Assembly (NCBI GenBank): GCA_963723515.1 | Contig: CAVRQT010000003.1 | Span: forward strand, 288,001 to 352,000 | Direction of reading: 5' to 3' | Source of the DNA: Vulcanimicrobiota bacterium | GTDB taxonomy: Bacteria; Vulcanimicrobiota; Vulcanimicrobiia; Vulcanimicrobiales; Vulcanimicrobiaceae | DNA length: 64,000 nt | Shown here: piece by piece, positions 1 to 64,000 of the stretch | Numbering within the stretch: the first letter of the stretch is position 1 | Layout: each line of letters starts with the position of its first letter | Made by a program: the position numbers and the translations under genes | The notes under the pieces: generated by a model | The model's input: only the letters and a program-made list of their open reading frames with translations | Told to the model about the DNA's origin: nothing | The model's database searches: none

Positions 1-469
1 CATGCATAGCAACACCACGCCGGAAGTTTTAGTCCTTTCATCCGAACTGATGATGGCGGGTGCTGACAAAGAGCAAATCACGGAAGAAGTCTTCGGCAAC
101 AAACGGTATGCGGCCGTTAAATTGCTTGGCCGTGCGCTCAGTGAATCGCGGCTGATTCGCAATGGCCGCTACTGCTGGTCGTTCGTTGACGACGCGATGT
201 TGCGCGAGTGTAAGGCCGACGAAGAAGACACCGAGGAGATTATCGGTCATCTACGATCGATCGACGGCGTTGAAGCGGCGGCTCTCTTCAAAGCGTTCGA
301 TGGAGAAATTCGTGTCAGCTTGCGCAGCAACGGACGCGTCAACGTGCAAGCCGCGGCCGCGCGGCTCGGCGGCGGTGGTCATTTTCGCGCTGCGGGACTG
401 AGCTTTACCGGTTCGCTCGACCAAGCGCGCGACGCCGTCGAGCAGGCACTCGCCGCCGAAGGACTTTGA
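1..469 (+). CDS. nrnA: DHH/DHHA1 phosphoesterase (NrnA-like), 5'-truncated by the window
   Basis: C-terminal DHHA1 motifs RVSLRS and GGGGHFRAAG; position upstream of truB-ribF. Confidence 0.85.
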   Translation, partial: MHSNTTPEVLVLSSELMMAGADKEQITEEVFGNKRYAAVKLLGRALSESRLIRNGRYCWSFVDDAMLRECKADEEDTEEIIGHLRSIDGVEAAALFKAFDGEIRVSLRSNGRVNVQAAAARLGGGGHFRAAGLSFTGSLDQARDAVEQALAAEGL

Positions 470-1341
470 TCGGGTTCGTCAACGTCTTTAAGCCGGCGGG
501 CCCAACGTCGGCCCAAGTCGTTGCACGCATTCGGCGAATTTACGGCGCCCTCGCACCGGACCGCAAACAAACTGCGGGGCATCTCGGCACGCTGGATCCG
601 CAGGTTGCAGGCGTCCTTCCGATCGCGGTCGGCAAAGCGACGCGACTCATTCCGCTGCTCGGACCGCAACGCAAGTCATACGTCTGCGTTTTGAATCTTG
701 GGCGCGCGACAACAACGGGGGACGCGCTCGGCCAAATAACTGCGACCGAGCCTGTCCCGCACGATTGGCAAGAACGATTGCCGGGTGTCGTCGATCGATT
801 CATCGGCCAGATCGAACAGTGTCCGCCGATGTTCAGCGCGTTAAAGCATCGCGGACGACGCCTCTACGATCTAGCGCGTGCCGGTGAAGTCGTTGAGCGC
901 AAGACGCGGCGCGTGACGATTTACGCGCTCAACATTCTTGGCTTTGAGGGCGATCGTGCCGTTCGGTTGCGGGTTGCCTGCAGCGAAGGAACATACATTC
1001 GAACGCTCTGTGAGGACATCGGCGCTGCTCTCGGCGTTCCCGCCCACATGGGCGCCCTGCTGCGCGAAGGATGCGGCCCATTCGTACTCTTCGAGAGCCG
1101 TACCGTTGCCGAAATTGCAGACGATCCCAAAGGCGCCTTGACCGCTCCCGAACACATCATTCCGTTTCCGACGGTGGTGCTTGATTTGCGCGGCTCAGCC
1201 GACTTTCGCGCCGGGCGTGCCGTTGCAATCCCGGCCGGCGCACACGGAAAGCACGTTTTCGTGCGCGATGAAACGCGAGTGCTCGTCGGTGTGGGCGAGA
1301 TGCACGGCGCCCTTTTGGCGCCGCAAAAAGTCTTCGTGTGA
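466..1341 (+). CDS. truB: tRNA pseudouridine(55) synthase
   Basis: Motifs KPAGPTS, GHLGTLDP, PPMFSALK, CSEGTYIRTL. Confidence 0.95.
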   Translation: MIGFVNVFKPAGPTSAQVVARIRRIYGALAPDRKQTAGHLGTLDPQVAGVLPIAVGKATRLIPLLGPQRKSYVCVLNLGRATTTGDALGQITATEPVPHDWQERLPGVVDRFIGQIEQCPPMFSALKHRGRRLYDLARAGEVVERKTRRVTIYALNILGFEGDRAVRLRVACSEGTYIRTLCEDIGAALGVPAHMGALLREGCGPFVLFESRTVAEIADDPKGALTAPEHIIPFPTVVLDLRGSADFRAGRAVAIPAGAHGKHVFVRDETRVLVGVGEMHGALLAPQKVFV

Positions 1342-2252
1342 ACATCCACTACCGCTTGGAGTGGCGTGACGAACATCCACTCGTCTTAGCGATTGGATTC
1401 TTTGACGGCCTGCATCGTGGACACGCTGCGATTCTCAACGAACTCCGCCGGCTCCGAAAACCAGGGTATCGAACCGGCATCTTAACGTTTTCAAATCATC
1501 CGGCGACGCATTTGCGAACGGCGCCTCCGCCGTTGATTAACACCGTCGAGGAACGGCTCGGTCTGCTTGCCGATGCGGGCATCGAAGAATGTTTCTTCGT
1601 GCCCTTTGACGAGCGTATCGCGGCGCTCTCGCCAAACGATTTTGTCGATGGGGTGCTGATCGCTGCGCTTTCCGTCAGCGCTGTTGTCGTGGGGGAGAAC
1701 TTTCGCTTCGGCAAAGGCCGTAGCGGCGACGTCGCGTTTGCGCGAAGTGCGTTGGAGCGATGCAACGTCCGCTTTACCGCCGTCGCCAACCAGATCGACG
1801 GCGGCCAGAGAATTTCGAGCACGCGAATTCGTGAACTGATTGCAGAAGGGGAGATTGGGAAGGCGGATGCGTTGCTCGGACACCCATTTACGTTGCGAGG
1901 CCGCGTGATGTTAGGGGCGGGTCGCGGACGATCGTTGGGGTTTCCAACCGCAAATCTGAGCGTCAGACCGGGAAAGATTTTGCCGGTTGACGGCGTCTAT
2001 TCAGCCGTCGCTCGCCACGACGGGCGCGATTTCGCGGCGCTCGTATCGATCGGGACGAATCCGACGTTCGATGGAACGACGCGGAGCGTCGAAGCATGGC
2101 TGCGTGATTTTCGCCGTTCGATCTACGGAGAGGAGCTAGCGGTGCGAGACTTGCGCTTCGTGCGGGCTCAGCAGCGGTTTGCGAGCCCTGAGGAATTGCG
2201 CGAACAGATGGAGCAGGATGTCGTGGCTGTCGCCTACCCATCGTATGGGTAG
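1338..2252 (+). CDS. ribF: Bifunctional riboflavin kinase/FAD synthetase
   Basis: Motifs GFFDGLHRGH, GENFRFG, ISSTRIR, GRSLGFPTAN. Confidence 0.95.
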   Translation: MNIHYRLEWRDEHPLVLAIGFFDGLHRGHAAILNELRRLRKPGYRTGILTFSNHPATHLRTAPPPLINTVEERLGLLADAGIEECFFVPFDERIAALSPNDFVDGVLIAALSVSAVVVGENFRFGKGRSGDVAFARSALERCNVRFTAVANQIDGGQRISSTRIRELIAEGEIGKADALLGHPFTLRGRVMLGAGRGRSLGFPTANLSVRPGKILPVDGVYSAVARHDGRDFAALVSIGTNPTFDGTTRSVEAWLRDFRRSIYGEELAVRDLRFVRAQQRFASPEELREQMEQDVVAVAYPSYG

Positions 2253-2289
2253 AAACTTCGTGCCGTTCTCGCGCGTTGTAAGGAAGCAT

Positions 2290-2769
2290 ATGAAACGTCT
2301 CCTCCCGATCGTTGCGCTCTTGGCTGCGCTACCCAGCGCGGCGTTTGCCGGCGCTTCGGTCGGCAAGCCGGCTCCCAACTTTTCCGCTCCGCTTGCCTCA
2401 GGGGGCAAATTGACGCTATCGAGCTTGCATGGGAAACCGGTCTATTTGAACTTCTTTGCGACCTGGTGCGCACCGTGCAATGCGGAAGCGCCCGACATCA
2501 ATGCGCTGCAAAAACAGTATGCGCGCCGCGGTTTCGTCACGATCGGCGTGGATGAGCGCGAGGATGCCGACAAGGCAAAGAGCTTCGTGCACAAATTTGC
2601 GCTGGTCTATAAGGCGATCGTTGATGAGAACGGCGACGTGTTAAATCCGTACGGCGCGATCGGCCTGCCGGTGCACGTGTTCATCGACCGCCGCGGCAAT
2701 GTCAAACTGATCCGCAACGGCGAGATGTCCAAAGCGGAGATGGACTCGGCAATCAAGTCCATTTTGTAG
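2290..2769 (+). CDS. Exported TlpA/ResA-like thiol-disulfide oxidoreductase
   Basis: Signal peptide MKRLLPIV..AFA; NFFATWCAPC motif; AGGA upstream of ATG 2290. Confidence 0.9.
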   Translation: MKRLLPIVALLAALPSAAFAGASVGKPAPNFSAPLASGGKLTLSSLHGKPVYLNFFATWCAPCNAEAPDINALQKQYARRGFVTIGVDEREDADKAKSFVHKFALVYKAIVDENGDVLNPYGAIGLPVHVFIDRRGNVKLIRNGEMSKAEMDSAIKSIL

Positions 2770-2776
2770 TTTCTAG

Positions 2777-3007
2777 TGTCACACTGAGCTTGTCGAAGTG
2801 TGACTTGGAGTAAAACGTGCGTGGACACAGCCCCTTTGTCACACTGCGCTTGTCGAAGTCCCTGTGTCACACTGAGCTTACCGAAGGTCGCGGTGTCACA
2901 CTGAGCTTGTCGAAGTGTGACTTAGAGAAAATCGGGCGAAGAGAAGGTCCCGATGTCACTGCGCTTGTCGAAGTCCCTGTGTCACACTGAGCTTGTCGAA
3001 GTGTGAC
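2777..3007 (+). repeat. Left array: six forward copies of REP-like unit TGTCACACTGAGCTTGTCGAAGTGTGAC
   Basis: Copies start at 2777, 2837, 2865, 2894, 2954, 2980. Full copies (2777, 2894, 2980) have an 8-bp stem GTCACACT/AGTGTGAC around an 11-nt loop. Confidence 0.95.
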
Positions 3008-3284
3008 TTCGGCACAATTCGCGAATCGTCGCGAAGTCGCCGTTGATCAGCGCCGTCTTCTTATCGTGGCTCCAACCTTTGAGCTTCTTTTCGCATTGGA
3101 TGGCGTCCAGCACTTCGTGAAAATCTTGCGACCATACCAGCCGCACGGGCCTGCGGCCAAAAGTGTAACAGGTTGTGAAGGTGCCGTATTCGTGCTCGCC
3201 TACGCGTTTCTCAAGCTCGCTCGTGATCCCGATGTAGTATGTGCCATCCGAGCACAGCAACATGTAGACGTAATAGATTTTCAC
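2982..3284 (-). CDS. Stand-alone GIY-YIG nuclease (YhbQ/UPF0213-like), 100 aa
   Basis: YYVYML..DGTYYIGIT..LEKRVGEH..AIQCEKKLKGWS; the Tyr, Arg, His and Glu catalytic positions appear present. Confidence 0.9.
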   Translation of the reverse strand: MKIYYVYMLLCSDGTYYIGITSELEKRVGEHEYGTFTTCYTFGRRPVRLVWSQDFHEVLDAIQCEKKLKGWSHDKKTALINGDFATIRELCRSHTSTSSV

Positions 3285-3291
3285 ATGGCGA

Positions 3292-3582
3292 CATTACCGC
3301 TCGGTCACACTTCGACAAGCTCAGTGTGACACTGGGACCCTGCTCCGATGCCCCATTACCGCTCGGTCACACTTCGACAAGCTCAGTGTGACACTGGGAC
3401 CCTCCTCCGATGCCCCATTACCGCTCGGTCACACTTCGATGCTTCGACACTTCGGCATCGCTCAGTGCAGGCTATGCTCAGCACAGGCTCGCTCAGTGTG
3501 ACACAGGGACTTCCTGTAAGGCTCGATTACCGCTCGGCCACACTTCGACAAGCTCAGCGTGACACAATAGCTCAGTGTGACA
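3292..3582 (-). repeat. Right array: reverse-orientation copies of the same unit within 62-bp tandem repeats
   Basis: GTCACACTTCGACAAGCTCAGTGTGACA at 3304 and 3366, interrupted copy 3428-3503, variant at 3537, partial at 3569; tandem units start 3292, 3354, 3416. Confidence 0.95.
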
Positions 3583-3622
3583 CGGGGCCCTTCGGTGGCG
3601 GGATTTCGAAAAAGCGGCCACC

Positions 3623-5587
<1,965 letters not shown>

Positions 5588-5630
5588 CTGCCGTTGCTAC
5601 TCATGAGCGCGAGGCGGAGTTTCAGCGCTC

Positions 5631-6326
5631 TCAGGGTCCAATGATGTACCAAACGGTCACGTTCGCATGCACGTCAACATTTGAAGGCTGGATCTGAGTC
5701 GGTGTTGCGCGGTACACATCAGCCGCTACGCCCGGTCTGACGACACCAATCAGCGGCATGGCGCCTGTCTGCATCCCTGCGATGCGAACGATGCGCATAT
5801 TTGCGGCCGATGCCATGGCTTTCGCTTGGCGTTGCGCGTCCGCAACCGCCGACCCAAGCGCTTCAGCATAGACGGCGCGCTCGTTTGACAGCGTGAACGT
5901 CACGTTGTTGATGTCGGTTACGCCCGCGGAAACGGCTTGATCGATGATGTTTCCCACCATGTCGAGGTTCGTCAGTTTCACGTCGACTTGCCGCGAAACG
6001 GTGTATCCGCTGCGGGGTCTCTCTCTGACCGGCACCGAGGGATCGGGCGCCACGTAGTTGACGTTGAAACCCGTCGTCCGAATCGAAGGATCCGCAATTC
6101 CCAGCGCATGCAGTCGCGTGCGCAGGTCCTCGTAGCGACGGTTATTGTCGCTCGTTGCATTCTGCTCTGCGTCGTTGATCGTGACGATGCCGAGCGAAAC
6201 CGTGGCAACGTCCGGCGTGCGGGTGACGACGGACTCACCGTTGACGATGATCCGTATGTCCTTTGAAGGCGGTGCCGCTGCGCCGAGAAGCGCAATCGCG
6301 ATGAGGGATAATACGAAAGCTCTCAT
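5631..6326 (-). CDS. SIMPL-domain (YggE/BP26-like) periplasmic protein
   Basis: Signal peptide; V.G......PD.A.V.LG, AV.DA...A..MA pattern, terminal V.V.Y. Confidence 0.85.
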   Translation of the reverse strand: MRAFVLSLIAIALLGAAAPPSKDIRIIVNGESVVTRTPDVATVSLGIVTINDAEQNATSDNNRRYEDLRTRLHALGIADPSIRTTGFNVNYVAPDPSVPVRERPRSGYTVSRQVDVKLTNLDMVGNIIDQAVSAGVTDINNVTFTLSNERAVYAEALGSAVADAQRQAKAMASAANMRIVRIAGMQTGAMPLIGVVRPGVAADVYRATPTQIQPSNVDVHANVTVWYIIGP

Positions 6327-6410
6327 GCCTTAGCAACGCACGGCTTGGCTCCGAAGTGCCGCTTGCCTTCTTGGGCAGGAGAAGTGCCCCTCGCCAGCAA
6401 TCGTCCCGCC

Positions 6411-6680
6411 ATGAGTGTAACGACCTTTCTCGTTTGGATAATCGTGGGATTGATTGCCGGAGCGCTTGCTAAAAGCGTCGTTCCAGGCGAGGGTCCGGGT
6501 GGAGTTCTCGGCGATATAATCGTCGGTATCATCGGGGCCTTCATAGGCGGCTGGCTCTTTACCAGCGTCTTTCACGTCCATTTCGGAGGCTTCATCGGTT
6601 GGATAATCGAGGCATTGATCGGGGCAATCGTGTTGCTGCTGATCATTCGTCTCGTTAGCGGACGGCGCACCGCGGTCTAG
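6411..6680 (+). CDS. GlsB/YeaQ/YmgE stress-response membrane protein
   Basis: WIIVGLIAGALAK..PG, IIVGIIGAFIGG. Confidence 0.9.
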   Translation: MSVTTFLVWIIVGLIAGALAKSVVPGEGPGGVLGDIIVGIIGAFIGGWLFTSVFHVHFGGFIGWIIEALIGAIVLLLIIRLVSGRRTAV

Positions 6681-6716
6681 TAGGAGGCGCTCGAAAGGCG
6701 CCGCAATTAGCCTCGT

Positions 6717-6965
6717 ATGGCCTATATCATCACCGAACCGTGCATCGGTACGAAGGACAAGTCGTGCATTGACGTCTGCCCCGTCGACTGTATTCACGGT
6801 ACCGATAGTGATGAGATGCTGTACATCGATCCCGAGGTTTGCATCGACTGCGGCGCGTGCGTTTCGGCATGTCCCGTCGAAGCGATCTTCGCGGATTCCG
6901 ATGTGCCTGAAAAGTGGCAGAACTATACCGAAATAAACGCGGAGTACTTCAAAAAAGAGTCATGA
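6717..6965 (+). CDS. Ferredoxin (FdxA-like dicluster type)
   Basis: CIGTKDKSCIDVCPVDCIH and CIDCGACVSACP. Confidence 0.92.
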   Translation: MAYIITEPCIGTKDKSCIDVCPVDCIHGTDSDEMLYIDPEVCIDCGACVSACPVEAIFADSDVPEKWQNYTEINAEYFKKES

Positions 6966-6981
6966 GGTTCGGGCTAAAGCG

Positions 6982-7653
6982 GTGAAACGTGCGACCGGCC
7001 GGGAGTTGATGGACGATCCCGCCGAGTCGATTGCTGAACTCGAAGAGAACCTCCGCGACATCGAACGCGCAAATCGCTGGCTGGGAGGCATCGCTCCGGT
7101 ACGGTCGGCGGTTTTTTCTTTGGGCGCAGGCAGCGTGCTTGATGTAGGATGCGGAAGCGCCGATATTCCGCGCGCGCTCGTTGCTGCGGCGAGAAAGAAT
7201 GGCGGCGATCTTCACGTCACCTGTCTCGATTCCAGTTCGCAAATGCTTTCGATCGCAGAGGATCGTGCCAACGGCGAAACGGGCATACGGTTCTTGCAAG
7301 GTAACGGGATGGCGTTGCCGTTTCCCGACCGATCGTTCGATGTCGTCAGCTGCAATCTCGCGCTGCACCATTTTGAACCGGCGGCGGCGGTGAAACTGCT
7401 CGGTGAAATGCGTCGGGTTGCGCTGATCACGCCGATCGTTTGCGATCTCCGTCGCGCGCGGCTCGCGTACGCCGGCGCGGTGGTGCTCAGCCGGTTGTTT
7501 ACTCGCAATCGCTTTACGCGCCATGACGCGCCGCTCTCAGCGCGTCGCGCCTACACGCCGGCCGAAGCGTGTGAGCTTGCCCTTAAAGCCGGCTGGCGCA
7601 ATCCAACGGTGCATAAAAAAGCGTTCTATCGAATGCTGATGCTGGATGCCTAA
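6982..7653 (+). CDS. Class I SAM-dependent methyltransferase
   Basis: E.MDD N-terminus, VLDVGCGSAD, LALHHF, HDAPLSARRAYT. Confidence 0.88.
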   Translation: MKRATGRELMDDPAESIAELEENLRDIERANRWLGGIAPVRSAVFSLGAGSVLDVGCGSADIPRALVAAARKNGGDLHVTCLDSSSQMLSIAEDRANGETGIRFLQGNGMALPFPDRSFDVVSCNLALHHFEPAAAVKLLGEMRRVALITPIVCDLRRARLAYAGAVVLSRLFTRNRFTRHDAPLSARRAYTPAEACELALKAGWRNPTVHKKAFYRMLMLDA

Positions 7654-8814
7654 GGTTGCCGTCGTCGGCGGCGGCCCGGCGGGATCGATGTGTGCGACGC
7701 GATTGGCGGCTCGCGGCATTGACGTCACGCTGCTCGAACGAACCGCATTTCCGCGCACGAAAGTTTGCGGCGAGTATATCAATGCCGGTGCGCAAGAAGA
7801 GCTGATAGACACCGCAGTCGCAGACGAAATCCGCGCTGAGTGCAATCGAATTGCCGGCATTCGACTCCACGTCGATGGACTCGAACTTGAGCTGCCGTTT
7901 GGAGGCGAAGCGTGGGCAATCGCGCGCAGCCGCCTCGACGACATTTTGCTCGCAAACGCTCGGCGCGCAGGGGCGCAAACGATTACCGGGCGCGTTGAGG
8001 ATCTTGAACGAAACGGCGATCGAATCGGGGTCCGCTTCAGAGACGCTTCAGGATTAGAACATATGATTGACGCCGATGTTGTTGTCGGTGCAGACGGCCT
8101 TGGATCGCTCGTCGCGCGCAAATGCGGTCTCGCGTCGCCATCGAGCGGCGGCCGGTTTGCGATCGGCGGTCACTACAGCGGCTTCGGCGGCGCTCAACGG
8201 CTTTATTGAGATGTATGTAACGAAAGAGGCCTATTTCGCGATCAATCCGTTGAGCGATGAACTCGCAAACGTCATGATTGTCGTGGAACAGTCGTCGTTA
8301 CACGAATGGACCGGCGCTATCGATGCGAACATGGAGCATGTCTCGTTGCAACTGGCGGCCGGAAAACGAGCGATTGGCACGGTGCAACGCGTCGGCAAGC
8401 GCGTCGCGATCGGACCGCTCGCGCATAAGGTTCGCAGCGTCGCCCGGGAAAATGTATTTCTCGTCGGTGATGCCGCAGGGTTCATCGACCCATTCACCGG
8501 CCAAGGCGTTTTCCTCGCGTTACACACGCGCGAAGCTTGCCGCCGCAGCGATTGAAGCGCGCCTATCGGGAAAGGCGACCGCCGAGCAGTCGGCAGCGCA
8601 GTATCGTTCGCAACATCATCAGATCTTCGGCGCACGCGCTAGCTTAGCAACTCTCGTTTCCAAACTGGTCCGCACGCCGTGGCTGGCAAAGCGTGCGGCG
8701 CGCAACCTGCTGCGAAGCGCTGAATTACGTCGCTCTGTCATGGCCGCAATTGCCGGGCACGAGCGCGCGCCGGCAGGGCTCAATTCAACGATGCTTCTGA
8801 GACTCGTGGCCTGA
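7646..8814 (+). CDS. FAD-dependent oxidoreductase (geranylgeranyl reductase/halogenase-like); two apparent frameshifts
   Basis: VVGGGPAGS, FPRTKVCGE, GADG in one frame; LVGDAAGFIDPFTGQG in a second; C-terminus in a third. Confidence 0.8.
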
Positions 8815-9254
8815 TGCAGACGAGCAACGAAATCTTCATTGTGGCTCCCGCGGAACGCATTTTCGAAATTGCCGCTTGCACCGAGCGCTGGCCCGCCATT
8901 CTTCCGCATTACCGCAGCGTCCGAATCCTCGATCAGAACGGCATGCAACGGGTCGTTGAGATGGCGGCGTGGCGCGATTTTATTCCGGTTCGCTGGGTCG
9001 CGCAGCAGTGGAACGATTCATCGGTTCCTCGCATTCGTTTTCATCACGTTCGCGGTTGGACGAAGGGCATGGATGTTGAGTGGCGCTTCGAGTCTGAAGC
9101 GGGCGGAACGCGAGTTAAGATATTGCACGACCTCGATTTTCAGTTTCCGTTTGCGCGAAGATTTCTCGGTCAACATGTCGTCGGAGATTTCTTCGTCCAT
9201 GACATCGCCGGCAAGACCCTCAAGCGCATGAAGCAACTGGCGGAAGATCGCTAG
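8814..9254 (+). CDS. SRPBCC/polyketide cyclase-dehydrase family protein
   Basis: I.AP.ERIF......ERWP.ILPHY, GMDVEWRF. Confidence 0.8.
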   Translation: MQTSNEIFIVAPAERIFEIAACTERWPAILPHYRSVRILDQNGMQRVVEMAAWRDFIPVRWVAQQWNDSSVPRIRFHHVRGWTKGMDVEWRFESEAGGTRVKILHDLDFQFPFARRFLGQHVVGDFFVHDIAGKTLKRMKQLAEDR

Positions 9255-9255
9255 C

Positions 9256-10512
9256 GTGATTGAGCATAGCCGAAATGGACTCGCGCATCGGGTCGTGGTC
9301 ACCGGCATGGGGCTGATTACGCCGATCGGCACTGGACACGAGCGATTTTGGGATAATTTACGCGCCGGCAAGAGCGGCGTGCGCCGTATCACGCGCTTCG
9401 ATCCTGGAGAATTCTCATCGCAAATCGCCGCGGAGATCGACGACTTTGATCCCGCGGATTACCTTTCGGTGAAGCGACGGAAGTGGACCGACCGATTTGC
9501 GCAGCTTGCAGTCGGCGCCGGGCGGCTTGCGCTCGACGATGCTGCTTTCTCGGTGAACGGAAACGGCAATGACGTCAGCGTCTTCGTCGGCTCCGCACTC
9601 GGCGGCTTAGCATACGCAGACGAGCAGTACCAAGTGTATCAAAGTCGGGGCATCGGCGCGGTGCACCCTTTGCTCGCGATCTCGGTGTTCGGCGGTGCCT
9701 CGACGAGCAACATGTCGCTCGAATTTGGTTTAAGCGGACACAATGTCGCGAACGCAAATTCGTGCGCTTCCGGAGCGGTTGCCATCGGGCAAGCCTTCCA
9801 AGCGATTGCGCGCGGTGATGCACGTGCGGCGTTAGCCGGGGGCGTCGAAGCGCCGCTCTCTCCACTGATTTTCGGCGCGTTCACCGTCATCAACGCGATG
9901 TCGCGGCGCAATTCGGATCCCGTGGCGGCGAGCCGGCCTTTCGATCGTGAGCGCGATGGCTTTGTGATGGCAGAAGGCGCCGGCATCTTTGTCCTCGAGC
10001 GGCTCGACGACGCGATCCGCCGGAACGCGCGCATCTACGGCGAGCTTGCCGGCTTCGGCCTTTCGAACGACGCCTATCATATGTCGGCGCCAAGGCCAGA
10101 CGGCGCGCAAGTCGCACGCGCACTGCGTGAAGCGCTCGATCAAGCCGCGCTCTCGCCCGGCGAGGTTGAAGCCATCAACGCACACGGTTCATCGACGCCG
10201 CTCGGCGATCGGACTGAATCGCTCGCATACCGTCTGGCCTTCGGTGAATCGGCGGCGCGAATCCCAATTAGCGCCACGAAGGGGCAACACGGCCATGCGT
10301 TGGGCGCGACAGGAGCCTGGGAAGTCGGTATTGCGCTGCTGAGCATGCAGCATGGCGTCATTCCCGCGACTGCGAACTTGATCGAAACCGAAGAAGATTG
10401 TGCGATCCGGCCAAGCGCGCAAGAAATCGAATGCCGCCCCCAAGTCGTGCTTTCCAACTCCTCCGGTTTTGGCGGAATAAACGCCGCCCTCGCGATCAAA
10501 GCCTACCGGTAG
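9256..10512 (+). CDS. Beta-ketoacyl-ACP synthase (FabF/type II PKS KS-like)
   Basis: RVVVTGMG, catalytic ANSCASG, NAHGSST, TKGQHGH, NSSGFGG. Confidence 0.92.
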   Translation: MIEHSRNGLAHRVVVTGMGLITPIGTGHERFWDNLRAGKSGVRRITRFDPGEFSSQIAAEIDDFDPADYLSVKRRKWTDRFAQLAVGAGRLALDDAAFSVNGNGNDVSVFVGSALGGLAYADEQYQVYQSRGIGAVHPLLAISVFGGASTSNMSLEFGLSGHNVANANSCASGAVAIGQAFQAIARGDARAALAGGVEAPLSPLIFGAFTVINAMSRRNSDPVAASRPFDRERDGFVMAEGAGIFVLERLDDAIRRNARIYGELAGFGLSNDAYHMSAPRPDGAQVARALREALDQAALSPGEVEAINAHGSSTPLGDRTESLAYRLAFGESAARIPISATKGQHGHALGATGAWEVGIALLSMQHGVIPATANLIETEEDCAIRPSAQEIECRPQVVLSNSSGFGGINAALAIKAYR

Positions 10513-10653
10513 AACTGCAGCCAAAACGTCGTCGCGGGGCGACGGGTACTGGTCCGGTGACGTGGCTGCGCACAGCAATGCGCTCGATTTGGCGCGGCCG
10601 GCGAAGCGCCATGATAGAGGTTCGGCGCGTTCGAAGAAGCGAACGAAATAACG

Positions 10654-10893
10654 ATGGACACCGCTGCGGTCCTGGATCGATTCTTTGCAATTGCGCCGTG
10701 GGTACTCTTTGCGGCGATCGTGCTCTTCGTTTACATACTATCGCGCGGCGGAAGCCGAAGCGCGAGCGTTCCGATTACCCAAACATTCTCGTGCAGCCGG
10801 TGTGGACATCGGGGAAAGCGCGAACACATGGTGCCGATCTCGCGGGAGGGATCGATCGTTTGGTATTGCCCGCGCTGCGCCGCGCAGCTTTAG
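10654..10893 (+). CDS. Small membrane-anchored zinc-ribbon-like protein
   Basis: One hydrophobic helix followed by CSRC and CPRC. Confidence 0.65.
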   Translation: MDTAAVLDRFFAIAPWVLFAAIVLFVYILSRGGSRSASVPITQTFSCSRCGHRGKREHMVPISREGSIVWYCPRCAAQL

Positions 10894-10897
10894 CGCA

Positions 10898-12542
10898 CTA
10901 CCACGTTTTCATGCCCGGCGCCAAGAAGCCGGGATGTTGGAAAATATCGTAGAGCGGTCCGATATACGCGAGAATCGCCAGCCCGATGGCGACTGCTCCC
11001 CAGCGGAAGAGATGCTGAAGTAGAGCGGGTGTTGGCCGCGAGCCTTCCACCGGTTGCGCGAATTGCACGCTCATGTCTTCGAACTTTTCATTTCCCAGCG
11101 CTGTCCCGATTGCGATGACCGCGAACAGAATGATGCTGCAGAATAAGAAGAATCCGCCCGCCGCTGCGATCACCATCAACGGTTGCCACTGGTTCGCCGT
11201 CTGCGCGCCTAAGTAGCTGACCTCAGCGGTGCGTCGCGGTGCGCCCATCAATCCGGCCCAATGCATCGAAATCGACATAAAAAGCATCCCGTAAAACCAG
11301 ATTTTGGTCTGCACAACGGCCAAGTCGGGGCGCCACAGCGAGCGGCCGGTCAGCTTTGGAACCAGCCAATACGCCGCACCTAAGAATGTCAATGCAACCG
11401 GGCCGCCGACCGTAACGTGGAAGTGCCCGACGATCCAAACCGTGTTGTGCACGACGGTGTCCATGCTGTACGACGCATTGATGAGGCCGCCGAAGCCGCC
11501 CAGAATAAAGAGCATCATCCCATACGCAGCACCGCTGAACGCCGGATCCTTCCACGGCAAGCGATTTGACGGTTTCGACGAAGCCGCGGTTTCCACGCGC
11601 ACGCGCCGCTAGTTCAAAGGATGCGAAGACTGCGAATGCTGTGATGAAGGAGGGAATCGCAACGCCGTAGGTCGTCAGGGTGTGCAGCATCTTCCACTTC
11701 GTCGCAATATACGGCTCCATAAACTGGTGGTGGATGCCGACCGGCGTTGAGAGCAGCAGCAGCAGAATGAATGCGAGGCGCGTTAAGGCCGTCACTGAAC
11801 ACATATCCACCGTACCGCGTCGGAATGACGTTATACCAGATGATGTACGCGCCCATGATCCAGAAGTAGACCAGTGGGTGGCCAAAATACCAGAAGAGCA
11901 TGCGCGTCAGCATCACGTTGACGCCGCTCGTCCACCCGAATGCCCACGGAATCAGCAGTACATTTCGCCGACGACACCGAGCGTCGCGATGAACCACATC
12001 AAAAACGTCGTAGCACAGCCAAAGACGATCAGCGGCACGGGCGTGCCGGGATTGTTGCGCCTGAACCAGATGACGTTTGAAAGTATCTCGGCTCCGACAA
12101 TCCACGTGCCGAGAATCAGGATCGTCGCGCCGATGTAAAACCATGGGCTGGCTTTCAGCGGCGCGTAGAAGGTGTAGAGTACCGTCGCTTTTCCGGCTAA
12201 AATATTGACGGCGGCCATCGCGGTGCCCACGAGCATGACGCTCCAGCCGAGCCATCCCAAGAGCATCGAACGCTCTCTTGGGATCGAGCGATAGACCGCG
12301 AACAGCCCGAGGCCAGTGATGAAGAACGTCGTGAAGACGAGCGCCATCAAGACGCCATGCATCGTTAGAATGCGATAGTAATCGAACCACGGCGGCACCG
12401 CGATTACCGAAGCGCGCGAAAAGCCTTGAACCGCGCCAAAGACGGCGCCCAAGACGATGGCGGTGGTCGAAGTGTAAATGTGCGCCAGAACGACCCTGTT
12501 CTCGCGCAACACCTGCGGCTGTACTCTCGCAGAAGCGATCAT
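10898..12542 (-). CDS. cbaA: ba3-type (B-family) cytochrome c oxidase subunit I; several apparent frameshifts
   Basis: YYRILTMHG, LYTFYAPL, FWYFGHPLVY, GIHHQF, HNT.WIVGHFH, GAPRR across successive frames. Confidence 0.9.
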
Positions 12543-13006
12543 TGAACTTCTATGCTCGCGGACATGTTTTGGTGGCCGATGCCGCAGTACTCGTGACAGA
12601 GCAGCAGGTACGTGCCGCGCAACCGAAAGACGTGCGTCTGTGAATTGATCCACCCCGGCACCGCCATCATGTTGATGTCGGTGTGCGCCACCAGGAAACC
12701 GTGCACGACGTCGGGACTCGTAACATAGAACGTCACCTTGCTGCCCACCGGAACTTTCAGCACCGGTGGATTGAACGAGAAGACTTGTGCGACGTAGTAC
12801 GCCTCGTAGCTTCCGTCCGATAGTTTGCGTAGCCCCGGCTTATCGAATGGCGGCGTCTGCACGACCTTCGTCGGGTCGATGGCCTGCAAGCCGCTCGGGG
12901 GATTGATATTATCTTCAAATGCGGCGTACCCGATGATGGCGAGGAACAGCACGAGCATCGCGACGCCGAACGTCATCCACCACTTTTCGTAACGGTGGAT
13001 ATGCAT
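12539..13006 (-). CDS. cbaB: ba3-type cytochrome c oxidase subunit II (CuA)
   Basis: MHIHRYEKWW, single TM helix, SPDVVHGF, CHEYCGIGHQNM. Confidence 0.92.
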   Translation of the reverse strand: MHIHRYEKWWMTFGVAMLVLFLAIIGYAAFEDNINPPSGLQAIDPTKVVQTPPFDKPGLRKLSDGSYEAYYVAQVFSFNPPVLKVPVGSKVTFYVTSPDVVHGFLVAHTDINMMAVPGWINSQTHVFRLRGTYLLLCHEYCGIGHQNMSASIEVQ

Positions 13007-13137
13007 CACCAGCGCCCTTTGAGTAGCATGAACATCAACAGCCATCCGATCAAGAACGCGATGCCCATGATCATGACGAACTTCAACGTTACGGGAAGCG
13101 GAGTGTCGCCGCCCGTTTTGAGATCTTCCTGCTCCAA
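13006..13137 (-). CDS. Probable ba3 oxidase small subunit IIa, 43 aa (absent from the ORF track)
   Basis: Manual translation from TTG: MEQEDLKTGGDTPLPVTLKFVMIMGIAFLIGWLLMFMLLKGRW; single TM; stop overlaps cbaB start (TGATG). Confidence 0.75.
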   Translation of the reverse strand: MEQEDLKTGGDTPLPVTLKFVMIMGIAFLIGWLLMFMLLKGRW

Positions 13138-13148
13138 TCGCGGCGTCT

Positions 13149-13643
13149 CTACGGTCCAAAACGTTGCGCTTGTGCGATGTCCGCTTCGCGGCGCCTGATG
13201 TTGCTCTCCGCGGTCGTTGTCACTCTATCGAGGAAGGCACGCAACGAGCGTTCTGCCACGCTTCGCAGGACCGTCGTGTTGACGACCCGTCCCACCGTGC
13301 CCATTGGCGGCTTGTATTCTCCTCGCAGTCGTACGCAAGAATATGGAGAACCCGCCGGCTCAACGCTAAGCGAGCCGTGGAACGTCGGAAATAGCGTATC
13401 GTGCTGTTTTGCACGAAAGGTGAAATGCATCCCATCACTCCCGTGCTGTTGCATTCGCCGCAACTCGATCGGAACCGAAATGGCACCGGCGCTCGGGAGA
13501 TGAAGATCGCTGAAGTCAGCGTTGATCGCGAAGTCTTCGAAAGGCGACTGCTCTTTTTCAATCGCCGTCAACAGACGTATCAGCTCGGCTTGAAGCAACG
13601 AGGCCGGAATTGGAACGCCTACATTGAGGTCAATCTGCGGCAT
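13149..13643 (-). CDS. Hypothetical protein, SRPBCC-like paralog 1
   Basis: FPTFHGSL..LRGEYKPPMGTVG motif shared with three neighbours. Confidence 0.7.
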   Translation of the reverse strand: MPQIDLNVGVPIPASLLQAELIRLLTAIEKEQSPFEDFAINADFSDLHLPSAGAISVPIELRRMQQHGSDGMHFTFRAKQHDTLFPTFHGSLSVEPAGSPYSCVRLRGEYKPPMGTVGRVVNTTVLRSVAERSLRAFLDRVTTTAESNIRRREADIAQAQRFGP

Positions 13644-14123
13644 GATGTTGTTTGCGCGGCTTCCTGTTTTTCATACCGTGACTGAACTTCGCGTCCCAGG
13701 ACGTTGAGCAACTCGCGTGCGGTCGCGGACGCAATGCGATTACCGACCATCGCATCAAAGGCCTGTCCCGGCGACGCCGCCCGGTGGCTTGTAATCGCCG
13801 CGCAATTCCAATGCGCAACTATCGTAATCTTCGTCCGCGCGTACCGTGAGCTCCCCGTCGAAATCCGGATAAGGACCGCCGCCTTTTGGCGTCCAGTGGA
13901 CTTTCCAGGGCTCATCCATGTGCATCGGATCCGAACCCGCAGAGTACGTCGCAAGAACTTCGCGCCGGATTTCGCCGCCTAAGGCGCCCTCGCCGAGCGG
14001 CAAGGAGAGCGTCAGCGTCGTTGGCTTGTGCGACTGCGCCAAGGGCGCGAGCGCATCGTGCAGGTAGATCCGCGCCAAATGATAGGGCGTCTTCACGACA
14101 AGACGCTGATAGAGGTGCGTCAT
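13619..14123 (-). CDS. Hypothetical protein, SRPBCC-like paralog 2; apparent frameshift near 13770
   Basis: YPDFDGELTV..LELRGDYKPPGG continuing as GQAFDAMVGNRIASATARELL in another frame. Confidence 0.7.
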
Positions 14124-14232
14124 GGCTTCACGTACTCTACCTGCGCCGCGCGAAATCTTCGGGAAAAAATACGGACAACGCGTTCCCAAGCCCTTCACAT
14201 TCGCTTCCTAGATCCGCCGTAGCATGCGAAAA

Positions 14233-14612
14233 GATGGCCGAACATTTTGATCGTCGAGCGTGAGCGGCGGCTCGCTGAAACCTTGAGCGGGCATCTGCGC
14301 CGGCATGGCTTCGGCACGACGGTGTGCGAAATCCACTGGAGGCGCTGCCTTTCTAATTCGGCGAACCGCGGATCGTGATGATCGTGGAGAATTGCTGGTC
14401 CGCCGAGCAGAGGCACGACGTCTTTTCGAACCGCAGCATGCCCATCACATTCCAACGATCGTAATCGGATCGCGGGATGAAGAGTCGGCCAGCATCAAGC
14501 GCTCGAGCGCGGCGCAGACGATTTTCTCGTGAAGCCGTTCTCGCTGGCGGAAATAACCGTTCGAATTAGAGCGCTGTACCGACGTTCGCGCGCCGTTAGC
14601 GATCGCCGCTAA
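14233..14612 (+). pseudogene. Degenerate single receiver-domain response regulator (several indels, real or artefactual)
   Basis: Fragments ILIVERERRLAETL, IPTIVIGSRDEE, ALERGADDFLVKPFSLAEITVRIRAL in shifting frames. Confidence 0.6.
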
Positions 14613-14666
14613 AAACCTAGGGAGGGCGCAAAAGAGCCTGCGTCGGAACCCCTCGATGGTGCTGCG

Positions 14667-15356
14667 ATGAGCTCGGGGAAACGAATCTTAATCGTCGACG
14701 ACGAGCCGCAAATCGTCGAAGTGTTGCACGCGTACTTGCAACGTGAAGGTTTCGAGACCGTCCTCAAAGACAGCGCGGCGGCCGCTCGTGCCACGATTGC
14801 CGATCAGCCGCCCGATTTGATGATTCTCGACATCAATCTTCCCGATGGCAGCGGTTTCGATCTGTTGCGTGAGTACGGCGCCGAGCGCGGGATCCCAACG
14901 TTGATGCTGACGGCTCGAACGGAGGAAGTCGACCGTATCGTCGGCTTGGAAATGGGCGCCGACGATTACATCGTCAAGCCGTTCTCACCGCGTGAAGTCG
15001 TTGCGCGGGTTCGCGCCGTCTTCCGTCGCTTGAGCAATGGTGGATCGCGTGCCGCACGCAAGGTGATCGCAATTCGCGAGCTCGAGTTGGACGTGAACGG
15101 CCACACGGTGCGAATGCAAGGGCGTGACATTAACCTTACACGATCAGAATTTGACATCTTGCGCGTGTTGGCTGAATCACCCGAGCAAGTATTTTCGCGT
15201 ACCCAACTGCTGGATTTGATCAATGATGAGGGAGGCATCTTCGAACGAACGCTCGATCGCCACATCAACAATCTGCGCAAGAAACTCGAGCCTGATCCGC
15301 AAGACCCATCCTATGTCGTCACCGTTTACGGAGTGGGATACAAACTGAAACGATGA
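14667..15356 (+). CDS. OmpR-family response regulator
   Basis: ILIVDDE, ILDINLP, GADDYIVKPF, winged-helix TVYGVGY. Confidence 0.95.
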   Translation: MSSGKRILIVDDEPQIVEVLHAYLQREGFETVLKDSAAAARATIADQPPDLMILDINLPDGSGFDLLREYGAERGIPTLMLTARTEEVDRIVGLEMGADDYIVKPFSPREVVARVRAVFRRLSNGGSRAARKVIAIRELELDVNGHTVRMQGRDINLTRSEFDILRVLAESPEQVFSRTQLLDLINDEGGIFERTLDRHINNLRKKLEPDPQDPSYVVTVYGVGYKLKR

Positions 15357-16216
15357 AACAGCTCGAGCAAACAAATGAGCAGCGGATCCTCCATGCAGTG
15401 GACTTGGCTTTGGTGCAGGAGTACGATCGCGCAAAGGCCCTCCTCGAGCAAATCGAGGATCCGCTCGGAAATCGGCTGTTCATGCTGATTGCCGCGCTCG
15501 AACAGCGCTTGCACACTCGACGTGAACATCAATCTGAACTGCGCCATGAGATCGGCAACGCGCTTGGAGTCGTGCAAGCAAACGTCGAGGGAATGCTGGA
15601 CGGCGTGCTCGACCCGACGCCTGCACGCTTACGCGGTGTTCACGACGCGTTGCGAAGTGCGGTCCGGCTCTTAGATGAGTCGAAGCTGGAACGCCCTGCC
15701 AGCCGGGCGACGGTGGACGTGCATCTTGATACTTTCAACGTCTGCGCGCTGATCACGGCGCAGATGTCGATGATTTCCGGCATGGCGACGGCCAAGAACG
15801 TAACGGTTATCTACGATAAGTGCGCAATGCATTACGCGGCGTGCGAATCTTTCCGTGGCGACGGCGATCGAATCGGGCAGATACTGCGCAACGTTCTGAT
15901 CAACGCCGTGAGATACACGCCGCCCGGAGGAGCCGTCGAAATCGACTGTGGGCGTCCCGGCGGCGAGCTGACCCTGCGCATCAGCGACACCGGTCCCGGA
16001 ATTCCCAGGGAAGACTTGCCCCATGTCTTCGAGCGGGGCTTTCGCGGTAAGAATGTCGAGGAAGAAGGCAGCGGAACCGGTCTAGCAGTCGCGGCTGAAG
16101 TCGCTGCGGCGATCGGCGGCGACATTCGGGTCGAGAGTGAGCACGATCACGGCGCGACGTTCACCATTCAGCTGCCGGCTGCGCCGCTAAGCGACAAGGC
16201 GAGTTCGACCAGCTAA
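15353..16216 (+). CDS. Cytoplasmic sensor histidine kinase
   Basis: LRHEIGNAL H-box, NAVRYT, DTGPGI, GSGTGL; no TM helix. Confidence 0.88.
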   Translation: MKQLEQTNEQRILHAVDLALVQEYDRAKALLEQIEDPLGNRLFMLIAALEQRLHTRREHQSELRHEIGNALGVVQANVEGMLDGVLDPTPARLRGVHDALRSAVRLLDESKLERPASRATVDVHLDTFNVCALITAQMSMISGMATAKNVTVIYDKCAMHYAACESFRGDGDRIGQILRNVLINAVRYTPPGGAVEIDCGRPGGELTLRISDTGPGIPREDLPHVFERGFRGKNVEEEGSGTGLAVAAEVAAAIGGDIRVESEHDHGATFTIQLPAAPLSDKASSTS

Positions 16217-16707
16217 TCTTTCGGCGAATCGGCAAGCGTCGTTTTTCGTGCGACGCCATAGGTCTCTTCAATAAATGTCTTCATATCTTGGAGAAGAGAG
16301 TTGGCAGTCGCGGCAGCGATACGTTGCCCCAAAACCGCATCAAACGCTGCGCCTAGCGCGCCAAATGGCGGCGTATATTCGCCTTCCAAAATTAACATGC
16401 TGTGGGCGCCTTCAGTGCGCTCGGCATGCAAGACGCCGGCGAACCTCGGAATGATCTTGTCCTTGGGATCCCATGCGAGCGAAATGGCATCTGCTTCATT
16501 GCCGTTCGCCTTTTTCAGTTCATATGCGATAGCGACTTGATGGCTTGCCTGGACCCGACCCGGGATGTTTAACGCGGCCGAGTCAACCGTCAAAGTAAAG
16601 ACGCCTTGCTCTTGGCCCCTTCGGTGCACGCTGAAGTAGCGCTCCGCATAGTACATGATCTCGTGGAGCGGGCAGTCAACCGAGATGGACTGCTTGATCT
16701 TCGTCAT
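16213..16707 (-). CDS. Hypothetical protein, SRPBCC-like paralog 3
   Basis: PRFAGVL..LEGEYTPPFGALGAAFDAVLGQRIAAATANSLL. Confidence 0.75.
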   Translation of the reverse strand: MTKIKQSISVDCPLHEIMYYAERYFSVHRRGQEQGVFTLTVDSAALNIPGRVQASHQVAIAYELKKANGNEADAISLAWDPKDKIIPRFAGVLHAERTEGAHSMLILEGEYTPPFGALGAAFDAVLGQRIAAATANSLLQDMKTFIEETYGVARKTTLADSPKD

Positions 16708-16804
16708 CGCGCCTCCAAATTTTAAGCAGCATCCTCGCCTTAAAATAGCGCAATCCCTTGGCGATTCGGGGAAGAGGTGAGGAAGGTTTGGGGTATCGCT
16801 TACG

Positions 16805-17176
16805 TTACAACGATTCCACGTAAGCCGCGACGTCGCGCACGTCTTTGTCGCTAAGAGGACTCGGATAGAGCTTTGGCATCGGCGGTTGCGGATGCTTAAT
16901 CCAAGCGATCGCTTGAACTAGATTTTTTCGCGACTTCTCATTTTTCAAAGCCGGCCCAACGCCGCCGTTGGCCGTCGCGCCGTGACATGATGCGCAGTTC
17001 TGCATGAAGATGGTCTTTCCGTGCGACGCATCGCCACCGGCAGCGACGCTGCGCGCCATTGAACCCGTAGTTGTCGGTGACGTTGTGTTTGATGTCGTTG
17101 ATTTATTGCCCGAACAAGCGACGAAGAGTGTCAAGAACAGCGTTCCACAGAAAAAAGCGTACAAAGCCCTCGCCAT
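16805..17176 (-). CDS. Monoheme cytochrome c lipoprotein
   Basis: Lipobox-like FVAC, Thr-rich linker, CASCH, distal Met in PPMP. Confidence 0.9.
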   Translation of the reverse strand: MARALYAFFCGTLFLTLFVACSGNKSTTSNTTSPTTTGSMARSVAAGGDASHGKTIFMQNCASCHGATANGGVGPALKNEKSRKNLVQAIAWIKHPQPPMPKLYPSPLSDKDVRDVAAYVESL

Positions 17177-17424
17177 CGGTAAGGCCCTCCGTTTCCCAGC
17201 GATTTCGGTATCTTGTTGATACCCACCGTGCCACGGTGAATAACCGGTACCTGTAGCTAAGTACCGCAGCGCGCTTGCGCGGGCAAACGATTTTCCAGGC
17301 TTTTTGACTTTTGTCGTAAGCGCTGTTATCGGCGGCCTGCTGTTCGCTGCATCTTCACAAGTTCTGCCTCGGATATGCGCCTGCGAACGCTACGATGACG
17401 GCAGCTAATCACCGGAGATACTAC

Positions 17425-17787
17425 ATGCAAGCATTTCTTAGGACATTTCTCGTGGCCGCTCTCGTCGCGGCGGCGTTAGGCGCACCAATTCAGAGAGCGA
17501 TCGCGCATCCCAGCATCGACATTGCAGCATCGAATTGGAAATTCACGCCTGACATCATCAAGCTTCATGTCGGGGAGACAACCACTCTCCGGCTGACATC
17601 CACGGAGGGCGTTCACGGCATTAAATCGGATGAACTCGGCATTCCGTTAACGACGATCAGCCCCGGCAAATTCGTCACGGTTTCCGTGACGCCGAAGAAA
17701 GAGGGCACCTACATCCTTCATTGCGCGATCATTTGCGGTCCTGGTCACGATAAGATGGCGCTGACGGTCAAAGTCGAGAAAGACTGA
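17425..17787 (+). CDS. Exported cupredoxin with CuA-like ligand set
   Basis: GGAG RBS, signal peptide, GVHG...CAIICGPGHDKM. Confidence 0.85.
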   Translation: MQAFLRTFLVAALVAAALGAPIQRAIAHPSIDIAASNWKFTPDIIKLHVGETTTLRLTSTEGVHGIKSDELGIPLTTISPGKFVTVSVTPKKEGTYILHCAIICGPGHDKMALTVKVEKD

Positions 17788-18899
17788 TGCGCGCGAAGCG
17801 TTTCGTCGTAAGTGTCGGAGCCTTCGTCCTAGCGGCGTCCGCTCCGGCGCTTGCGATGCCGCCCTTCGCGGAAGCGTATGGAATGAAGTGCAGCGTCTGC
17901 CACACACAAGTACCCGGACTCAACGCCTACGGAAGATACGTTCAGCGAACCGGCTATGCATCATTGGACTACCATACACTGCACCGTTCGACGCCGTTTT
18001 GGATCGGCGAAAGCGCCAACTACGATTCGCAAAATCCAGACGCCCCGCACCATTGGCAGTTTGGAAATCTCGCAATACATGCGGCGGGCGCTTTTGACCA
18101 AGACTTTACCTTCCATGCGCAACAATGGATCACCCAGAACAATCAATCCGGCGGCGTCGACACGCTGTGGCTGACGTACAACAATATCTTCCATCGCGAC
18201 GGTCATCTCTTTGTTGGAAAGATGCCGGCGCCGGGGCCGTCAGGATATAGCCAATGGTTCGATCTTGCCTCGTTTGCGACGCCTGAAATAACGGTCGGCG
18301 AACATGTCTACCAATTGGATGCGAATCGCTGGGGCACCAAGCTGAACTACGTGCACGGCTCACTCGATTTCGAAGCGGGATATTTTAGTTCAGGAGCAGA
18401 TCTGAGCGGTTTCGGGGACTTCAGCTGGGTCAATGACAAGACGCTGTTGTGGAAGCTTGCTCACGCGAACCCCGAACAGCCGCTGGAGTTCGGATTACTT
18501 GGTTCCCGTGGATCGTGGCCGCTCGCCGAAGGCGGTTTCGATCAATACTGGACGCTCGGCGGCTATGTTCAGCGCGATCCTGTCGATCGATGGCCGGGAG
18601 CGCTTTTCATCTACCAGAGCGGGTACGACCAAATGCCGATGCCCGGTGTAGGTGCGGCCGGTAGCAACGCCGCGACGTTTGAGCTCTACGAGCCGATCGG
18701 CGAACGGGCGCTCATTTCGGTGCGCAAAGAATTCACGAACGACGGTTTAGGGACGCAAACGCAAACGGGCAATATTGATCTCAGCTATCACATAGCGCCG
18801 TTTCTGCACTTCTATGCGGAGGCAGCCCTGGCGCGGAACTCAACGCCGGCTTGGCGCTACATGTTGTGGTGGACGATGCCGCTGCAGAAGGTAAAATAG
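17787..18899 (+). CDS. Cyc2-like cytochrome c-porin fusion (putative outer-membrane protein)
   Basis: Signal peptide then AMPPFAEAYGMKCSVCHTQVPGLNAYGR..GY, followed by an aromatic, beta-strand-like domain. Confidence 0.7.
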   Translation: MRAKRFVVSVGAFVLAASAPALAMPPFAEAYGMKCSVCHTQVPGLNAYGRYVQRTGYASLDYHTLHRSTPFWIGESANYDSQNPDAPHHWQFGNLAIHAAGAFDQDFTFHAQQWITQNNQSGGVDTLWLTYNNIFHRDGHLFVGKMPAPGPSGYSQWFDLASFATPEITVGEHVYQLDANRWGTKLNYVHGSLDFEAGYFSSGADLSGFGDFSWVNDKTLLWKLAHANPEQPLEFGLLGSRGSWPLAEGGFDQYWTLGGYVQRDPVDRWPGALFIYQSGYDQMPMPGVGAAGSNAATFELYEPIGERALISVRKEFTNDGLGTQTQTGNIDLSYHIAPFLHFYAEAALARNSTPAWRYMLWWTMPLQKVK

Positions 18900-18907
18900 A
18901 TATTGAA

Positions 18908-19326
18908 ATGACCCAGATCGTCCGAACGATCGAAGTGAACGCGCCGCGGGATCGTGCGCTCGATGCCGCGGCCGCGTTTTTTAGGGAACGCGCTCCTAAT
19001 TTCAAAGTACAGGCGCTCGGCGCGGCACCGCGCCCGTTGAATTGCGCTATAGCTTGCTGGATGATTGGACGAAGCTCGTGCATCATCACTCGGCTCTTGC
19101 CTTTGCGTGGCGCCCGCGCTTTCAAGGCTTTCCGAATTTTGGAGCAATGCTGACAGTGCGTCCGAAGGACGGCGCATCGTTGGTCTCGCTTGAAGGTTCG
19201 TACAATCCACCTGCGGGTTTCGTCGGGCAACTTTTCGACCGTTTTATCGGCGAGCGATTGGCAAATCGGACGATGGACGCGTTGCTGCAACAGATTAAAG
19301 ATTACATCGAGCACCGAGCGACATGA
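18908..19326 (+). CDS. Hypothetical protein, SRPBCC-like paralog 4; apparent frameshift near 19045
   Basis: MTQIVRTIEVNAP, then FPNFGAMLTV..LEGSYNPPAGFVGQLFDRFIGERLA. Confidence 0.7.
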
Positions 19327-19787
19327 TCGAAATACTCAACGACGACGAGATCGATAAAATGCTCGGCGCGCATTCCGTTGGTCGCCTCGGCTGCCACGCT
19401 GACGGGCGTACGTACGTCGTGCCGATCGCCTATGCTTATGATGACGGCGCAATCTACGGCCACAGCACCGAGGGCCTGAAGCTGCGCATGATGCGCCACA
19501 ATCCGCAAGTGTGCTTTGAGGTTGACGAAGTTGAGAATGTTCTTGATTGGCGCAGCGTCGTCGCATGGGGAACGTTCGAAGAATTGCATGGAACTGATGC
19601 GGAGCAGGCCATGCGGAAGCTGCTCATACATTTCCTGCCTGCAAAAGCGCAGGCGACGACGCGGTACCTTGAAAAATCGCGTCCTGGAGTGATGGAAGCG
19701 GGAGCGGTGATTTACCGCGTTCGGTTATACGAAAAAACGGGCCGTTGCGAGCGGTCCGCCGGACGCCTCTTTCGCATCCAAGAGTAG
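19323..19787 (+). CDS. Pyridoxamine 5'-phosphate oxidase-like (NimA-type) flavin-binding protein
   Basis: VGRLGC..YVVPIAY, EGLKLRMMRHNPQVCFEVD, WRSVV. Confidence 0.88.
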   Translation: MIEILNDDEIDKMLGAHSVGRLGCHADGRTYVVPIAYAYDDGAIYGHSTEGLKLRMMRHNPQVCFEVDEVENVLDWRSVVAWGTFEELHGTDAEQAMRKLLIHFLPAKAQATTRYLEKSRPGVMEAGAVIYRVRLYEKTGRCERSAGRLFRIQE

Positions 19788-19795
19788 CGGTTTTC

Positions 19796-20026
19796 TTAGA
19801 ACTGCTCGACGGCCGAAATTTCCGGGACCTCGGCCGTCACCGTTTGTTCGATCGCCATCTTCAGCGTTGCATTCGCCATCGCGCAACCGCCGCACGCGCC
19901 GAGCATTTGCACGAATGCGACGTCGTTTTCAACCTTGATCAGCCACACCTCGCCGCCATCCATCTGGATGCCCGGCCGAACTTTATCGAGCGCCGCGTTG
20001 ACGCGCTCTTCAACTGTCGCCGTTAT
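19796..20026 (-). CDS. NifU C-terminal/Nfu-like Fe-S carrier; start codon uncertain
   Basis: VRPGIQMDGGEV, GACGGC, TLKMAIE. Confidence 0.85.
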   Translation of the reverse strand: MTATVEERVNAALDKVRPGIQMDGGEVWLIKVENDVAFVQMLGACGGCAMANATLKMAIEQTVTAEVPEISAVEQF

Positions 20027-20934
20027 TGACCGTGCCTTTGCATGAGCTCGTGAATGCGCGATGCGATCGTTAAAGCATCGTCCCATTTACGCTGCCACAT
20101 ATTGCGCCCGAAAATCAATCCGACGCAGCCGGCTTCCATCGCAATCTGCGCCTTGTGCATCGTATCTTCGTCACCCATTTTGCTGCCGCCCGAAACCAGA
20201 ACGAGCGATCGGCCTGCCGATTTGACGACTTTTGCAAGGCCTTCTTCGTCGGAGAGATGCAGCGTGTTGTACGGTTTCGGAAGTTTGTCCGCGGTTGCGT
20301 CATCCCATTTTGGGACGTTTAGCTTGATAACGTCGGCGCCCATTTCGCAGGCAACCCGGGCCGCATAATCGACGGCGTAGAGCGAATCGATGCCGCCTGT
20401 GGCTTTGACTGCTTCGCCCCGTGGATAGGCCCAAATGACGAACGGCATGCCGTTTTTCTCGCATTCGCGCCGCACTTCGTTGCATTGTGCGATGTCAACG
20501 TCTTGAGCGGGACTGCCGACGTACAGTGTGTAGCCGACGGCTTCGGCGCCAATGCGAACCGCGTCTTCGACGGACGACGTCAGTGAACTAAACGCCTCGT
20601 CGTCATTTGGAATGTTCGTCTTTCCGTTCACCTTCAAGATCAAGGGGACTGTGCCGGCGTACTTTGTCAGATACTTTTCGGCAAGTCCGATGTGCATGGC
20701 GACGCCCGAGAAATTGCCCTCAACGGCGAGCTTGAAAATCCAATCCGTGTCGATCGAATCGGGATTGGAGAAGAAATCGACCGGACCGTGCTCGAGGCCC
20801 TGATCGATCGGCAAGAGCATCAGCGTGCCGTTCGCGGGCCCGTGCTCGTACATCAAGCGGTGCAAACGCACGCGCTTCCCCATTGAAAGGTTGAGATCGT
20901 CGAATGTCGGGCGGCGAACCGGCGTTAAAAGCAT
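20023..20934 (-). CDS. Class I (DhnA/FbaB-type) fructose-bisphosphate aldolase
   Basis: LPIDQGLEHGP, WAYPRG, GADVIK, GLIFGRN. Confidence 0.9.
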   Translation of the reverse strand: MLLTPVRRPTFDDLNLSMGKRVRLHRLMYEHGPANGTLMLLPIDQGLEHGPVDFFSNPDSIDTDWIFKLAVEGNFSGVAMHIGLAEKYLTKYAGTVPLILKVNGKTNIPNDDEAFSSLTSSVEDAVRIGAEAVGYTLYVGSPAQDVDIAQCNEVRRECEKNGMPFVIWAYPRGEAVKATGGIDSLYAVDYAARVACEMGADVIKLNVPKWDDATADKLPKPYNTLHLSDEEGLAKVVKSAGRSLVLVSGGSKMGDEDTMHKAQIAMEAGCVGLIFGRNMWQRKWDDALTIASRIHELMQRHGQ

Positions 20935-20983
20935 CGTTGTCAGAACTCCTATTCTCTATTACCCATCCTGATTTGTGAGGGTG

Positions 20984-21919
20984 TCAGACTGCGCCTCTCG
21001 CCACAATTGCGGCGGCATAACCGAGCGCCCCGCACGCGACCGTGACGGCAAACAGTAGGACGCCGCGTGCCGCGATTGCAACCGCTTGGACTGGATTGGC
21101 CGAATTGCCAATGGAGCGAGGCTGCTCCAGCGTTCTCCAGAGTGAGACGGCGACTGGGACTGCCCCCAGTGCGAAGTAACCAAAGGTTGCCGGAGCGACT
21201 CGCGTTGCTGCCGCGACGCCGGCCACGACAAAGATCGCTAACGAGCAAAATTCAATGATTCGCCGCGTGCTCGGCAAGCCGAACCGAACGAGCAGATTCA
21301 CTTTCCCACCGGCACAATCGGCATCGCGGTCGGGAACCTCAACGCAGAGCATCATTGCGAACATCGCGCACGCCGCCGGAATGGCACTCAGGAAAGCGCG
21401 CAGGTCCACGGTTCCCGTTTGTATCGAGTAAGCGAAAAGGGGAACGAGAATCGCAACGACGAGCGCCGTTGTCGCTTCGCCGAGGCCACGCGCGAGCAGA
21501 CGTGCCGGCGGCGCAGAGTACGACCAGGACAGAATGCCGATGGCGAGAGAGAGAGCGGTAGCGATCGGTGAAAAGCACATCGCCGTCCAGATCGTGGCGA
21601 GAAGTCCAAGGCTTGCTGCGCCAAGTGCAAGCCGCGCCGCAACAACCGGTGCAAACACGTCGCTTTGCAGCACGCCACTGCCGCCTGAAAACGGCGTGCG
21701 CACTACGCGCTCGTCGCACTCGCGGTCGAAGAAATCGTTGCTGTAGTGCGTCATCAGTTGAAAAGCCGCCACGGTGAAGAGCCCAAGGAGCGCGGCGGGA
21801 AGATTAAAACGGTAATGCTCGTATGCGGCGATCAGCGTTCCCAAGGCGACACACAAGATTCCACCGATGATGAACTTCAGCCGTGATAAACGAACGATCG
21901 CCCAAAGCGTTCTCACCAC
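20984..21919 (-). CDS. UbiA/MenA-family prenyltransferase
   Basis: NDFFDRECD, TPFSGGSG, YSAPP, EVPDRDAD; multiple TM helices. Confidence 0.85.
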   Translation of the reverse strand: MVRTLWAIVRLSRLKFIIGGILCVALGTLIAAYEHYRFNLPAALLGLFTVAAFQLMTHYSNDFFDRECDERVVRTPFSGGSGVLQSDVFAPVVAARLALGAASLGLLATIWTAMCFSPIATALSLAIGILSWSYSAPPARLLARGLGEATTALVVAILVPLFAYSIQTGTVDLRAFLSAIPAACAMFAMMLCVEVPDRDADCAGGKVNLLVRFGLPSTRRIIEFCSLAIFVVAGVAAATRVAPATFGYFALGAVPVAVSLWRTLEQPRSIGNSANPVQAVAIAARGVLLFAVTVACGALGYAAAIVARGAV

Positions 21920-21968
21920 GGTCGTGGCTTAAAGGGGGGCGCCCAAACTTCATTCAAAAGCACGCTTC

Positions 21969-22865
21969 GTGCAAGACCGCATCAGTGTCGGCTTTGTTGG
22001 CATTGGGACGATGGGTGAGCCGATGGTGCGCTGCCTCTTGCGTGCCGGCCATCAAGTCGTCGTCTCGGCGCATCGCAATCGTGAACGCGTCGAACGCGTC
22101 GTTGCAGAAGGTGCACGCGAGGCAAAGAATCCGGCAGCGATTGCCGAGCAGTGCGATTTTCTCATCACCTGTGTACCTGATGCACCGCAAGTTGAAGAAG
22201 CGATCTTCGCGACGGATGGCTTATTGAGCGGAGCGCACGGCACAAAAACCTTCGTTGATATGTCGACGATTTCACCGCTCGCAACGGTGCGCATCGCCGA
22301 GCGCCTCTCTAAAGATCGCCACCGTTTCGCCGATGCGCCCGTCAGCGGCGGCCCGGTTCGCGCAGCAGACGGATCGCTGACGATCATGCTCGGATGTGCG
22401 GATGAAGATGTGAGCGGCATCGTTGCGGTGTTGAAAGCCATGGGAAAGCCGAGCCACGTCGGGCCTGTTGGAATGGGCGAGACGGTAAAATTGACCAATC
22501 AGATTTTGATCGCCAACATCATGGTTGCGAATGCTGAGGCGCTCAGCTTCGCGCGAAAAGCCGGCGCCGATCCGAACGTCGTGCGCGAGGTGATCGCAAG
22601 CGCGACGGGCGCGAATTATTTGCTGCAAACATGGCTGCCGAAGACCTGGTTTGCCCAGAACTTTGAAGGCGGCTTTGCGATGGATTTACTGCGCAAAGAC
22701 CTAAACGCCGCCCTTGAAGCGGCTCGTACGATGAATCTTCCGATGCCCTCAACCGCGCTTGTCTCGCAGTTTTACACGGCCCAGGCTGCGAAAGGAGATG
22801 CCGCGCATGACTATAGCGCCGTCGCAAAGTTCTACGAACAGTTTACGCAAGATTCTCGTCGTTGA
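21969..22865 (+). CDS. 3-hydroxyisobutyrate/tartronate-semialdehyde dehydrogenase family
   Basis: GFVGIGTMG, DMSTISP, DAPVSGG, KLTNQ. Confidence 0.9.
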   Translation: MQDRISVGFVGIGTMGEPMVRCLLRAGHQVVVSAHRNRERVERVVAEGAREAKNPAAIAEQCDFLITCVPDAPQVEEAIFATDGLLSGAHGTKTFVDMSTISPLATVRIAERLSKDRHRFADAPVSGGPVRAADGSLTIMLGCADEDVSGIVAVLKAMGKPSHVGPVGMGETVKLTNQILIANIMVANAEALSFARKAGADPNVVREVIASATGANYLLQTWLPKTWFAQNFEGGFAMDLLRKDLNAALEAARTMNLPMPSTALVSQFYTAQAAKGDAAHDYSAVAKFYEQFTQDSRR

Positions 22866-23526
22866 CGATGAGTCGGCGATCTTGCAAACGCTGCGCTTCA
22901 ATCTGGAACGCAGCGGTTATGCCGTCTGCACGGCGTCCGACGGGCGAAGCGCGATCTCGACCGCCGCCCGCGAACAACCCGATCTGATCGTCCTCGATAT
23001 CATGCTTCCAGTCGTTGACGGCGTTGAAGTCTGTAAAGAGATCCGCAAGCACAGCGGCGTGCCGATTATCATGCTAACGGCCAAAGATCAAGAGATCGAT
23101 AAAGTTCTGGCACTCGAGCTCGGCGCGGACGATTACGTTACCAAGCCGTTTTCGCTCTACGAGCTGCTCGCACGCATCCGCGCACGATTGCGCCGCCAAC
23201 TTCCGATCGAGCTGCAAGCGCATGAGGAGCCGCTCATTGCCGGGGACATCACGCTCGATCCGGCGCGTCATCTGCTGACGGTTCGGGGCGAAGAAGTGAC
23301 GGTCGCGCCCAAAGAATTCGCGCTGCTGTGGCTGTTTATGGAGAACAGCGGCCGAGTCGTCACTCGCCAAACGATCCTGGATAAAGTTTGGGGCTACGAT
23401 TTTGAAGGCGAACAGCAAACGGTCAGCGTGCACGTGCGTTGGCTGCGTGAGAAGATCGAACGCGATCCCCGCAATCCGCGGCATATTCTGACCGTGCGCA
23501 GCCGCGGTTACATGTTCCGGGAGTAA
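22807..23526 (+). CDS. PhoB/PhoP-type response regulator; start uncertain
   Basis: Receiver plus winged helix (VHVRWLREKIE); directly upstream of a PAS kinase and pstCAB. Confidence 0.88.
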   Translation: MTIAPSQSSTNSLRKILVVDDESAILQTLRFNLERSGYAVCTASDGRSAISTAAREQPDLIVLDIMLPVVDGVEVCKEIRKHSGVPIIMLTAKDQEIDKVLALELGADDYVTKPFSLYELLARIRARLRRQLPIELQAHEEPLIAGDITLDPARHLLTVRGEEVTVAPKEFALLWLFMENSGRVVTRQTILDKVWGYDFEGEQQTVSVHVRWLREKIERDPRNPRHILTVRSRGYMFRE

Positions 23527-24717
23527 CCACGAACGCAGCTGATCTTGCCGCGTTAGCTGCACTCGGCGCGGGGGTTATCGCAGGCTACGCTCTCCGCTCC
23601 TTCTTCGCTCGAGAAGGGATAACGGAAACGCCGGCGCCTGTGCCATCGCCCAATCAGGATGCCTCCGAAGAGCGCTTCGACCGGCTCGTGCGCGCCTTAC
23701 CGCTCGGCGTCTTAATGCTCGATCGGCGCGCGCGCATTACTTTTGCCAATGACGCCGCGGCAGCGATTTTCAACTTTGACCGCCGTCGCGTCCTCGGTCA
23801 ACATGTCATCGAGCCAATTTCATCCTTAGATCTCGAGCGTCGCGTTGAGGATGCGCTTGGCGGGTGAAGCATCGCTTGGGCCGTTGATTTTAGCGGCCAA
23901 AGGCCGCAACAGGACGTACGGGATTTCGGTTTATCCGCTTACCGAGAGCGACTCACGGCACAGGACACCAGACGATACATGGTGCGCTGATCCTCGCCGA
24001 AGATCAAACGGAACTCTTGGCGATGGAGCGTGCACGCCAAGAATTTCTCTCGAATGTCTCGCATGAACTTCGCACGCCGCTTTCATCCGCGAAATTGATG
24101 CTCGAGACGGTTATCGCCGCGCCGGAAGATGAAGCGCGGGAAATGTTTTTGCCGCAAGTACTCGGCCAGATTGACCGGCTCGGCGCGCTCGTTGAAAAAC
24201 TTGTCGAACAGGCGCGCGCGCAATCGGGCGACATGCCGCTCAAAGTTGAGCGTCTCGAGCTGGAGACGATCGTCGCGCCGATCGTACAAAGTTTGCAGCA
24301 GCAAGCCGAAACGAAGGGCATCTCGCTTAGGCATGGAAACAAAAACAAATCCGCGCGTTGATGTCGATCGCGATCGTATCTCGCAAGTCGTCGTCAACCT
24401 CGTAGACAATGCTTTACGTTACACGCGAAGCGGGCGGAAAGATCGCCGTGATGCTTTCATCCGAAAAAGATGAAGCGCTCATCACGGTCGCAGACAGGGG
24501 CATCGGTATCCCTTACAGGGATTTGCCGCATATCTTCGAGCGCTTCTATGTTGTCGATCGCTCGCGCGCTCGCGAAGTCAGCGGCGCCGGGCTCGGTCTT
24601 GCGATCGTCAAGCAAATCATCGACGCGCACAAGGGCTCGATCGCCGTCGAATCGCGTCTGGGCCGCGGCACGAATTCATCTGCCGCCTGCCGCTCGCTTC
24701 TTCTTAAGATTTGTTAA
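23523..24717 (+). CDS. phoR: PhoR-like PAS histidine kinase; several apparent frameshifts, start approximate
   Basis: PAS fragment, FLSNVSHELRTPL, NLVDNALRY, FERFYVVDRSRAR, GAGLGLAIVK. Confidence 0.8.
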
Positions 24718-24751
24718 CATAACGTTAAGGTGGCCTTAGCCAGGTCTTAAG
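24703..24751 (+). promoter_or_regulatory. Pho-box-like array upstream of pstC
   Basis: TTAA/TTAG at 24704, 24714, 24725, 24736, 24747 (spacing 10, 11, 11, 11). Confidence 0.75.
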
Positions 24752-24755
24752 TAGC

Positions 24756-25652
24756 ATGAAGAGACCTGTGATCGCGAGCACGCCCACCCGCGCACACCTT
24801 CAAAACACTATCGCTCGGGCGGTGCTTTTTGCGGCTAGCGCGCTTGTGATCGTCGCAATGGCGGCCGTCGTTCTGTATCTCGCGTCCGAAGGGACGCGTC
24901 TCTTTTTTTCAGACCATATTTCGCCGCTCGCGTTTTTGGGCCGGCTCTCATTCGATCCGGATAATCGCATGCCGGGCGCGCTCGTCTTTATCATCGGCTC
25001 GCTCGGCGTGACGCTTTTCGCAATTCTTGTCGGCGGCCCGTTCGGGGTTGCGGTCGGCATTTTTCTCTCGCAGCTGGCGCCGCAACGACTCGCCGCATTC
25101 ATGAAGCCGGCAATAGAGATTCTCGTCGGCATTCCGTCCGTCGTCTACGGATGGCTCGGTTTGACGCTGCTCGCGCCTTTCACCCGCCAACATTTCGGAA
25201 GTCAAACCGGCTTTGGACTCCTGACCGCTGGGATCGTGCTCTCAATCATGATTTTACCGACCGTCATCTCGCTTTCCGAAGATGCGCTGCACGCCGTTCA
25301 CGCATCGATGAAAGAAGGTTCGATGGCGCTTGGTGCGACGCGCTGGCAGACGATCTTCCACGTGCTCTTGCCCGCCGCGCGCAGCGGGTTGACCGTTGCG
25401 ATCATCCTCGGCATCGCGCGTGCAATCGGCGAAGCTCTCGCGGTGCAAATGGTCATCGGCAATAGTGCGGTGTTGCCGAAAGGGCTACTCAGTCCGACGT
25501 CAACCTTGACGACGGAGATCGTAACCGATATGGGAAGCGCACAAGCCGGTTCGGTCATGCAGCATGCGCTCTTCTCGATGGCGTTCTTGCTGCTGATCAT
25601 CGCCATGCTGTTGATCGTCGGCGTTCGCACCGCGCTGCGGCGGTCCGCATGA
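24756..25652 (+). CDS. pstC: Phosphate ABC transporter permease
   Basis: GIPSVVYG, MILPTV, ALGATRWQT, ARAIGE. Confidence 0.93.
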   Translation: MKRPVIASTPTRAHLQNTIARAVLFAASALVIVAMAAVVLYLASEGTRLFFSDHISPLAFLGRLSFDPDNRMPGALVFIIGSLGVTLFAILVGGPFGVAVGIFLSQLAPQRLAAFMKPAIEILVGIPSVVYGWLGLTLLAPFTRQHFGSQTGFGLLTAGIVLSIMILPTVISLSEDALHAVHASMKEGSMALGATRWQTIFHVLLPAARSGLTVAIILGIARAIGEALAVQMVIGNSAVLPKGLLSPTSTLTTEIVTDMGSAQAGSVMQHALFSMAFLLLIIAMLLIVGVRTALRRSA

Positions 25653-26560
25653 CTTCGACAGCCCAACAGCGGTTGCTCGAGACGCGAGGATTGGTCGCGG
25701 CGCAGCGCCGCGTTGCGGATTTCGTTGCGACGATTCTGCTGTGGGCCGCGGCGTGCAGCATTTTGCTGCTGCTTGCATTTTTTATCGGCTATCTCTCTTA
25801 TCTCGGCGTCGGTGTGGTGAACTGGCATTTCTTGACCGCTCCGCCCAGTGAGATCTCGGCCGGCGGCGGCATCGGACCGCAGATCTTCAATTCGTTTTAC
25901 ATCCTCTTTTTAACGCTGATCTTCACCGTGCCGATCGCGATGGGCGCGGGCATCTACCTTCAAGAATACGCGCGGCCCGGCGCTTTCACGACCACCGTCC
26001 AATTCTGCGCGGAATCGCTCGCGACGATTCCGTCGATCGTGATGGGGCTTTTCGGCTTGATCGTCTTTGTGACGCTCCTGCACTGGCATTTCACGGCGCT
26101 GGGCGGCGCGCTCACTTTGACGTTGCTAAATCTGCCTGCGCTCATGCGCGTCACGCAAGAAGGGCTCGCGAGCGTGCCGCTGATTCTGCGGGAAGGCTCG
26201 ATGGCGCTCGGCGCGACGAAATGGCAAACGATCCGCCGCGTCGTGCTTCCGAGCGCAATCTCGCCGCTGACAACCGGAATCGTCTTAATCGCCGGACGCA
26301 TCTTCGGTGAGACCGCCGCACTGATCTATACCGCCGGCGTGAGCGTCAGCGCGGGACGCAGCGCGTACGATTGGAATCCCTTTCATACCGCGGAAACGCT
26401 GTCCGTGCATCTGTGGTACACGCATTCTGAAGGTCTTGTCCCTGATGCAGCGCGTATTGGAAACGGCTGCGCACTCGTTCTGTTGGTGATGATCTTGGCA
26501 TTTAACATCTTGGCTCGCGTCTTGGGACGGCTCTTGAGCCGGCGTTTGACCAGCAAGTGA
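25649..26560 (+). CDS. pstA: Phosphate ABC transporter permease
   Basis: [26 protein letters not shown]. Confidence 0.93.
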
Positions 26561-27348
26561 TTTCATCAACACTTGCGCCGCCCGAAGTTGCGCCGGCCTG
26601 CAAACTGCAGGTCGAAGATCTCAACGTCTACTACGGGGATTTCCAGGCCATCAAACATGCCTCGCTCGACGTTCCGGAGAATCGTGTTACCGCGCTTATC
26701 GGGCCTTCAGGGTGCGGAAAGACGACGTTTATCCGCGCGCTCAATCGGATGCACGATCTTTCTCCAAACGTGCGCGTTGAGGGCAAGGTGTCACTAGACG
26801 GCGAGGACATCTATGCGCGCGACGTCGATCCCGTCGCGATCCGCCATCGAATCGGCATGGTCTTTCAACGGGCTAATCCGTTTCCGAAATCGATTTTCGA
26901 AAACGCCGTCTACGGTCCGAGGATCCATGGAATCGGCTCGCGACGTCAACTGGCCGAGATCTGCGAACGAAGCTTGCGGCGGGCCGCATTATGGGATGAA
27001 GTCAAGGATCGTTTGAATCGGTCTGCGCTCGATCTTTCCGGCGGCCAGCAGCAACGCTTGTGCATCGCGCGCGTGCTGGCAGTCGAGCCGGAAGTGATCC
27101 TGATGGATGAACCGGCCTCCGCGCTGGACCCGATTGCGACGTCAAAGATCGAGGATCTCATCGTCGAACTCAAAGACGACTTTACGGTCGTCATCGTCAC
27201 GCACTCAATGCAGCAGGCGGCTCGCATCTCCGATTTCACCGCATTCTTTTTGATGGGCGATTTGATCGAAGTCGGCACGACTTCGGAGATCTTCACGAAA
27301 CCTAAGGACAAGCGAACCGAGGATTACATCACCGGCCGTTACGGTTAG
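26557..27348 (+). CDS. pstB: Phosphate ABC transporter ATPase
   Basis: [36 protein letters not shown]. Confidence 0.95.
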
Positions 27349-27384
27349 GCGTTCTCGCCGCCGAGTTTGGGTACACTCATTGCC

Positions 27385-28237
27385 GTGAGCGACACTCTTC
27401 CGGCCCAACATCAAGATCGTCAACCCGGCTTGCAAACCGAGATGCGGCCTCAGCCGCGGACCGACCGCCCGGAACGGCGCGGCGCGCAGAAACTCCAAGA
27501 TCGAGTCGTCTTGATCACGGGCGGCGATAGCGGAATCGGACGCGCCATTGCGGTCGCTGCCGCGAAAGAAGGCGCGAATATCGCCTTCATCTATCTCAAT
27601 GAACATCAAGATGCGCAAGAGACGCGACGTTTGGTCGAAGAGCTCGAGCGTCCATCGTTCTCCGTCGCAGGCGACGTCGGCGATGAGAACTTCTGCCGCA
27701 GGTGCGGTGCGAACAGACCGTGCAGCGGTTCGGCAAGCTCGACGTTCTGATCAACAACGCCGGCGAGCAGCATCCGCAAGAGAACGTTGAAGAAATCACG
27801 CGCGAGCAGATCGAGCGCACCTTTCGAACGAATATCTTTGCGCAATTTTTCATGGTCAAAGCGGCGTTGCCGCACTTGCAGAAGGGCGCGTCAATCGTCA
27901 ACATTGCCTCGGTAACCGCTTATGAAGGCAATCCGCGGCTGATCGATTACTCGGCGACGAAGGGCGCGATTGTTTCATTTACGCGCGCGCTCTCAAACGC
28001 TATTATCGAGCGAGGCATTCGTGTCAATGCGGTCGCGCCGGGGCCGATTTGGACGCCGTTGATTCCAGCGACATTTCCAGCCGATAAAGTCAAAGAATTC
28101 GGCAAGGATACGCCGATGAAGCGGCCGGGCCAACCGATGAGGTGGCGGCCGCCGTCATTTTCCTCGCCTGCGACGACGCATCGTACATCTCCGGCCAGAC
28201 GTTGCACGTCAACGGCGGACAGGTCGTCAATAGTTAA
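27385..28237 (+). CDS. SDR oxidoreductase (YdaD/YhdF general-stress type); apparent frameshifts
   Basis: ITGGDSGIGRA, NNAGEQH, DYSATKGAI, APGPIWTPL. Confidence 0.85.
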
Positions 28238-28238
28238 C

Positions 28239-28613
28239 ATGCCGCGCGCTACGTGGAAACCTCACGAAAAGCATGGCGAGCTGACCGAACGCGGTGATCT
28301 GCCCGATAGCGTCTTCGCCTATCCGAAGAAACGCAAAGAGCCGATGACGGATGCCTCGCATGTTCGCAACGCGATCGCGCGCTTCGATCAGGTGACCGGC
28401 GTTTCGGACGAAGAACGCGCTCAGGCCTTTGCAAACATCAAGAAAGCCGCCAAGCATTACGGCGTCGAGATGTCCGAAGATAAGTGGAAAGAGCTCGGCC
28501 GGCGTCCGAGCACGGCCGAACGCGCGAAGATCGCAAACGATCGGCACGCAAAGCGGCTCGCACGCGCAAGAAGAAGACGCGCAAGAAATCGCGCTAGCGT
28601 TTACTTAAACTAA
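28239..28613 (+). CDS. Small hypothetical protein (DUF6582-like); end uncertain
   Basis: DLPDSVFAYPKKRKEPMTDASHVRNAIARFDQV. Confidence 0.7.
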   Translation: MPRATWKPHEKHGELTERGDLPDSVFAYPKKRKEPMTDASHVRNAIARFDQVTGVSDEERAQAFANIKKAAKHYGVEMSEDKWKELGRRPSTAERAKIANDRHAKRLARARRRRARNRASVYLN

Positions 28614-28632
28614 CCTTAACTGGGTCTTAACG
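28604..28632 (+). promoter_or_regulatory. Pho-box-like array upstream of porin-pstS
   Basis: CTTAA at 28604, 28615, 28626 (exact 11-bp period). Confidence 0.75.
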
Positions 28633-28692
28633 TAGCTCGCTTACACTAAGCGCGTTGCTGCCCTATTTCTCACAAGGAAGAGCTAACGTGCT

Positions 28693-30141
28693 ATGTGCTT
28701 GCCGCGTTCTTTGCTGGTCGTGCCGTTTTTCGTGTGTTGCGCCACTGCGATCGCCTCAGCGCAGTCGACGCCCTCGCCTGCACCAACGGTGAGACCGGCC
28801 AGCGCGCCGCTATCGCCATACGGCTTTCATTATAGCGGAAATGCGCGCATTTATTATTTCACCCGGACCAATCGCGTCGGCGTCAATTCTTCGGCTTTCA
28901 ACACCGAAGCCAAGCTCCACGGCGAATATACATTTCCCGGCACTCCTTGGACGGTCGGCGCAACGTACTTCGGCGCGGAGCCCTTTGGAGCGAACGGGCA
29001 AAATCCGGGCTTCAACAAGAAAGTCGACGACACGCTTCCGGGCTACGCCTTGAGTCTGCTCGGCGAATATTACCTGCAGTACAAGACGAAATACGCGTTC
29101 GGATCACCGGTCGAGAGATCATCAACACGCCGTGGGCAAACCCCTCTGATTCACGTCTCGTGCCCGGTCATCTTTCAAGGGACAGCCGTGAGCTTCAACG
29201 TCACACCGCAGACGACGCTCGGAGCGATGTACATGGCGCGCTTCCGGCATCGCACGTCGTCTTCGTTCGAATCGAATACACTCTTAACGAGCTGTGACGA
29301 TACGGCCTCGGGTGTTCCGGGCGATCCCTGCAATCCGCAATTTACGACGAAAGGGTTCTTGTTGATCCAGGGGACGCAGAAGTTCAGCAACCAATTCACG
29401 CTCAACGCGTACAATTACCAGATCTACGACATCATCAACTTGCTGCACCTCGACACAAAGTTCAACTACGCGCCGAACTCGCCGCTGAACCCGTTCGTCG
29501 CAATGCAGTACATCGCTGAAAACAACACCGGCGCTTCCGACATCGGCGTCGTCAAGAACCACACGTTCGGCTTTCAGTTCGGAGCAAGTGCGAGTAAAGA
29601 GATCGATCTGGCGCTAAGCTTCAACACATCGCCGGTTGAGACGTTCACCTTAAGTAAGGCGTCATTGTGCGGGAATGGCGCCGGAAAGTTTGCTCCCAAA
29701 CTCGACGGCATTTTCGGTGGAGGCGTCGGTGGCAGCGTACCTGGTGCCCTAAAAGGAACCGTCTATTGTTACGGCGGTGGCCTAGCATCGCCATACACCG
29801 ACAGCTACGCAACGGATCCGCTTTACACGACGACCATCACGCAAGGCTTGGCCGATACACACAAACCCGGCTATGCGGAGAAGATCGGCGGCACATTTCA
29901 GACGCCGAATCACAGGTTCCGGCTCATTCTGGCGCAGGGTTGGTACAACTACACGCTTCCATCCGCCGCTACGGATCGCCGCCGCGAGTTTAACGCCGAT
30001 TTCACGTACTTCTTCAACCCGGTCGACCCGAATAAGCCCTATCATGGCTTAGCGATCCGTCATCGTTACGCCGATCGCGTTCAACTGAGCGCACCGTTTG
30101 ATTTCAAATACAACCGAACCCAACTCGAGTACACATTCTAA
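28693..30141 (+). CDS. Outer-membrane porin (OprD-like), probably phosphate-starvation induced
   Basis: Signal peptide, beta-strand pattern, terminal RTQLEYTF; between the Pho box and pstS. Confidence 0.75.
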   Translation: MCLPRSLLVVPFFVCCATAIASAQSTPSPAPTVRPASAPLSPYGFHYSGNARIYYFTRTNRVGVNSSAFNTEAKLHGEYTFPGTPWTVGATYFGAEPFGANGQNPGFNKKVDDTLPGYALSLLGEYYLQYKTKYAFGSPVERSSTRRGQTPLIHVSCPVIFQGTAVSFNVTPQTTLGAMYMARFRHRTSSSFESNTLLTSCDDTASGVPGDPCNPQFTTKGFLLIQGTQKFSNQFTLNAYNYQIYDIINLLHLDTKFNYAPNSPLNPFVAMQYIAENNTGASDIGVVKNHTFGFQFGASASKEIDLALSFNTSPVETFTLSKASLCGNGAGKFAPKLDGIFGGGVGGSVPGALKGTVYCYGGGLASPYTDSYATDPLYTTTITQGLADTHKPGYAEKIGGTFQTPNHRFRLILAQGWYNYTLPSAATDRRREFNADFTYFFNPVDPNKPYHGLAIRHRYADRVQLSAPFDFKYNRTQLEYTF

Positions 30142-30167
30142 TGCGATCTTTACAAATGGAGTGTCAA

Positions 30168-30970
30168 ATGCTCAAGTCTATTGCGGCCTCTGCGCTGCTG
30201 GCAATCTCGTTCGCGCCGTTTGCCGCGCAAGCTGACGACCAATCTGACCATTGCAGGCTCAACGGCGCTCTTGCCGCTGGTCAAAGAAGCCGCGCAAAGC
30301 TATCAATCGAGCCACCCAACCCTCAAGATCTCCGTCTCGGGTGGCGGCTCCTACGTCGGCATAAGCCAGGCGATGTCGAAATCAATAGACATCGGCGATT
30401 CTGACGTGATCGCACCTGGAAACAGCGGCTTACGCGATCACAAAGTGGCGGTTGTTGGTTTCGGCATCATCGTCAATCCCGCGACCGGCGTAACGGAGCT
30501 TTCCAGAAAGCAGATTCGCGATATCTTTGCCGGACGCATCAACAACTGGAAGCAAGCCGGCGGCAAGGATCTCGCAATCACCGTCATCAATCGCCCGCGT
30601 TCTTCCGGAACGCGCGCCGTCTTCACCGCGACGTTGATGGGGACGTCCAAGATCGCAGAAGGGCAAGTCGAGGATAGTTCCGGTCAAGTCGTTACGACAG
30701 TGGCCACGCTTCCCGGGCGCGATATCGTACGTTGCCTCCGCGTACACGCGCGGCAAGAACGTCAATGTGGTCAAGATCGATCGCGTCGCGCTGACCGACG
30801 AGAACCTGCGCAGCGGCAAATATCCGTATCTGGTCGTACGAGCATATGTTCACGCATTCCGGCAGTCCGCGAGAGGCGGAAGATTTTATCGCATACGTTG
30901 CTCGCAGCAAGGACGTTCTGGAAAAACTTGGTTACATCGTCGTTTCCAGCATGAAAGTTGCGGAAAATAA
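30168..30970 (+). CDS. pstS: Phosphate-binding protein; apparent frameshifts
   Basis: IAGSTALLP, SGGGS..G, DIGDSD, NRPRSSGTR. Confidence 0.88.
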
Positions 30971-31086
30971 CCGCTAATCGATAACGGCCGAGGTCGCGCC
31001 CTGCAGCCCTGAGAATACCAGGGCGCGATGGCCCTCCCCACGCGCGAGCGGCTGCTTAGCGGCAGCATAACTTCGCAGCTTCCCGG

Positions 31087-32123
31087 ATGATGACGGCGTT
31101 GCGCAAAGTCGCGCCCGAGCCGGGTTTCGCGCTTGAAGAGATACCGCTGCCGCAAATCGGTTCGACCGATGTTCTGATTCGCGTGCAGATGGCGGGCGTT
31201 TGCGGTACGGATCTGCACATCTACGAGTGGGATCGGTGGGCGCAACATCGCGTGCATCCGCCGCTCACTGTCGGCCATGAATTCATGGGCGTCGTGGCCG
31301 CCGTTGGTTCGGAGGTTGACGCATTTGCGCCCGGAGATCGCGTTTCGGCCGAGGGACACATTGCGTGCGGCGTATGCGCGCTCTGTCGCACCGGTGAAGC
31401 GCACATCTGCAAGGAACTACGCGTCATCGGAGTTGACCGCGACGGCGCCTTTGCGCAATACATCGCGATGCCGCAGCAAAACGTTTGGAAACTCGACGCC
31501 ACGATTCCCGATCAGTACGCCGCGATATTTGATCCGCTGGGAAACGCCGTGCATAGCGTCATGGCGGCGGGCGTGAGCGGAAAGAGCGTTGCGATTACCG
31601 GTGCCGGTTCAATAGGACTCATGGCGGTTTGTGTGGCGCGAGCGGCCGGTGCATCGTCGATCTTCGCGATTGACGTTCGACCGGAGAAGCTAGAGCTTGC
31701 GAAGCGGATTGGCGCCGACGAAACGTTCTTAGCCGGCGATGCGCATTGGATCGATAAGGTCCGCGACGCGCACTGATGGTCATGGGGTTGACGTGCTCCT
31801 TGAGATGTCCGGCAGCGCTGCAGCGATCGAGCAAGGGTTGACGGTCATGCGCAACGGCGGCCGAGCGGCATTGCTCGGTTTGCCGAATGAGAAGATCGAG
31901 CTCGATATCGCGGAGCTCGTGATTTTTAAAGGCGCTTACGCTGCTCGGCATCCATGGCCGAAGGATGTTCGAGACGTGGTATCAGATGCAACGCATGGTG
32001 AGAAATAAACGGATCGATCTCAAGCCGATCATCACGCACGTTTTGCCGCTGGAGTCGTTCGATGAGGCGTTCACGTTGCTCAAGTCCGGAAACGCGGCCA
32101 AGATCATCTTCGATCTGCGATGA
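31087..32123 (+). CDS. tdh: L-threonine 3-dehydrogenase; apparent frameshifts
   Basis: CGTDLHIYEWD, GHEF, CGVCALC..C, DPLGNAVH; adjacent to kbl. Confidence 0.9.
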
Positions 32124-33327
32124 ATGCCGAGTTTAACGCGCGCCTAGAAAAGGAGCTGGATGCGCTAAGAGCGGCCGGCACGTATAAACATCTGCGTCAT
32201 TTGACGACGCCGATGGCGCCAGAAGTTCACATGGAAGAAGCCGGCGACGTGATCGTGCTCTCCAGCAACAACTATCTCGGGCTCGCGGATCAACCGGAAG
32301 TGATTGAAGCGGGGATTGAAGGCCTGCGCAAGTACGGCGCGGGCACCGCATCGGTGCGGTTTATTTGCGGAACGTTCGACATACATCGCGTGCTGGAAGA
32401 GCGCATCGCTGAGTTTCTTTCAACGGAAGCGTCGCTCACGTACGTTTCGTGCTGGAATGCGAACACCGGCCTCTTTCCGACGATTGCGGAAGAAGGCGCC
32501 ACGCTGATTTCCGACGAGCTGAACCACGCATCGATCATCGACGGGTGCCGTTTAGCGACGAAAGCCAAGCGCGAGCGCTACAAGCACGGCGACATGCACG
32601 AGTTGGAAGAGAAGCTCAAAGCCGCGGATCCCGCGGGCCGAAAATCATCGTTACCGACGGCGTCTTTTCGATGGAAGGTTCGTTAGCGAAGCTGCCCGAG
32701 ATCGTCGAGTTGGCGAAGAAGCACAATGCGATTACAGTCGTCGACGATAGTCACGGAACCGGCGTCATGGGAAAAACGGGCCGCGGCACGATCGAGCACT
32801 ACGGGCTTGAGGGTCAGATCGACGTCATCACGGGTACGCTCGGCAAGGCGCTCGGTGGGGCGGCCGGCGGCTTTGTTGCCGGCAGCCGCGCGTTGATCGA
32901 CATGTTGATTCAAAGATCGCGCCCGCAATTGTTTTCAAATGCGCTTCCTGCGACGGTCGCTTGCAGCTCGTTAGCGGCCATCGAATACCTTGAAGCGCAT
33001 CCGGAGTTAATGGATCACTTGCGCGAGAAGATCGCGTATTTCCGAAGCGGTTTGCTGAAGCTCGGTTACGAACCGCTCGAGGGCGAAAGCGCCATCATCC
33101 CGATCATCGTCGGCGATACGGCGTTCGCAATCGCGCTCAGCGATAAATTGTTGCAGAAGGGCGTCTTTGTAACCGGATTCGGCTATCCGGTCGTGCCTGA
33201 AGGCACTGCGCGCATTCGGGTTCAGATGAGCGCGAAGTTGACGAAAGAAGAAATGGATCACGCGCTGGCGGCGTTTGACGAAGTCGGGCACGAAGTCGGC
33301 GTATTGAAACGGGGCGTCCCGGCGTAC
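32120..33327 (+). CDS. kbl: Glycine C-acetyltransferase; frameshift near 32635; expected stop reads TAC in this assembly
   Basis: SNNYLGL, ASVRFICGT, LNHASIIDG, DGVFSMEG, GTLGKALGG, ARIRVQMSA. Confidence 0.9.
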
Positions 33328-34205
33328 ACATATTCTAAAAGTCAGCGGCCATGGTACGCACGCAATGAAGATGCAGTAAGAACTGTAATCGGGCGCGGCA
33401 GTTGCTGCATTGGCGCGGTTGGCGCTGTTGGCTTTTTGCATACGCTCGTACCGGATCATTGGGCGCCGATCGCGGTGATGGCTCGGCGACAGGGATGGAT
33501 CGACCGGCAAACGATGGGCGCTGCTGCTACTCGCGGGTAGCGGCCATATCGTTTCGACGTTGATCCTCGGTGTGATCGTTTGGATCGCGGGAGTGGCACT
33601 CGCGGCGCGCTTTGGGCACGCTGTGAGCTTCGCATCGAGCCTTGGGCTTATCGCTTTTGGCGCTTGGATCGCGATCGCAGCGTGGCGGGAGCAACATGGC
33701 ACTTCCGCAGCGGCGAGACGCCCGAGCGCACGACCATCTACATCGGCATGCCGACGGAGTGGAGCACATTCATTGGCACGAACATTCCGATGCTGACTGG
33801 CACGCTACTGAAGGGAGCGCTGCGCTCGACGTACCGTTGCACGAGCACGAACATAAAGCATCGGGTCGCACGGCCTTGCTGCATGATCGTGGGATCATCT
33901 CCGATGATCGAGGGTATCCCGGCATTTTTCGCAGCGAGCCGTTACGGACCCACGCAGCTCGTGATGATGGCCGTTGTGTTTGGCGCTTCAACGATCGCAA
34001 CATATATTGTGATGTGCATGATTTCAAAGCGATAGCCTGCAGCGCTTTCGGCTTGCTTCCTTCGAACGATATGGTGAGGTGTTAAGCGGCATTGGTGATT
34101 GCTCTGCTGGGAGCTGGTCTTTTTGATTTTTCCTTTGCCTAAGTTGGCGGCTTTGACGAAGTCGGGCACGAAGTCGGCGTATTGAAGCGCGGAGTACCCG
34201 CCTAA
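33274..34205 (+). repeat. Direct repeat of the kbl 3' end (33274-33308 = 34152-34186, 35 bp identical, then synonymous variants)
   Basis: TTTGACGAAGTCGGGCACGAAGTCGGCGTATTGAA occurs twice. Confidence 0.95.
33365..34142 (+). CDS. Putative Ni/Co transporter-like membrane protein with His-rich loop; many apparent frameshifts
   Basis: GFLHTLVPDHWAP, GHIVST, HDHLHRHADGVEHIHWHEH, SSPMIEGIPAFF. Confidence 0.6.
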
Positions 34206-34209
34206 CGCG

Positions 34210-35104
34210 CTAGATTGCCGCGGCGAGTGCGCGCGCTTTTTCTTTAACGGAATCTCGAATTTCACGAACCGCATCGATCGACTGACCGTTCGGATCGGCC
34301 AATCCCCAATCTTCATCGATGCGCGGCACGCTAAGCAAGTCGCAAGCCGCGACATCGCAACCCATCGTGATTATCTTGGATGCACGTCGGGCGATTGTGT
34401 CATGCAGCGTTTTGGGTCGCGCCGCTGATATGTCGATGCCGTCCTCGGCCATCACCGCAACGACGTGCGGATCCGGTGCGTCGGCGATCGCCGTTCCGGC
34501 GGAAGCGACTTCAACGCGATCGCCTGCGAATTGCCGCAGGTACGCCTCCGCCATTTGACTGCGGCCCGCATTATGTTTGCAAACGAAAAGCACGAGCGGC
34601 TTGAGGATCTTTTCCATCGCCAATACGTCCACGTACTTGCCATCAAGGCGCCCTTGCTCGCGAAACGTGCCCACTTCGGCGAAACCGCATTTGCGGTAGA
34701 GTCTCACGCCTGCCTCATTGGTCGGGCAGTGCGAAGAGCACGATCTTATGAAAGCGATTGGCGATCGCGGCTCGCTCGATATGTTGGAGCAACCGAGCTC
34801 CTATGCCGTGGCCTCGTTTATCACGCCGGACATAGATAGAAAGATCCGCGACACCCTCATATGCGCAGCGGTGCGAGTACGGATTGAGCGAGGCCCAGCC
34901 GACAACCGCGTCGCCTTCGGTTGCCACGAGGACGCGGTACCGCTCGCCCCGATCCTGATACCATTTCAGGATTTCGGACGCGGTCTTCGGATCGACGTCG
35001 AGCGTTGCGATCCGATCCTCGATCCCCTGATTGAAAATGAGCCGAATCGCCGCTACGTCATCTTGGCGCGCATTGCGAACAGTAATGCCTTGCGCGGTGG
35101 TCAT
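34210..35104 (-). CDS. ArsN1-like GNAT acetyltransferase apparently fused to LMW-PTP arsenate reductase ArsC; frameshift near 34715
   Basis: NQGIEDRIAT, WASLNPYSHRCAY, REQGRLDG..DVLAMEK continuing in frame into LFVCKHNAGRSQMAEA and DWGLADP. Confidence 0.8.
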
Positions 35105-35802
35105 GCGCGCGACTCATGCGGCACAGCAATTTCGGCTGCACGCGCTTTCAGACGCGGGGTAAGCCAACCGAAAAGCGCTGTTGCGGCGGCGGCACCTAAG
35201 AGTTGCGCGATGATGAACGGCGCCACATCGACGACTCGAATTCCCGCGAAAGTGTCGGAAAGCGCGCGGCCGACCGTTACTGCCGGATTTGCAAACGATG
35301 TGGACGGTGTGAACCAGTAGGCCGCGATGATATAACCTGCGACGGCGAAGGGCACGAGCGCCACGCGAAATCGAGCGCTTCCCCAGATGATGCACAGCAA
35401 ACCGAACGTGGCGATGAACTCGCTGAACCATTGCGACCCGCCGCTGCGTTCGTGATGCGGAAACGAAACGAACGGTAAGCCGAACATCACATTAGCGGTG
35501 ATGGCGCCCACGATCGCCCCGATAACCTGACCCGAGCAATAAAAAGCCGCATCGCGCCAGGATATTCCGCCGGCTGACGCATCGGATAGGGAAACGGCGG
35601 GGTTAAAATGGCCGCCTGAAATTGACCCAAAAGCGGCGATGATCGCGACTAACGCGCCGCCGGTTGCAACAGCATTCGCGAGAAGTGCCAACGCCGTATT
35701 ACCGCCCGAAAGGCGCTGCGCCATGATCCCGGAGCCGATAATGGCAGCAACTAAGATTGCCGTGCCGAGAAATTCACAAGTGACTCGGCGCGCGAGCGCC
35801 AC
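35101..35802 (-). CDS. MIP/aquaporin-family channel (ars-associated)
   Basis: SGGHFNPAVS and TSFANPAVT; GSGIMAQRL. Confidence 0.9.
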   Translation of the reverse strand: MALARRVTCEFLGTAILVAAIIGSGIMAQRLSGGNTALALLANAVATGGALVAIIAAFGSISGGHFNPAVSLSDASAGGISWRDAAFYCSGQVIGAIVGAITANVMFGLPFVSFPHHERSGGSQWFSEFIATFGLLCIIWGSARFRVALVPFAVAGYIIAAYWFTPSTSFANPAVTVGRALSDTFAGIRVVDVAPFIIAQLLGAAAATALFGWLTPRLKARAAEIAVPHESRA

Positions 35803-36255
35803 TTAAGCGGCGGGCTCAGTGGACGATTCACCGCAAGATGCTTGCTCAGAATGACTCGAGCAGCAGTCGCTTACGCCGCCGTCGCGAATTTCAGATTCTT
35901 CCAGCACGGTATACACCTCCCAACGGCGGCCGTCAGGATCGCTCGTCCACACCTTCGTTTGCTTGGCATAGCAACACGTTTCTTCACGTTCGATATCGAT
36001 GGGATAGCCGGCGTCTTTTAGACGCGCGATCGCGGTCATGACGGCGTCCGCATCATGCACTGCGATCCCATAGTGAGCGCTACCGACTGCTACGTTTCCG
36101 GAAGAGCGATTTAACGCAAGCTCGAGACCTGGATCGTCCGTCACGAAGAAGGCATAGTCATCGTAATGTTTGACCGGCGCACAGTGCAGCAAATTCTTGT
36201 AGAATGCGACCGCAACATCCAGATCGTGCGTCTGGAAGCTCAAGTGAATCTTCAT
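35803..36255 (-). CDS. ArsI/CadI-family VOC metalloenzyme
   Basis: MKIHLS, HYG, ETCCYAKQTKVW.SDPDG..WEVY. Confidence 0.88.
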   Translation of the reverse strand: MKIHLSFQTHDLDVAVAFYKNLLHCAPVKHYDDYAFFVTDDPGLELALNRSSGNVAVGSAHYGIAVHDADAVMTAIARLKDAGYPIDIEREETCCYAKQTKVWTSDPDGRRWEVYTVLEESEIRDGGVSDCCSSHSEQASCGESSTEPAA

Positions 36256-36578
36256 GCGGCGACTTTCTGTGGTAACGCGATGGCCAAAGCAGCATTGAGC
36301 CGTTCGCGCACGTGATCGGCCAGGCGGTAGTATACCCAGGTGCCGCGGCGTTCGCAGGTGACTAAGTTCGCTTCTCTCAGAATGCGAAGATGGTGCGAAA
36401 CGGTCGGCTGGTTCAGCGGCAGCGCATCCGTAAAATCGCAGACACATACCTCATGCTTTGCGCGCGCTAGCGTGGCAAGCATCGTGAGGCGATAGGGATC
36501 GCCGAGCGCTCTCAGCAGGTCGGCTTCCGAGTTGAAGTCGCGGCTGTAGACGCGTGCGGGGGGACAACATCGCTGCAT
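36252..36578 (-). CDS. arsR: ArsR/SmtB repressor
   Basis: ALGDPYRL, EVCVCDF, QPTVSHHLRIL, RRGTWVYY. Confidence 0.92.
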   Translation of the reverse strand: MQRCCPPARVYSRDFNSEADLLRALGDPYRLTMLATLARAKHEVCVCDFTDALPLNQPTVSHHLRILREANLVTCERRGTWVYYRLADHVRERLNAALAIALPQKVAA

Positions 36579-36585
36579 TAAGCTG

Positions 36586-36614
36586 ATCGTATCGGCTGAA
36601 TCGAAGATTGTCAA
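36586..36614 (-). promoter_or_regulatory. Sigma70-type promoter of the ars operon (probably leaderless)
   Basis: Minus-strand TTGACA-N17-TACGAT, 7 nt before ATG 36578. Confidence 0.75.
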
Positions 36615-36672
36615 TATAGCGTTCCGCCCGTTTCCGATTCCGAAGCGGTGAAGAGGGGCATAAGAGATTACA

Positions 36673-37647
36673 ATGTATGCCGCCGCGCGATTGCTCTTGA
36701 TACTGTTGAGCACGGCGTCTGTGGCGAGTGCGCAAACGCCGGTCGGAAGCTGGAGTCTTGGGCCTCGATTGCCGACCGAGCGCAGCGAAGTATCGGTCGC
36801 AGCCGCCGGAACGCAGATCTATGTCATTGGCGGATACGCACCGGCGGGGAGCAATCCGACGGCTTTGGACACCACCGGCAAGGTGGACGTGGACCAACGG
36901 CTCGTTGAATCGTTCGACGTCGCAACCCAACAGTGGGCGCAACGCGCGCCGTTACCGCGCGGAATGAATCACGTCGGCGTGACGACGTACGATGGCCGAA
37001 TTTATACGTTCGGCGGCTTCATTCTTCAAAATCACGATGCCGTTACGGACGCATACGTATACGATCCGCAGACCGACCGGTGGAGCGCGATTGCGCCGCT
37101 GCCTCATGCTCTGGGATCGGTTTCGGTCGCCGTGCTTGGCGATAAGATCCATCTCGTTGGCGGGCGCGACGTGCACAGCGTTACAGACCACCTCGTGTAC
37201 GATCCCACCACGAACACGTATACGCGCGCCGCACCCCTACCAGTGGGCCGGGACCACATGGGCCTCGTTCCTTACAACGGTAAACTGTATGCGATCGCCG
37301 GCCGCATCGACGATTTCAATCACAACACTTCATACGTCGACATCTACGATCCGGCGACGAACGGGTGGACCTCCGGAACTGCGATGCCGTCGCAACGCAG
37401 CGGCATGGCGGTCGCCGTCTATCGCGATAGAATCTTTGCCATTGGTGGCGAGCGTGGCGGCGGCACCTTTACGAATAACGAAGCGTACGATCCGCGTACT
37501 AACGCCTGGTCAACGTATGCCCCGCTTGCGGAGGGAAGACATGGAACAGGCGCGGCTGTTCTCAGCGACCATCTGTACATTCCGGCCGGCGGACCGCTGA
37601 ACGGCGGCAGCCGCCAATCAAATACGCTCTACATCTTTAGGCTGTAG
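36673..37647 (+). CDS. Exported Kelch-repeat beta-propeller protein
   Basis: Signal peptide; six repeats with IY..GG...YDP....W. Confidence 0.9.
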   Translation: MYAAARLLLILLSTASVASAQTPVGSWSLGPRLPTERSEVSVAAAGTQIYVIGGYAPAGSNPTALDTTGKVDVDQRLVESFDVATQQWAQRAPLPRGMNHVGVTTYDGRIYTFGGFILQNHDAVTDAYVYDPQTDRWSAIAPLPHALGSVSVAVLGDKIHLVGGRDVHSVTDHLVYDPTTNTYTRAAPLPVGRDHMGLVPYNGKLYAIAGRIDDFNHNTSYVDIYDPATNGWTSGTAMPSQRSGMAVAVYRDRIFAIGGERGGGTFTNNEAYDPRTNAWSTYAPLAEGRHGTGAAVLSDHLYIPAGGPLNGGSRQSNTLYIFRL

Positions 37648-37681
37648 CGGCCGCTTTCCGTTGCGGAGTCATCGCTAATGA

Positions 37682-37723
37682 ATGTTAAATATATTTGACA
37701 TAATGTAAGATATCTGTTACTAT
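37682..37723 (+). promoter_or_regulatory. Sigma70 promoter overlapped by a palindromic operator
   Basis: TTGACA (37695)-N17-TACTAT (37718); near-palindrome ATGTTAAATATATTTGACAT at 37682-37701. Confidence 0.8.
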
Positions 37724-37749
37724 GCGGCGCATGCTTAAGGAGATTCAAC

Positions 37750-38175
37750 GTGCCGTATAGGGAGAAGACCGCTTGGCTATCGCTCGTTGCGATAGCCGTT
37801 ACGTTCGGGCCGTATTTTGCGATTGTGGCCGTCGGGCCGTTCCGCGCCGCCGCAGTTCCCAATCTGCCGCAGCTCGGCCTCTTTGCCGTCGCGATGGTAA
37901 TTCAAATGTTGATCCTCGCGTCCGGCAATATCTATCTGCGCCGAAAATCGCCGCAAGATGCGCGGACCGGACCCGATGAACGCGATAACGCGATCATGCA
38001 CCGCTCAGTCAGTGCAGCATATTACGTCTTGATTGCCGGCATGATTTTGGTCGGCTGCGTCATGCCCTTCAGTTACAGCGGCTGGGCAATCATCAACGCC
38101 GCGCTCGTTATGATTGTGGCTGCGGAGCTCGTTCACTATGGCGTCGTCGTCCTAAGCTACCGCTCGCAGCGATGA
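37750..38175 (+). CDS. Membrane protein (DUF2178-like)
   Basis: Four hydrophobic segments, DERD motif; coupled to an XRE regulator. Confidence 0.7.
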   Translation: MPYREKTAWLSLVAIAVTFGPYFAIVAVGPFRAAAVPNLPQLGLFAVAMVIQMLILASGNIYLRRKSPQDARTGPDERDNAIMHRSVSAAYYVLIAGMILVGCVMPFSYSGWAIINAALVMIVAAELVHYGVVVLSYRSQR

Positions 38176-38411
38176 TTCGCGGCTCGATCTCTAATTGCGT
38201 GCGGACGCTGCGTTTCCACAATGGCGAAATGTCGCAAGCCGAACTCGGGCAATGCATTGGTCTTACGCGGCAGACAATTGCCGCGATCGAAGCGGGAAAG
38301 TACTCGCCGTCGTTAGAGGCTGCGTTCCGGATCGCCGAGGTCTTTAATGTGCCGTTGGGCGAGGTGTTTCAGTGGCGTCCGGACGGCGCCAACGAAAATG
38401 AAGTCCGCTGA
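38172..38411 (+). CDS. XRE-family HTH regulator
   Basis: MSQAELG..IGLTRQTIAAIEAGKYSPSLE. Confidence 0.9.
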   Translation: MIRGSISNCVRTLRFHNGEMSQAELGQCIGLTRQTIAAIEAGKYSPSLEAAFRIAEVFNVPLGEVFQWRPDGANENEVR

Positions 38412-38427
38412 TTTCTCAGCGGACTTC
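38400..38427 (-). terminator. Intrinsic terminator downstream of tRNA-fMet
   Basis: 12-bp stem GAAGTCCGCTGA/TCAGCGGACTTC followed on the minus strand by ATTTT. Confidence 0.7.
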
Positions 38428-38475
38428 TCGACATGTTGCGGGGGCGAGATTTGAACTCGCGACCTTCGGGTTATG

Positions 38476-39162
<687 letters not shown>

Positions 39163-39249
39163 GTCGGCGTTAGTACGGCGGCGGCTAGCGGCTCACCTGT
39201 GAACGTACAGAGTATCGTTAACTCTCCACAAAATGATTCTGCGACGTGA

Positions 39250-40323
39250 GTGAGCACCGACAAGGCAGCGAGCTTCTTAACGCGCTTCGCAAGTTGCCGA
39301 AAGTTCAGTTGCATTGCCATCTTGAGGGTACGGTGCGAGCGCAGTACTTTTACGGAGCTCGCAGCACGCTACGGCGTGCCGACGTCATACGAGCCTGGCG
39401 ATAAAGCGCGCGCCCTTGCGACGCAACGATCCGAATCGGTCTACCGCTTCAACGGCTTCCAAGAGTTCTTATTCAAGTTTGCCGCAGTTTGCCGATCCCT
39501 GCAGCAAGCGGACGACTATGTCCGCATCCTACATGAGTATGCGCAGGACGCCCTCGCAAATGGCGTCATGTATGCGGAGTTAACGCTCTCTCCATCGGCG
39601 TGGCTCTTCTTTCATAAACGGCTCGACGCTCTGGGTGTTTTAAAAAAATTGAGCGCTGCCGCGAATGAAATTGAAGGCCGCTACGGCTTGCGCATCCGTT
39701 TCATCATCGACATCACGCGAAACTTCGGGCGCGAGAAGGCGCTGGAAAGCGTCCAGTTTGCGCACGCCTTGCGCGATCATGGGATTGTCGGCATCGGGCT
39801 CGGCGGCGATGAAGCGAATTTTCCAGCTCCCTTGTTCGAAGAAGCGTTTCGAAAAGCACGCGAATTTGGACTCCATGCGGTCGCCCATGCCGGTGAAGCG
39901 GCGGGCGCAGAAAGTGTCCGCGATGCGGTAATGATTTTGCAGGTTGAGCGCATCGGTCACGGCATTCGTGCGCTCGAGGACCTGGAAGTTATCGAGTTGC
40001 TGAAGCAACGCAATATCACGCTTGAAATCTGCCCGACATCGAACTATCGCACCGGCGTCGTGCCTCAAAATCGGCCGCATCCTCTGGCCGAATTGCACCG
40101 GGCCGGCGTCCCATTGACGATCGACTCCGACGATCCCGCAATTTTTGAAACGGACATCACCCGTGAATATGCCTACGCTGAATCGATCGCGGGAATCGAT
40201 GCGGTTCTGGCATTTGCACGACGCGGAATCGATGCTTCCTTTACCGATCTAGCGATGAGGACGGCGATGGCTGACAAACAGCGGAATGCGAGCGTGGAAC
40301 TGTTGCGCGCTCGTCGAACGTAG
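39250..40323 (+). CDS. add: Adenosine/adenine deaminase; apparent frameshift near N-terminus
   Basis: LHCHLEG in an adjacent frame; AHAGE, RIGHG, EICPTSN, DSDDP. Confidence 0.88.
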   Translation: MSTDKAASFLTRFASCRKFSCIAILRVRCERSTFTELAARYGVPTSYEPGDKARALATQRSESVYRFNGFQEFLFKFAAVCRSLQQADDYVRILHEYAQDALANGVMYAELTLSPSAWLFFHKRLDALGVLKKLSAAANEIEGRYGLRIRFIIDITRNFGREKALESVQFAHALRDHGIVGIGLGGDEANFPAPLFEEAFRKAREFGLHAVAHAGEAAGAESVRDAVMILQVERIGHGIRALEDLEVIELLKQRNITLEICPTSNYRTGVVPQNRPHPLAELHRAGVPLTIDSDDPAIFETDITREYAYAESIAGIDAVLAFARRGIDASFTDLAMRTAMADKQRNASVELLRARRT

Positions 40324-40332
40324 AGGCTCTCC

Positions 40333-40800
40333 ATGCCGCACCACACGCACTCCCATTTTGCCGAATCGATCGAAGAGTATTTGGAAACGGTCTACCGTTT
40401 AGAACGTGAAGGGCCCGGCGTAACGACATCGGGTCTGGCAGCCTGTCTTGGCATCTCGCGCGCATCGGTTTCCGGAATGCTGAAGAAGCTTGCTGAGGAC
40501 GGCTATCTGGACTATCGCGCCCGCGGCGAAGCGCGGTTGACGCAGAAAGGGTTAGCAATTGCGACGCGCGTCATTCGTCGCCATCGGTTAGCGGAGTGCT
40601 TGCTGACCGACGTCCTTGGCATGCCGAGCGATGAAGTGCATTACGACGCATGTATGCTCGAGCACGCAATTTCGGATCGCGTTGAAACGCAGATGGTGCG
40701 CGTTCTCGGAGATCCGAAAACCTGTCCGCACGGGCATACGATTCCGTCCTTGAACGAAACGGCGTTGCATACACGTCCTTCGCGCGACGGTTCACGGTAA
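40333..40800 (+). CDS. DtxR/MntR metal-dependent regulator
   Basis: EEYLETVY, RRHRLAE, ACMLEHAIS, CPHG. Confidence 0.92.
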   Translation: MPHHTHSHFAESIEEYLETVYRLEREGPGVTTSGLAACLGISRASVSGMLKKLAEDGYLDYRARGEARLTQKGLAIATRVIRRHRLAECLLTDVLGMPSDEVHYDACMLEHAISDRVETQMVRVLGDPKTCPHGHTIPSLNETALHTRPSRDGSR

Positions 40801-40803
40801 GCG

Positions 40804-41460
40804 ATGCTAACGCGGCTGCTCGTCGTCGCGAACGTCATCGTCTTCATCTGGGAATATGTGACGGGCGCTTTTGGACCGCAATACGGCTACACCCAAGGCG
40901 GGCGGACCGTCGTCACTTACGACCCGATCGTCGCGCATGGCGCGATCTACGGACCGGCGATCTTCGGCAAGCACGAATATTGGCGCGTGATTTCGGGCGC
41001 GTTCTTGCATGGTGGAATCTTGCACATCGCCGTGAATATGTTTGCGCTTTGGCAAGTCGGCTCGGCCGTTGAAGCGATCATGGGAACGCCGCGTATGGCC
41101 GTCGTGTATTTCGGCTCGGCAATTGCGGCTGGATTCGCCGCCGCCTACTTCAACTATGGAGAGCCGGTCGTCGGTGCAAGCGGCGCAATTTTCGGCCTCT
41201 TCGGCGCGCTCGTTGCGATCGGCCTTCGCCATGGCACGCGCGGCAGATCCCTGATCGCACAAACGTTGCCGATCATCATTCTCAATCTGGTCATCGGCTT
41301 CTCGATTCCGCACATTGCCAATTCAGCGCATATCGGCGGACTGATCGCAGGATTCGCCTTTGGTTTCCTGATTTATCAGGTGCCGCGCCCGGTCCGAACG
41401 TATGTGACCGATGCGCAAACCGGTGAAGCGCTCGACTCACACCTTTACGAGCAGCGATGA
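40804..41460 (+). CDS. Rhomboid intramembrane serine protease
   Basis: WR, FLHGGILHIAVNM, GASGAIFG, AHIGG. Confidence 0.93.
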   Translation: MLTRLLVVANVIVFIWEYVTGAFGPQYGYTQGGRTVVTYDPIVAHGAIYGPAIFGKHEYWRVISGAFLHGGILHIAVNMFALWQVGSAVEAIMGTPRMAVVYFGSAIAAGFAAAYFNYGEPVVGASGAIFGLFGALVAIGLRHGTRGRSLIAQTLPIIILNLVIGFSIPHIANSAHIGGLIAGFAFGFLIYQVPRPVRTYVTDAQTGEALDSHLYEQR

Positions 41461-43350
41461 ACGCGATCGACGAAATCTTTGAAACCGGCGGGCCGATCGC
41501 GCACGCAATCCAGGGCTTTGAATCGCGTCCGGGCCAACTGCAAATGGCGCAGCTGATCGAACGTGGATTCTTGGAAGGCGTGCACACGATCGTTGAAGCC
41601 GGAACGGGCGTCGGCAAATCGCTGGCATATTTGATCCCGGCGCTGCGCAGCGGAAAGAAAGTCGTCGTTTCGACCGGCACGATTGCGCTCCAAGAGCAGC
41701 TCTTCAACAAAGACATTCCGCTCGTCACGCGGGCGCTCAACCAGTCGGCGCGCGTGACGGTCGTCAAAGGCCGCAACCACTATCTCTGCCGGCAGAAATT
41801 GGATCGCAGTCGCGGCGACCGCCTCATTGCGTCATCGCGGACGATGGCGCGGCTCTGGGAGTGGGGCGCAAAAACGGAGACGGGCGATCGCGCCGAGCTG
41901 TCCTTCGTTCCGCCGGCGCAAGAGTGGGAACAGCTCGACGCTGACGCCGACGATTGCGTCGGCGAATTTTGCGAGCACTTCCGCGAGTGTTTTTTCTTTA
42001 AGAAACGCGACGAAGCGAAGTACGCCGACCTGATCGTCGTCAACCACGCGCTGTTCTTCCTGGACTTAGCGATGGGCGGCGGTTTGCTGCCGCCGTACGA
42101 TTTCGTCGTGCTCGATGAGGCGCATCAATGCGAGCGGTGGGCGACAGCGGCCCTGACTGCGACCCTTTCGGGCGGTTCCATCGCGCGCATGCTGCGCAAG
42201 CTGCATCGCACGTACGAGCTGCCCTCCGATTTCGATGCCGAGTTCGACGAAGGGGTTCGCGCGCTGGAATCGACGTTGGCCCGCGTTCCCGGTGATCGCT
42301 ATCCCTTGGCGGCTAATGAAGACGTTTCGGAGCCGCTCGAGATGCTGCGCGCGACGCTCTACCGTTTGGAGAATTGGCTGTATGCGCATTGGGATCGCGC
42401 GTTGCGCCGGCGGCCTGACAACGATGCCGAAGGCGAACGCCGTCGCGATCTTGCGATGCGCTCGATCCTCGCGCACCTCGGTACGATCGAGCGCGCGAAG
42501 TTTTCTGATGAACAGTCGATCGCGTGGGTTGAGCGCGGCGAAGGCGACGGACGCTACCAGATCAACAGCGCACCCTACGACGTCGGCGCGTTCTTGCAGG
42601 CGACACTCTTCGACCGCACGCCGAGCGTCGTGCTGACCAGCGCGACGATCGCTACTGGCCGTTCATTTGAATTCTTGCGGCGGACGCTTGGACTTGTGGA
42701 AGCGCAGGAGTTGATTGCGCTCTCGCCATTTGAGTATCGGCAACAAGCGCGGCTCTTCATTGCACCTCCCCAATTGAATCCGAAGGCGCCCGATTTTGCG
42801 GTTCGCGCCGCACCGCTCGTCGAAGAGTGTCTCGACCGTTCCCGAGGCCGTGCTTTTGTGCTCTTTACATCGTACGCAAGATTGCGCGAAATCTACGCGC
42901 TTGTGCGGGAACGGATTCCTTATCCGACGCGAATGCAAGGCGAACTGCCGCGAACGCATTTGCTCGAATGGTTTCGAACGACGCCGCATGCGGTGCTCTT
43001 CGCCACGAATACATTTTGGGAAGGCATCGATGTCGCCGGAGAGCAGCTCTCGTGCGTCATCGTCGATCGGCTTCCATTTCCCTCGCCTGGGGATCCGTTG
43101 GTCGCCGCTCGCCTAGCTTCCATCGAAGCGCGAAGGCCGGAGCAGCTTCGAAGATTACATGATTCCATCGGCAACAATGCGCCTAAAACAGGGCTTCGGC
43201 CGGCTAATCCGTGCGAAGACCGATCGCGGATTGCTCGTTTGTCTCGATGGCCGCGCGGGTGCGTCGCGTTACGGGCACACGATCATCGACGCGCTGCCGC
43301 CCGCGCGACGGATCGCGCAGCTCGAAGAGCTCGACGGTTTCTTTTCGTAA
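41457..43350 (+). CDS. DinG/YoaA-family Fe-S helicase; apparent frameshift near 43135
   Basis: EAGTGVGKS, KGRNHYLC, DEAH, FWEGID, then LKQGFGRLIR in the next frame. Confidence 0.9.
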
Positions 43351-43364
43351 GAAAGCCAGTCGCG

Positions 43365-45320
43365 CTAATCTTCCTTGGCCGCCTCGAGTTCGGCGCGCTC
43401 TTGCAATTCTTTAACGACGGCTGAATCGGCCAAGGTCGTCGTATCGCCGAGCATCCTGCCTTCGGCGATGTCGCGCAACAGCCGGCGCATGATTTTGCCG
43501 CTGCGCGTCTTGGGCAGTTCGTGCGTGAACGTCAAATATTTCGGTGTCGTGAATTTGCCGAGCCGCGTGCCGACGTGGGCTCGCAGTTCGTCAGCGAGTT
43601 CTTTGTTGCCGGCGGCGCCGCCACGCAAGCAAACGAACGCGCAGATCGCCTGTCCCGTCAGATCATCGAGCTTTCCAACGACTGCCGCTTCGGCGACTGT
43701 CGGATGTTCGACAAGCGAACTTTCGACTTCGGTCGTCGAGATGCGATGGCCGCTGATGTTCATGACGTCGTCGATACGCCCCATAAACCAATAATTGCCG
43801 TCCTGATCGCGGCGACAACCGTCGCCCGCGAGATACTTGTGCGGAAATCGCGACCAATAGGTTTGCTTGTACCGCTCGTCATCGCCCCAAATCCCGCGCA
43901 GCATCGAAGGCCACGGACGTGTTAAGACGAGATAGCCGCCGCCGCCCGGCGGAACGCTTTCCCCTTGATCGTTGACGACGTCCGCAAACGTGCCGGGAAG
44001 CGGCTTTGTCGCACTGCCGGGTAAGGTCGTCGTCGCTCCGGGCAGCGGACTAATCATGATGGAACCGGTTTCCGTTTGCCACCATGTGTCAACGACGGGA
44101 CAACGGCCGCCGCCGATGTGCTCGCGATACCACATCCAGGCTTCCGGATTGATCGGCTCACCGACGGAGCCGAGCAAACGCAGCGACGAAAGATCGTGCT
44201 TTGCCGGAAATTCGGCGCCCCATCGCATGAACGTGCGAATGGCGGTCGGCGCCGTATAGAGGATCGTAACCTTGTAGCGCTCGATGATCGACCAGAGCCG
44301 GTCGCGCTCCGGAAAATCCGGTGTTCCTTCGTAGATCACCGACGTCGCACCGTTGCAAAGCGGGCCGTAGACGATGTAGGAGTGCCCGGTCACCCAGCCG
44401 ATGTCCGCGGCACACCAATAGACATCCTCATCTTTCAGATCGAAGACGAGCCTGTGCGTCATGGCGACTTCCGTCAAATAGCCGCCGGTCGTGTGCTTGA
44501 TGCCCTTCGGTTTGGCCGTCGTGCCACTCGTATATAAGAGGTAGAGCAAGTCTTCGGCATTCATCGTCTCGGGCGAACACTCGGCCGGCTGATCCTTGAT
44601 GACATCGTCCCACCACAGGTCGCGGCCTGAACGCATCTCGATGCGATCGCCGACGCGCTTCGCGACGATGCAGTACTTGATGGAGGGCGTGCTCTGCATC
44701 GCGATATCGCAGTTGTCCTTGAGCGCAATCTTGTTGCCGCGTCGCCATCCTTGATCGGCCGTAATGAGGGCAACGCACTGCGAATCGTTCACCCGATCGA
44801 CGATCGAGTCGGGCGAAAAACCACCGAAGATCACCGAGTGCGGCGCGCCGATGCGCGCGCAAGCCAGCATTGCGACCGGCAATTCGGGGATCATCGGCAT
44901 GTAAATCGCGATACGGTCGCCTTTTCGAATCCCGAGTTTGCGCAATCCGTTCGCAAAGCGGCACACGTCTTCAAGCAGGTGACGGTAGGTGATCGTACGC
45001 CGGTCGCCGGGTTCGCCTTCGTAGTAGTAAGCGATGCGTTCGCCTTTGCCGGCGGCGACGTGCCTGTCCAGGCAGTTGGTCGATGCGTTCAGTTGGCCGT
45101 CCGCGAACCACTTCGCGAAGGGCTCATCCCATTCAAGAACTTTCGTGAACGGTTTGATCCACTCGAGCTTGCGCGCCCAAGCCGCCCAGAAGGCTTCGAT
45201 GTCCTGCTCCGCCTTTTCATAAATGTCGGGCTGCGCATTCGCGTGCGCGGCAAATTCGGTCGGCGGCGGAAAACGGCGCTGCTCGTCTGAGAGCGCCTCG
45301 ATCGCATCGAGCGTCTTCAT
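43365..45320 (-). CDS. acs: Acetyl-CoA synthetase
   Basis: YTSGTTAKPKG, DTWWQTETG, PKTRSGKIMRR. Confidence 0.95.
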   Translation of the reverse strand: MKTLDAIEALSDEQRRFPPPTEFAAHANAQPDIYEKAEQDIEAFWAAWARKLEWIKPFTKVLEWDEPFAKWFADGQLNASTNCLDRHVAAGKGERIAYYYEGEPGDRRTITYRHLLEDVCRFANGLRKLGIRKGDRIAIYMPMIPELPVAMLACARIGAPHSVIFGGFSPDSIVDRVNDSQCVALITADQGWRRGNKIALKDNCDIAMQSTPSIKYCIVAKRVGDRIEMRSGRDLWWDDVIKDQPAECSPETMNAEDLLYLLYTSGTTAKPKGIKHTTGGYLTEVAMTHRLVFDLKDEDVYWCAADIGWVTGHSYIVYGPLCNGATSVIYEGTPDFPERDRLWSIIERYKVTILYTAPTAIRTFMRWGAEFPAKHDLSSLRLLGSVGEPINPEAWMWYREHIGGGRCPVVDTWWQTETGSIMISPLPGATTTLPGSATKPLPGTFADVVNDQGESVPPGGGGYLVLTRPWPSMLRGIWGDDERYKQTYWSRFPHKYLAGDGCRRDQDGNYWFMGRIDDVMNISGHRISTTEVESSLVEHPTVAEAAVVGKLDDLTGQAICAFVCLRGGAAGNKELADELRAHVGTRLGKFTTPKYLTFTHELPKTRSGKIMRRLLRDIAEGRMLGDTTTLADSAVVKELQERAELEAAKED

Positions 45321-45374
45321 GACAAGCCGTTTTACCGGAGAATGCGCCAGCGTGCCTGCCGCAGAAAAATCCTA

Positions 45375-45893
45375 ATGATGCCGCCCCGTCCGCTCGCGAC
45401 CCTACTCCTCGTTTTGCTTGTAATTTCGCCCGCGCAAGCGCGTCGCCACGAACCATCAACGGGCCTTGTGGCGATTCGCTTCAATCAGCCGCCGCCTGAT
45501 TTTACGTTCAGCGATGCAAGCGGCGAGCCGCAACGGCTGTCATCCCTGCGCGGCAAGCCGGTGGTCATTAATTTTTGGACCTCGTGGTGTCACGCGTGCA
45601 TCGACGAGATGCCGGCGTTTCAACAACTGCAGAAGACGTACGGCGAACGCGTCGCCTTCATTACTCTCTCCAACGAACCCGCCGGCACGGCCAGCACCTA
45701 TCTCGCCAAGCACAACCTCCGGCTGCCCTTATTGGAAGATCCGGCTCGCTCGATCTTCAGCGCCTACTCGATAACCGTCTATCCGGTCACGATCGTCCTG
45801 GACGCCCTGGGACGAGTCTCCTACGTTTCCGTAGGGGAGCTCGATTGGGCTGAGCTCCGAGCAGCCGTCGACCGCGCCTTCGTCGCCGCTTAG
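45375..45893 (+). CDS. TlpA-family thiol-disulfide oxidoreductase
   Basis: Signal peptide; INFWTSWCHAC. Confidence 0.85.
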   Translation: MMPPRPLATLLLVLLVISPAQARRHEPSTGLVAIRFNQPPPDFTFSDASGEPQRLSSLRGKPVVINFWTSWCHACIDEMPAFQQLQKTYGERVAFITLSNEPAGTASTYLAKHNLRLPLLEDPARSIFSAYSITVYPVTIVLDALGRVSYVSVGELDWAELRAAVDRAFVAA

Positions 45894-45916
45894 CGCCTGC
45901 TTCGAACGTTCATTAT

Positions 45917-45943
45917 TTGGCAGTCTAAGGTGCTGACTGCTAA
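45917..45943 (+). promoter_or_regulatory. CIRCE element (HrcA operator)
   Basis: TTGGCAGTC-N9-GACTGCTAA versus consensus TTAGCACTC-N9-GAGTGCTAA, just upstream of hrcA. Confidence 0.9.
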
Positions 45944-45952
45944 GATGGACTC

Positions 45953-47002
45953 ATGAAAGAAGGCTCCGGCGAGCTCGATCCGCGCAAGGCCTACATCCTG
46001 GCGACGGTTGTCTACGAATACATCATGACGGCCGAGCCAGTTGGCTCGAACGCGCTGCTGCACAAATACCACCTCGGCGTCAGCTCGGCGACGATTCGCA
46101 ACGAGATGGCGGAATTGGAAGCAGCCGGTTACCTCGTTCAACCGCATACCTCGGCTGGTCGCATCCCATCGGATGCCGGTTACCGCACATACGTCGATCA
46201 GCTGATGGAGCCCGAGCAGCTCACGCCCGCGGAACGCCGACGGATTCGCGATGAGCTGCACCATGCCAGCCACGAGCTCAGCGAGATGATTGCCGGCACA
46301 TCGCGTTTGCTGAGCCGGTTTTCAAGAAATTTCGCCTTTATCGTTGCGCCGGCCGCGGAAGCGCAAGCGTTTCGGCACATTCAATTGATCTGGCTGACGC
46401 CGCTTTCCGGTGTCGCAATCGTCATGAGCTCGATGGGGACGGCCTCCCAGAGCACTTTCGAATTGAACCATGACGTGTCGGCAGACGATCTCACGCGCCT
46501 TTCAAATGCGTTGAACGCACGCTTGAGCGGAAAGCTGATGCGCGAAATCAAGGACAACGAGATCGGCGCAGTCATTGACGAACTCGGCCTGAGCAGCGAT
46601 ATTCGCGCCGCAATTGTCGGCGCATTGCGCGCCGCGCGCTCACAAGAAGCGCCGGCCATCAGCGCCGCGGGTGCGCAGAATCTTTTGGATCAGCCGGAGT
46701 TTCACGACTTGCAGAAGTTGCGCTCCGTCTTGCGCATCGTCGAGGAACAGAAGTCGCTGTACGATCTCGTCGCGGATTCGTTCAATCGCGAAGAGCCGAC
46801 CGTCAAGATCGGGCATGAGCTTGCGTCGGAAGACGTTGCTGAGTGCAGCATCGTGACGGTGCCCTACCATTTTGGCCGGCACGCCGTCGGGTTGCTTGCG
46901 ATTTTGGGCCCACGCCGCATGCCATACGGACGCCTGATGGCTCTTGCGTCGGGAACCGCGGCGACGCTCAGCCAGCAGCTTTCGGATGTTGAAATAAACT
47001 AA
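45953..47002 (+). CDS. hrcA: Heat-inducible transcription repressor
   Basis: EPVGS, SSATIRNEM, QPHTSAGRIPS, GPRRMPY. Confidence 0.95.
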   Translation: MKEGSGELDPRKAYILATVVYEYIMTAEPVGSNALLHKYHLGVSSATIRNEMAELEAAGYLVQPHTSAGRIPSDAGYRTYVDQLMEPEQLTPAERRRIRDELHHASHELSEMIAGTSRLLSRFSRNFAFIVAPAAEAQAFRHIQLIWLTPLSGVAIVMSSMGTASQSTFELNHDVSADDLTRLSNALNARLSGKLMREIKDNEIGAVIDELGLSSDIRAAIVGALRAARSQEAPAISAAGAQNLLDQPEFHDLQKLRSVLRIVEEQKSLYDLVADSFNREEPTVKIGHELASEDVAECSIVTVPYHFGRHAVGLLAILGPRRMPYGRLMALASGTAATLSQQLSDVEIN

Positions 47003-47005
47003 GCC

Positions 47006-48124
47006 GTGGCCACAGCGGATTTTTATGGCGTTCTCGGCGTCGATCGAAACGCCAGCGAAGAGGACATTAAGAAAGCGTACCGCGCGCTAGCGCGCAAGCA
47101 CCATCCGGACGTGCGCGACGATAAGAGCGCCGCCGAACAGCGTTTCAAGGAAATCAATGAAGCGTATGCCGTGCTTTCGGACCGCCGAAAGCGCGAGCAA
47201 TACGATCGTTTCGGCACCGTTCCGAGCGGCAACGGCGGTTTTGCGGATGCCGGCGGCTTCGCCGGCGGGTTTGGTGACATCTTCGATATGTTTTTCAACG
47301 AGCCGCGCGCGTCAACGATGCACAGCCGAAGCGGACCCGCACGCGGATCAGATCTGCGCTACGATCTGGAAGTTTCGCTCGAAGAAGCGTTTGGCGGGAC
47401 GACGCGCGACATCACGTTCGAACATCTGGCGCCGTGCAGCACATGTAAAGGAAGCGGCGCTGAGCCCGGTACTTTGATCGTGCGATGCGAGCATTGCAAC
47501 GGAACGGGTTCCGTGCGCCACGTTCGCCAAACCCCGTTCGGACATTTCGCGACGCAATCGACCTGTCAAACGTGCATGGGCGCAGGGGACAGGCCGCAAA
47601 CGCCATGCCATGCCTGTCACGGTCAAGGGCGCAAGGAAACGGCGCGCACGCTGAGCGTGCGCATTCCGGCGGGTGTCGACAACGGCAGCCGGATCCGCAT
47701 TGCCGGCAGCGGCGAGGCCGGCGAACGCGGCGGCTCGCAAGGTGATCTCTACGTCTATCTCAACATCCGGCCGCATCCGCAATTCCGCCGCGACGGTGCT
47801 GATACGTTTACGGACGTCGTCGCGTCGTTTCCGCAAGCCGCATTGGGCGCAGACATTCGCGTGCCGTCATTGGGCGGCGAGCTGCCGCTCACGTTGACCC
47901 CCGGGACGCAAAGCGGGACGAGTTATCGCCTGCGCGGCCACGGCATGCCGCATGTCCGCGGTTCTCATCGCGGCGACCACATCGTCACCGTGTACGTGGC
48001 GGTGCCGACCAAATTGACGCGACGCCAGCGCGAATTGCTCGAAGAATATGCGCGCGCCGGCGGCGATCACGTCGAGGAAAAATCGTTTTTCGATCGCGTC
48101 AAAGAGGCGTTTAGACCCGATTAA
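47006..48124 (+). CDS. dnaJ: Chaperone DnaJ
   Basis: HPD J-domain, G/F region, four CxxCxGxG repeats. Confidence 0.95.
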
Positions 48125-48846
48125 CGACCGCGTCTTCGTCGCGGGAACGCATGCGGTAGGAGCCCGCGTGAAAATTGAAGGCGGCGATGCACGAAAGCTC
48201 GTTACGGTGCTGCGCTGCCGTACCGGCGATCGCATTGAAGTGATCGATTCGGCCGCACGGCGGTTCGATGCAACGCTTGAGATCTCGCAACGCTCGGTCT
48301 TTGCGATGCTCTCAGAAGAAATCGCAGAAGGTGGAGAACCTTCGAGATGTTGCGGTCAGCGTCGCGCAAGCCGTTCCAAAAGGGCAGAAGATGGATTTCA
48401 TCGTCGAGAAGCTCACCGAGCTCGGCGTTCAGGAGCTCGTGCCCTTCTATTGCGAACGCACTATCGCACAACGTAGCTCGAGCGCACGTGAAGAACGCTG
48501 GCGGCGCCTTGCAGCCGCAGCTGCACGGCAATCGGGACGTTCAATGATTCCGCCCGTCGCGTCGCCCGAAAACTTCGACGGCACGCTCGCCCGATTTGCA
48601 AACTACGATCGCGTACTCTTCTTGTGGGAACTTGCGGAACGGCGTCCCTTACGCGACGTGCTGCCCGGACTGCTGAACGGCGCACGTTCAATACTCGTTG
48701 TCGTCGGTCCGGAGGGTGGCTTTTCGTTAGAGGAAGCCGCAATCGCGCACGAACGGGGAGCGCATTTGGTTTCGATCGGCACGCGGATCGTGCGTACCGA
48801 AACAGCGGCGCTCGTGATGCTGTCGGTTCTCAACTATCTCGCGTAA
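48120..48846 (+). CDS. rsmE: 16S rRNA m3U1498 methyltransferase; apparent frameshift, start uncertain
   Basis: [27 protein letters not shown]. Confidence 0.88.
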
Positions 48847-48887
48847 CCCGGAAGCCCAAGCGCTCGCGTCGTATAGCATGCGTTAAC

Positions 48888-49166
48888 GTGAAGAAACGGC
48901 TGGAAGAGCTTGAACCGGGAACTGCTGTCTTCATCGATGACGTAAAGGTCGGCGAAGTGCGCGCCGTCTATGCCGGCGGCGAAGGCAATTTGCCGGAGTA
49001 TCTGAACCTGTATTGCAATTCGCGGGGCGCGGAGCTTCTGGTTCCGGCAAACGAAGTGTTGGATTTGGAAGATCGTGGCGTCATCTTGTCCGGCCCGATG
49101 CAGTCATATCGCGACCTGATGGCCTTCGATGTTTCGTCACGTCCGGGCTTGAGGCGCATCCGCTAG
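48888..49166 (+). CDS. Small hypothetical protein (PRC-barrel-like)
   Basis: KVGEVRAVY..LLVPANEV pattern; fills the gap and abuts the next gene. Confidence 0.55.
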   Translation: MKKRLEELEPGTAVFIDDVKVGEVRAVYAGGEGNLPEYLNLYCNSRGAELLVPANEVLDLEDRGVILSGPMQSYRDLMAFDVSSRPGLRRIR

Positions 49167-49885
49167 TGGCGCTCAAATTTTCACTCGTCGTTCCAACGTA
49201 TAACGAAGCCGGGGGCATCGAAAGGCTGATCCGCGCGCTCGATGAGGTCTTTCGCCAAAATTCGCTCGACGGAGAGATCATCATCGTGGATGACAACTCT
49301 CCGGACGGTACCGGACAGATCGTCGACCGCCTCGCGGCGAGCTTTCCTGTCCGTTGCCTGCACCGGCCTGGAAAATTGGGACTCTCGAGCGGCGTGATCG
49401 ACGGCTGGAATTTTGCGCGCGCCGATTCCGTTGCGCTCGGCGCGATGGATGGGGATTTCAGTCACGACATCAACGTCTTGCCGGCAATGGTTGGGGCCCT
49501 GGAATCGGGCAAATACGGTTTGGCCATCGGAAGCCGCTACGTGCGCGGCGGAGGAATCACGAACTGGCCGTTGCGACGCAAGATTACGTCGCTGGTTGCG
49601 ATCGCCTTAGCCAAGCCGCTGACGCGCGTCCGCGATATCACGAGCGGCTACCTTCTCGTGCTGCGCTCGGCGATTGAAGGCGTCAAGCTCGATCCGATCG
49701 GCTTCAAGATCGGTTTAGAAGTTATCGCGAAGGGCCATTATGGACGCGCGATCGAGATCCCGTATGTCTTTACGGATCGCGTCGCCGGTGAATCAAAGTT
49801 GAACCAAAAAGAGATCGTCAACTATTTGCGGCAACTGCGTCGCATCTATTCGGCGCGGCTGTTGCCGAAAACGGACGGCTCATAA
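49166..49885 (+). CDS. Polyprenol-phosphate mannose synthase-like GT2
   Basis: VVPTYNE, VDDNSPDGT, MDGDFSHD, GSRY. Confidence 0.9.
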   Translation: MALKFSLVVPTYNEAGGIERLIRALDEVFRQNSLDGEIIIVDDNSPDGTGQIVDRLAASFPVRCLHRPGKLGLSSGVIDGWNFARADSVALGAMDGDFSHDINVLPAMVGALESGKYGLAIGSRYVRGGGITNWPLRRKITSLVAIALAKPLTRVRDITSGYLLVLRSAIEGVKLDPIGFKIGLEVIAKGHYGRAIEIPYVFTDRVAGESKLNQKEIVNYLRQLRRIYSARLLPKTDGS

Positions 49886-49886
49886 G

Positions 49887-50768
49887 ATGCCGATGCCTGA
49901 GTGGCTGCGGCGCAGGCGTAGCGCGCCGGAATCATCGGAAGAAGGCGCCCTGTGGACAAAGTGTCCGAAGTGCAGTGAGGTCCTCTACCGGCGCGACCTG
50001 GCAGGAAGTCTTTTCGTCTGCCCGCGCTGCCATTACCATTTTCGCTTAAACGCCTTCGACAGGATCTCGATGCTGATCGACGGCGATTTCGTCGAGATCG
50101 GAAATGAGTTGCTACCTCGTGACCCCTTGGGGTGGGTCGACAAGAAGAGCTACCCGCAAAAGTTGAACGCGGATCGCGAGAAGTCGCAATTGAGCGAAGG
50201 CATTGTTTGTGGTTTCGGGACGCTCGCCGGCTTTCCGATCGCGCTTGGCGTTATGGATTTCAATTTCCGCGGTGGAACGATGGGAACGGTTGTCGGTGAA
50301 CGCGTCACCGTACTCTTGGAGGCGGCGCGCGAGCGCAGCTTGCCATGCATCATTTTTTCGGCAAGCGGCGGCGCGCGAATGGAAGAGGGCATGCTGGCGC
50401 TGATGCAGATGGCGAAGACGACGGCCGCGGTCGCGAGACTTATGTCCGGCGGCAATTACTTTATCTCCGTTTTGACCGATCCAACGACCGGCGGCGTCGC
50501 CGCGTCGTTCGCGTTTCAAGCAGATGTGATTGTGGCGGAAGCTCGGGCGATGATCGGCTTTGCGGGGCGGCGTGTGATCGAACAAACGATCCGCCAGAAA
50601 CTCCCGGAGAATTTTCAAACCGCTGAATTCTTATTGGAAAAAGGCCACATCGACATGGTCGTCGAGCGCGCGCAGATGAAGCCGACGCTCACGAGGCTGC
50701 TCGACTATGGTCTCGGCGGCCGCAAGGAGCCCGTCGAAGCGAAGATTCCGGAGCTCGTCGTTCCATGA
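49887..50768 (+). CDS. accD: Acetyl-CoA carboxylase carboxyltransferase beta
   Basis: WTKCPKC..CPRC zinc finger, SGGARMEEG, PTTGGV. Confidence 0.95.
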   Translation: MPMPEWLRRRRSAPESSEEGALWTKCPKCSEVLYRRDLAGSLFVCPRCHYHFRLNAFDRISMLIDGDFVEIGNELLPRDPLGWVDKKSYPQKLNADREKSQLSEGIVCGFGTLAGFPIALGVMDFNFRGGTMGTVVGERVTVLLEAARERSLPCIIFSASGGARMEEGMLALMQMAKTTAAVARLMSGGNYFISVLTDPTTGGVAASFAFQADVIVAEARAMIGFAGRRVIEQTIRQKLPENFQTAEFLLEKGHIDMVVERAQMKPTLTRLLDYGLGGRKEPVEAKIPELVVP

Positions 50769-51742
50769 ACGTGATCGTCGAGCGCGAGAAAGGTTTGCTG
50801 GAGCTCGAGAAGCGGATCAACGCTCTGCGCGCCGTGAACGCCGATCAGCCACTCGATCTCTCAGCCGAAATTGCCGCTTTAGAAGAAAAATACGCGCAAC
50901 TTCAACGCGAGGTCTTCGGCTCGATGTCGCCATGGGAGAAGGTCAATATGTCACGGCATCCCAATCGCCCGGTTTCCAGCGATTTTATTTCCGAGCTCGA
51001 TGCGTTCGATGAGCTGCACGGCGATCGGCATTTCCGTGACGATCCGGCGATCATCGGTGGATTCGCGAAACTGGACGGTCGGCGCATCATCGTTATCGGG
51101 CAGCAACGCGGACGCGACACCAAAGAGAATCTGCGGCGGAACTTCGGCATGGTAACGCCGGAGGGTTACCGGAAGGTGAAGCGTTTGATCGATCTTGGCG
51201 CGCGACTGAGCCTGCCGGTCATTTCATTTGTCGATACGAAAGGTGCCGATCCCGGCATCGGATCGGAAGAGCGTTCACAATCCGAAGCGATCGCGCAATG
51301 CTTGTATTCCTTGACGATCGCACGCGTTCCGACGGTCGCTGCAATCATCGGAGAAGGCGGCAGTGGAGGCGCGCTCGCGCTGGCGCTTGCGGACCACGTG
51401 ATCATGTTGGAGAATAGTGTTTACTCGGTTGCTTCACCTGAAGGTTGCGCTGCGATTTTATGGGGCGATGCGGGGAAGGCGGAGGAAGCGGCGGAGCGCT
51501 TGAAGTTGACGAGTGAAGATTTGCGTGATTTCGGAATTATCGACGAAATTGTCCCCGAACCGTTGGGAGGCGCGCATCGCGAGCCGGCTGTCGTCATCGC
51601 CGCGACATTGAAAGCGATCAGGAGCGCGCTTGCAAGATTGTGCGCAAAATCGGTCGATCAGCTGATCGAAGACCGTTACCAAAAGTATCGTCGGATAGGC
51701 CGCTGGGAAACCGAGGCGCTCGAGATGGTGGCGGCGACATGA
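50765..51742 (+). CDS. accA: Acetyl-CoA carboxylase carboxyltransferase alpha
   Basis: LHGDR, PEGYRK, GEGGSGGAL. Confidence 0.95.
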   Translation: MNVIVEREKGLLELEKRINALRAVNADQPLDLSAEIAALEEKYAQLQREVFGSMSPWEKVNMSRHPNRPVSSDFISELDAFDELHGDRHFRDDPAIIGGFAKLDGRRIIVIGQQRGRDTKENLRRNFGMVTPEGYRKVKRLIDLGARLSLPVISFVDTKGADPGIGSEERSQSEAIAQCLYSLTIARVPTVAAIIGEGGSGGALALALADHVIMLENSVYSVASPEGCAAILWGDAGKAEEAAERLKLTSEDLRDFGIIDEIVPEPLGGAHREPAVVIAATLKAIRSALARLCAKSVDQLIEDRYQKYRRIGRWETEALEMVAAT

Positions 51743-52059
51743 CTAGCGCGGCTCGCAGCCGGGCGCGATTGAAACTCTTCACCCGCATCGGCACGATACT
51801 GATCTGCGTTACGGTATTTGCGCTCGTGATCGTTCAGTACGCGCATGTTATCGGACGGAACATCGGTATGGTCCGATCGCTTCACAGCGTTCAGAACGAC
51901 GTCAAAGTGTTGCAAGGGCGAAAGCGCTGGCAGAAACGTGAGATCATGCGCTTGAGCGATCCGGCCGGCTCGATTCCGGAAATTCACGAACGCCTGCATC
52001 TCGTGCGTCCGAACGAAACCATCATCTACTTGCGGAGCGCCAAGACGACTTCGCCGTGA
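51739..52059 (+). CDS. FtsB/DivIC-like septum formation initiator
   Basis: TM plus coiled coil, LHLVRPNETI; divIC-S1-ppx synteny. Confidence 0.75.
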   Translation: MTSAARSRARLKLFTRIGTILICVTVFALVIVQYAHVIGRNIGMVRSLHSVQNDVKVLQGRKRWQKREIMRLSDPAGSIPEIHERLHLVRPNETIIYLRSAKTTSP

Positions 52060-52454
52060 CGCAGCGCGTTCGCGGCACGGTCATCAACGTTCATAGCTTC
52101 GGAGCAACGGTCCGTTTGGAAAGCGGCGAAGTGGCTTGCGTGCCGATTGCCGACGTCAACGAGAACCGCGCCGCTTACACGAGAGCGCTGACGGCGCGAA
52201 CGAACTTGCCGTTTGATGCGCTCGCGGAGCCGCCCCGAGCGGTATTGCGGCTCGCGAAGACACGGATCGACGAGCCGATCGGCCCATCGGCAACGACACC
52301 GGTCTTACACGACGAGCGTTTTGAAGAACAGATCGCCGGCTTTCTGAAAGAGACGCAGGAGTGGGAACTCGAGGATGCTCCGCCGGCGCACGAACGACAC
52401 TTCTTAAGGAAGAAGCGCCGAGCCGCAACCTTTGAAAGCCGGCATAGCGCATGA
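52056..52454 (+). CDS. S1-like RNA-binding domain protein
   Basis: VRGTVINVHSFGATVRL; FEEQIAGFLKE tail. Confidence 0.65.
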   Translation: MTQRVRGTVINVHSFGATVRLESGEVACVPIADVNENRAAYTRALTARTNLPFDALAEPPRAVLRLAKTRIDEPIGPSATTPVLHDERFEEQIAGFLKETQEWELEDAPPAHERHFLRKKRRAATFESRHSA

Positions 52455-53410
52455 ACGATCGCAGTGCAGTGATCTCGATCGGCACGAATTCGACGCGGCT
52501 GCTCGTCGTTGATTTTGCGGCCAAGCGCTTCGGCGTTTTCGGCGATCCGGTAACGCGCGTTCTCAAGCAACGGTCCATCGGCACGCGGATTGGAGAGGGA
52601 CTCAAAGAGTCGGGCCATTTGAGCGAAGAGGCGATGAATCGCACGCTTGAGACCGTCCGGGGCTATTGCGACGCGCTCGACAGCCAGACGCCGGCAGTGC
52701 ATGTAATTGCGACAAGCGCGCTGCGCCGTGCCGACAATGCAAACGACTTCGTCCAACGGGTCCGCGAAATCACCCATACGGACGTTAATATCTTGGATGG
52801 AGACGAAGAGGCGAGGGCTTCATTCCGCGGCGCGGTCACGTCGTTTGACGATACGGAACAGCTGCGTGCCGGCGTCATTGACGTCGGGGGCGGCAGCACG
52901 GAATATGCCGTCGGCGATCACGAACATGCCGCGCATAGCGTCTCGTGTGAAGTCGGCGCCGTCCGATTGACGGAGTGGTTTCCGACCCTCGGCGGAAGCG
53001 GCGGCTTCGTTGATAATGCGTCGATCGACGCCGCGCGCGAGAAGGCGCGTGGATTATTGAATCCGATTTTAACTTTGCCGAAAGTTGAAGCGCTCGCGAT
53101 TGTCGGGGGCAGTGCGACGACGGCGCTCGCGGTCGTGCGTGGCCATCCGGTACGCTTTGGAGATACCGAATTGACACGCGACAAATTGCAGAACGCGTTC
53201 AATATGCTCTGCGAGCTGCCGCTCGCAAAGCGCCGCACCGTTCCGGGGATGAATCCGCAGCGCGCCGACATCTTGCCCGCCGGCATTCTTATCTTGGATA
53301 TGGCGATCGGCATGCTTGGGCATGAGCGCGCCACTGTCAGCTACAGCGATTTGCTCCTGGGCTACCTGTTGCTGCAGCGAGAGAAAACGGAGACGGCTCT
53401 CTCGGCGTAG
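52451..53410 (+). CDS. Ppx/GppA phosphatase family
   Basis: IGTNSTRLL, ATSALR, DVGGGSTE, RADIL. Confidence 0.9.
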   Translation: MNDRSAVISIGTNSTRLLVVDFAAKRFGVFGDPVTRVLKQRSIGTRIGEGLKESGHLSEEAMNRTLETVRGYCDALDSQTPAVHVIATSALRRADNANDFVQRVREITHTDVNILDGDEEARASFRGAVTSFDDTEQLRAGVIDVGGGSTEYAVGDHEHAAHSVSCEVGAVRLTEWFPTLGGSGGFVDNASIDAAREKARGLLNPILTLPKVEALAIVGGSATTALAVVRGHPVRFGDTELTRDKLQNAFNMLCELPLAKRRTVPGMNPQRADILPAGILILDMAIGMLGHERATVSYSDLLLGYLLLQREKTETALSA

Positions 53411-53414
53411 TTTG

Positions 53415-53670
53415 TGTCACGCTGCGCGTAGCCTGCCCTGAGCAGCGTCGAAGCGTCGAAGCATCGAAGCACAGCGATAATCGAGCTATTCAGTGTGCTC
53501 GTGTGTCACGCCAAGTTTGTTCGGTTCGCGATTCCTGTCACGCTGAGCTTGTCGAAGCGCCGCGATAATCGTAATTAGCGTCATTATTTCCGAGCATCTC
53601 AATCAGCACGATCACGGTGCTCGACAAGCTAGTCGACAGACAGCTCAGCGTGAGATTCGATAGCTCAGTA
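53415..53670. repeat. Second cluster of the same REP-like family, with no nuclease gene
   Basis: TGTCACGCTGAGCTTGTCGAAGCG at 53536; nested variant at 53415-53470; degenerate reverse copies about 53617-53670. Confidence 0.85.
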
Positions 53671-53679
53671 CAGCGAGCG

Positions 53680-54124
53680 CTAGCGTTTGTGTTTTTGTTC
53701 TGCTTCCTTAATCAAACGCAACGGGCGGTCAAGTTGAAAGACGAGCTCGTTCGCTAACTTCAAGTCGTCTGGATTGGAGCGATTTTCGCGCACGAGCGCT
53801 TTGGCGCGCTCCGCGGCCGCATCCGCCGTCGCCTTACCTCGGGCGATGTTGCCCGACTTCGGCGTCCGCGGCGCCGATGTAGGCATGGATTCCCGTGCTA
53901 AAGAGCACGAGCTTGAAGCGCAGCTCCTTATCCGTTTCAGCCGCAATGCAGCCCTCAAGTCGCTGGTCAAGTTGGGTAAGCCGTCCGAAGGAGTCCGAAG
54001 CATGCGCCGGCATCGCATCGCGCGCGCTCTTGAACTCGTTGATAAACGATTCGAGCTTGGAGCGGCTACAGCGCACTTCTGTCCCCGCTGCCGCTACTGC
54101 AAGAACGCCCGCCAAAAACAGCAT
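53680..54124 (-). CDS. Hypothetical exported protein; apparent frameshift
   Basis: Signal-like MLFLAGVLAVAAA abutting the ABC ATPase stop; helical C-terminus in another frame. Confidence 0.45.
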
Positions 54125-54125
54125 C

Positions 54126-54794
54126 TTAGAGCCGCCCGTCGTTCAATTGCACGATGCGGTTTGCAAACGGCGCGATGCGCATGTCGTGCGATGCAATTAA
54201 GACGGTCGTTCCGCGTTCGCGCGCAAGTTCTCGCAGCAGTCCCGTGACGGCAAGCCCGTTTTCCGCATCGAGCGCGGATGTCGGCTCGTCCGCCATGACG
54301 ACATCCGGCTCGGCGACGAGCGCACGCGCGATCGCAACGCGTTGCTTCTCGCCGCCTGAGAGATCTCGCGGCAAGCGATCCAATTGGCGCTCCATCCCTA
54401 GCCGTTCCATCAGTTGTTGCGTCTGTTCACGCGCTGCACGACCGCGAACGCCGCGCGCGTGCAGAGCAAGCTCGACATTCTCACGTGCGGTCAGCGCTTT
54501 AAAGAGGTTGAAGTCTTGAAAGATAAAGCTGAGATGTTTGAGCCGAAAGCGCGCCTTTTCACGCCGATCCAACTTCGTGATCTCGACGCCACGCACGACA
54601 ACACTTCCACCCGTTGGCGAGAGAATGCCGCCTAAGACGAAGAGCAGCGTCGTCTTTCCCGAGCCGGACGGCCCCATCATCAAGAGAATTTCTCCATCCG
54701 CAATTTCTAATGACACGCCTTTGAGCGCATGCACCGGACTGATACCGTTCGGGTACACCATGTTGACGCCGGAAGCCGCGATTGCGGCGCACAT
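54126..54794 (-). CDS. ABC transporter ATPase (LolD/DevA-like)
   Basis: GPSGSGKTT, LSGGEKQRVAIARAL, ADEPT. Confidence 0.92.
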   Translation of the reverse strand: MCAAIAASGVNMVYPNGISPVHALKGVSLEIADGEILLMMGPSGSGKTTLLFVLGGILSPTGGSVVVRGVEITKLDRREKARFRLKHLSFIFQDFNLFKALTARENVELALHARGVRGRAAREQTQQLMERLGMERQLDRLPRDLSGGEKQRVAIARALVAEPDVVMADEPTSALDAENGLAVTGLLRELARERGTTVLIASHDMRIAPFANRIVQLNDGRL

Positions 54795-54801
54795 TGCGAT
54801 G

Positions 54802-55974
54802 CTACGCTCGAAACGCCACTGCGGGATCGACGCGCACGACGCGCTGCATCGCGAACGCTGCCGCGATAACGCACATCGCGAGCGTTAAGATGAAGACGAC
54901 TCCGGCGGTCAGCGGCGTGATTTGAATCGCTACCCCGCGATGCGACGCGATCGACGCGATCAAGAAGCTCAAGAGCAAACTCGGAATGTACCCTAGCACC
55001 GCCATGTAAACCGCTTGACGAATGATCACGCCGTAGAGAAAGCGATCGGCGGCGCCGATCGCGCGCAGAGTGCCGTACTCCTTCAGGTGTTCGCTGACCG
55101 AAACGTAGAGAATCTGCCCGACCACGACCGCACCGACGATTAGTCCCAAGAGTGCGGTTAAGGTCAATGCGAATCCAATGCTCGTGCGCTGCAGCCAATA
55201 GCCGCGAGTCATCTGCACCATCTCTTGACGCGTCAAAGCGCGCGTGCCCGGGACGGCTTTTTCAAGCGTCGTCTTTAGTTGCGCGATACGCTTATGGTCG
55301 CGAGCCGATATGAGGATGAACGTAATCGAATCCGTGTCCGCAAGCGGTGAGGGGCGCGCTTCATTCGCCGGCGTCAAGAACGACAATGCCGAAGGAGCGT
55401 ACGCGTTCGCCGTCTCCAGCGATGTATAAAGGAAGGTCGGCGATACGATCGACTGCGTGGCATGCGTCAAATGGACGAGGCGGGCGCGAAAGCCGCCGAT
55501 CGTCCCTTGTTCGCCGACTCGCACATCTAATGCGCCCATCTGTGAAGCGTCTGTAAAGAACGTGTACGGCTCTCCAAGCTGACGAAGCTCGCGCTGCGTC
55601 ACGTTTCCGGGCGCGAAGAGGACGCCGTTCGGATCGAAACCGACTACGCGGCTGGCGCTGAGCGTATCGTGCGGGCTTCGCCAAAGCGCCTGGCGCAGGA
55701 TCATCGGTTCGGCGCGAGCGACGCCGGGAACGGCACGCGCCTTAGCCAGTTCCGCGTACGGCAGCGGCAGCGTCACTTCCAAGAAAGCCATCTCTTTGGC
55801 CGCCAGCCACACATCCGCTCGGGACTCTTCGATCAAAAGGCTCGTCGAGCGAATGAAACCGTTGTAGATTCCAGTTTGCACCGTGAGCAACGTAACGGCG
55901 AAGACAACGGCACAAAGCGCCACGATAAAACGTGGCAGGTCCGCGAAGAGATTTTTTCGCGCCAGCACGACCAT
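54802..55974 (-). CDS. ABC permease (FtsX/MacB/DevC-like)
   Basis: LARKNL, ADVW, EYGTLRAIGA, terminal RVDPA..FR. Confidence 0.88.
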   Translation of the reverse strand: MVVLARKNLFADLPRFIVALCAVVFAVTLLTVQTGIYNGFIRSTSLLIEESRADVWLAAKEMAFLEVTLPLPYAELAKARAVPGVARAEPMILRQALWRSPHDTLSASRVVGFDPNGVLFAPGNVTQRELRQLGEPYTFFTDASQMGALDVRVGEQGTIGGFRARLVHLTHATQSIVSPTFLYTSLETANAYAPSALSFLTPANEARPSPLADTDSITFILISARDHKRIAQLKTTLEKAVPGTRALTRQEMVQMTRGYWLQRTSIGFALTLTALLGLIVGAVVVGQILYVSVSEHLKEYGTLRAIGAADRFLYGVIIRQAVYMAVLGYIPSLLLSFLIASIASHRGVAIQITPLTAGVVFILTLAMCVIAAAFAMQRVVRVDPAVAFRA

Positions 55975-56093
55975 GCGTTGGCTGGGCCGTTCGCGACAGT
56001 TCAGGCGCACTACTGCCGAAGTTAGCATGCTTCTCTGGAAAGCAAAGGACGCGGGGATGAGTGCGCGCCGCTCTCGCAAAAAAGCCCGTACCG

Positions 56094-57110
56094 ATGCGCG
56101 TGCATGAGCGTGAGCCGTGGTTTATCGCCTACATCGTTGCGGTCATATTGCTGATTTTGCTCGATGTCGGCGTTCGTTTTTGGCAGCCGAGTCCGACGCG
56201 TATGCCGGCCCAGTTTTCCGCCGCATATCTCGATCGGATCAGCGCGGAACTCGTTGCCAAGCACGACTTAGTGCTTGCGCTCGGCGACTCAGTGTTATGG
56301 GGTTACGGCGTCGACGCAAACGATGCAGCGATGTCGGTTCTGCGCCGTGAGTACGGCAGCGCGGATCTCGTTAACCTTTCCTTTCAAGGCGGGAGTCCTG
56401 AAAATAGCTACGTTCTGTTGCGCTCGCTGCTCGAGCGAGAAGTGCGCCCGCGTCTCGTTCTCTTCAACGTCAACCTGAAAGAATTCAATCCTGCCGATCC
56501 GTCATATCGTAAGCTCTTCCCGGCAGTTGAAGATGAAAACCGTGACCAACTGGATTTCGCCGACCGCCGGCTCTTGCAGATCAATCCGCAAAGCCATGCG
56601 CTGAGCGCATTGTTGGATCAATATGTCGGGCGCTATTGGGAGCTCTACCACTTTCGCTCCGACATCAAGCAGGCGATATTCGGTCAAGACGACATGGCGC
56701 GTTGGTTAACGGCGCGGCTCGAAGATGTGACCGGCACCAATGCGCGTCGCGCGGCGGCCCATCGTCCGACGGCGGATCGCTTCATCGGCACCTACGATCT
56801 CACGCCCCTTGGGTCGACGAACGTCGCATTTCAGTATTTGGAGAAGACGATGCGGCTCTTGAAGACCTACCATGTCCGCGCGATCGCATTTTTGACGCCG
56901 ACGAATCACAAGTTGTTGCACGAGTTCATCGACACACCCGAATATGACGACAATGTGGCGGCGATTCGGCGCCTTGCTGCGCGCTACGGCGTTCTGACGC
57001 TCGATCTCGACCGCGCCGTCCCAGCGGCAGAATTTATCGACAACGATCACCTCACGGTGCAAGGCAACCGCCGCCTTGCGCAGCTGCTCGCGCCGCACGT
57101 CCGCCTCTAA
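56094..57110 (+). CDS. Membrane-anchored SGNH/DltD-like protein
   Basis: TM helix, LGDSV, FIDNDHLT. Confidence 0.7.
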   Translation: MRVHEREPWFIAYIVAVILLILLDVGVRFWQPSPTRMPAQFSAAYLDRISAELVAKHDLVLALGDSVLWGYGVDANDAAMSVLRREYGSADLVNLSFQGGSPENSYVLLRSLLEREVRPRLVLFNVNLKEFNPADPSYRKLFPAVEDENRDQLDFADRRLLQINPQSHALSALLDQYVGRYWELYHFRSDIKQAIFGQDDMARWLTARLEDVTGTNARRAAAHRPTADRFIGTYDLTPLGSTNVAFQYLEKTMRLLKTYHVRAIAFLTPTNHKLLHEFIDTPEYDDNVAAIRRLAARYGVLTLDLDRAVPAAEFIDNDHLTVQGNRRLAQLLAPHVRL

Positions 57111-57183
57111 AAGGGGACAAACGGCCTTTCGAAACCGTTATTCTCTCGTAGCCGGAATCGACGGCTTAACTAAGGAGGTCATC

Positions 57184-57636
57184 ATGAAGACAAGCGCACG
57201 CAGCATCCTCGTCGCAGTGATCTTGGCGTTAGGCTTGACTCAGCTGGGCGCAGGTACCGCAAGCGCGCAAGCGGTCGATCCGCGCTTTCAGACAGCACTG
57301 TTGAGCCTGTATTACGCTCGATGGATGCTAACGCACACCAGTGCGGTGCGGGCCAACTATTACAGCTATGAACAGGGAAAAGCGCAGATCTATCAGGCGA
57401 TTAGAAACCTCAACGGCATCATCAACGTGCCGAACTATCGGTATGCAGTTCCGCAATATGTTCCAAGCGGAGGCGCGAGGTTGCACGCAGCCCTCGGCTT
57501 CCTTCAGACCGCGGATCAAAACTTAGGAGCGCCGACACCTGTGCCGCGCTGGGATGTGCACCGTAATGCGTCCTTGGCGGACACACGCGCAGCGATCGGC
57601 AGCATTAACAACATCATCGCAGCCTGCCGCTGTTAG
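57184..57636 (+). CDS. Secreted hypothetical protein
   Basis: AAGGAGGT RBS; signal peptide ending ASA. Confidence 0.75.
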   Translation: MKTSARSILVAVILALGLTQLGAGTASAQAVDPRFQTALLSLYYARWMLTHTSAVRANYYSYEQGKAQIYQAIRNLNGIINVPNYRYAVPQYVPSGGARLHAALGFLQTADQNLGAPTPVPRWDVHRNASLADTRAAIGSINNIIAACRC

Positions 57637-57647
57637 AAAGCGGACAG

Positions 57648-57686
57648 AAAAAATGGCGGTCGCGTAATACGCGCCGCCATTTTTTT
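57648..57686. terminator. Bidirectional intrinsic terminator
   Basis: AAAAAATGGCGG..CGCG..CGCG CCGCCATTTTTTT between convergent genes. Confidence 0.85.
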
Positions 57687-58104
57687 ATGCGTGCAAGTTC
57701 GGGCCTTGGCTGCAGATGAGGGCGCTTAAGACGACCAGCGCCCAATTCACGGCATGCGATGTCCAGCAGTACGGGCAGACCGTTTTCGACACAAAGATGA
57801 GGCGGTACGCTAAATACAGCGACGTAATTGCCGCCGCCGCAACTGCGACGAAGATGAGCGTCCAAATTACGGGGCCGCGCGCGAACCAGATCACGATCGC
57901 TATCGCGATGTAGAAGAAAATTCCAAACAGCGAATTCGGTAGCCCGAAAAAAAGACGCGCTGCGGGACTCTTGACGACGCTCTTACCTTTTACTTTGCCG
58001 GCTTCAGCGAGCAGCGACCTGTGAAACATGTGCGTCGAGACGTACAAGCCGGCAGCGCACAGAAGATCCACGAGGATCTTGAGGATGAGGACCGTCATTC
58101 GCAT
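57685..58104 (-). CDS. Vitamin K epoxide reductase family membrane protein
   Basis: VVKSP..RLFFGLPNS, CPYCW..H; the N-terminal loop Cys pair is not evident. Confidence 0.8.
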   Translation of the reverse strand: MRMTVLILKILVDLLCAAGLYVSTHMFHRSLLAEAGKVKGKSVVKSPAARLFFGLPNSLFGIFFYIAIAIVIWFARGPVIWTLIFVAVAAAAITSLYLAYRLIFVSKTVCPYCWTSHAVNWALVVLSALICSQGPNLHA

Positions 58105-58110
58105 GCGTTC

Positions 58111-58785
58111 TTACCCACCATCCACGTTCGATAGCACATCGTCGATCGTGCCGGCGTCCAGCTCATTCAGATCCTTAAGAATGCGTGCCGCTAGTGAAAG
58201 CGCATCTTTGTCCGGCGGAAAGTCGTGGTTGGGAATAGCGACAACCGCTAGCCCGGCTGCATGCGCCGATCGGATGCCGCTGCCGGAGTCTTCGACGGCC
58301 GCCGTGCTCTTTGGTTCAGCCTTCATGATGTCGATCGCACGAAGGTAAACATCCGGCGCCGGCTTTCCGTGCGCAACCTCGTCCGCCGAGACCACGACGG
58401 AGAAGAATTTTTCCCAGGCGGTCTCGCGCAGCACTGTTTTGGCGACGGCAAGCGCCGCCGAAGTAGCAACGCCGAGGCGAAATTGGGACGCTAAGCGTTC
58501 GAGCGCCGCGGTTGCTCCGGGAAGGAGCGGGACATCGTCCTGCATGCGCTTGCGGACAATGTCGACCACCTGTTCGGCGATTTCATCTGGTGGCAGCGCA
58601 ACACCGAGCTCCTCGTGCATGTACCGCGCCCACTCCTGCGTGCGCATGCCCATCATTTTCTTTTGCGCATCATCGCGCCAACGGCCGCCGTGCTCAATTG
58701 TGAAGTTGTGGCGCACGTCGCGCCAAATTTGCTCGCTCTCGATCAGCGTTCCGTCGAGATCAAAGATAACAGAGTATTGCGTCAT
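58111..58785 (-). CDS. HAD-family phosphatase
   Basis: FDLDGTL, GKPAPDVY, VEDS. Confidence 0.92.
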   Translation of the reverse strand: MTQYSVIFDLDGTLIESEQIWRDVRHNFTIEHGGRWRDDAQKKMMGMRTQEWARYMHEELGVALPPDEIAEQVVDIVRKRMQDDVPLLPGATAALERLASQFRLGVATSAALAVAKTVLRETAWEKFFSVVVSADEVAHGKPAPDVYLRAIDIMKAEPKSTAAVEDSGSGIRSAHAAGLAVVAIPNHDFPPDKDALSLAARILKDLNELDAGTIDDVLSNVDGG

Positions 58786-59054
58786 TCCGGGGCGCAGGCG
58801 ATCATGGGATGCACCCTTGGGCATCAGCCCCGGTCGGTGGTATGAGTTCAATGGGCACGTTCACTACGTCATCAAAGATCCCGAGACCGGCACGATGGAT
58901 CTTCGTCAGCCGCTAGAGGGGCGCTTCAGCGCAGGCTAGCCGTAAGTATAGTCCAAAGCCGCCGGCACGCCGCCGGCACGCTGCTCCGTTATCGTGAGGG
59001 AGCGCCGCCTGAACTTTGGACTTACATCCTAGCCGGCGTGGAAAGGGATTTTCT

Positions 59055-59549
59055 GTGAAGCAAATTCTGGCTATCTTTATTTTGGTGCTCGTTGCAATAG
59101 CGCCAGCTGGCGCACAACCGATGGGTGGGATGGGTGCCATGGATTACTACGTCGGAACGTGGACGTGCGTCGGCGGTCCAGTCTCTCAGCCTTCGGCTCA
59201 AGCGACTGTCACGGTTGTCAAGAACGGCGGCGTTTTGAATTCAAGTGTGTCAGTTCCGGTGCAGCCGGGGATGAAAGCCGCATACTATTCGACTTTTGCA
59301 ATTTCTTACGACGGCAAGGGTCGCTATCTTCAAACCACGCTCGATAACTACGGAGCCTGGAGCGTATCCTATGCCCCTGCGTGGACTGGGAACACGGAAG
59401 CATGGACCGATCTTACAACGAGCGACGGCAAGCCCGGACACGGCGAGACGGTTCGCACTGATAACGACCATTACACGTATACGGGTTACGGGACTCCGAC
59501 GGGCACGGCGCCGACCTTCAAGATAGCGTGCCAGCGCCAATCCTCGTAA
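59055..59549 (+). CDS. Secreted hypothetical beta-rich protein
   Basis: Signal peptide, YYVGTWTC, C-terminal Cys. Confidence 0.7.
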   Translation: MKQILAIFILVLVAIAPAGAQPMGGMGAMDYYVGTWTCVGGPVSQPSAQATVTVVKNGGVLNSSVSVPVQPGMKAAYYSTFAISYDGKGRYLQTTLDNYGAWSVSYAPAWTGNTEAWTDLTTSDGKPGHGETVRTDNDHYTYTGYGTPTGTAPTFKIACQRQSS

Positions 59550-59572
59550 CGAAGTAGCACGTCCGTTAGCTT

Positions 59573-59600
59573 AGCCCCCGTTGACAAGTTCAACTGGGGC
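59573..59600. terminator. Hairpin between convergent units
   Basis: AGCCCCCGTTGA..TCAACTGGGGCT. Confidence 0.55.
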
Positions 59601-59645
59601 TACTGAATCTGCAAGAAACTGTAAATCAGGCGGTTTTCAGTTTAA

Positions 59646-60652
59646 TTGGGATGACCGGGACTCGAACGCTCAGCTGTCGTTATGACGCTAGGACTTGCCT
59701 CGCGTTGGCGCGGCGTGCGTCGCGATAAGAGCCCTTATTCTTGCCGCAATAGGTTTCTGTCTGGCTGTGGCAGTTTGGGCATAGTAAACGAAGATTTTCT
59801 AGTCTATTATCCTGGCGGTTGCCATTTACGTGATCGAGGTGCATCTCTAACCTCCGGGCGCGCCACTCCTTGATGCCGCACTGCGAACAACACAGATCTA
59901 GTCGATTCTCTCTAAGTAATTTGGCTTTGAGTTTAAATGTTCCACCGAAGTAGGGACTGTTCTTTACGAGTATCTGGGCCAGCGGCATTTTGCGGGCCCA
60001 ATCGTGAGTTTTGCCTCGAAGATGCCCTCTGCCGGTCCAGTGGGCGGTATCTAGGTGAAGCTTATCGATCATGTGGCGCAGGCTGACGTAGTTGCCGCCT
60101 GCAGGCTTAAGGTGAAGGAGGCGAAGCGCTTCAGCGGCAGAGTGCGCAGCTGCAACCGCTGTCGCAATCCTTTCATTTCTTGCAGACTCCACGCATCAAG
60201 CTTATGCCAAGCTTGTGCCATACGTATGGCATTTTGAGGATAACCACCGTGCGCCGCGTGAATCACTCAAAGAGAAAAGCGCTTGCAAAGGCATCGGGTT
60301 GGACACGTCTGTGCTTGGTGATAGGTTGCCTAAGCGAGTGCGCGGTGAACCGCGTGTGCAAAACGCCTCATTTGTCGCGATTGCTGTTGGACGCGAGATC
60401 AACATCGCAGACTTCTATGTCAACCTTCAGCGAGTTTGTCGGCACTGAGAACGTTAGCTATGTTGAGGCCTTGACCACGTGACTTCACCGCGAGACGGTT
60501 GCTGTCAGATCGTTGAGACCGAGCCGTCCATCGCCGGGCGCGCGCCTCAAGAGGATGAGAAACTGTCTTTTTTAGGAGTGACGGGCAAATAGTCGAGCAG
60601 CGATAGACAAATCATCGCGACCTAAACCGCTTGGGATGACCGGGACTCGAAC
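59646..60652 (-). mobile_element. About 1-kb islet at the tRNA-Leu 3' end bounded by a 22-bp direct repeat
   Basis: TTGGGATGACCGGGACTCGAAC at 59646-59667 and 60631-60652; encloses an HNH gene; no integrase seen. Confidence 0.75.
59680..60192 (-). CDS. HNH endonuclease with zinc-binding CxxC pairs
   Basis: CSQCG..LDHVNGNRQDNRLENLRLLCPNCHSQT; helical N-terminus with GGNY. Confidence 0.9.
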   Translation of the reverse strand: MESARNERIATAVAAAHSAAEALRLLHLKPAGGNYVSLRHMIDKLHLDTAHWTGRGHLRGKTHDWARKMPLAQILVKNSPYFGGTFKLKAKLLRENRLDLCCSQCGIKEWRARRLEMHLDHVNGNRQDNRLENLRLLCPNCHSQTETYCGKNKGSYRDARRANARQVLAS

Positions 60653-60939
60653 CCGGACGCCCTCTCGGGCGACAGATTTTCACACCACTATAACTTTCGT
60701 TACCGCTCGCGTCTCAGCAAGAGCGTTTGTGGTCCGGACTGTGCCTTGACCCTAAGTTGCCCCGTAGGCCGCGCCCGTCCAGTCTCTACACCTTCGCGAT
60801 CGTAGCATCGCGCTTGGCTCGGCGTTGTCACGGCCCTTGCCAGAGAGTCCGCCGAATTTGAGCGCATCCCAAGATGCGTTTCCATCACCTTGGCTCAACG
60901 TTGCAAGTCTGTTGTGTCTACCGATTCCACCATCATCCC
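60632..60939 (-). tRNA. tRNA-Leu(UAA) split by a group I intron (exon 1 60939-60905, exon 2 60680-60632)
   Basis: Joined GGGATGATGGTGGAATCGGTAGACACAACAGACTT|AAAATCTGTCGCCCGAGAGGGCGTCCGGGTTCGAGTCCCGGTCATCCCA; anticodon stem ACAGA/TCTGT; long variable arm. Confidence 0.93.
60681..60904 (-). ncRNA. ORF-less group I intron (IC3-like, 224 nt) between U34 and A35
   Basis: TTGAGCC guide region, AAATTCGGCG, AACGCCGAGCCAAG, GAAGGTGTAGAGACT, AAGGCACAGTCC, terminal G. Confidence 0.92.
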
Positions 60940-61084
60940 ATGCATCGGACTGTTCGAGCGTTGCTTCCGCGACGCCCGTACACCTCGGCAGGGCTATCGC
61001 CGCGCCATCCAAAAGCGACGCCAGTTCCCCGGCAGGCTAACGTGTCAGCCGGGATTCGTCTTGTTTTAGGAGGCCACTCGGCGC

Positions 61085-61875
61085 GTGAAGATCGTCGTGA
61101 CCGTCAAGGTCGTGCCGGATCCAAACAGCATCAAACGGATCGATCCGAATACCAAGCGGCTCGTTCGCAGCGGCGCCGACAATGTCATCAACCCCTACGA
61201 TGAATATGCGCTCGAAGCGGCACTGCAGCTGAAAGAGAAGCTTGGCCCTGAGACGACCGTCAGCATCGTCAGCATGGTGCCGGAAAACGCGAAGGAAGTG
61301 GTCCGCAAAGCGCTTGCGATGGGGGCCGACGATGCGGTGATGTTGAGCGACTCTGCGTTCGAAGCCAGCGATGTTTGGGATACCGCGCGGGTTCTGTCCG
61401 AAGCGATTCGCAACCATGGGTTTGACCTCGTCATCTGCGGCGGACTGTCTGATGATGGAAGCACCGGCGCCGTCCCAGGCGCGCTTGCGCGAACATCTGC
61501 GGCGTTCCGGGACTCACAAACGCGCGTCACATCGACGTTGCCGATGGCAAGCTAACGATTCAGCGCGAAACGGATAGCGGTTATCAGGTCGTCTCAGGTC
61601 CGTTGCCTGCGATGGTCAGCGTGACGATGGGTGTTGGGGAGCCTCGTTACCCATCGCTTAAGGGCATCATGGGCGCGAAGAAAAAAAACATCGCGATGAC
61701 CTCGCATTCCGACCTGAGCGTCGATGACGCGCTCGGTGCAAATGGCGCAAAGACCGAATTGCTCGAGGTTGCCGCCCCTGCTGCACGCGAGAAAGGCCAA
61801 ATCGTCAATGCGAGTGACGGCGCCGAGGGTGCAAAGGCCATCTTCGACTTCTTGCAGCAACGCAAGCTGATCTAA
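61085..61875 (+). CDS. etfB: Electron transfer flavoprotein beta; apparent frameshift near 61490
   Basis: VKVVPD, NPYDEYALE, ALAMGAD, EPRYPSLKGIM. Confidence 0.92.
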
Positions 61876-62862
61876 ATGCAACACGTCGTCATCTTCGCCG
61901 AACATCAAGGCGGGCACACGCGCAAAGTCACCTACGAACTTGCAACAGAAGCGCGACGACTTGCCGACGCGGTCGGCGGAAAAGCGCACGCGATTGTGCT
62001 GGGGAACGGCGCGAGCTCGTTAGCGGAGCAGCTCAAGCGCTATCCGCTTGATGTCATCCACGTAAGCGAAGATGCGGATGTCGATAAATTTCTTATCGAT
62101 CCGGTCGTCGATTACGTTGAGGCGCTCGCGCGTGATTTGGGGCCGTCGATCGTGCTCGTGCCCAATACGATGTATGGACGCGACATTGCCGGACGTTTAT
62201 CGGCGCGGCTTGGTTGCGGGCTCACCTCCGACGTCACGGACATCAAAATCGAGGGCGGTAAAGTCGACTGCATTTCGCCGAAGTTGGGGGGCGCCGCGAT
62301 CACCACGTGCACCTTCAAAAACAGCGACTACGCCGTTATGACGGCGCGGCCGAATGCGTTTGCGGTCGAAGCGGGCGGCGGGTCTGCGCAGGTGCAGCAA
62401 TTGGAGAAGCCGGCCGGCAGGTCGTATCGGATGGTGATCGAGCAAGATGTCGAGGAGGGCTCCGGCGAGCTTGGCCTGGAGGAAGCGCCTGTCGTGGTAG
62501 CGGGCGGGCGAGGCCTCGGCGGTCCTGAACCGTTCCAAACGCTCTTAAAGCCTCTTGCCGATGCCTTGGGCGGTGCTGTTGGCGCCTCACGAGCGGCAGC
62601 AGACGCCGGCTGGGTGCCCTACAGCCTGCAGATCGGCCAGACCGGCAAGACCGTCAGCCCGCCCCTCTACATCGCGATCGGGATTTCCGGGGCCATCCAG
62701 CACAAGGTCGGCATGCGAACGGCGGGAACGATCGTCGCGATCAATAAAGATGGCGGGGTCCCGATAGGAGAGTTCGCCGATCTGCTCGTCGTGGGCGATC
62801 TCTTTGCGATTGTTCCGGAGCTCACCAAGCTCATCCAGGGAGCGAAAGCAGCCCACGCGTGA
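61876..62862 (+). CDS. etfA: Electron transfer flavoprotein alpha
   Basis: GGRG, GASRAA, QIGQTGK, GISGAIQH. Confidence 0.95.
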   Translation: MQHVVIFAEHQGGHTRKVTYELATEARRLADAVGGKAHAIVLGNGASSLAEQLKRYPLDVIHVSEDADVDKFLIDPVVDYVEALARDLGPSIVLVPNTMYGRDIAGRLSARLGCGLTSDVTDIKIEGGKVDCISPKLGGAAITTCTFKNSDYAVMTARPNAFAVEAGGGSAQVQQLEKPAGRSYRMVIEQDVEEGSGELGLEEAPVVVAGGRGLGGPEPFQTLLKPLADALGGAVGASRAAADAGWVPYSLQIGQTGKTVSPPLYIAIGISGAIQHKVGMRTAGTIVAINKDGGVPIGEFADLLVVGDLFAIVPELTKLIQGAKAAHA

Positions 62863-62937
62863 CAAACGCCCCGGCTCGGGCGTTATATTTCTCGAAAGCC
62901 ACTATAGTTGAATGCCACTATAAAGGAAGTTATTAGT

Positions 62938-64000
62938 TTGAAGCGCTCGTTTGTACTTGGTCTCTTTTTTATTGCCGTTTGCGCCGCAATCGCGCTGATC
63001 GGCGTTCGGGCAGATGCCCGGTCGAAGGCGCCTGCATCCCCGCTGCATCCCCGACGCCGGCCGCCGCGCCGACGGCAACCCCGGAGCCGCCCGACAAAGC
63101 GATTCCGCGCCTGCTCAACAACCTTAAAGCGAACCCGAATGACCGTGATTCGCTCGGGCAACTGGCCGAACAATACCTGACGATCGGCCGGCCCGACCTC
63201 TCGTTGCCGTTGACACAAAAACTTCTCGCGCTCGGCTCGCGGACCGCGCAGACCTTCTACTTTGACGGCTTTGCAAACGAGCAACTCAATCGCATACCGC
63301 AAGCGGTCGCCGATTACGAACAAGCGGCCAATCTCGATCCAACGAACATCGGCGTGCTTGGCGCGCTGACGCAAGTCTATCTGAAGACCAACCGCGTTGC
63401 GGATGCGGAGCGCATTGCGAAACGCGCGGTGACATTCAACAAGACCGATCGGCGCGCGTTCATCAATTACGGTCTCGTCCTGGCCTCCGAAAATAAATTC
63501 GACGATGCGCGAGCGCAGCTCGAAGCGGCGTACAAGATGGACCCGACGGACATCACGCCGCTGCTGCAGATCGGCCAAACCTACGCCTCGCAAAACGCAT
63601 ATCCCAACGCGCTGACTGCCATCCAACGTGCCATCACGGCTGACCCAAAGAATCCGCAGTCATATCTCTTCAAGGGCGACGTCTACGCGAAGCAACATGA
63701 CGTGGTTAACGCGCTGGCCGCGTACGAGCAAGCCGTTCAGTACGCGAGCGACGACGATCAGCGCGCCGGAATCATCGACCGTGAAGCGCAGTTCCTCGCG
63801 GGCGAAAAACGTAATCCAGAGGCGCAGGCAGCGTTCCAACGCGCGATCGACCGCTATCCAACGGTACTCGCCGGCTATCTCACATTCGGCGACTACTGGA
63901 ATCAACAGGGTCAAATCGGCAAAGCCGTTTCTGAGTGGACCTCTGCGCTTGGGCCGAACAAGGATAATCCCAGCGCGCTGCTGCGTTTGGGCACCTACGA
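62938..64000 (+). CDS. Exported TPR-repeat protein; frameshift near 63040; runs off the window
   Basis: Signal peptide, then manual translation AVADYEQAANLDP, ARAQLEAAYKMDP, ALTAIQRAITADP. Confidence 0.85.

Follow-up and report, generated by a model that had tools for sequence, protein, structure and literature searches.

Does a small nuclease gene that lies between inverted arrays of a hairpin repeat belong with that repeat, and if so, what kind of pair do the two form? The question is raised by a locus of a Vulcanimicrobiota bacterium, at 2777..3582 of a window of 64,000 nucleotides, by which we mean the whole stretch of DNA that was analyzed. The original prediction described a 100-aa GIY-YIG gene enclosed by inward-facing arrays of a TGTCA-tagged hairpin repeat, with six forward and five reverse copies, all between two convergent host genes. 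A scan for the 5' tag TGTCAC and Pfam searches, which identified the host genes as tlpA-like and clpB-like, bear out each part of this layout. Forward tags start at 2777, 2837, 2865, 2894, 2954, and 2980, and reverse tags end at 3331, 3393, 3503, 3564, and 3582. The 27-nt unit GTCACACTGAGCTTGTCGAAGTGTGAC has six matches in the whole 64-kb window when up to three mismatches are allowed, all within 2778-3563. Five of them are exact (2778, 2895, and 2981 on the forward strand; 3304 and 3366 on the reverse strand) and the sixth, at 3537 on the reverse strand, has two mismatches; the chance expectation from 100 shuffles of the window is 0.00. Only three forward and three reverse copies are complete hairpins, and those at 2837, 2865, and 2954 either have no 3' arm or are otherwise changed.

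Organization of the locus

The left host gene (2179..2769, forward strand) encodes a redoxin/TlpA-like thiol-disulfide oxidoreductase (Pfam AhpC-TSA, 1.6e-23; Redoxin, 6.7e-22), and 8 nt separate its stop codon from the repeat array's first copy. The forward array begins with a complete hairpin carrying the 5' TGTCA tag (copy 1, 2777..2804; exact match, DNA fold of -6.8 kcal/mol). The tag scan then finds two degenerate copies that lack the 3' arm, one with a TGCGC box (copy 2, 2837..2858) and one with TTACCGAAG (copy 3, 2865..2886). These are followed by another complete, exactly matching hairpin (copy 4, 2894..2921) and a degenerate copy, again seen by its tag, with a 2-nt deletion and a TGCGC box (copy 5, 2954..2973). 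A 67-nt stretch is thereby duplicated (2776-2842 and 2893-2959, 82% identical, 117 nt apart), made up of copies 1-2 and of copies 4-5, each together with the spacers. The last forward copy is complete (copy 6, 2980..3007; exact match and tag scan), and the nuclease gene ends within it, with its stop codon and the 8 codons before the stop. This gene (2982..3284, reverse strand) has a GTG start and encodes a single-domain GIY-YIG protein of 100 aa (PF01541, E value of 2.4e-14), which we place in an Ssn-like subfamily as described below.

The reverse array, all on the reverse strand, opens 20 nt upstream of the nuclease start codon with a complete hairpin (copy 7, 3304..3331) that belongs to a 62-nt unit (3292-3353). 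A second such unit (3354-3415), 98% identical to the first, holds the next complete hairpin (copy 8, 3366..3393); both hairpins are exact matches and were also found by the tag scan. Copy 9 (3428..3503) is a long form, in which a further copy (3450-3465) is nested between outer TGAGC and TCGAAG boxes. Copy 10 (3537..3564) is near-complete, with the two mismatches mentioned above and a weak fold of -2.6 kcal/mol, and copy 11 (3569..3582, tag scan) is a 5' half consisting of the tag and the TGAGC box. The right host gene (3623..5587, reverse strand) encodes a ClpB-like double AAA+ ATPase (Pfam AAA_2, 1e-56; ClpB_D2-small, 1.2e-15); it is upstream of the nuclease gene and shares its strand. A search of 2500-3900 against Rfam gave no match with E values up to 1, and a promoter scan of the locus found none. 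No terminator-like site was found in the repeat arrays by a terminator scan, whose sole hit was inside the nuclease gene.

Sequence, fold, and genome-wide copies of the repeat

Folded as single-stranded DNA (ssDNA), the complete unit has an 8-bp stem and an 11-nt loop (-6.6 to -6.8 kcal/mol, z scores of -1.8 to -2.9). Its conserved internal boxes are TGAGC...TCGAAG, and the interior between them is variable or nested. The 13-nt core has 103 exact occurrences in the 2.1-Mb genome versus 0 in a shuffle, and 95 of the 184 short-form motifs fall outside long open frames, which leave 7% of the genome uncovered. Altogether, about 150-180 further copies are dispersed in the genome, mostly between genes, and the other repeat clusters contain no nuclease gene.

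The hairpin is supported by covariation. Among 247 distinct copies, the three pairs beside the core are Watson-Crick in 66-69% versus 13-29% with a shifted partner, and the second stem pair occurs as G-C in 65, C-G in 52, A-T in 46, and T-A in 4 copies. The element is also oriented: 124 of these copies carry the YGTCAY tag on their 5' side and 11 on their 3' side, and at the ends of 15 simple elements no conserved sequence lies farther out than the tag. In most genomic copies, the closing stem adjoining the conserved core is 3 bp long; in the fully palindromic subfamily at the present locus, the tag is partly paired in the fold. Forward/reverse doublets with a gap of at most 40 nt were found 13 times and reverse/forward doublets 0 times. 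We considered a replication-strand bias and rejected it, as copies on contig C3 of the present genome are balanced on either side of the GC-skew switch (45:39 and 27:32). In one relative (G006), forward copies prevail 67:7 between 0.54 and 2.18 Mb; the sampled GC skew flips near 1.3 Mb, inside this biased stretch, and the orientation bias thus does not track replichores.

A literature search found nothing containing the core strings of the repeat. As a side observation, the repeat contaminates gene calls and has entered protein databases in the form of odd tails at protein N and C termini.

Association of the gene with the repeat across genomes

We searched species-representative genomes from an 11-row alignment of the protein and analyzed the best 80 of at least 585 homolog loci. 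A locus was scored for the layout when a forward motif stood no more than 150 nt to the left of the gene and a reverse motif to its right, and control placements were made in the same loci. The layout was present in 42/80 loci versus 0/400 controls, and at least one motif in 73/80 versus 24/400, while the opposite polarity was seen in just 1/80. The core of the original prediction, that nuclease gene and repeat family belong together, thus holds, and the link is not due to chance. It recurs across about nine phyla named in the record titles of the 80 loci (Eremiobacterota, Nitrospinota, Nitrospirota, Bacteroidota, Ignavibacteriota, Acidobacteriota, Patescibacteria, Spirochaetota, and Pseudomonadota), among which these best 80 of at least 585 loci are patchily distributed at about 50% identity. 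For close homologs in 12 related genera, a core copy lies beside the gene in 9/12 and on both sides in 6/12; just 0-2 exact cores are present in 3/12 of their genomes. UPF0213-like or other small GIY-YIG loci in relatives have a motif nearby in only 1/19.

Repeat counts follow gene presence in part. We counted motifs in 151 genomes of the phylum, comprising 40 genomes of family f1 with a homolog, 32 of the same family without one, and 79 of other families. The median was 58.5 motifs in the first group, where 35/40 genomes have at least 20, versus 14.5 in f1 genomes without a detected homolog and 2 in the other families. The genomes are related and not independent samples, so Mann-Whitney values on these counts are descriptive only. 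Repeat-rich genomes mostly carry the gene, as the proposed correlation would have it, but 13/32 gene-less f1 genomes hold at least 20 motifs, with counts that include 445, 154, 111, and 105. A profile search of five repeat-rich gene-less f1 genomes yielded at most weak UPF0213-like hits, also in an assembly of only 3 contigs. Repeat length class and protein clade covary weakly (25 changes on the tree versus 31-35 in five shuffles), and the tree behind this comparison is poorly resolved.

The protein and its relation to known nuclease-repeat systems

The protein consists of one PF01541 domain at residues 4-75 of its 100 aa, without an extra DNA-binding domain. In an alignment of 26 homologs, Y7, Y17, G19, R27, and H31 are invariant and E65 is nearly so; we take these to be the active-site residues of the GIY-YIG fold, with catalytic roles. 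The AlphaFold2 model (pLDDT of 90.9) is one compact domain with C-terminal helices and disordered residues 96-100, and the solved folds nearest to it are UPF0213 proteins and Slx1. The UPF0213 structures 1ZG2 and 1YWL are the best matches in both sequence and fold among solved structures, and an NCBIfam search gave no family for the protein. The present genome has one close copy of the gene, and its own second small GIY-YIG gene is separate from it on the tree.

UPF0213 proteins such as Escherichia coli YhbQ and Bacillus subtilis YazA share the size and fold of the present protein. However, yazA of B. subtilis has a fixed housekeeping context (trmNF-yazA-rsmI), whereas the context of the present gene varies among relatives. 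BLASTP gives 50.4 bits to the Ssn protein of Azospirillum lipoferum, which is flanked by SRM repeats, and the same 50.4 bits to B. subtilis YazA, and identities are 34-39% to SRM-flanked Ssn members and 35% to YazA. The tree, built from 95 columns by a quick search with an assumed root, puts our subfamily and seven Ssn-type proteins on one branch apart from YazA-like proteins (SH-aLRT of 96). Four of these seven have a match to the SRM pattern within 150 nt, and the homolog from A. lipoferum 4B, which has four canonical SRM copies flanking its gene, is in the group. By its sequence, then, the nuclease appears to belong to a distinct subfamily that groups with SRM-flanked Ssn proteins and not with those like YazA or YhbQ.

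Ssn nucleases are the closest precedent. Chenal et al. (Nat Commun 2025, PMC11893778) described hairpin repeats (NTS/SRM) that flank single-domain GIY-YIG Ssn nucleases, which bind and cut them site specifically, on ssDNA only and on one strand. The statement in the original prediction that small GIY-YIG proteins are not recognized as partners of REP-like repeats is therefore out of date. The idea of a nuclease/hairpin-repeat pair is already published (PMC11893778), and what differs here is the type of repeat and the protein subfamily. Our literature searches found only this paper on Ssn/SsnA with GIY-YIG, none on GIY-YIG with repetitive extragenic palindromic elements, and, among the papers listed for GIY-YIG with RAYT or REPINs, none that links GIY-YIG to REPs.

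In both systems, a single-domain GIY-YIG protein of about 94-100 aa is encoded between inverted hairpin repeats with further copies elsewhere in the genome, a 5' tag HGTCWY orients the repeat (TGTCAC or TGTCAT here), and gene presence and repeat abundance correlate imperfectly (PMC11893778). They differ in the middle region of the protein, which resembles UPF0213 here (CYT..RRPV) and reads PGFT..Y in SRM-flanked members, and in the repeat: as described for it, SRM has a perfect 8-bp stem and a short loop, whereas the present repeat has TGAGC/TCGAAG boxes around its variable or nested interior. The published search pattern, HGTCWY N(0-2) YYVSBRH N(0-5) WNVSBRG N(0-2) RNCYNB (PMC11893778), matches none of the three complete forward copies. 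Genome-wide, it has 9 matches, none of them including the repeat core, versus 20-33 in shuffles, and the overlap with our repeat is the HGTCWY tag only. In Supplementary Data 4 of that paper, four Bacteroidota species are cd10448 positive and not SRM enriched (0 to 1.2-fold), and their four genomes hold the present subfamily. Attributing these flags for cd10448 (GIY-YIG_unchar_3) to our subfamily failed: each genome has 4-7 small GIY-YIG genes, and because of this the flags cannot be tied to the present gene.

Two repeat families invite comparison on the DNA side. Like REP/RAYT REPtrons, the locus has a single-copy nuclease gene between inverted hairpin repeats, with mostly intergenic copies and dispersed inverted doublets (REPINs) that share the polarity of the gene flanks. 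Unlike in REPtrons, the enzyme is GIY-YIG and not an HUH Y1 tyrosine transposase (RAYT), and the tag is TGTC and not GTAG; in line with the original prediction of a system without a RAYT, no Y1 transposase (PF01797) was found in the 88%-complete genome. The CGTC-tagged REP superfamily, in which TGTC is a common variant of the tag, comprises palindromic elements that often form inverted dimers and for which a dedicated transposase was not identified in the work describing them (Di Nocera, De Gregorio, Rocco 2013, PMC3733652). The present repeat shares the terminal 5' TGTC tag, partly paired in the subfamily at the locus. Going by the published description, the four CGTC families have 8-9-bp stems, 4-5-nt loops, and a CCA tail (PMC3733652); our stem has 8 bp, whereas the folded loop measures 11 nt, which would shrink to 5 nt with G.A pairs, and is the most conserved part.

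Genomic position and possible signs of mobility

The site between tlpA and clp is empty in at least eight relatives, as a search for empty sites suggested by the original prediction has found. The gap is 0-60 nt in G013, G002, G010, and G025-G029 versus about 855 nt in the present genome, and ribF-tlpA/clp synteny with convergent tlpA and clp is kept in relatives. The nuclease gene itself is not syntenic among them, with its homologs lying elsewhere. In one relative (G014), the site is occupied by a forward/reverse repeat pair without a gene. In a genome of the same genus (G001), the site has no degraded nuclease gene; a single repeat is present there, along with an unrelated open frame whose start resembles a signal peptide. 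At simple loci, the gene-bearing unit of forward repeat, gene, and reverse repeat is about 370-430 bp. Elsewhere, there are insertions within operons (sufB/sufC and rnc/era), and three homolog loci (L068, L082, and L151) are disrupted gene copies with early in-frame stops. Neither a target-site duplication nor a fixed target was seen at the ends of 15 simple elements, and no recent filled-versus-empty pair was found between near-identical genomes.

A putative Ssn-type nuclease and its repeat

We consider it likely that the locus is an Ssn-type nuclease and repeat pair, whose protein is putatively site specific for the TGTCA-tagged hairpin bracketing its own gene. The recognition site would be this hairpin, both beside the gene and dispersed genome-wide, and by analogy with SsnA/NTS the nuclease probably binds it folded, on one strand of ssDNA. 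It may read the conserved TGTCAY tag on the 5' side as well as the TGAG(C) and (T)CGAA(G) boxes; these boxes, we infer, could lengthen the stem by a T-A pair, a tandem G.A/A.G mismatch, and a G-C pair, and cleavage would occur near the tag. Because the gene-bearing unit and the gene-less doublets share one polarity, the doublets resemble non-autonomous relatives of the unit, comparable to REPINs with respect to RAYT genes. Neither our data nor the Ssn paper (PMC11893778) shows the originally predicted amplification or spread of the repeat by the nuclease, and the repeats persist in relatives without a detected close homolog.

What such a pair might do, or whether it is a pair at all, can be weighed against the evidence above. 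Ordinary terminator or mRNA-stability hairpins could accumulate between convergent genes, where REPs are commonly found (PMC3733652), and the gene could have landed there without recognizing them. Repeat clusters without the gene elsewhere in the genome, and repeat-rich genomes in which it was not detected, would fit, but the fixed polarity and the layout in 42/80 loci versus 0/400 controls across phyla, the rarely flanked other small GIY-YIG genes (1/19), and the lack of terminator-like sites in the arrays make this coincidence very improbable. We also regard it as unlikely that the gene is a homing-type selfish gene, for which a repeat or doublet is the homing site cut by the nuclease and host recombination copies the gene into cut doublets. 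Repeats would then have come first, as targets rather than products. The gene does sit in the middle of a forward/reverse pair, where gene-less doublets have a spacer, and the G014 site offers such a pair without the gene. Free-standing GIY-YIG homing endonucleases (I-TevI or Seg type) exist as a precedent, but in them the GIY-YIG domain is joined to a separate DNA-binding region, whereas the present protein is a single 100-aa domain. Moreover, there is one close gene copy in the present genome despite dozens of doublets, and the Ssn precedent works on ssDNA and not on duplex (PMC11893778).

A tentative alternative is an autonomous mini-transposon, a GIY-YIG counterpart of REPIN/RAYT or IS200/IS605, in which the repeat-gene-repeat unit would move itself and the gene-less doublets. 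Its inverted ends with outward-facing tags, doublets of the same polarity, non-syntenic positions with empty tlpA-clp sites in relatives, patchy presence across phyla at about 50% identity, disrupted copies and insertions in operons, and the lack of a Y1 transposase match in the present genome all speak for it. Against it, target-site duplication, a fixed target, and a recent filled-versus-empty pair were not seen, the same-genus site holds a different ORF, the gene has a single close copy, and slippage or unequal recombination can also make tandem arrays, of which the 98%-identical 62-nt units and the 82%-identical 67-nt stretches are examples. It also counts against transposition that GIY-YIG nucleases act by hydrolysis and are not known to carry out strand transfer. 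The IS-like layout NTS-ssnA-NTS was discussed by Chenal et al. (PMC11893778). The nuclease could possibly have a domesticated host function, restricting or processing repeat-bearing ssDNA (transforming or conjugative DNA, or replication/repair intermediates), with repeats marking genomic regions. Restriction of this kind was proposed for SsnA/NTS in Neisseria, where SsnA of Neisseria meningitidis reduces transformation with DNA that has the NTS-gene-NTS configuration (PMC11893778), and one gene copy per genome with many dispersed sites and catalytic residues kept across phyla would agree. The gene is, however, non-syntenic and missing from many repeat-rich relatives, and a dispensable element fits this better than a fixed host function does.

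Implications

The putative Ssn-type pair has a further, speculative extension, which we rather doubt. The hairpin would be the cognate site of a separate Ssn-like clade, the 370-430-bp unit would be self-mobilizing, and the doublets would be its non-autonomous copies, so that a GIY-YIG nuclease together with host repair would constitute a transposon class and supply the missing enzyme for some "orphan" TGTC/CGTC REPs.

If the protein cuts the flanking hairpin as ssDNA, the subfamily, with at least 585 loci in species-representative genomes, would extend the toolbox of site-specific ssDNA nucleases that Ssn proteins provide by a new recognition class. Surveys by the published SRM pattern would then undercount nuclease-repeat pairs, because whole phyla score nuclease positive and repeat negative. 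The pairing would also give an origin for a very widespread short repeat, and it would offer a compact system in which to ask if REPIN-like repeat populations can be sustained by a 100-aa nuclease when there is no transposase.

Locus structure

A single open reading frame, at 2982 to 3284 on the minus strand, lies between the repeat arrays and encodes a 100-aa protein with a GTG start and a GIY-YIG domain (PF01541; E value, 2.4e-14). It is enclosed by convergent genes, a TlpA/redoxin-like gene on the plus strand and a ClpB-like AAA+ gene on the minus strand. The original prediction had described a lone 100-aa GIY-YIG gene, six forward and five reverse repeat copies, and convergent host genes on either side, and all of this was recovered: counting by the 5' tag TGTCAC gives six copies at 2777 to 3007 and five at 3304 to 3582, with about half of the 11 degenerate, truncated, or nested. 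The 27-nt unit GTCACACTGAGCTTGTCGAAGTGTGAC, for which no occurrence is expected by chance in the window, has five exact copies and one with two mismatches in the whole window, all within 2778 to 3563. Repeat copy 6 encodes the final eight codons and the stop codon of the nuclease; upstream, 20 nt separate the nuclease start codon from the end of the first reverse copy. The feature, a GIY-YIG gene between inverted repeat arrays, is real. Two more copies, one of a nested AGCCTGCCC...TCGAAGCGTCGAAG type and one a tagged short form, are found at 53438 to 53557, far from any GIY-YIG gene.

Database proteins and reading frames of the nuclease family were seen to carry repeat-encoded tails (for example, ...VTLSLSK..., ...HTSTSSV, and ...HPSTSSG), at the N terminus of P0007 and at the C termini of the window protein, of database proteins P0002, P0003, and P0005, and of homologs at loci L041 and L047. 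Gene calls are therefore contaminated by the repeat, which also provides the stop codon.

The repeat family

In the genome to which the window belongs (a 2.11-Mb assembly of 4 contigs, 88% complete), the 13-nt core TGAGCTTGTCGAA occurs exactly 103 times, versus 0 times in a shuffle. A generalized short form occurs 184 times, 95 of them outside long open frames, a portion that makes up 7% of the genome. Conservation of the repeat lies in the interior and not in the stem. Among 247 distinct copies, the three core-adjacent pairs are Watson-Crick in 66 to 69%, compared with 13 to 29% when the partner is shifted, and because the second pair varies (G-C in 65, C-G in 52, A-T in 46, and T-A in 4), it is pairing rather than sequence that is kept. 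The element is oriented, since the YGTCAY tag sits mainly on the 5' side (124/247 copies, versus 11/247 on the 3' side). Folded as single-stranded DNA, the complete unit has an 8-bp stem and an 11-nt loop (about -6.8 kcal/mol); pairing of TGAG with CGAA (T-A, tandem G.A/A.G, and G-C) could lengthen the stem and reduce the loop to 5 nt. Inverted doublets with gaps of up to 40 nt are forward/reverse in 13 cases and reverse/forward in none, with the tags always outward, a polarity shared by the arrays on either side of the nuclease gene. The repeat had no match in Rfam.

Nested copies, in which the TGAGC and TCGAAG boxes of one copy enclose another, occur in the window at 3428 to 3503, in homolog locus L053 at 1874 to 1951, and in L062, suggesting an origin by slippage or by insertion into the loop of the hairpin. 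In relatives, the boxes often enclose an inner GC-rich hairpin, giving long forms. In one related genome (G006, contig C1, 0.54 to 2.18 Mb), 67 core copies are forward and 7 are reverse across 1.6 Mb, a bias partly inflated by same-orientation tandem arrays; the forward excess spans a sampled GC-skew sign change near 1.3 Mb.

Association of gene and repeats across genomes

Close homologs (E value below 1e-20) were present in 12 of 41 related genomes, with a core copy beside the gene at 9 of the 12 loci and on both sides at 6. One row in these homolog, core, and flank counts, in both protein alignments, and in the tree comes from the unpublished genome G022, but public locus L037 encodes the identical protein, so no conclusion rests on G022. 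Two other unpublished genomes (G036 and G020) enter only as single rows in the per-genome homolog and motif counts.

A scan of species-representative genomes returned at least 585 relatives, of which the best 80 (46 to 58% identical) were used; their records are titled Eremiobacterota, Nitrospinota, Nitrospirota, Bacteroidota, Ignavibacteriota, Acidobacteriota, Patescibacteria, Spirochaetota, and Pseudomonadota, with MAG binning errors possible. The motif was defined as the two boxes with 2 to 40 nt between them, the layout as a forward motif within 150 nt to the left of the gene and a reverse one to the right, and pseudo-genes placed elsewhere within the same 80 loci served as controls (n = 400). 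Among these best 80 of at least 585 relatives, the forward-left and reverse-right layout was found at 42 loci versus 0/400 control placements, at least one motif copy at 73 versus 24/400, and the opposite polarity at 1. Other small GIY-YIG genes in relatives were motif-flanked in 1 of 19 cases. A second small GIY-YIG gene of the window's genome, lying outside the window (UPF0213-like, 92 aa; contig C3, 112533 to 112811, or L033, 1480 to 1758), provides an internal control and has no repeat nearby. At simple loci, the TGTCA tag is the outermost common sequence at both ends, the left motif ends 12 to 71 nt ahead of the start codon, and the start of the right motif ranges from 14 nt before the end of the protein match to 51 nt past it. 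The nuclease gene and the repeat family belong together.

Motifs were also counted across 151 genomes sampled from the phylum. Within the window's family, genomes with a homolog (n = 40) had a median of 58.5 motifs, with at least 20 in 35 of them, versus a median of 14.5 and at least 20 in 13 where no homolog was detected (n = 32); in other families (n = 79), the median was 2, and 1 genome had at least 20. As the sampled genomes are kin, these statistics are descriptive. The exceptions are important: in genomes with 445, 154, 111, 105, and 45 motifs, among them one 3-contig assembly, a profile search yielded no more than weak UPF0213-like hits. Either the repeats can therefore be maintained where the gene is absent, or the gene is missing from those assemblies.

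Genomic placement

The ribF-tlpA/clp arrangement is kept throughout the order and the family. Between tlpA and clp, the window has about 855 nt, compared with 0 to 60 nt in eight relatives (G013, G002, G010, and G025 to G029), where the site is empty. One relative (G014) has a forward/reverse repeat pair without a gene in the gap, and another of the same genus (G001; L120, 2086 to 2750) has one repeat copy and, instead of the nuclease gene, an unrelated stop-to-stop frame of 203 codons with a signal-peptide-like stretch after an internal Met. Different elements insert here, making this gap a hot spot. Close homologs in relatives sit at other positions; together with the short gaps, this identifies the unit as an insertion in the window's lineage and not a syntenic gene.

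The nuclease and its relation to Ssn

Among 26 homologs, no variation is seen at Y7, Y17, G19, R27, or H31 and almost none at E65. An AlphaFold2 model (pLDDT, 90.9) predicts a single GIY-YIG domain, C-terminal helices, and a disordered tail, which is repeat derived; among solved structures, UPF0213 proteins and Slx1 have the closest folds. The nuclease is 39% identical to the Azospirillum homolog described below and 35% identical to Bacillus subtilis YazA, with equal BLASTP scores. In a tree from a quick search (124 rows, 95 columns, rooted on YazA), the window's subfamily groups with the Ssn-type clade (SRM-pattern matched in 4 of its 7 rows) at an SH-aLRT of 96, apart from UPF0213-like proteins.

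According to Chenal et al. 2025 (PMC11893778), SsnA of Neisseria meningitidis is a 94-aa single-domain GIY-YIG protein that binds to NTS hairpin repeats and cleaves next to them, in single-stranded DNA only and on one strand only; SRM repeats occur at 71% of homolog loci and on both sides at 42%, and the authors liken the NTS-ssnA-NTS layout to an insertion sequence. The idea of a nuclease-repeat pairing in the original prediction is therefore sound but has already been published for a sister group. REPs tagged with CGTC or TGTC and lacking a transposase were defined by Di Nocera et al. 2013 (PMC3733652). The published SRM pattern matched none of the repeats described here, which have only the tag in common with SRM. 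In Supplementary Data 4 of the Ssn survey (PMC11893778), four Bacteroidota species with the subfamily are cd10448 positive, with SRM enrichments of 0 to 1.2; as each of these genomes has more than one small GIY-YIG gene, the flag is not assignable to the subfamily with certainty. In the literature outside subscription journals, the repeat core strings had no match, and GIY-YIG proteins were linked to REP or RAYT elements only by Chenal et al.

The homolog on a replicon of Azospirillum lipoferum 4B, one of the genomes that defined SRM (PMC11893778), lies between sufB and sufC with four canonical SRM copies flanking it. To the left of a homolog in Sphingomonas parapaucimobilis, at 50% identity, the repeat is of the TGAGC...TCGAAG type. 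Ssn-type genes were seen within or between housekeeping genes at sufB/sufC (L115, A. lipoferum AZO_p3), at rnc/era on a Sphingomonas paeninsulae plasmid (L151, whose translated match is interrupted by an in-frame stop), and at gltA/lpxB on Sinorhizobium meliloti pSymB (L117); such positions indicate that these genes insert into operons. Among small GIY-YIG subfamilies other than the window's, Algoriphagus yeomjeoni carries three near-identical tandem copies about 400 bp apart (L170, L174, and L177; about 1.2843 to 1.2854 Mb) and Salegentibacter tibetensis two about 390 bp apart (L168 and L171), which point to further multicopy mini GIY-YIG genes in Bacteroidota.

What the nuclease does with the repeats can be read in several ways. 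It may spread them as a selfish element, or it may be domesticated and process single-stranded DNA, and we regard each of these as a tentative possibility; that the gene homes into doublets is rather doubtful. All three are compatible with a cognate hairpin-specific nuclease and do not exclude it. A coincidence of gene and repeats at a REP hot spot is very improbable, given a layout found at 42 of 80 loci and at none of the control placements. The most likely reading, and in our judgment a probable one, is that the protein would be the cognate hairpin-specific enzyme of the repeat family, acting on single-stranded DNA as Ssn does. The pair is a variant within a known class, an Ssn-like nuclease with cognate hairpin repeats.

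Follow-up and report, generated by a model that had tools for sequence, protein, structure and literature searches.

A tagged 23–25-nt repeat nests one way in the loops of REP-like hairpins and has a small GIY-YIG nuclease as candidate mover

The window, by which we mean the whole 64,000-nt stretch of Vulcanimicrobiota DNA that was analysed, contains a gene for a 100-aa single-domain, UPF0213-like GIY-YIG nuclease (2982..3284, minus strand; PF01541, E 2.4e-14) with hairpin units on both sides. Upstream of the gene lies a cluster of hairpins of the family that we call type A (3304..3586, plus strand), which has a period of ~62 bp and includes un-nested siblings at 3304-3331, 3366-3393, and 3537-3564. 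A type-A cluster inverted relative to this one lies downstream (2776..3007, minus strand), with cores at 2784, 2872, 2901, and 2987, and the last codons and stop of the nuclease gene lie within the flanking type-A unit. The simple hairpin core occurs 10 times in the window, where 0.04 copies are expected (100 shuffles). Also in this region is a ClpB/C-like ATPase (3623-5587, minus strand) with a short cysteine-rich N-terminus and no apparent middle domain.

The upstream cluster also holds a double nest (3428..3503, plus strand). Its type-A host hairpin has arms at 3428-3439 and 3488-3503. Between them, by recursive parsing, lies a unit of a second family, type B, with stem TG/CA and tail CAGG (3440..3487, plus strand). 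This unit is itself split into 3440-3447 and 3472-3487 by an inner type-B unit of 24 nt with stem CA/TG, loop CATC, and tail CAGG (3448..3471, plus strand). A preliminary description of this DNA had proposed the nested structure, and on re-reading the letters we found the parse to be exact in the assembled sequence: both inserts are 24 nt long, lie directly after CTTCGA, end in CAGG, and have complementary stems of their own. They are not variants of the host repeat, as had been thought, but members of a separate 23–25-nt family (type B, CARG) distinct from the type-A host (TGAC). Excising each 24-nt insert does restore a core-like unit, as claimed, but the leftover loops begin with CT, which is nearly absent from un-nested units (CTA in 4 of 118 type-A loops). 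The nest matches its tandem sibling at 3366-3393 in upstream flank and stems but is exactly 48 nt longer; the two share 32 of 38 flank bases, and the loop is CAA in the sibling and CTC in the nested host. A second nest in the window (53415..53471, minus strand) consists of one whole type-B unit plus an extra 8-nt left half and is probably a collapsed double nest. Left-half footprints of 8 nt without a matching right half were seen there and at two loci elsewhere (L274 in genome G051 and L207 in G041); collapse of a nest between its two direct repeats would leave such footprints.

Across the genome analysed (G000; 2.11 Mb, 4 contigs, 88% complete) we found 214 simple cores of the form CTTCGR-N3/4-GCTCAR. 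Type A accounts for 118 of these, ending in TGAC, and 114 have 3-nt loops. Type B accounts for 56, ending in CARG, with 4-nt loops in 34; a slightly looser pattern yields the 58 type-B units used in the counts below. The type-B form is NN-CTTCGR-N3/4-GCTCAG-NN-CARG plus 0–2 lineage-specific bases. The 2-bp stems are compensated in 95 of 118 type-A units (shuffle mean 28.1) and in 37 of 56 type-B units (shuffle mean 11.8, maximum 23 in 5000). Stem pairs that are not Watson-Crick tend to be G.T on the tag-first strand, by 13 to 2 in this genome, 47 to 4 in GTDB, and 35 to 2 in viral sequences. This bias comes mostly from one subfamily (CC/GA), and RNA explains it equally well; a search of Rfam gave no match for the repeat.

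Nesting in this genome is one-way, keeps a fixed register, and has occurred in repeated events. Allowing up to 1 mismatch, 33 of the 58 type-B units lie directly after CTTCGA, compared with 2 of 118 type-A units. The traffic of repeats into repeats that was proposed is therefore real as insertion but runs in one direction, with type B entering A, B, or other sister hairpins. Of the 58 type-B units, 35 leave behind a core-like host when excised, and the offset is 0 in 33 of these; among random positions, 889 of 20,000 do so at any offset. Among the 30 complete nests there are 28 different forms; the outer and inner stems occur in 21 pairings and are identical in 4 nests. Those pairings, together with the filled and empty orthologs described below, support the original proposal of repeated, position-fixed insertion of whole units into the loops of existing ones. 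The genome has further double nests at C3:177018 and C3:934116, along with degenerate ones at C2:476393 and C3:64227, so the copy in the window is what two rounds of the same event should give. A type-B unit is nested in another at C2:67373, and the remainders of type-B hosts have type-B loops (GCC, GCT, GTT, AT). Remainders begin with CT in 27 of 30 nests, and a tandem pair with 37/38 flank identity differs by 25 nt, from which it follows that the unit here probably ends 1–2 bases later, at CARGCT, and takes the place of the host's C. Nest counts overstate the number of events because some nests have been carried along as passengers (four tandem copies at C3:373704-374264; 102 of 119 in G122).

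Three genomes from the genus of the Polaromonas isolate G041 allowed filled and empty sites to be compared. This isolate has an exact 24-bp insert at CTTCGA^C, and the site is empty in G051 and in G103, whose flanks are near-identical. A second, less clean filled/empty pair is consistent with this on one flank. For most G041 nests, the loci compared (18 loci vs 32) included no ortholog. Separately, G041 has a nested dimer within a ~190-bp MITE-like insert with a 4-bp duplication (L213:1443-1628), which is absent in G051 and G103.

Type B also enters targets other than core hairpins. Relative to G001, a genome of the same genus as that of the window, it adds 24 nt to a gene at C3:940145 and 48 nt to one at C3:142696. 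A gene that we take to be trmFO-like is 15 nt longer than in 21 of 21 relatives parsed (23 tried), its empty site in G001 being a 12-bp palindrome that contains CTTCGA, and a gene that is presumably hemL-like has gained 18/21 nt; these two in-frame cases are not clean and have short matches to the target. In the Nostocaceae family, 7-nt arrays house 10 of 31 sampled copies, and the array period runs on across the excised 23–24 nt. Such clean interruptions indicate that the unit is 23–24 nt long and makes no target duplication. Type B is a non-coding mobile micro-element with fixed ends. We rejected the tag as target sequence in the style of IS200/IS605, since the empty sites at C3:940145 and in the heptamer arrays lack the tag. 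A general preference for hairpin loops is weak: at 6 bp, 7 of 126 viral sites qualify against 2.0 in shuffles (maximum 7), and no such targeting was seen at 4 bp in the viral sites or among 20 non-nested sites in the Vulcanimicrobiota genome.

A repeat that precedes start codons in the Vulcanimicrobiota genome has 8 copies, of which 4 hold type B, always at the same position (filled: C2:636858, C2:631503, C3:287071, C3:760921; empty: C2:785306, 596831, 570104, 12693), and the site has no CTTCGA. The four inserts have four different loops, which suggests that loops can diversify after insertion. In viral contigs, type B lies inside several unrelated repeat families, including NTS-like hairpins (L396, L456, L459, L503, L400, L446, L477).

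The nested junction was present in at least 126 GTDB loci, cultured isolates included, found with a search pattern that itself required the CTTCGA junction; going by the record names, we take these loci to represent ~11 phyla. The host's right arm closes 82 of 127 GTDB matches, and the hosts include type A, type B, and a third family whose tail is YGAAC. Nested matches number 20 and 13 in two cultured isolates. Junction style tracks lineage: 26 of 28 Comamonadaceae nests preserve the entire host loop after CAGGC, the C is shared in many others, and the Vulcanimicrobiota genome has an extra T. In 25 genomes picked for having a nest, 314 of 1052 type-B units are at the CTTCGA register, ranging from 1 of 15 to 102 of 119. 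In a viral sample unselected for the junction, the exact nested junction occurs in 1 of 125 copies, and offsets in core-like hosts run from 0 to +8 in the viral and Nostocaceae-family samples so drawn. Within the Nostocaceae family, type B is present in 43 of 81 genomes and a doubled left half in 16 of 81. Units with the tails GTACGA, CATCGC, and ACCAC nest at the same bond or close to it, as many as three levels deep (viral L589, L590, and L591; L548-L577), so type B is not the sole nesting family elsewhere.

Solved relatives of the window nuclease are UPF0213 proteins (PDB 1zg2 and 1ywl), and NCBIfam has no family for it. The same interval of G001 lacks the nuclease and contains another gene and a repeat remnant. 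The closest metagenome homologs (62–74% identical) are flanked by the core in its type-A form, and one has nests of its own. One metagenome contig has two near-identical nuclease cassettes 12 kb apart (L293, L294), which hints at mobility of the cassette itself. Homologs in Comamonadaceae, Bacteroidota, Chloroflexota, and the Nostocaceae family mostly have the same core flanking them, with other tails; in the Nostocaceae family this holds for 10 of 10. In that family, we found a homolog (E below 1e-14) in 9 of the 15 genomes that have 15 or more type-B copies, and in 1 of the other 66. The Fisher p of 1.8e-7 overstates this association, since the cut-off was set after seeing the data and related genomes are not independent. 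The other 6 of the 15 gave no homolog with the window nuclease as query. Among the genes examined, no nuclease was flanked by type B alone; the flanks were type A, type C, or sister families, with type B only as nests, and a search for a B-specific nuclease found none. Viral contigs had no nuclease relative, and plasmids no match to the cluster. The second small GIY-YIG gene of the genome (C3:112554) was set aside as it has no flanking repeats.

We lean, if not strongly, towards the explanation that type B is an SDR-like micro-element that parasitises REP-like hairpins, inserting at one loop bond, probably by means of a UPF0213-like GIY-YIG nuclease acting in trans. Its favoured target here is a single loop bond in hairpins that share its core, so that repeated insertion builds Russian-doll nests. 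The window copy represents two successive insertions, whose position and asymmetry can be read directly and whose order we infer. Given the G.T bias, type B is probably processed as single-stranded DNA, on the tag-first strand. Its movement probably relies on small UPF0213-like GIY-YIG nucleases that act in trans and whose genes accompany the hairpin core, with the nuclease beside the nest as the candidate mover. GIY-YIG domains hydrolyse and are not known to perform strand transfer, so the host would have to supply the ligation step. If the enzyme behaves like SsnA, its cut would fall immediately upstream of the tag in a donor copy, and the TTCGA junction would be where the stem end of the element has been joined to the loop of the target. 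In the available part of PMC11893778, the SsnA cut in single-stranded DNA lies a few bases upstream of its hairpin, varies by a base among homologs, and does not require the loop, which would make the variable tag-side junction (CARG, CARGC, or CARGCT) a better cut candidate than the TTCGA junction.

The preliminary description had instead read the insertion point as the cut site of the mobilising enzyme, which would nick the host hairpin right after TTCGA. This is not established, and we consider it unlikely. The offset of 0 in 33 of 35 hosted units here, the same junction in at least 127 GTDB matches (82 closed by the host's right arm), and its share in the nest-selected genomes all speak for such a nick, and type B placed directly before CTTCG in other repeats and genes suggests that the motif itself attracts it. 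However, the GTDB pattern demanded the junction, and offsets in core-like hosts vary by lineage: unselected samples show +1, +2, +5, +7, and +8 (11 of 31 Nostocaceae-family copies), with 0 in only 4 of 129 viral copies. Type B enters heptamer arrays, other repeats, and genes, while ~2,650 CTTCGA sites outside repeats hold at most one whole insert, though many of these sites are coding. The related nuclease SsnA, as noted, cuts upstream of its hairpin and tolerates removal of the loop (PMC11893778, available part).

Alternatively, type B could be written from a template through short core matches, by gene conversion from ssDNA or RNA or by template switching, with existing nests as donors and no dedicated nuclease. 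The +15-nt in-frame case, which replaced a target already containing CTTCGA in its palindrome, would fit this, as would the identity of the type-B tail with the host bases past the insertion point (CARGC) and the uniformity of junction style within lineages, seen in the whole host loops of Comamonadaceae. Elhai et al. are said to have put forward RNA-mediated conversion as a model for SDRs in 2008. Even so, the clean 23–24-nt insertions in heptamer arrays have no sequence in common with the element, right-hand remainders follow the host's own loop, and the nuclease co-occurs with type B, all of which make templated writing improbable. Slippage, which the preliminary description had already doubted, is rejected as a general account, and along with the copying around of one ancestral composite or an assembly artefact is very improbable: 16-bp tandem runs and 8-bp left-half footprints do exist and some composites have been copied whole, but nesting is position-fixed, 26 of 30 nests have an inner stem unlike the outer one, type A does not nest, stems are compensated far above shuffles, the Polaromonas-genus trio has filled and empty orthologs, and the matches recur in cultured isolates.

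The SDR-like reading with a nuclease in trans can be taken further, to a 24-nt cross-phyla hairpin that is a hyperparasite of REP-like repeats and is moved without a transposase by a 100-aa UPF0213-clade GIY-YIG nuclease, through cutting and ligation, with lineage-specific junctions recording the cut position of each enzyme. We offer this fuller version tentatively and regard it as possible but doubtful. The family bears on the question of how 20–30-nt repeats, SDRs and CGTC-type REPs alike, move without a transposase. Type B offers a defined substrate, with fixed ends, a likely strand, and a preferred target bond; filled and empty alleles exist in cultured strains, and the candidate enzyme of 100 aa lies outside the SRM pattern. 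The question can therefore be tested with oligonucleotides and one purified protein. Type-B units also add 5–8 residues to housekeeping proteins.

Elhai et al. reportedly described in 2008 the repeats SDR1–8 of Nostoc and its relatives, which are said to be 21–27 nt long, to make no target duplication, to lie in heptamer arrays and in frame in genes, and in some cases to be self-nested; they were reportedly described for Nostocaceae, with no enzyme. Type B resembles the SDRs, as reportedly described, in its clean 23–24-nt insertions without target duplication and in its presence in heptamer arrays, in frame in genes, and in self-nests. It may be one of the SDR families; one N. punctiforme plasmid contained no core. 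Unlike the SDRs as reportedly described, type B spans what we take to be ~11 phyla and tracks a GIY-YIG clade.

The likeness to Ssn and its NTS/SRM repeats (Chenal et al. 2025, PMC11893778) lies, as far as the available part of that paper goes, in a ~100-aa single-domain GIY-YIG gene with tagged hairpins that both flank it and are dispersed in the genome, and in the strand specificity of the hairpin. Judged from its sequence, the nuclease and hairpin cassette appears to be arranged like NTS-ssnA-NTS but fails the SRM pattern, the degenerate form of which matches 0 of 188 cores. The relatives of the window protein that have been solved are UPF0213, and in a tree without SsnA it falls outside the long-branched clade that holds an NTS-flanked protein; both points speak against its belonging to the Ssn clade (cd10448). 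Our nuclease trees omit L336 (unpublished) and L301, and one also omits L300 (long branch). The available part of PMC11893778 shows no nesting or transposition for the Ssn system.

Type A resembles the CGTC-tagged REPs (Di Nocera et al. 2013, PMC3733652, available part) in having a TGTC variant of the tag and a short tail, in forming dimers and clusters, and in having no tyrosine transposase. A CGTC/TGTC tag before a short palindrome is found in type A (118 units ending in TGAC), whereas the tag of type B is GCYTG. In the available text of PMC3733652, the word 'nested' is absent and some REPs inside other palindromes are noted. In contrast to REP/REPIN systems with a RAYT, the Y1 tyrosine transposase PF01797 was not found in the Vulcanimicrobiota genome as assembled.

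Our literature search, with subscription papers and supplements outside its scope, turned up no account of the core or of any connection between it and a UPF0213-like nuclease; the supplements of PMC3733652 and PMC11893778 may list the core. It returned nothing on nested REPs, and on Ssn only the 2025 paper itself. Self-nesting of such tiny units is probably already known; what looks new is that type B ranges across phyla, that it parasitises sister repeats in one direction, and that it has a candidate enzyme.

What the first reader, a model, noticed from the sequence alone, without database searches (positions are those of the whole stretch)
3428..3503. Repeat variants nested twice inside the repeat at the same position
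Seen: this copy parses as GTCACACTTCGA[TGCTTCGA[CACTTCGGCATCGCTCAGTG-CAGG]CTATGCTCAGCA-CAGG]CTCGCTCAGTGTGACA. Removing each 24-bp insert restores a unit of form stem-TTCG(A/G)-N3/4-GCTCA-stem. Both inserts sit directly after TTCGA, end in CAGG and have their own complementary stems (TGC/GCA, CAC/GTG). Inference: site-specific insertion of repeat units into the loop of existing units, which would mark the cut site of the mobilising enzyme. Simple slippage would not easily give different compensated stems.
Basis: partly seen in the sequence, partly recalled or inferred. Interest (0 to 1): 0.75.

Follow-up and report, generated by a model that had tools for sequence, protein, structure and literature searches.

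The report
Tiny hairpin modules nesting inside repeats
Two 24-base DNA hairpin modules sit one inside the other within a repeat beside a small DNA-cutting enzyme gene; such modules occur in many bacteria and the enzyme is a testable candidate for moving them.

Summary
The double nest at 3428-3503 is real. It lies in a hairpin-repeat array that flanks, in inverted orientation, a 100-aa single-domain GIY-YIG nuclease gene (2982-3284). A third module at 53432-53455 sits at the same loop position. Nested stems pair in nested order (22 of 48, against 1 swapped). In two genes the nests add exactly 16 and 24 residues. These are insertions of discrete modules, not slippage. The module's ends are fixed; its target is not: the window's site is used in 31 of 74 nests, six other positions in 43, and modules also land outside repeats, mostly after a purine (90 of 103). 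So the site is preferred and lineage-dependent, not a proven cut site; the characterised relative SsnA cuts outside its hairpin. Closest known: Nostoc SDR elements (nesting recalled, paper not held) and Ssn nucleases (membership not met). The added point is the breadth and a candidate enzyme, which is untested.

The parts
3448..3471 (-). Inner 24-nt module: CCTG tag, 3-bp stem CAC/GTG, TGAGC, 4-nt loop, CCGAA (read on the - strand)
3440..3487 (-). Middle 24-nt module (3440-3447 + 3472-3487), stem TGC/GCA, interrupted by the inner module immediately 5' of TCGAA on the - strand
3428..3503 (-). Outer GTCA-tagged repeat unit (3428-3439 + 3488-3503) holding both modules
3304..3581 (-). Repeat cluster upstream of the nuclease gene: intact units 3304-3330 and 3366-3392 (in a 62-bp tandem duplication), the nested unit, a unit at 3537-3563 and a half unit at 3570-3581
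2982..3284 (-). 100-aa single-domain GIY-YIG nuclease gene; Y7, Y17, R27, H31, E65 present and conserved; its last codons run into a repeat unit
   Evidence: Pfam PF01541 E 2.4e-14; alignment; nearest solved structures UPF0213 1zg2 and 1ywl
2778..3007 (+). Repeat cluster downstream of the gene, six units in the opposite orientation
53416..53471 (+). Second, degenerate nested unit between ppx and an ABC-transporter operon; 24-nt CCTG module at 53432-53455 immediately 5' of TCGAA, with one extra 8-nt right arm
53537..53559 (+). Solo GTCA-tagged unit near the second nest

Best explanation
The window holds a REP-like element: a small GIY-YIG nuclease gene flanked by inverted arrays of GTCA-tagged hairpin units. 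One unit has received two successive insertions of a related 24-nt mobile module (4-nt CYTG tag, 3-bp stem, TGAGC, 4-nt loop, YCGAA, 3-bp stem). Shown: the module is a discrete unit with fixed ends, it comes from a template other than the unit it lands in, and it inserts at several positions of the unpaired loop of existing units and at unrelated sites, mostly after a purine. Inferred: the module travels as a short single-stranded DNA hairpin whose 5' end is cut a fixed distance before the stem and whose 3' end is set by the stem base; it is captured by host repair at single-strand breaks, which are commonest where the nuclease binds, that is at extruded repeat hairpins. The adjacent GIY-YIG clade, acting in trans, is the most likely source of those breaks. 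Because a 24-nt insertion rebuilds a new target and keeps reading frames, nests and tandem runs accumulate.
For: Compensated stems: inner stem fully Watson-Crick at its two free positions in 45 of 74 nests, against a permutation mean of 14.7 and maximum of 25 in 10,000; among 48 nests with different inner and outer stems, both pair in nested order in 22 and in swapped order in 1. Filled against empty sites: a triple nest adds exactly 24 residues to a LeuC-type protein relative to 4nqy (L051); a double module adds 16 residues relative to the median of 120 HI0933-family homologues, in which 7-8-residue inserts of the same peptide type occur at four other positions. Loop targeting: the plain unit folds with an 8-bp stem and an 11-nt open loop; 53 of 103 removed modules lay in that loop, 8 at stems or edges; the base 5' of the insert is a purine in 90 of 103. 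Nuclease link: window gene flanked on both sides; units within 600 bp of homologues in L001 (3), L012 (8), L069 (1) and within 500 bp in L111 (5); none beside two YazA-type genes; 33 of 164 homologous proteins carry a repeat-encoded 5-mer against a shuffled mean of 7.2, maximum 17. SsnA shows that such a 94-aa protein binds and cuts tagged ssDNA hairpins (PMC11893778).
Against: No activity was tested. Only 3 of 122 nest loci hold a GIY-YIG gene (42 loci are under 700 bp). Homologues end mostly in GTCA-type repeat peptides (26 of 164) and rarely in CYTG-module peptides (5 of 164; hand-picked motif lists, no control), so the gene is tied to the parent repeat more than to the module. Two homologues (L002, L132) have no unit of this type nearby. 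SsnA cuts 5 nt 5' of its GTCA tag (my reading), which matches neither the module's 5' end nor the loop site. GIY-YIG enzymes are hydrolytic and form no covalent intermediate (established knowledge), so joining must come from elsewhere. The isolated 24-mer folds no better than shuffles (z -0.16 and 0.34). 12 of the 74 nests imply 25-nt modules or longer loops, and 14 of 88 clean nests were of other lengths and were dropped. The loop counts are inflated by the scan pattern; among modules over 300 bp from a seed nest only 1 of 7 was in a loop.
Confidence: 0.55

Rival explanations
1. One reading: a single site-specific insertion point next to TTCGA marks the cut of the mobilising enzyme.
For: 3 of 3 modules in the window use that site; it is the commonest site overall (31 of 74) and in Planctomycetota (5 of 6). 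Different homologues could each have their own fixed site, as SsnA homologues cut at slightly different positions.
Against: Six other positions in 43 of 74; different positions within single nests (L033, L048, L051, L088, L089); 40 of 103 modules in no unit; SsnA cuts outside the hairpin. Boundaries can slide by 1 nt or more in most events, which blurs but does not merge the peaks at 0, 2 and 3-5.
Confidence: 0.12
2. The modules are moved by another enzyme in trans (an HUH tyrosine transposase of the RAYT/IS200 kind, possibly through a 24-nt dumbbell circle, or a reverse transcriptase copying a processed RNA hairpin); the GIY-YIG protein serves only the GTCA-tagged parent repeats.
For: Exact ends, a 4-nt tag 5' of a stem and insertion without a long target duplication are HUH-like (established knowledge). 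The last base of the module equals the base before the insertion in 74 of 101 events (permutation mean 49.5), as strand exchange at a shared base might give, though within the TCC stem class the effect is weak (p 0.06). Nuclease genes are rarely next to CYTG modules.
Against: No Y1 transposase or reverse transcriptase among 141 ORFs chosen near 79 nest loci or 84 window ORFs; this is weak, because the selection also missed the L069 nuclease and a trans factor need not be near. CGTC-type repeats were reported not to be associated with transposase genes (PMC3733652). The module shares its whole core with the nuclease-flanking unit.
Confidence: 0.27
3. Local slippage or hairpin-templated strand switching: separate 8-nt and 16-nt duplications of the two arms, later corrected to pair.
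For: The right arm is a run of 8-nt near-repeats; the second locus has an unpaired extra 8-nt arm; inner stem equals outer stem in 26 of 74 nests; tandem runs of identical modules exist.
Against: 48 of 74 nests have a different inner stem, pairing in nested order (22 against 1); the CCTG tag is absent from the outer unit of the window; clean 8-, 16- and 24-residue inserts appear in genes with no pre-existing repeat.
Confidence: 0.04
4. Assembly or base-calling artefact.
For: Several window genes appear split (COX1, aminotransferase, FAD-binding); no reads were seen.
Against: A second module at the same site 50 kb away; the same architecture in isolate genomes such as Sphaerospermopsis NIES-73, Nostoc spongiaeforme, Aquimarina rubra and Bizionia arctica.
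Confidence: 0.02

Closest known systems
Small dispersed repeats (SDR) of Nostocaceae, Elhai et al. 2008, Genome Res 18:1484 (PMC2527708; not held)
   Same: Recalled, not read: 21-27-nt mobile repeats, some with a conserved stem-loop, lying in heptamer tandem repeats, with SDR1 and SDR4 nesting in copies of themselves. Seen here: the 24-nt module is in Nostoc punctiforme PCC 73102 plasmid pNPUN02, in heptamer-type runs (L048, L126) and in deep nests in Nostoc. Citing papers confirm the paper and the precise insertion of SDR5 in HIP1.
   Different: I could not compare sequences, so identity with SDR4 or a sister family is unproven. The module here is found in 20 named phyla, 28 of 122 loci cyanobacterial, and beside a candidate nuclease; I recall no enzyme assigned to SDRs.
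Ssn nucleases with NTS/SRM repeats (cd10448; PMC11893778)
   Same: About 100-aa single-domain GIY-YIG gene flanked by inverted, GTCA-tagged hairpin repeats; catalytic Tyr, Tyr, Glu at matching positions; the authors raise the hypothesis of a domesticated mobile element.
   Different: The SRM pattern has 0 matches in the window; the protein is 37-39% identical to SRM-flanked proteins and 40-79% to the 19 other members of its own group; the repeat core is an open loop, not a perfect palindrome; the word 'nested' does not occur in the main text.
CGTC-tagged REPs (PMC3733652)
   Same: TGTC/CGTC tag 5' of a stem-loop, dimers and clusters, intragenic copies, no dedicated transposase.
   Different: Described stems are 8-9 bp with 4-5-nt loops; I saw passages only and not the consensus figure, so I cannot say whether this family is among the four.
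REPtrons / REPINs (RAYT with GTAG REPs)
   Same: Small gene flanked by inverted tagged hairpins that are also dispersed in the genome.
   Different: The gene is a GIY-YIG nuclease, not an HUH tyrosine transposase; tag is GTCA or CCTG.
UPF0213 / YazA / YhbQ (Slx1-related GIY-YIG proteins)
   Same: Nearest solved structures by sequence (1zg2 E 9.3e-11, 1ywl E 7.6e-10); family link to Slx1 in PMC7017083 (one passage).
   Different: YazA-type genes sit between trmN and rsmI with no repeats; identity 35-40%.

Membership tests
Ssn (cd10448) | Single-domain GIY-YIG protein of about 100 aa with catalytic Tyr/Tyr/Glu | tested here: met
Ssn (cd10448) | Gene flanked on both sides by tagged hairpin repeats | tested here: met
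Ssn (cd10448) | Flanking repeats fit the SRM pattern | tested here: not met
   0 matches in the window; the same pattern finds 1 and 2 matches beside L130 and L131
Ssn (cd10448) | Falls in the Ssn clade | tested here: not met
   AU test p 0.025 against grouping with L130, L131, L133. Caveats: those rows are proxies chosen by SRM flanks or look, not SsnA itself; groups were named after the first tree was seen; two long rows were dropped; 25 rows only
Ssn (cd10448) | Best CDD match is cd10448 | not testable with these tools
   no CDD library; NCBIfam gave no family
Ssn (cd10448) | Sequence-specific cleavage of ssDNA only | not testable with these tools
   needs an assay
SDR elements | 21-27 nt dispersed repeat with fixed ends (recalled) | tested here: met
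   24 nt
SDR elements | Stem supported by compensatory changes (recalled) | tested here: met
SDR elements | Nests in copies of itself; lies in heptamer repeats in Nostoc (recalled) | tested here: met
SDR elements | Sequence matches a published SDR consensus | not testable with these tools
   paper not held; citing papers give no consensus in the passages seen
REPtron (RAYT) | HUH Y1 transposase gene between the repeats | tested here: not met
   the gene is PF01541 only
YazA/YhbQ housekeeping group | trmN-yazA-rsmI context and clade | tested here: not met
   neighbours are a thioredoxin-like gene and a Clp ATPase; AU p 0.013 with the same caveats
Rfam RNA families | Match at gathering score | tested here: not met
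   0 matches in the window

The most novel reading that the evidence does not exclude
A sister clade of the Ssn nucleases and a 24-nt hairpin form a minimal transposition system across the bacterial domain: the nuclease releases the module as single-stranded DNA (perhaps a dumbbell circle in which the 4-nt tag closes the second loop) and also opens the target, and host ligation completes the move. It would be the missing enzyme for the very small mobile repeats of Nostoc and a standing source of in-frame 8-residue insertions in proteins of many phyla.
Probability: 0.25. Interest if true: 0.85.

Novelty: new variant of a known kind. Interest (0 to 1): 0.55.

Why it matters
How 21-27-nt elements move has had no assigned enzyme as far as I recall or could find, and the in vivo link between small GIY-YIG nucleases and the spread of their repeats is a hypothesis in the Ssn paper. 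This locus joins the two: a self-nesting 24-nt module sharing its core with repeats that flank an intact nuclease outside the SRM-defined group. It names a protein and substrates for a direct assay, shows the module far beyond cyanobacteria, and explains in-frame 8n-residue insertions in housekeeping proteins. It might also give an ssDNA nuclease with a new specificity. The nesting phenomenon itself is probably already described.

Tried and rejected
BLAST of the nested 76-mer against plasmids: no record covering 80%. DNA-level empty sites for three plasmid modules: none found. Two orthologous Nostoc efp-upstream regions carry different nests and give no clean empty allele. SOD (L065) and RibD (L011) against solved structures gave no clean multiple of 8 residues: SOD has about 11 extra at the nest, so not every nest is a pure addition. 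Search for opposite-orientation nests found one composite case (L018), but the loci were selected for same-strand nests, so strand preference is not established. Rfam: none. NCBIfam: none. Promoter/terminator scan: at chance level. Phage collection: only distant GIY-YIG proteins, not followed. The Atlas look-alike search gave no result. Folding of the lone 24-mer is not better than shuffles. Literature searches found no paper linking this repeat or nesting to a GIY-YIG protein; the library lacks most subscription papers and the SDR paper. No structure prediction or complex job was run. Viral and metagenome contig collections stayed unchecked.

Full report
Observation. By analogy with tagged REPs the - strand is the natural reading: tag, 3-bp stem, TGAGC, loop, TCGAA, stem. 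Outer units carry the tag GTCA and modules the tag CCTG at the same distance from TGAGC. The module core has 2 exact matches in the window against 0.01 by chance; the second, at 53432-53455, is nested at the same position in a degenerate unit. Removing both modules from the first nest leaves a loop unlike the 9 intact units listed, so there is no exact empty copy next door.

Surroundings. The nest belongs to a repeat cluster at 3304-3581. A second cluster in opposite orientation lies at 2778-3007. Between them is a 100-aa GIY-YIG gene (PF01541, E 2.4e-14) with conserved Y7, Y17, R27, H31 and E65. The whole lies between a thioredoxin-like gene and a Clp ATPase gene. Close homologues end in the same repeat-encoded peptide. 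33 of 164 homologues hold a repeat-encoded 5-mer against a shuffled mean of 7.2; some of these are chance matches. A Sphingomonas homologue is flanked by the same core with covarying stems.

Test on other genomes. The one scan of GTDB genomes used a pattern for a hairpin inside a hairpin with 0-25 free bases on each side, so the position within the loop was free, but sites outside the loop, opposite-strand nests and 3-nt inner loops could not be seen. After dropping one overlapping locus, 88 clean single nests remained; 74 had a length fitting a 24-25-nt insert and 14 were dropped. Bases of outer loop left 3' of the insert: 0 in 31 (the window's site), 1 in 3, 2 in 16, 3 in 10, 4 in 8, 5 in 5, 6 in 1. 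With one nest per genome the site is still preferred (27 of 66, p 2.7e-6; genomes are not independent), but it depends on lineage: Planctomycetota 5 of 6, Chloroflexota 8 of 17, Cyanobacteriota 10 of 21, Bacteroidota 0 of 11. Tags were CCTG in 26 and CTTG in 17 of 74. Stems covary (45 of 74 fully paired, permutation mean 14.7); of 48 nests with unlike stems, 22 pair in nested order and 1 in swapped order.

Iterative removal of 103 CYTG modules (101 in the loci, 2 in the window) placed 53 in the region predicted to be unpaired, 8 at stems or edges, 40 in no unit and 2 near an opposite-strand unit; the base before the insert was a purine in 90. Of 7 modules over 300 bp from a seed nest, 1 was in a loop. 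The module's last base equals the preceding base in 74 of 101, so boundaries are uncertain by about 1 nt; this may be a stem-class effect.

Filled and empty sites. A triple nest adds exactly 24 residues to a LeuC-type protein. A double module adds 16 residues to an HI0933-family protein, and among 120 homologues 80 insertions of 5 or more residues occur in 54 proteins at 14 intervals, among them 7-8-residue inserts of the module's peptide type at four other positions (typed by eye from peptides, no DNA seen). Two other cases were not clean and three DNA searches for empty sites failed.

Mechanism. Shown: discrete module, fixed ends, foreign template, several targets with a bias to repeat loops and to purines. 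Inferred: a single-stranded intermediate captured at breaks, with the GIY-YIG clade as the likely source of the breaks. Against: only 3 of 122 nest loci hold such a gene, the genes are flanked mainly by GTCA-type units, and SsnA cuts 5 nt 5' of its tag with the loop dispensable. No HUH transposase or reverse transcriptase was seen among 141 ORFs near 79 loci or 84 window ORFs, a weak negative. The window is 64 kb of a contig of about 1.08 Mb, so a trans factor elsewhere is unchecked.

Comparison. The gene-and-repeat layout works like Ssn/NTS but fails two membership tests: no SRM match and a tree test against proxy members (p 0.025, with the caveats given). The module fits what I recall of the SDR elements of Nostoc, including self-nesting, and is present in N. 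punctiforme PCC 73102, but that paper was not held and no sequence comparison was made.

What I saw of each paper. PMC11893778: parts 1-5 of 11 of the text, keyword passages, and a keyword search of 12 of 14 supplements; the two unsearched files and the figures may bear on whether this repeat was noted. PMC3733652: passages. PMC3116915, PMC5861425, PMC2884548, PMC4390886, PMC7017083: passages. PMC3184786: keyword search with no hits. Elhai et al. 2008: nothing but its citation and two sentences about SDR5 in citing papers; the rest is recalled. The labels cd10456 and SDR1/SDR4 are recalled.

Verdict. The insertion reading holds; the single-cut-site reading does not. Nested tiny repeats are probably known from Nostoc; the spread over many phyla and the adjacent non-SRM GIY-YIG gene as candidate enzyme are the additions. 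New variant of a known kind, interest 0.55.

Noticed in passing
window 2853-2877, 2968-2992 and 3491-3514: In the downstream array a unit is cut short in its right stem and the next unit begins 6 nt 5' of its GTCA tag, close to the 5-nt distance at which SsnA cuts; the same junction recurs, so it is probably one event copied.
   Followed up: no
window 3296-3419: 62-bp tandem duplication holding two intact units, one mismatch apart.
   Followed up: partly
window 10898-12653, 7646-8814, 32120-33540, 41457-43424: COX1, an FAD-binding gene, an aminotransferase and a helicase appear split or shortened, suggesting indel errors in the assembly.
   Followed up: no
window 38579-39157 (-): Stand-alone PD-(D/E)XK endonuclease (PF11645, E 4.2e-51).
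   Followed up: no
window 53620-53668 and 35814-35856: Degenerate half units of the same repeat family.
   Followed up: no
L012:1260-1420; L065:9665-10345; proteins P0165-P0284: Other tiny palindromic elements sit in the loops of these units and in genes, giving recurring 6-, 8-, 10- and 11-residue inserts in Patescibacteria-type proteins: a wider set of very small insertions.
   Followed up: partly
L128:1743-3110: An IS91-type transposase gene on a Trichlorobacter lovleyi plasmid, beside qacEdelta1 and sul1, carries two in-frame modules; 15 places in that plasmid match it.
   Followed up: partly
L018, L024, L049, L123 (seed matches): A shorter nest type in which a 20-nt untagged hairpin replaces the outer loop.
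   Followed up: no
L033 and L039, upstream of efp: Orthologous sites in two Nostoc genomes hold different deep nests.
   Followed up: partly
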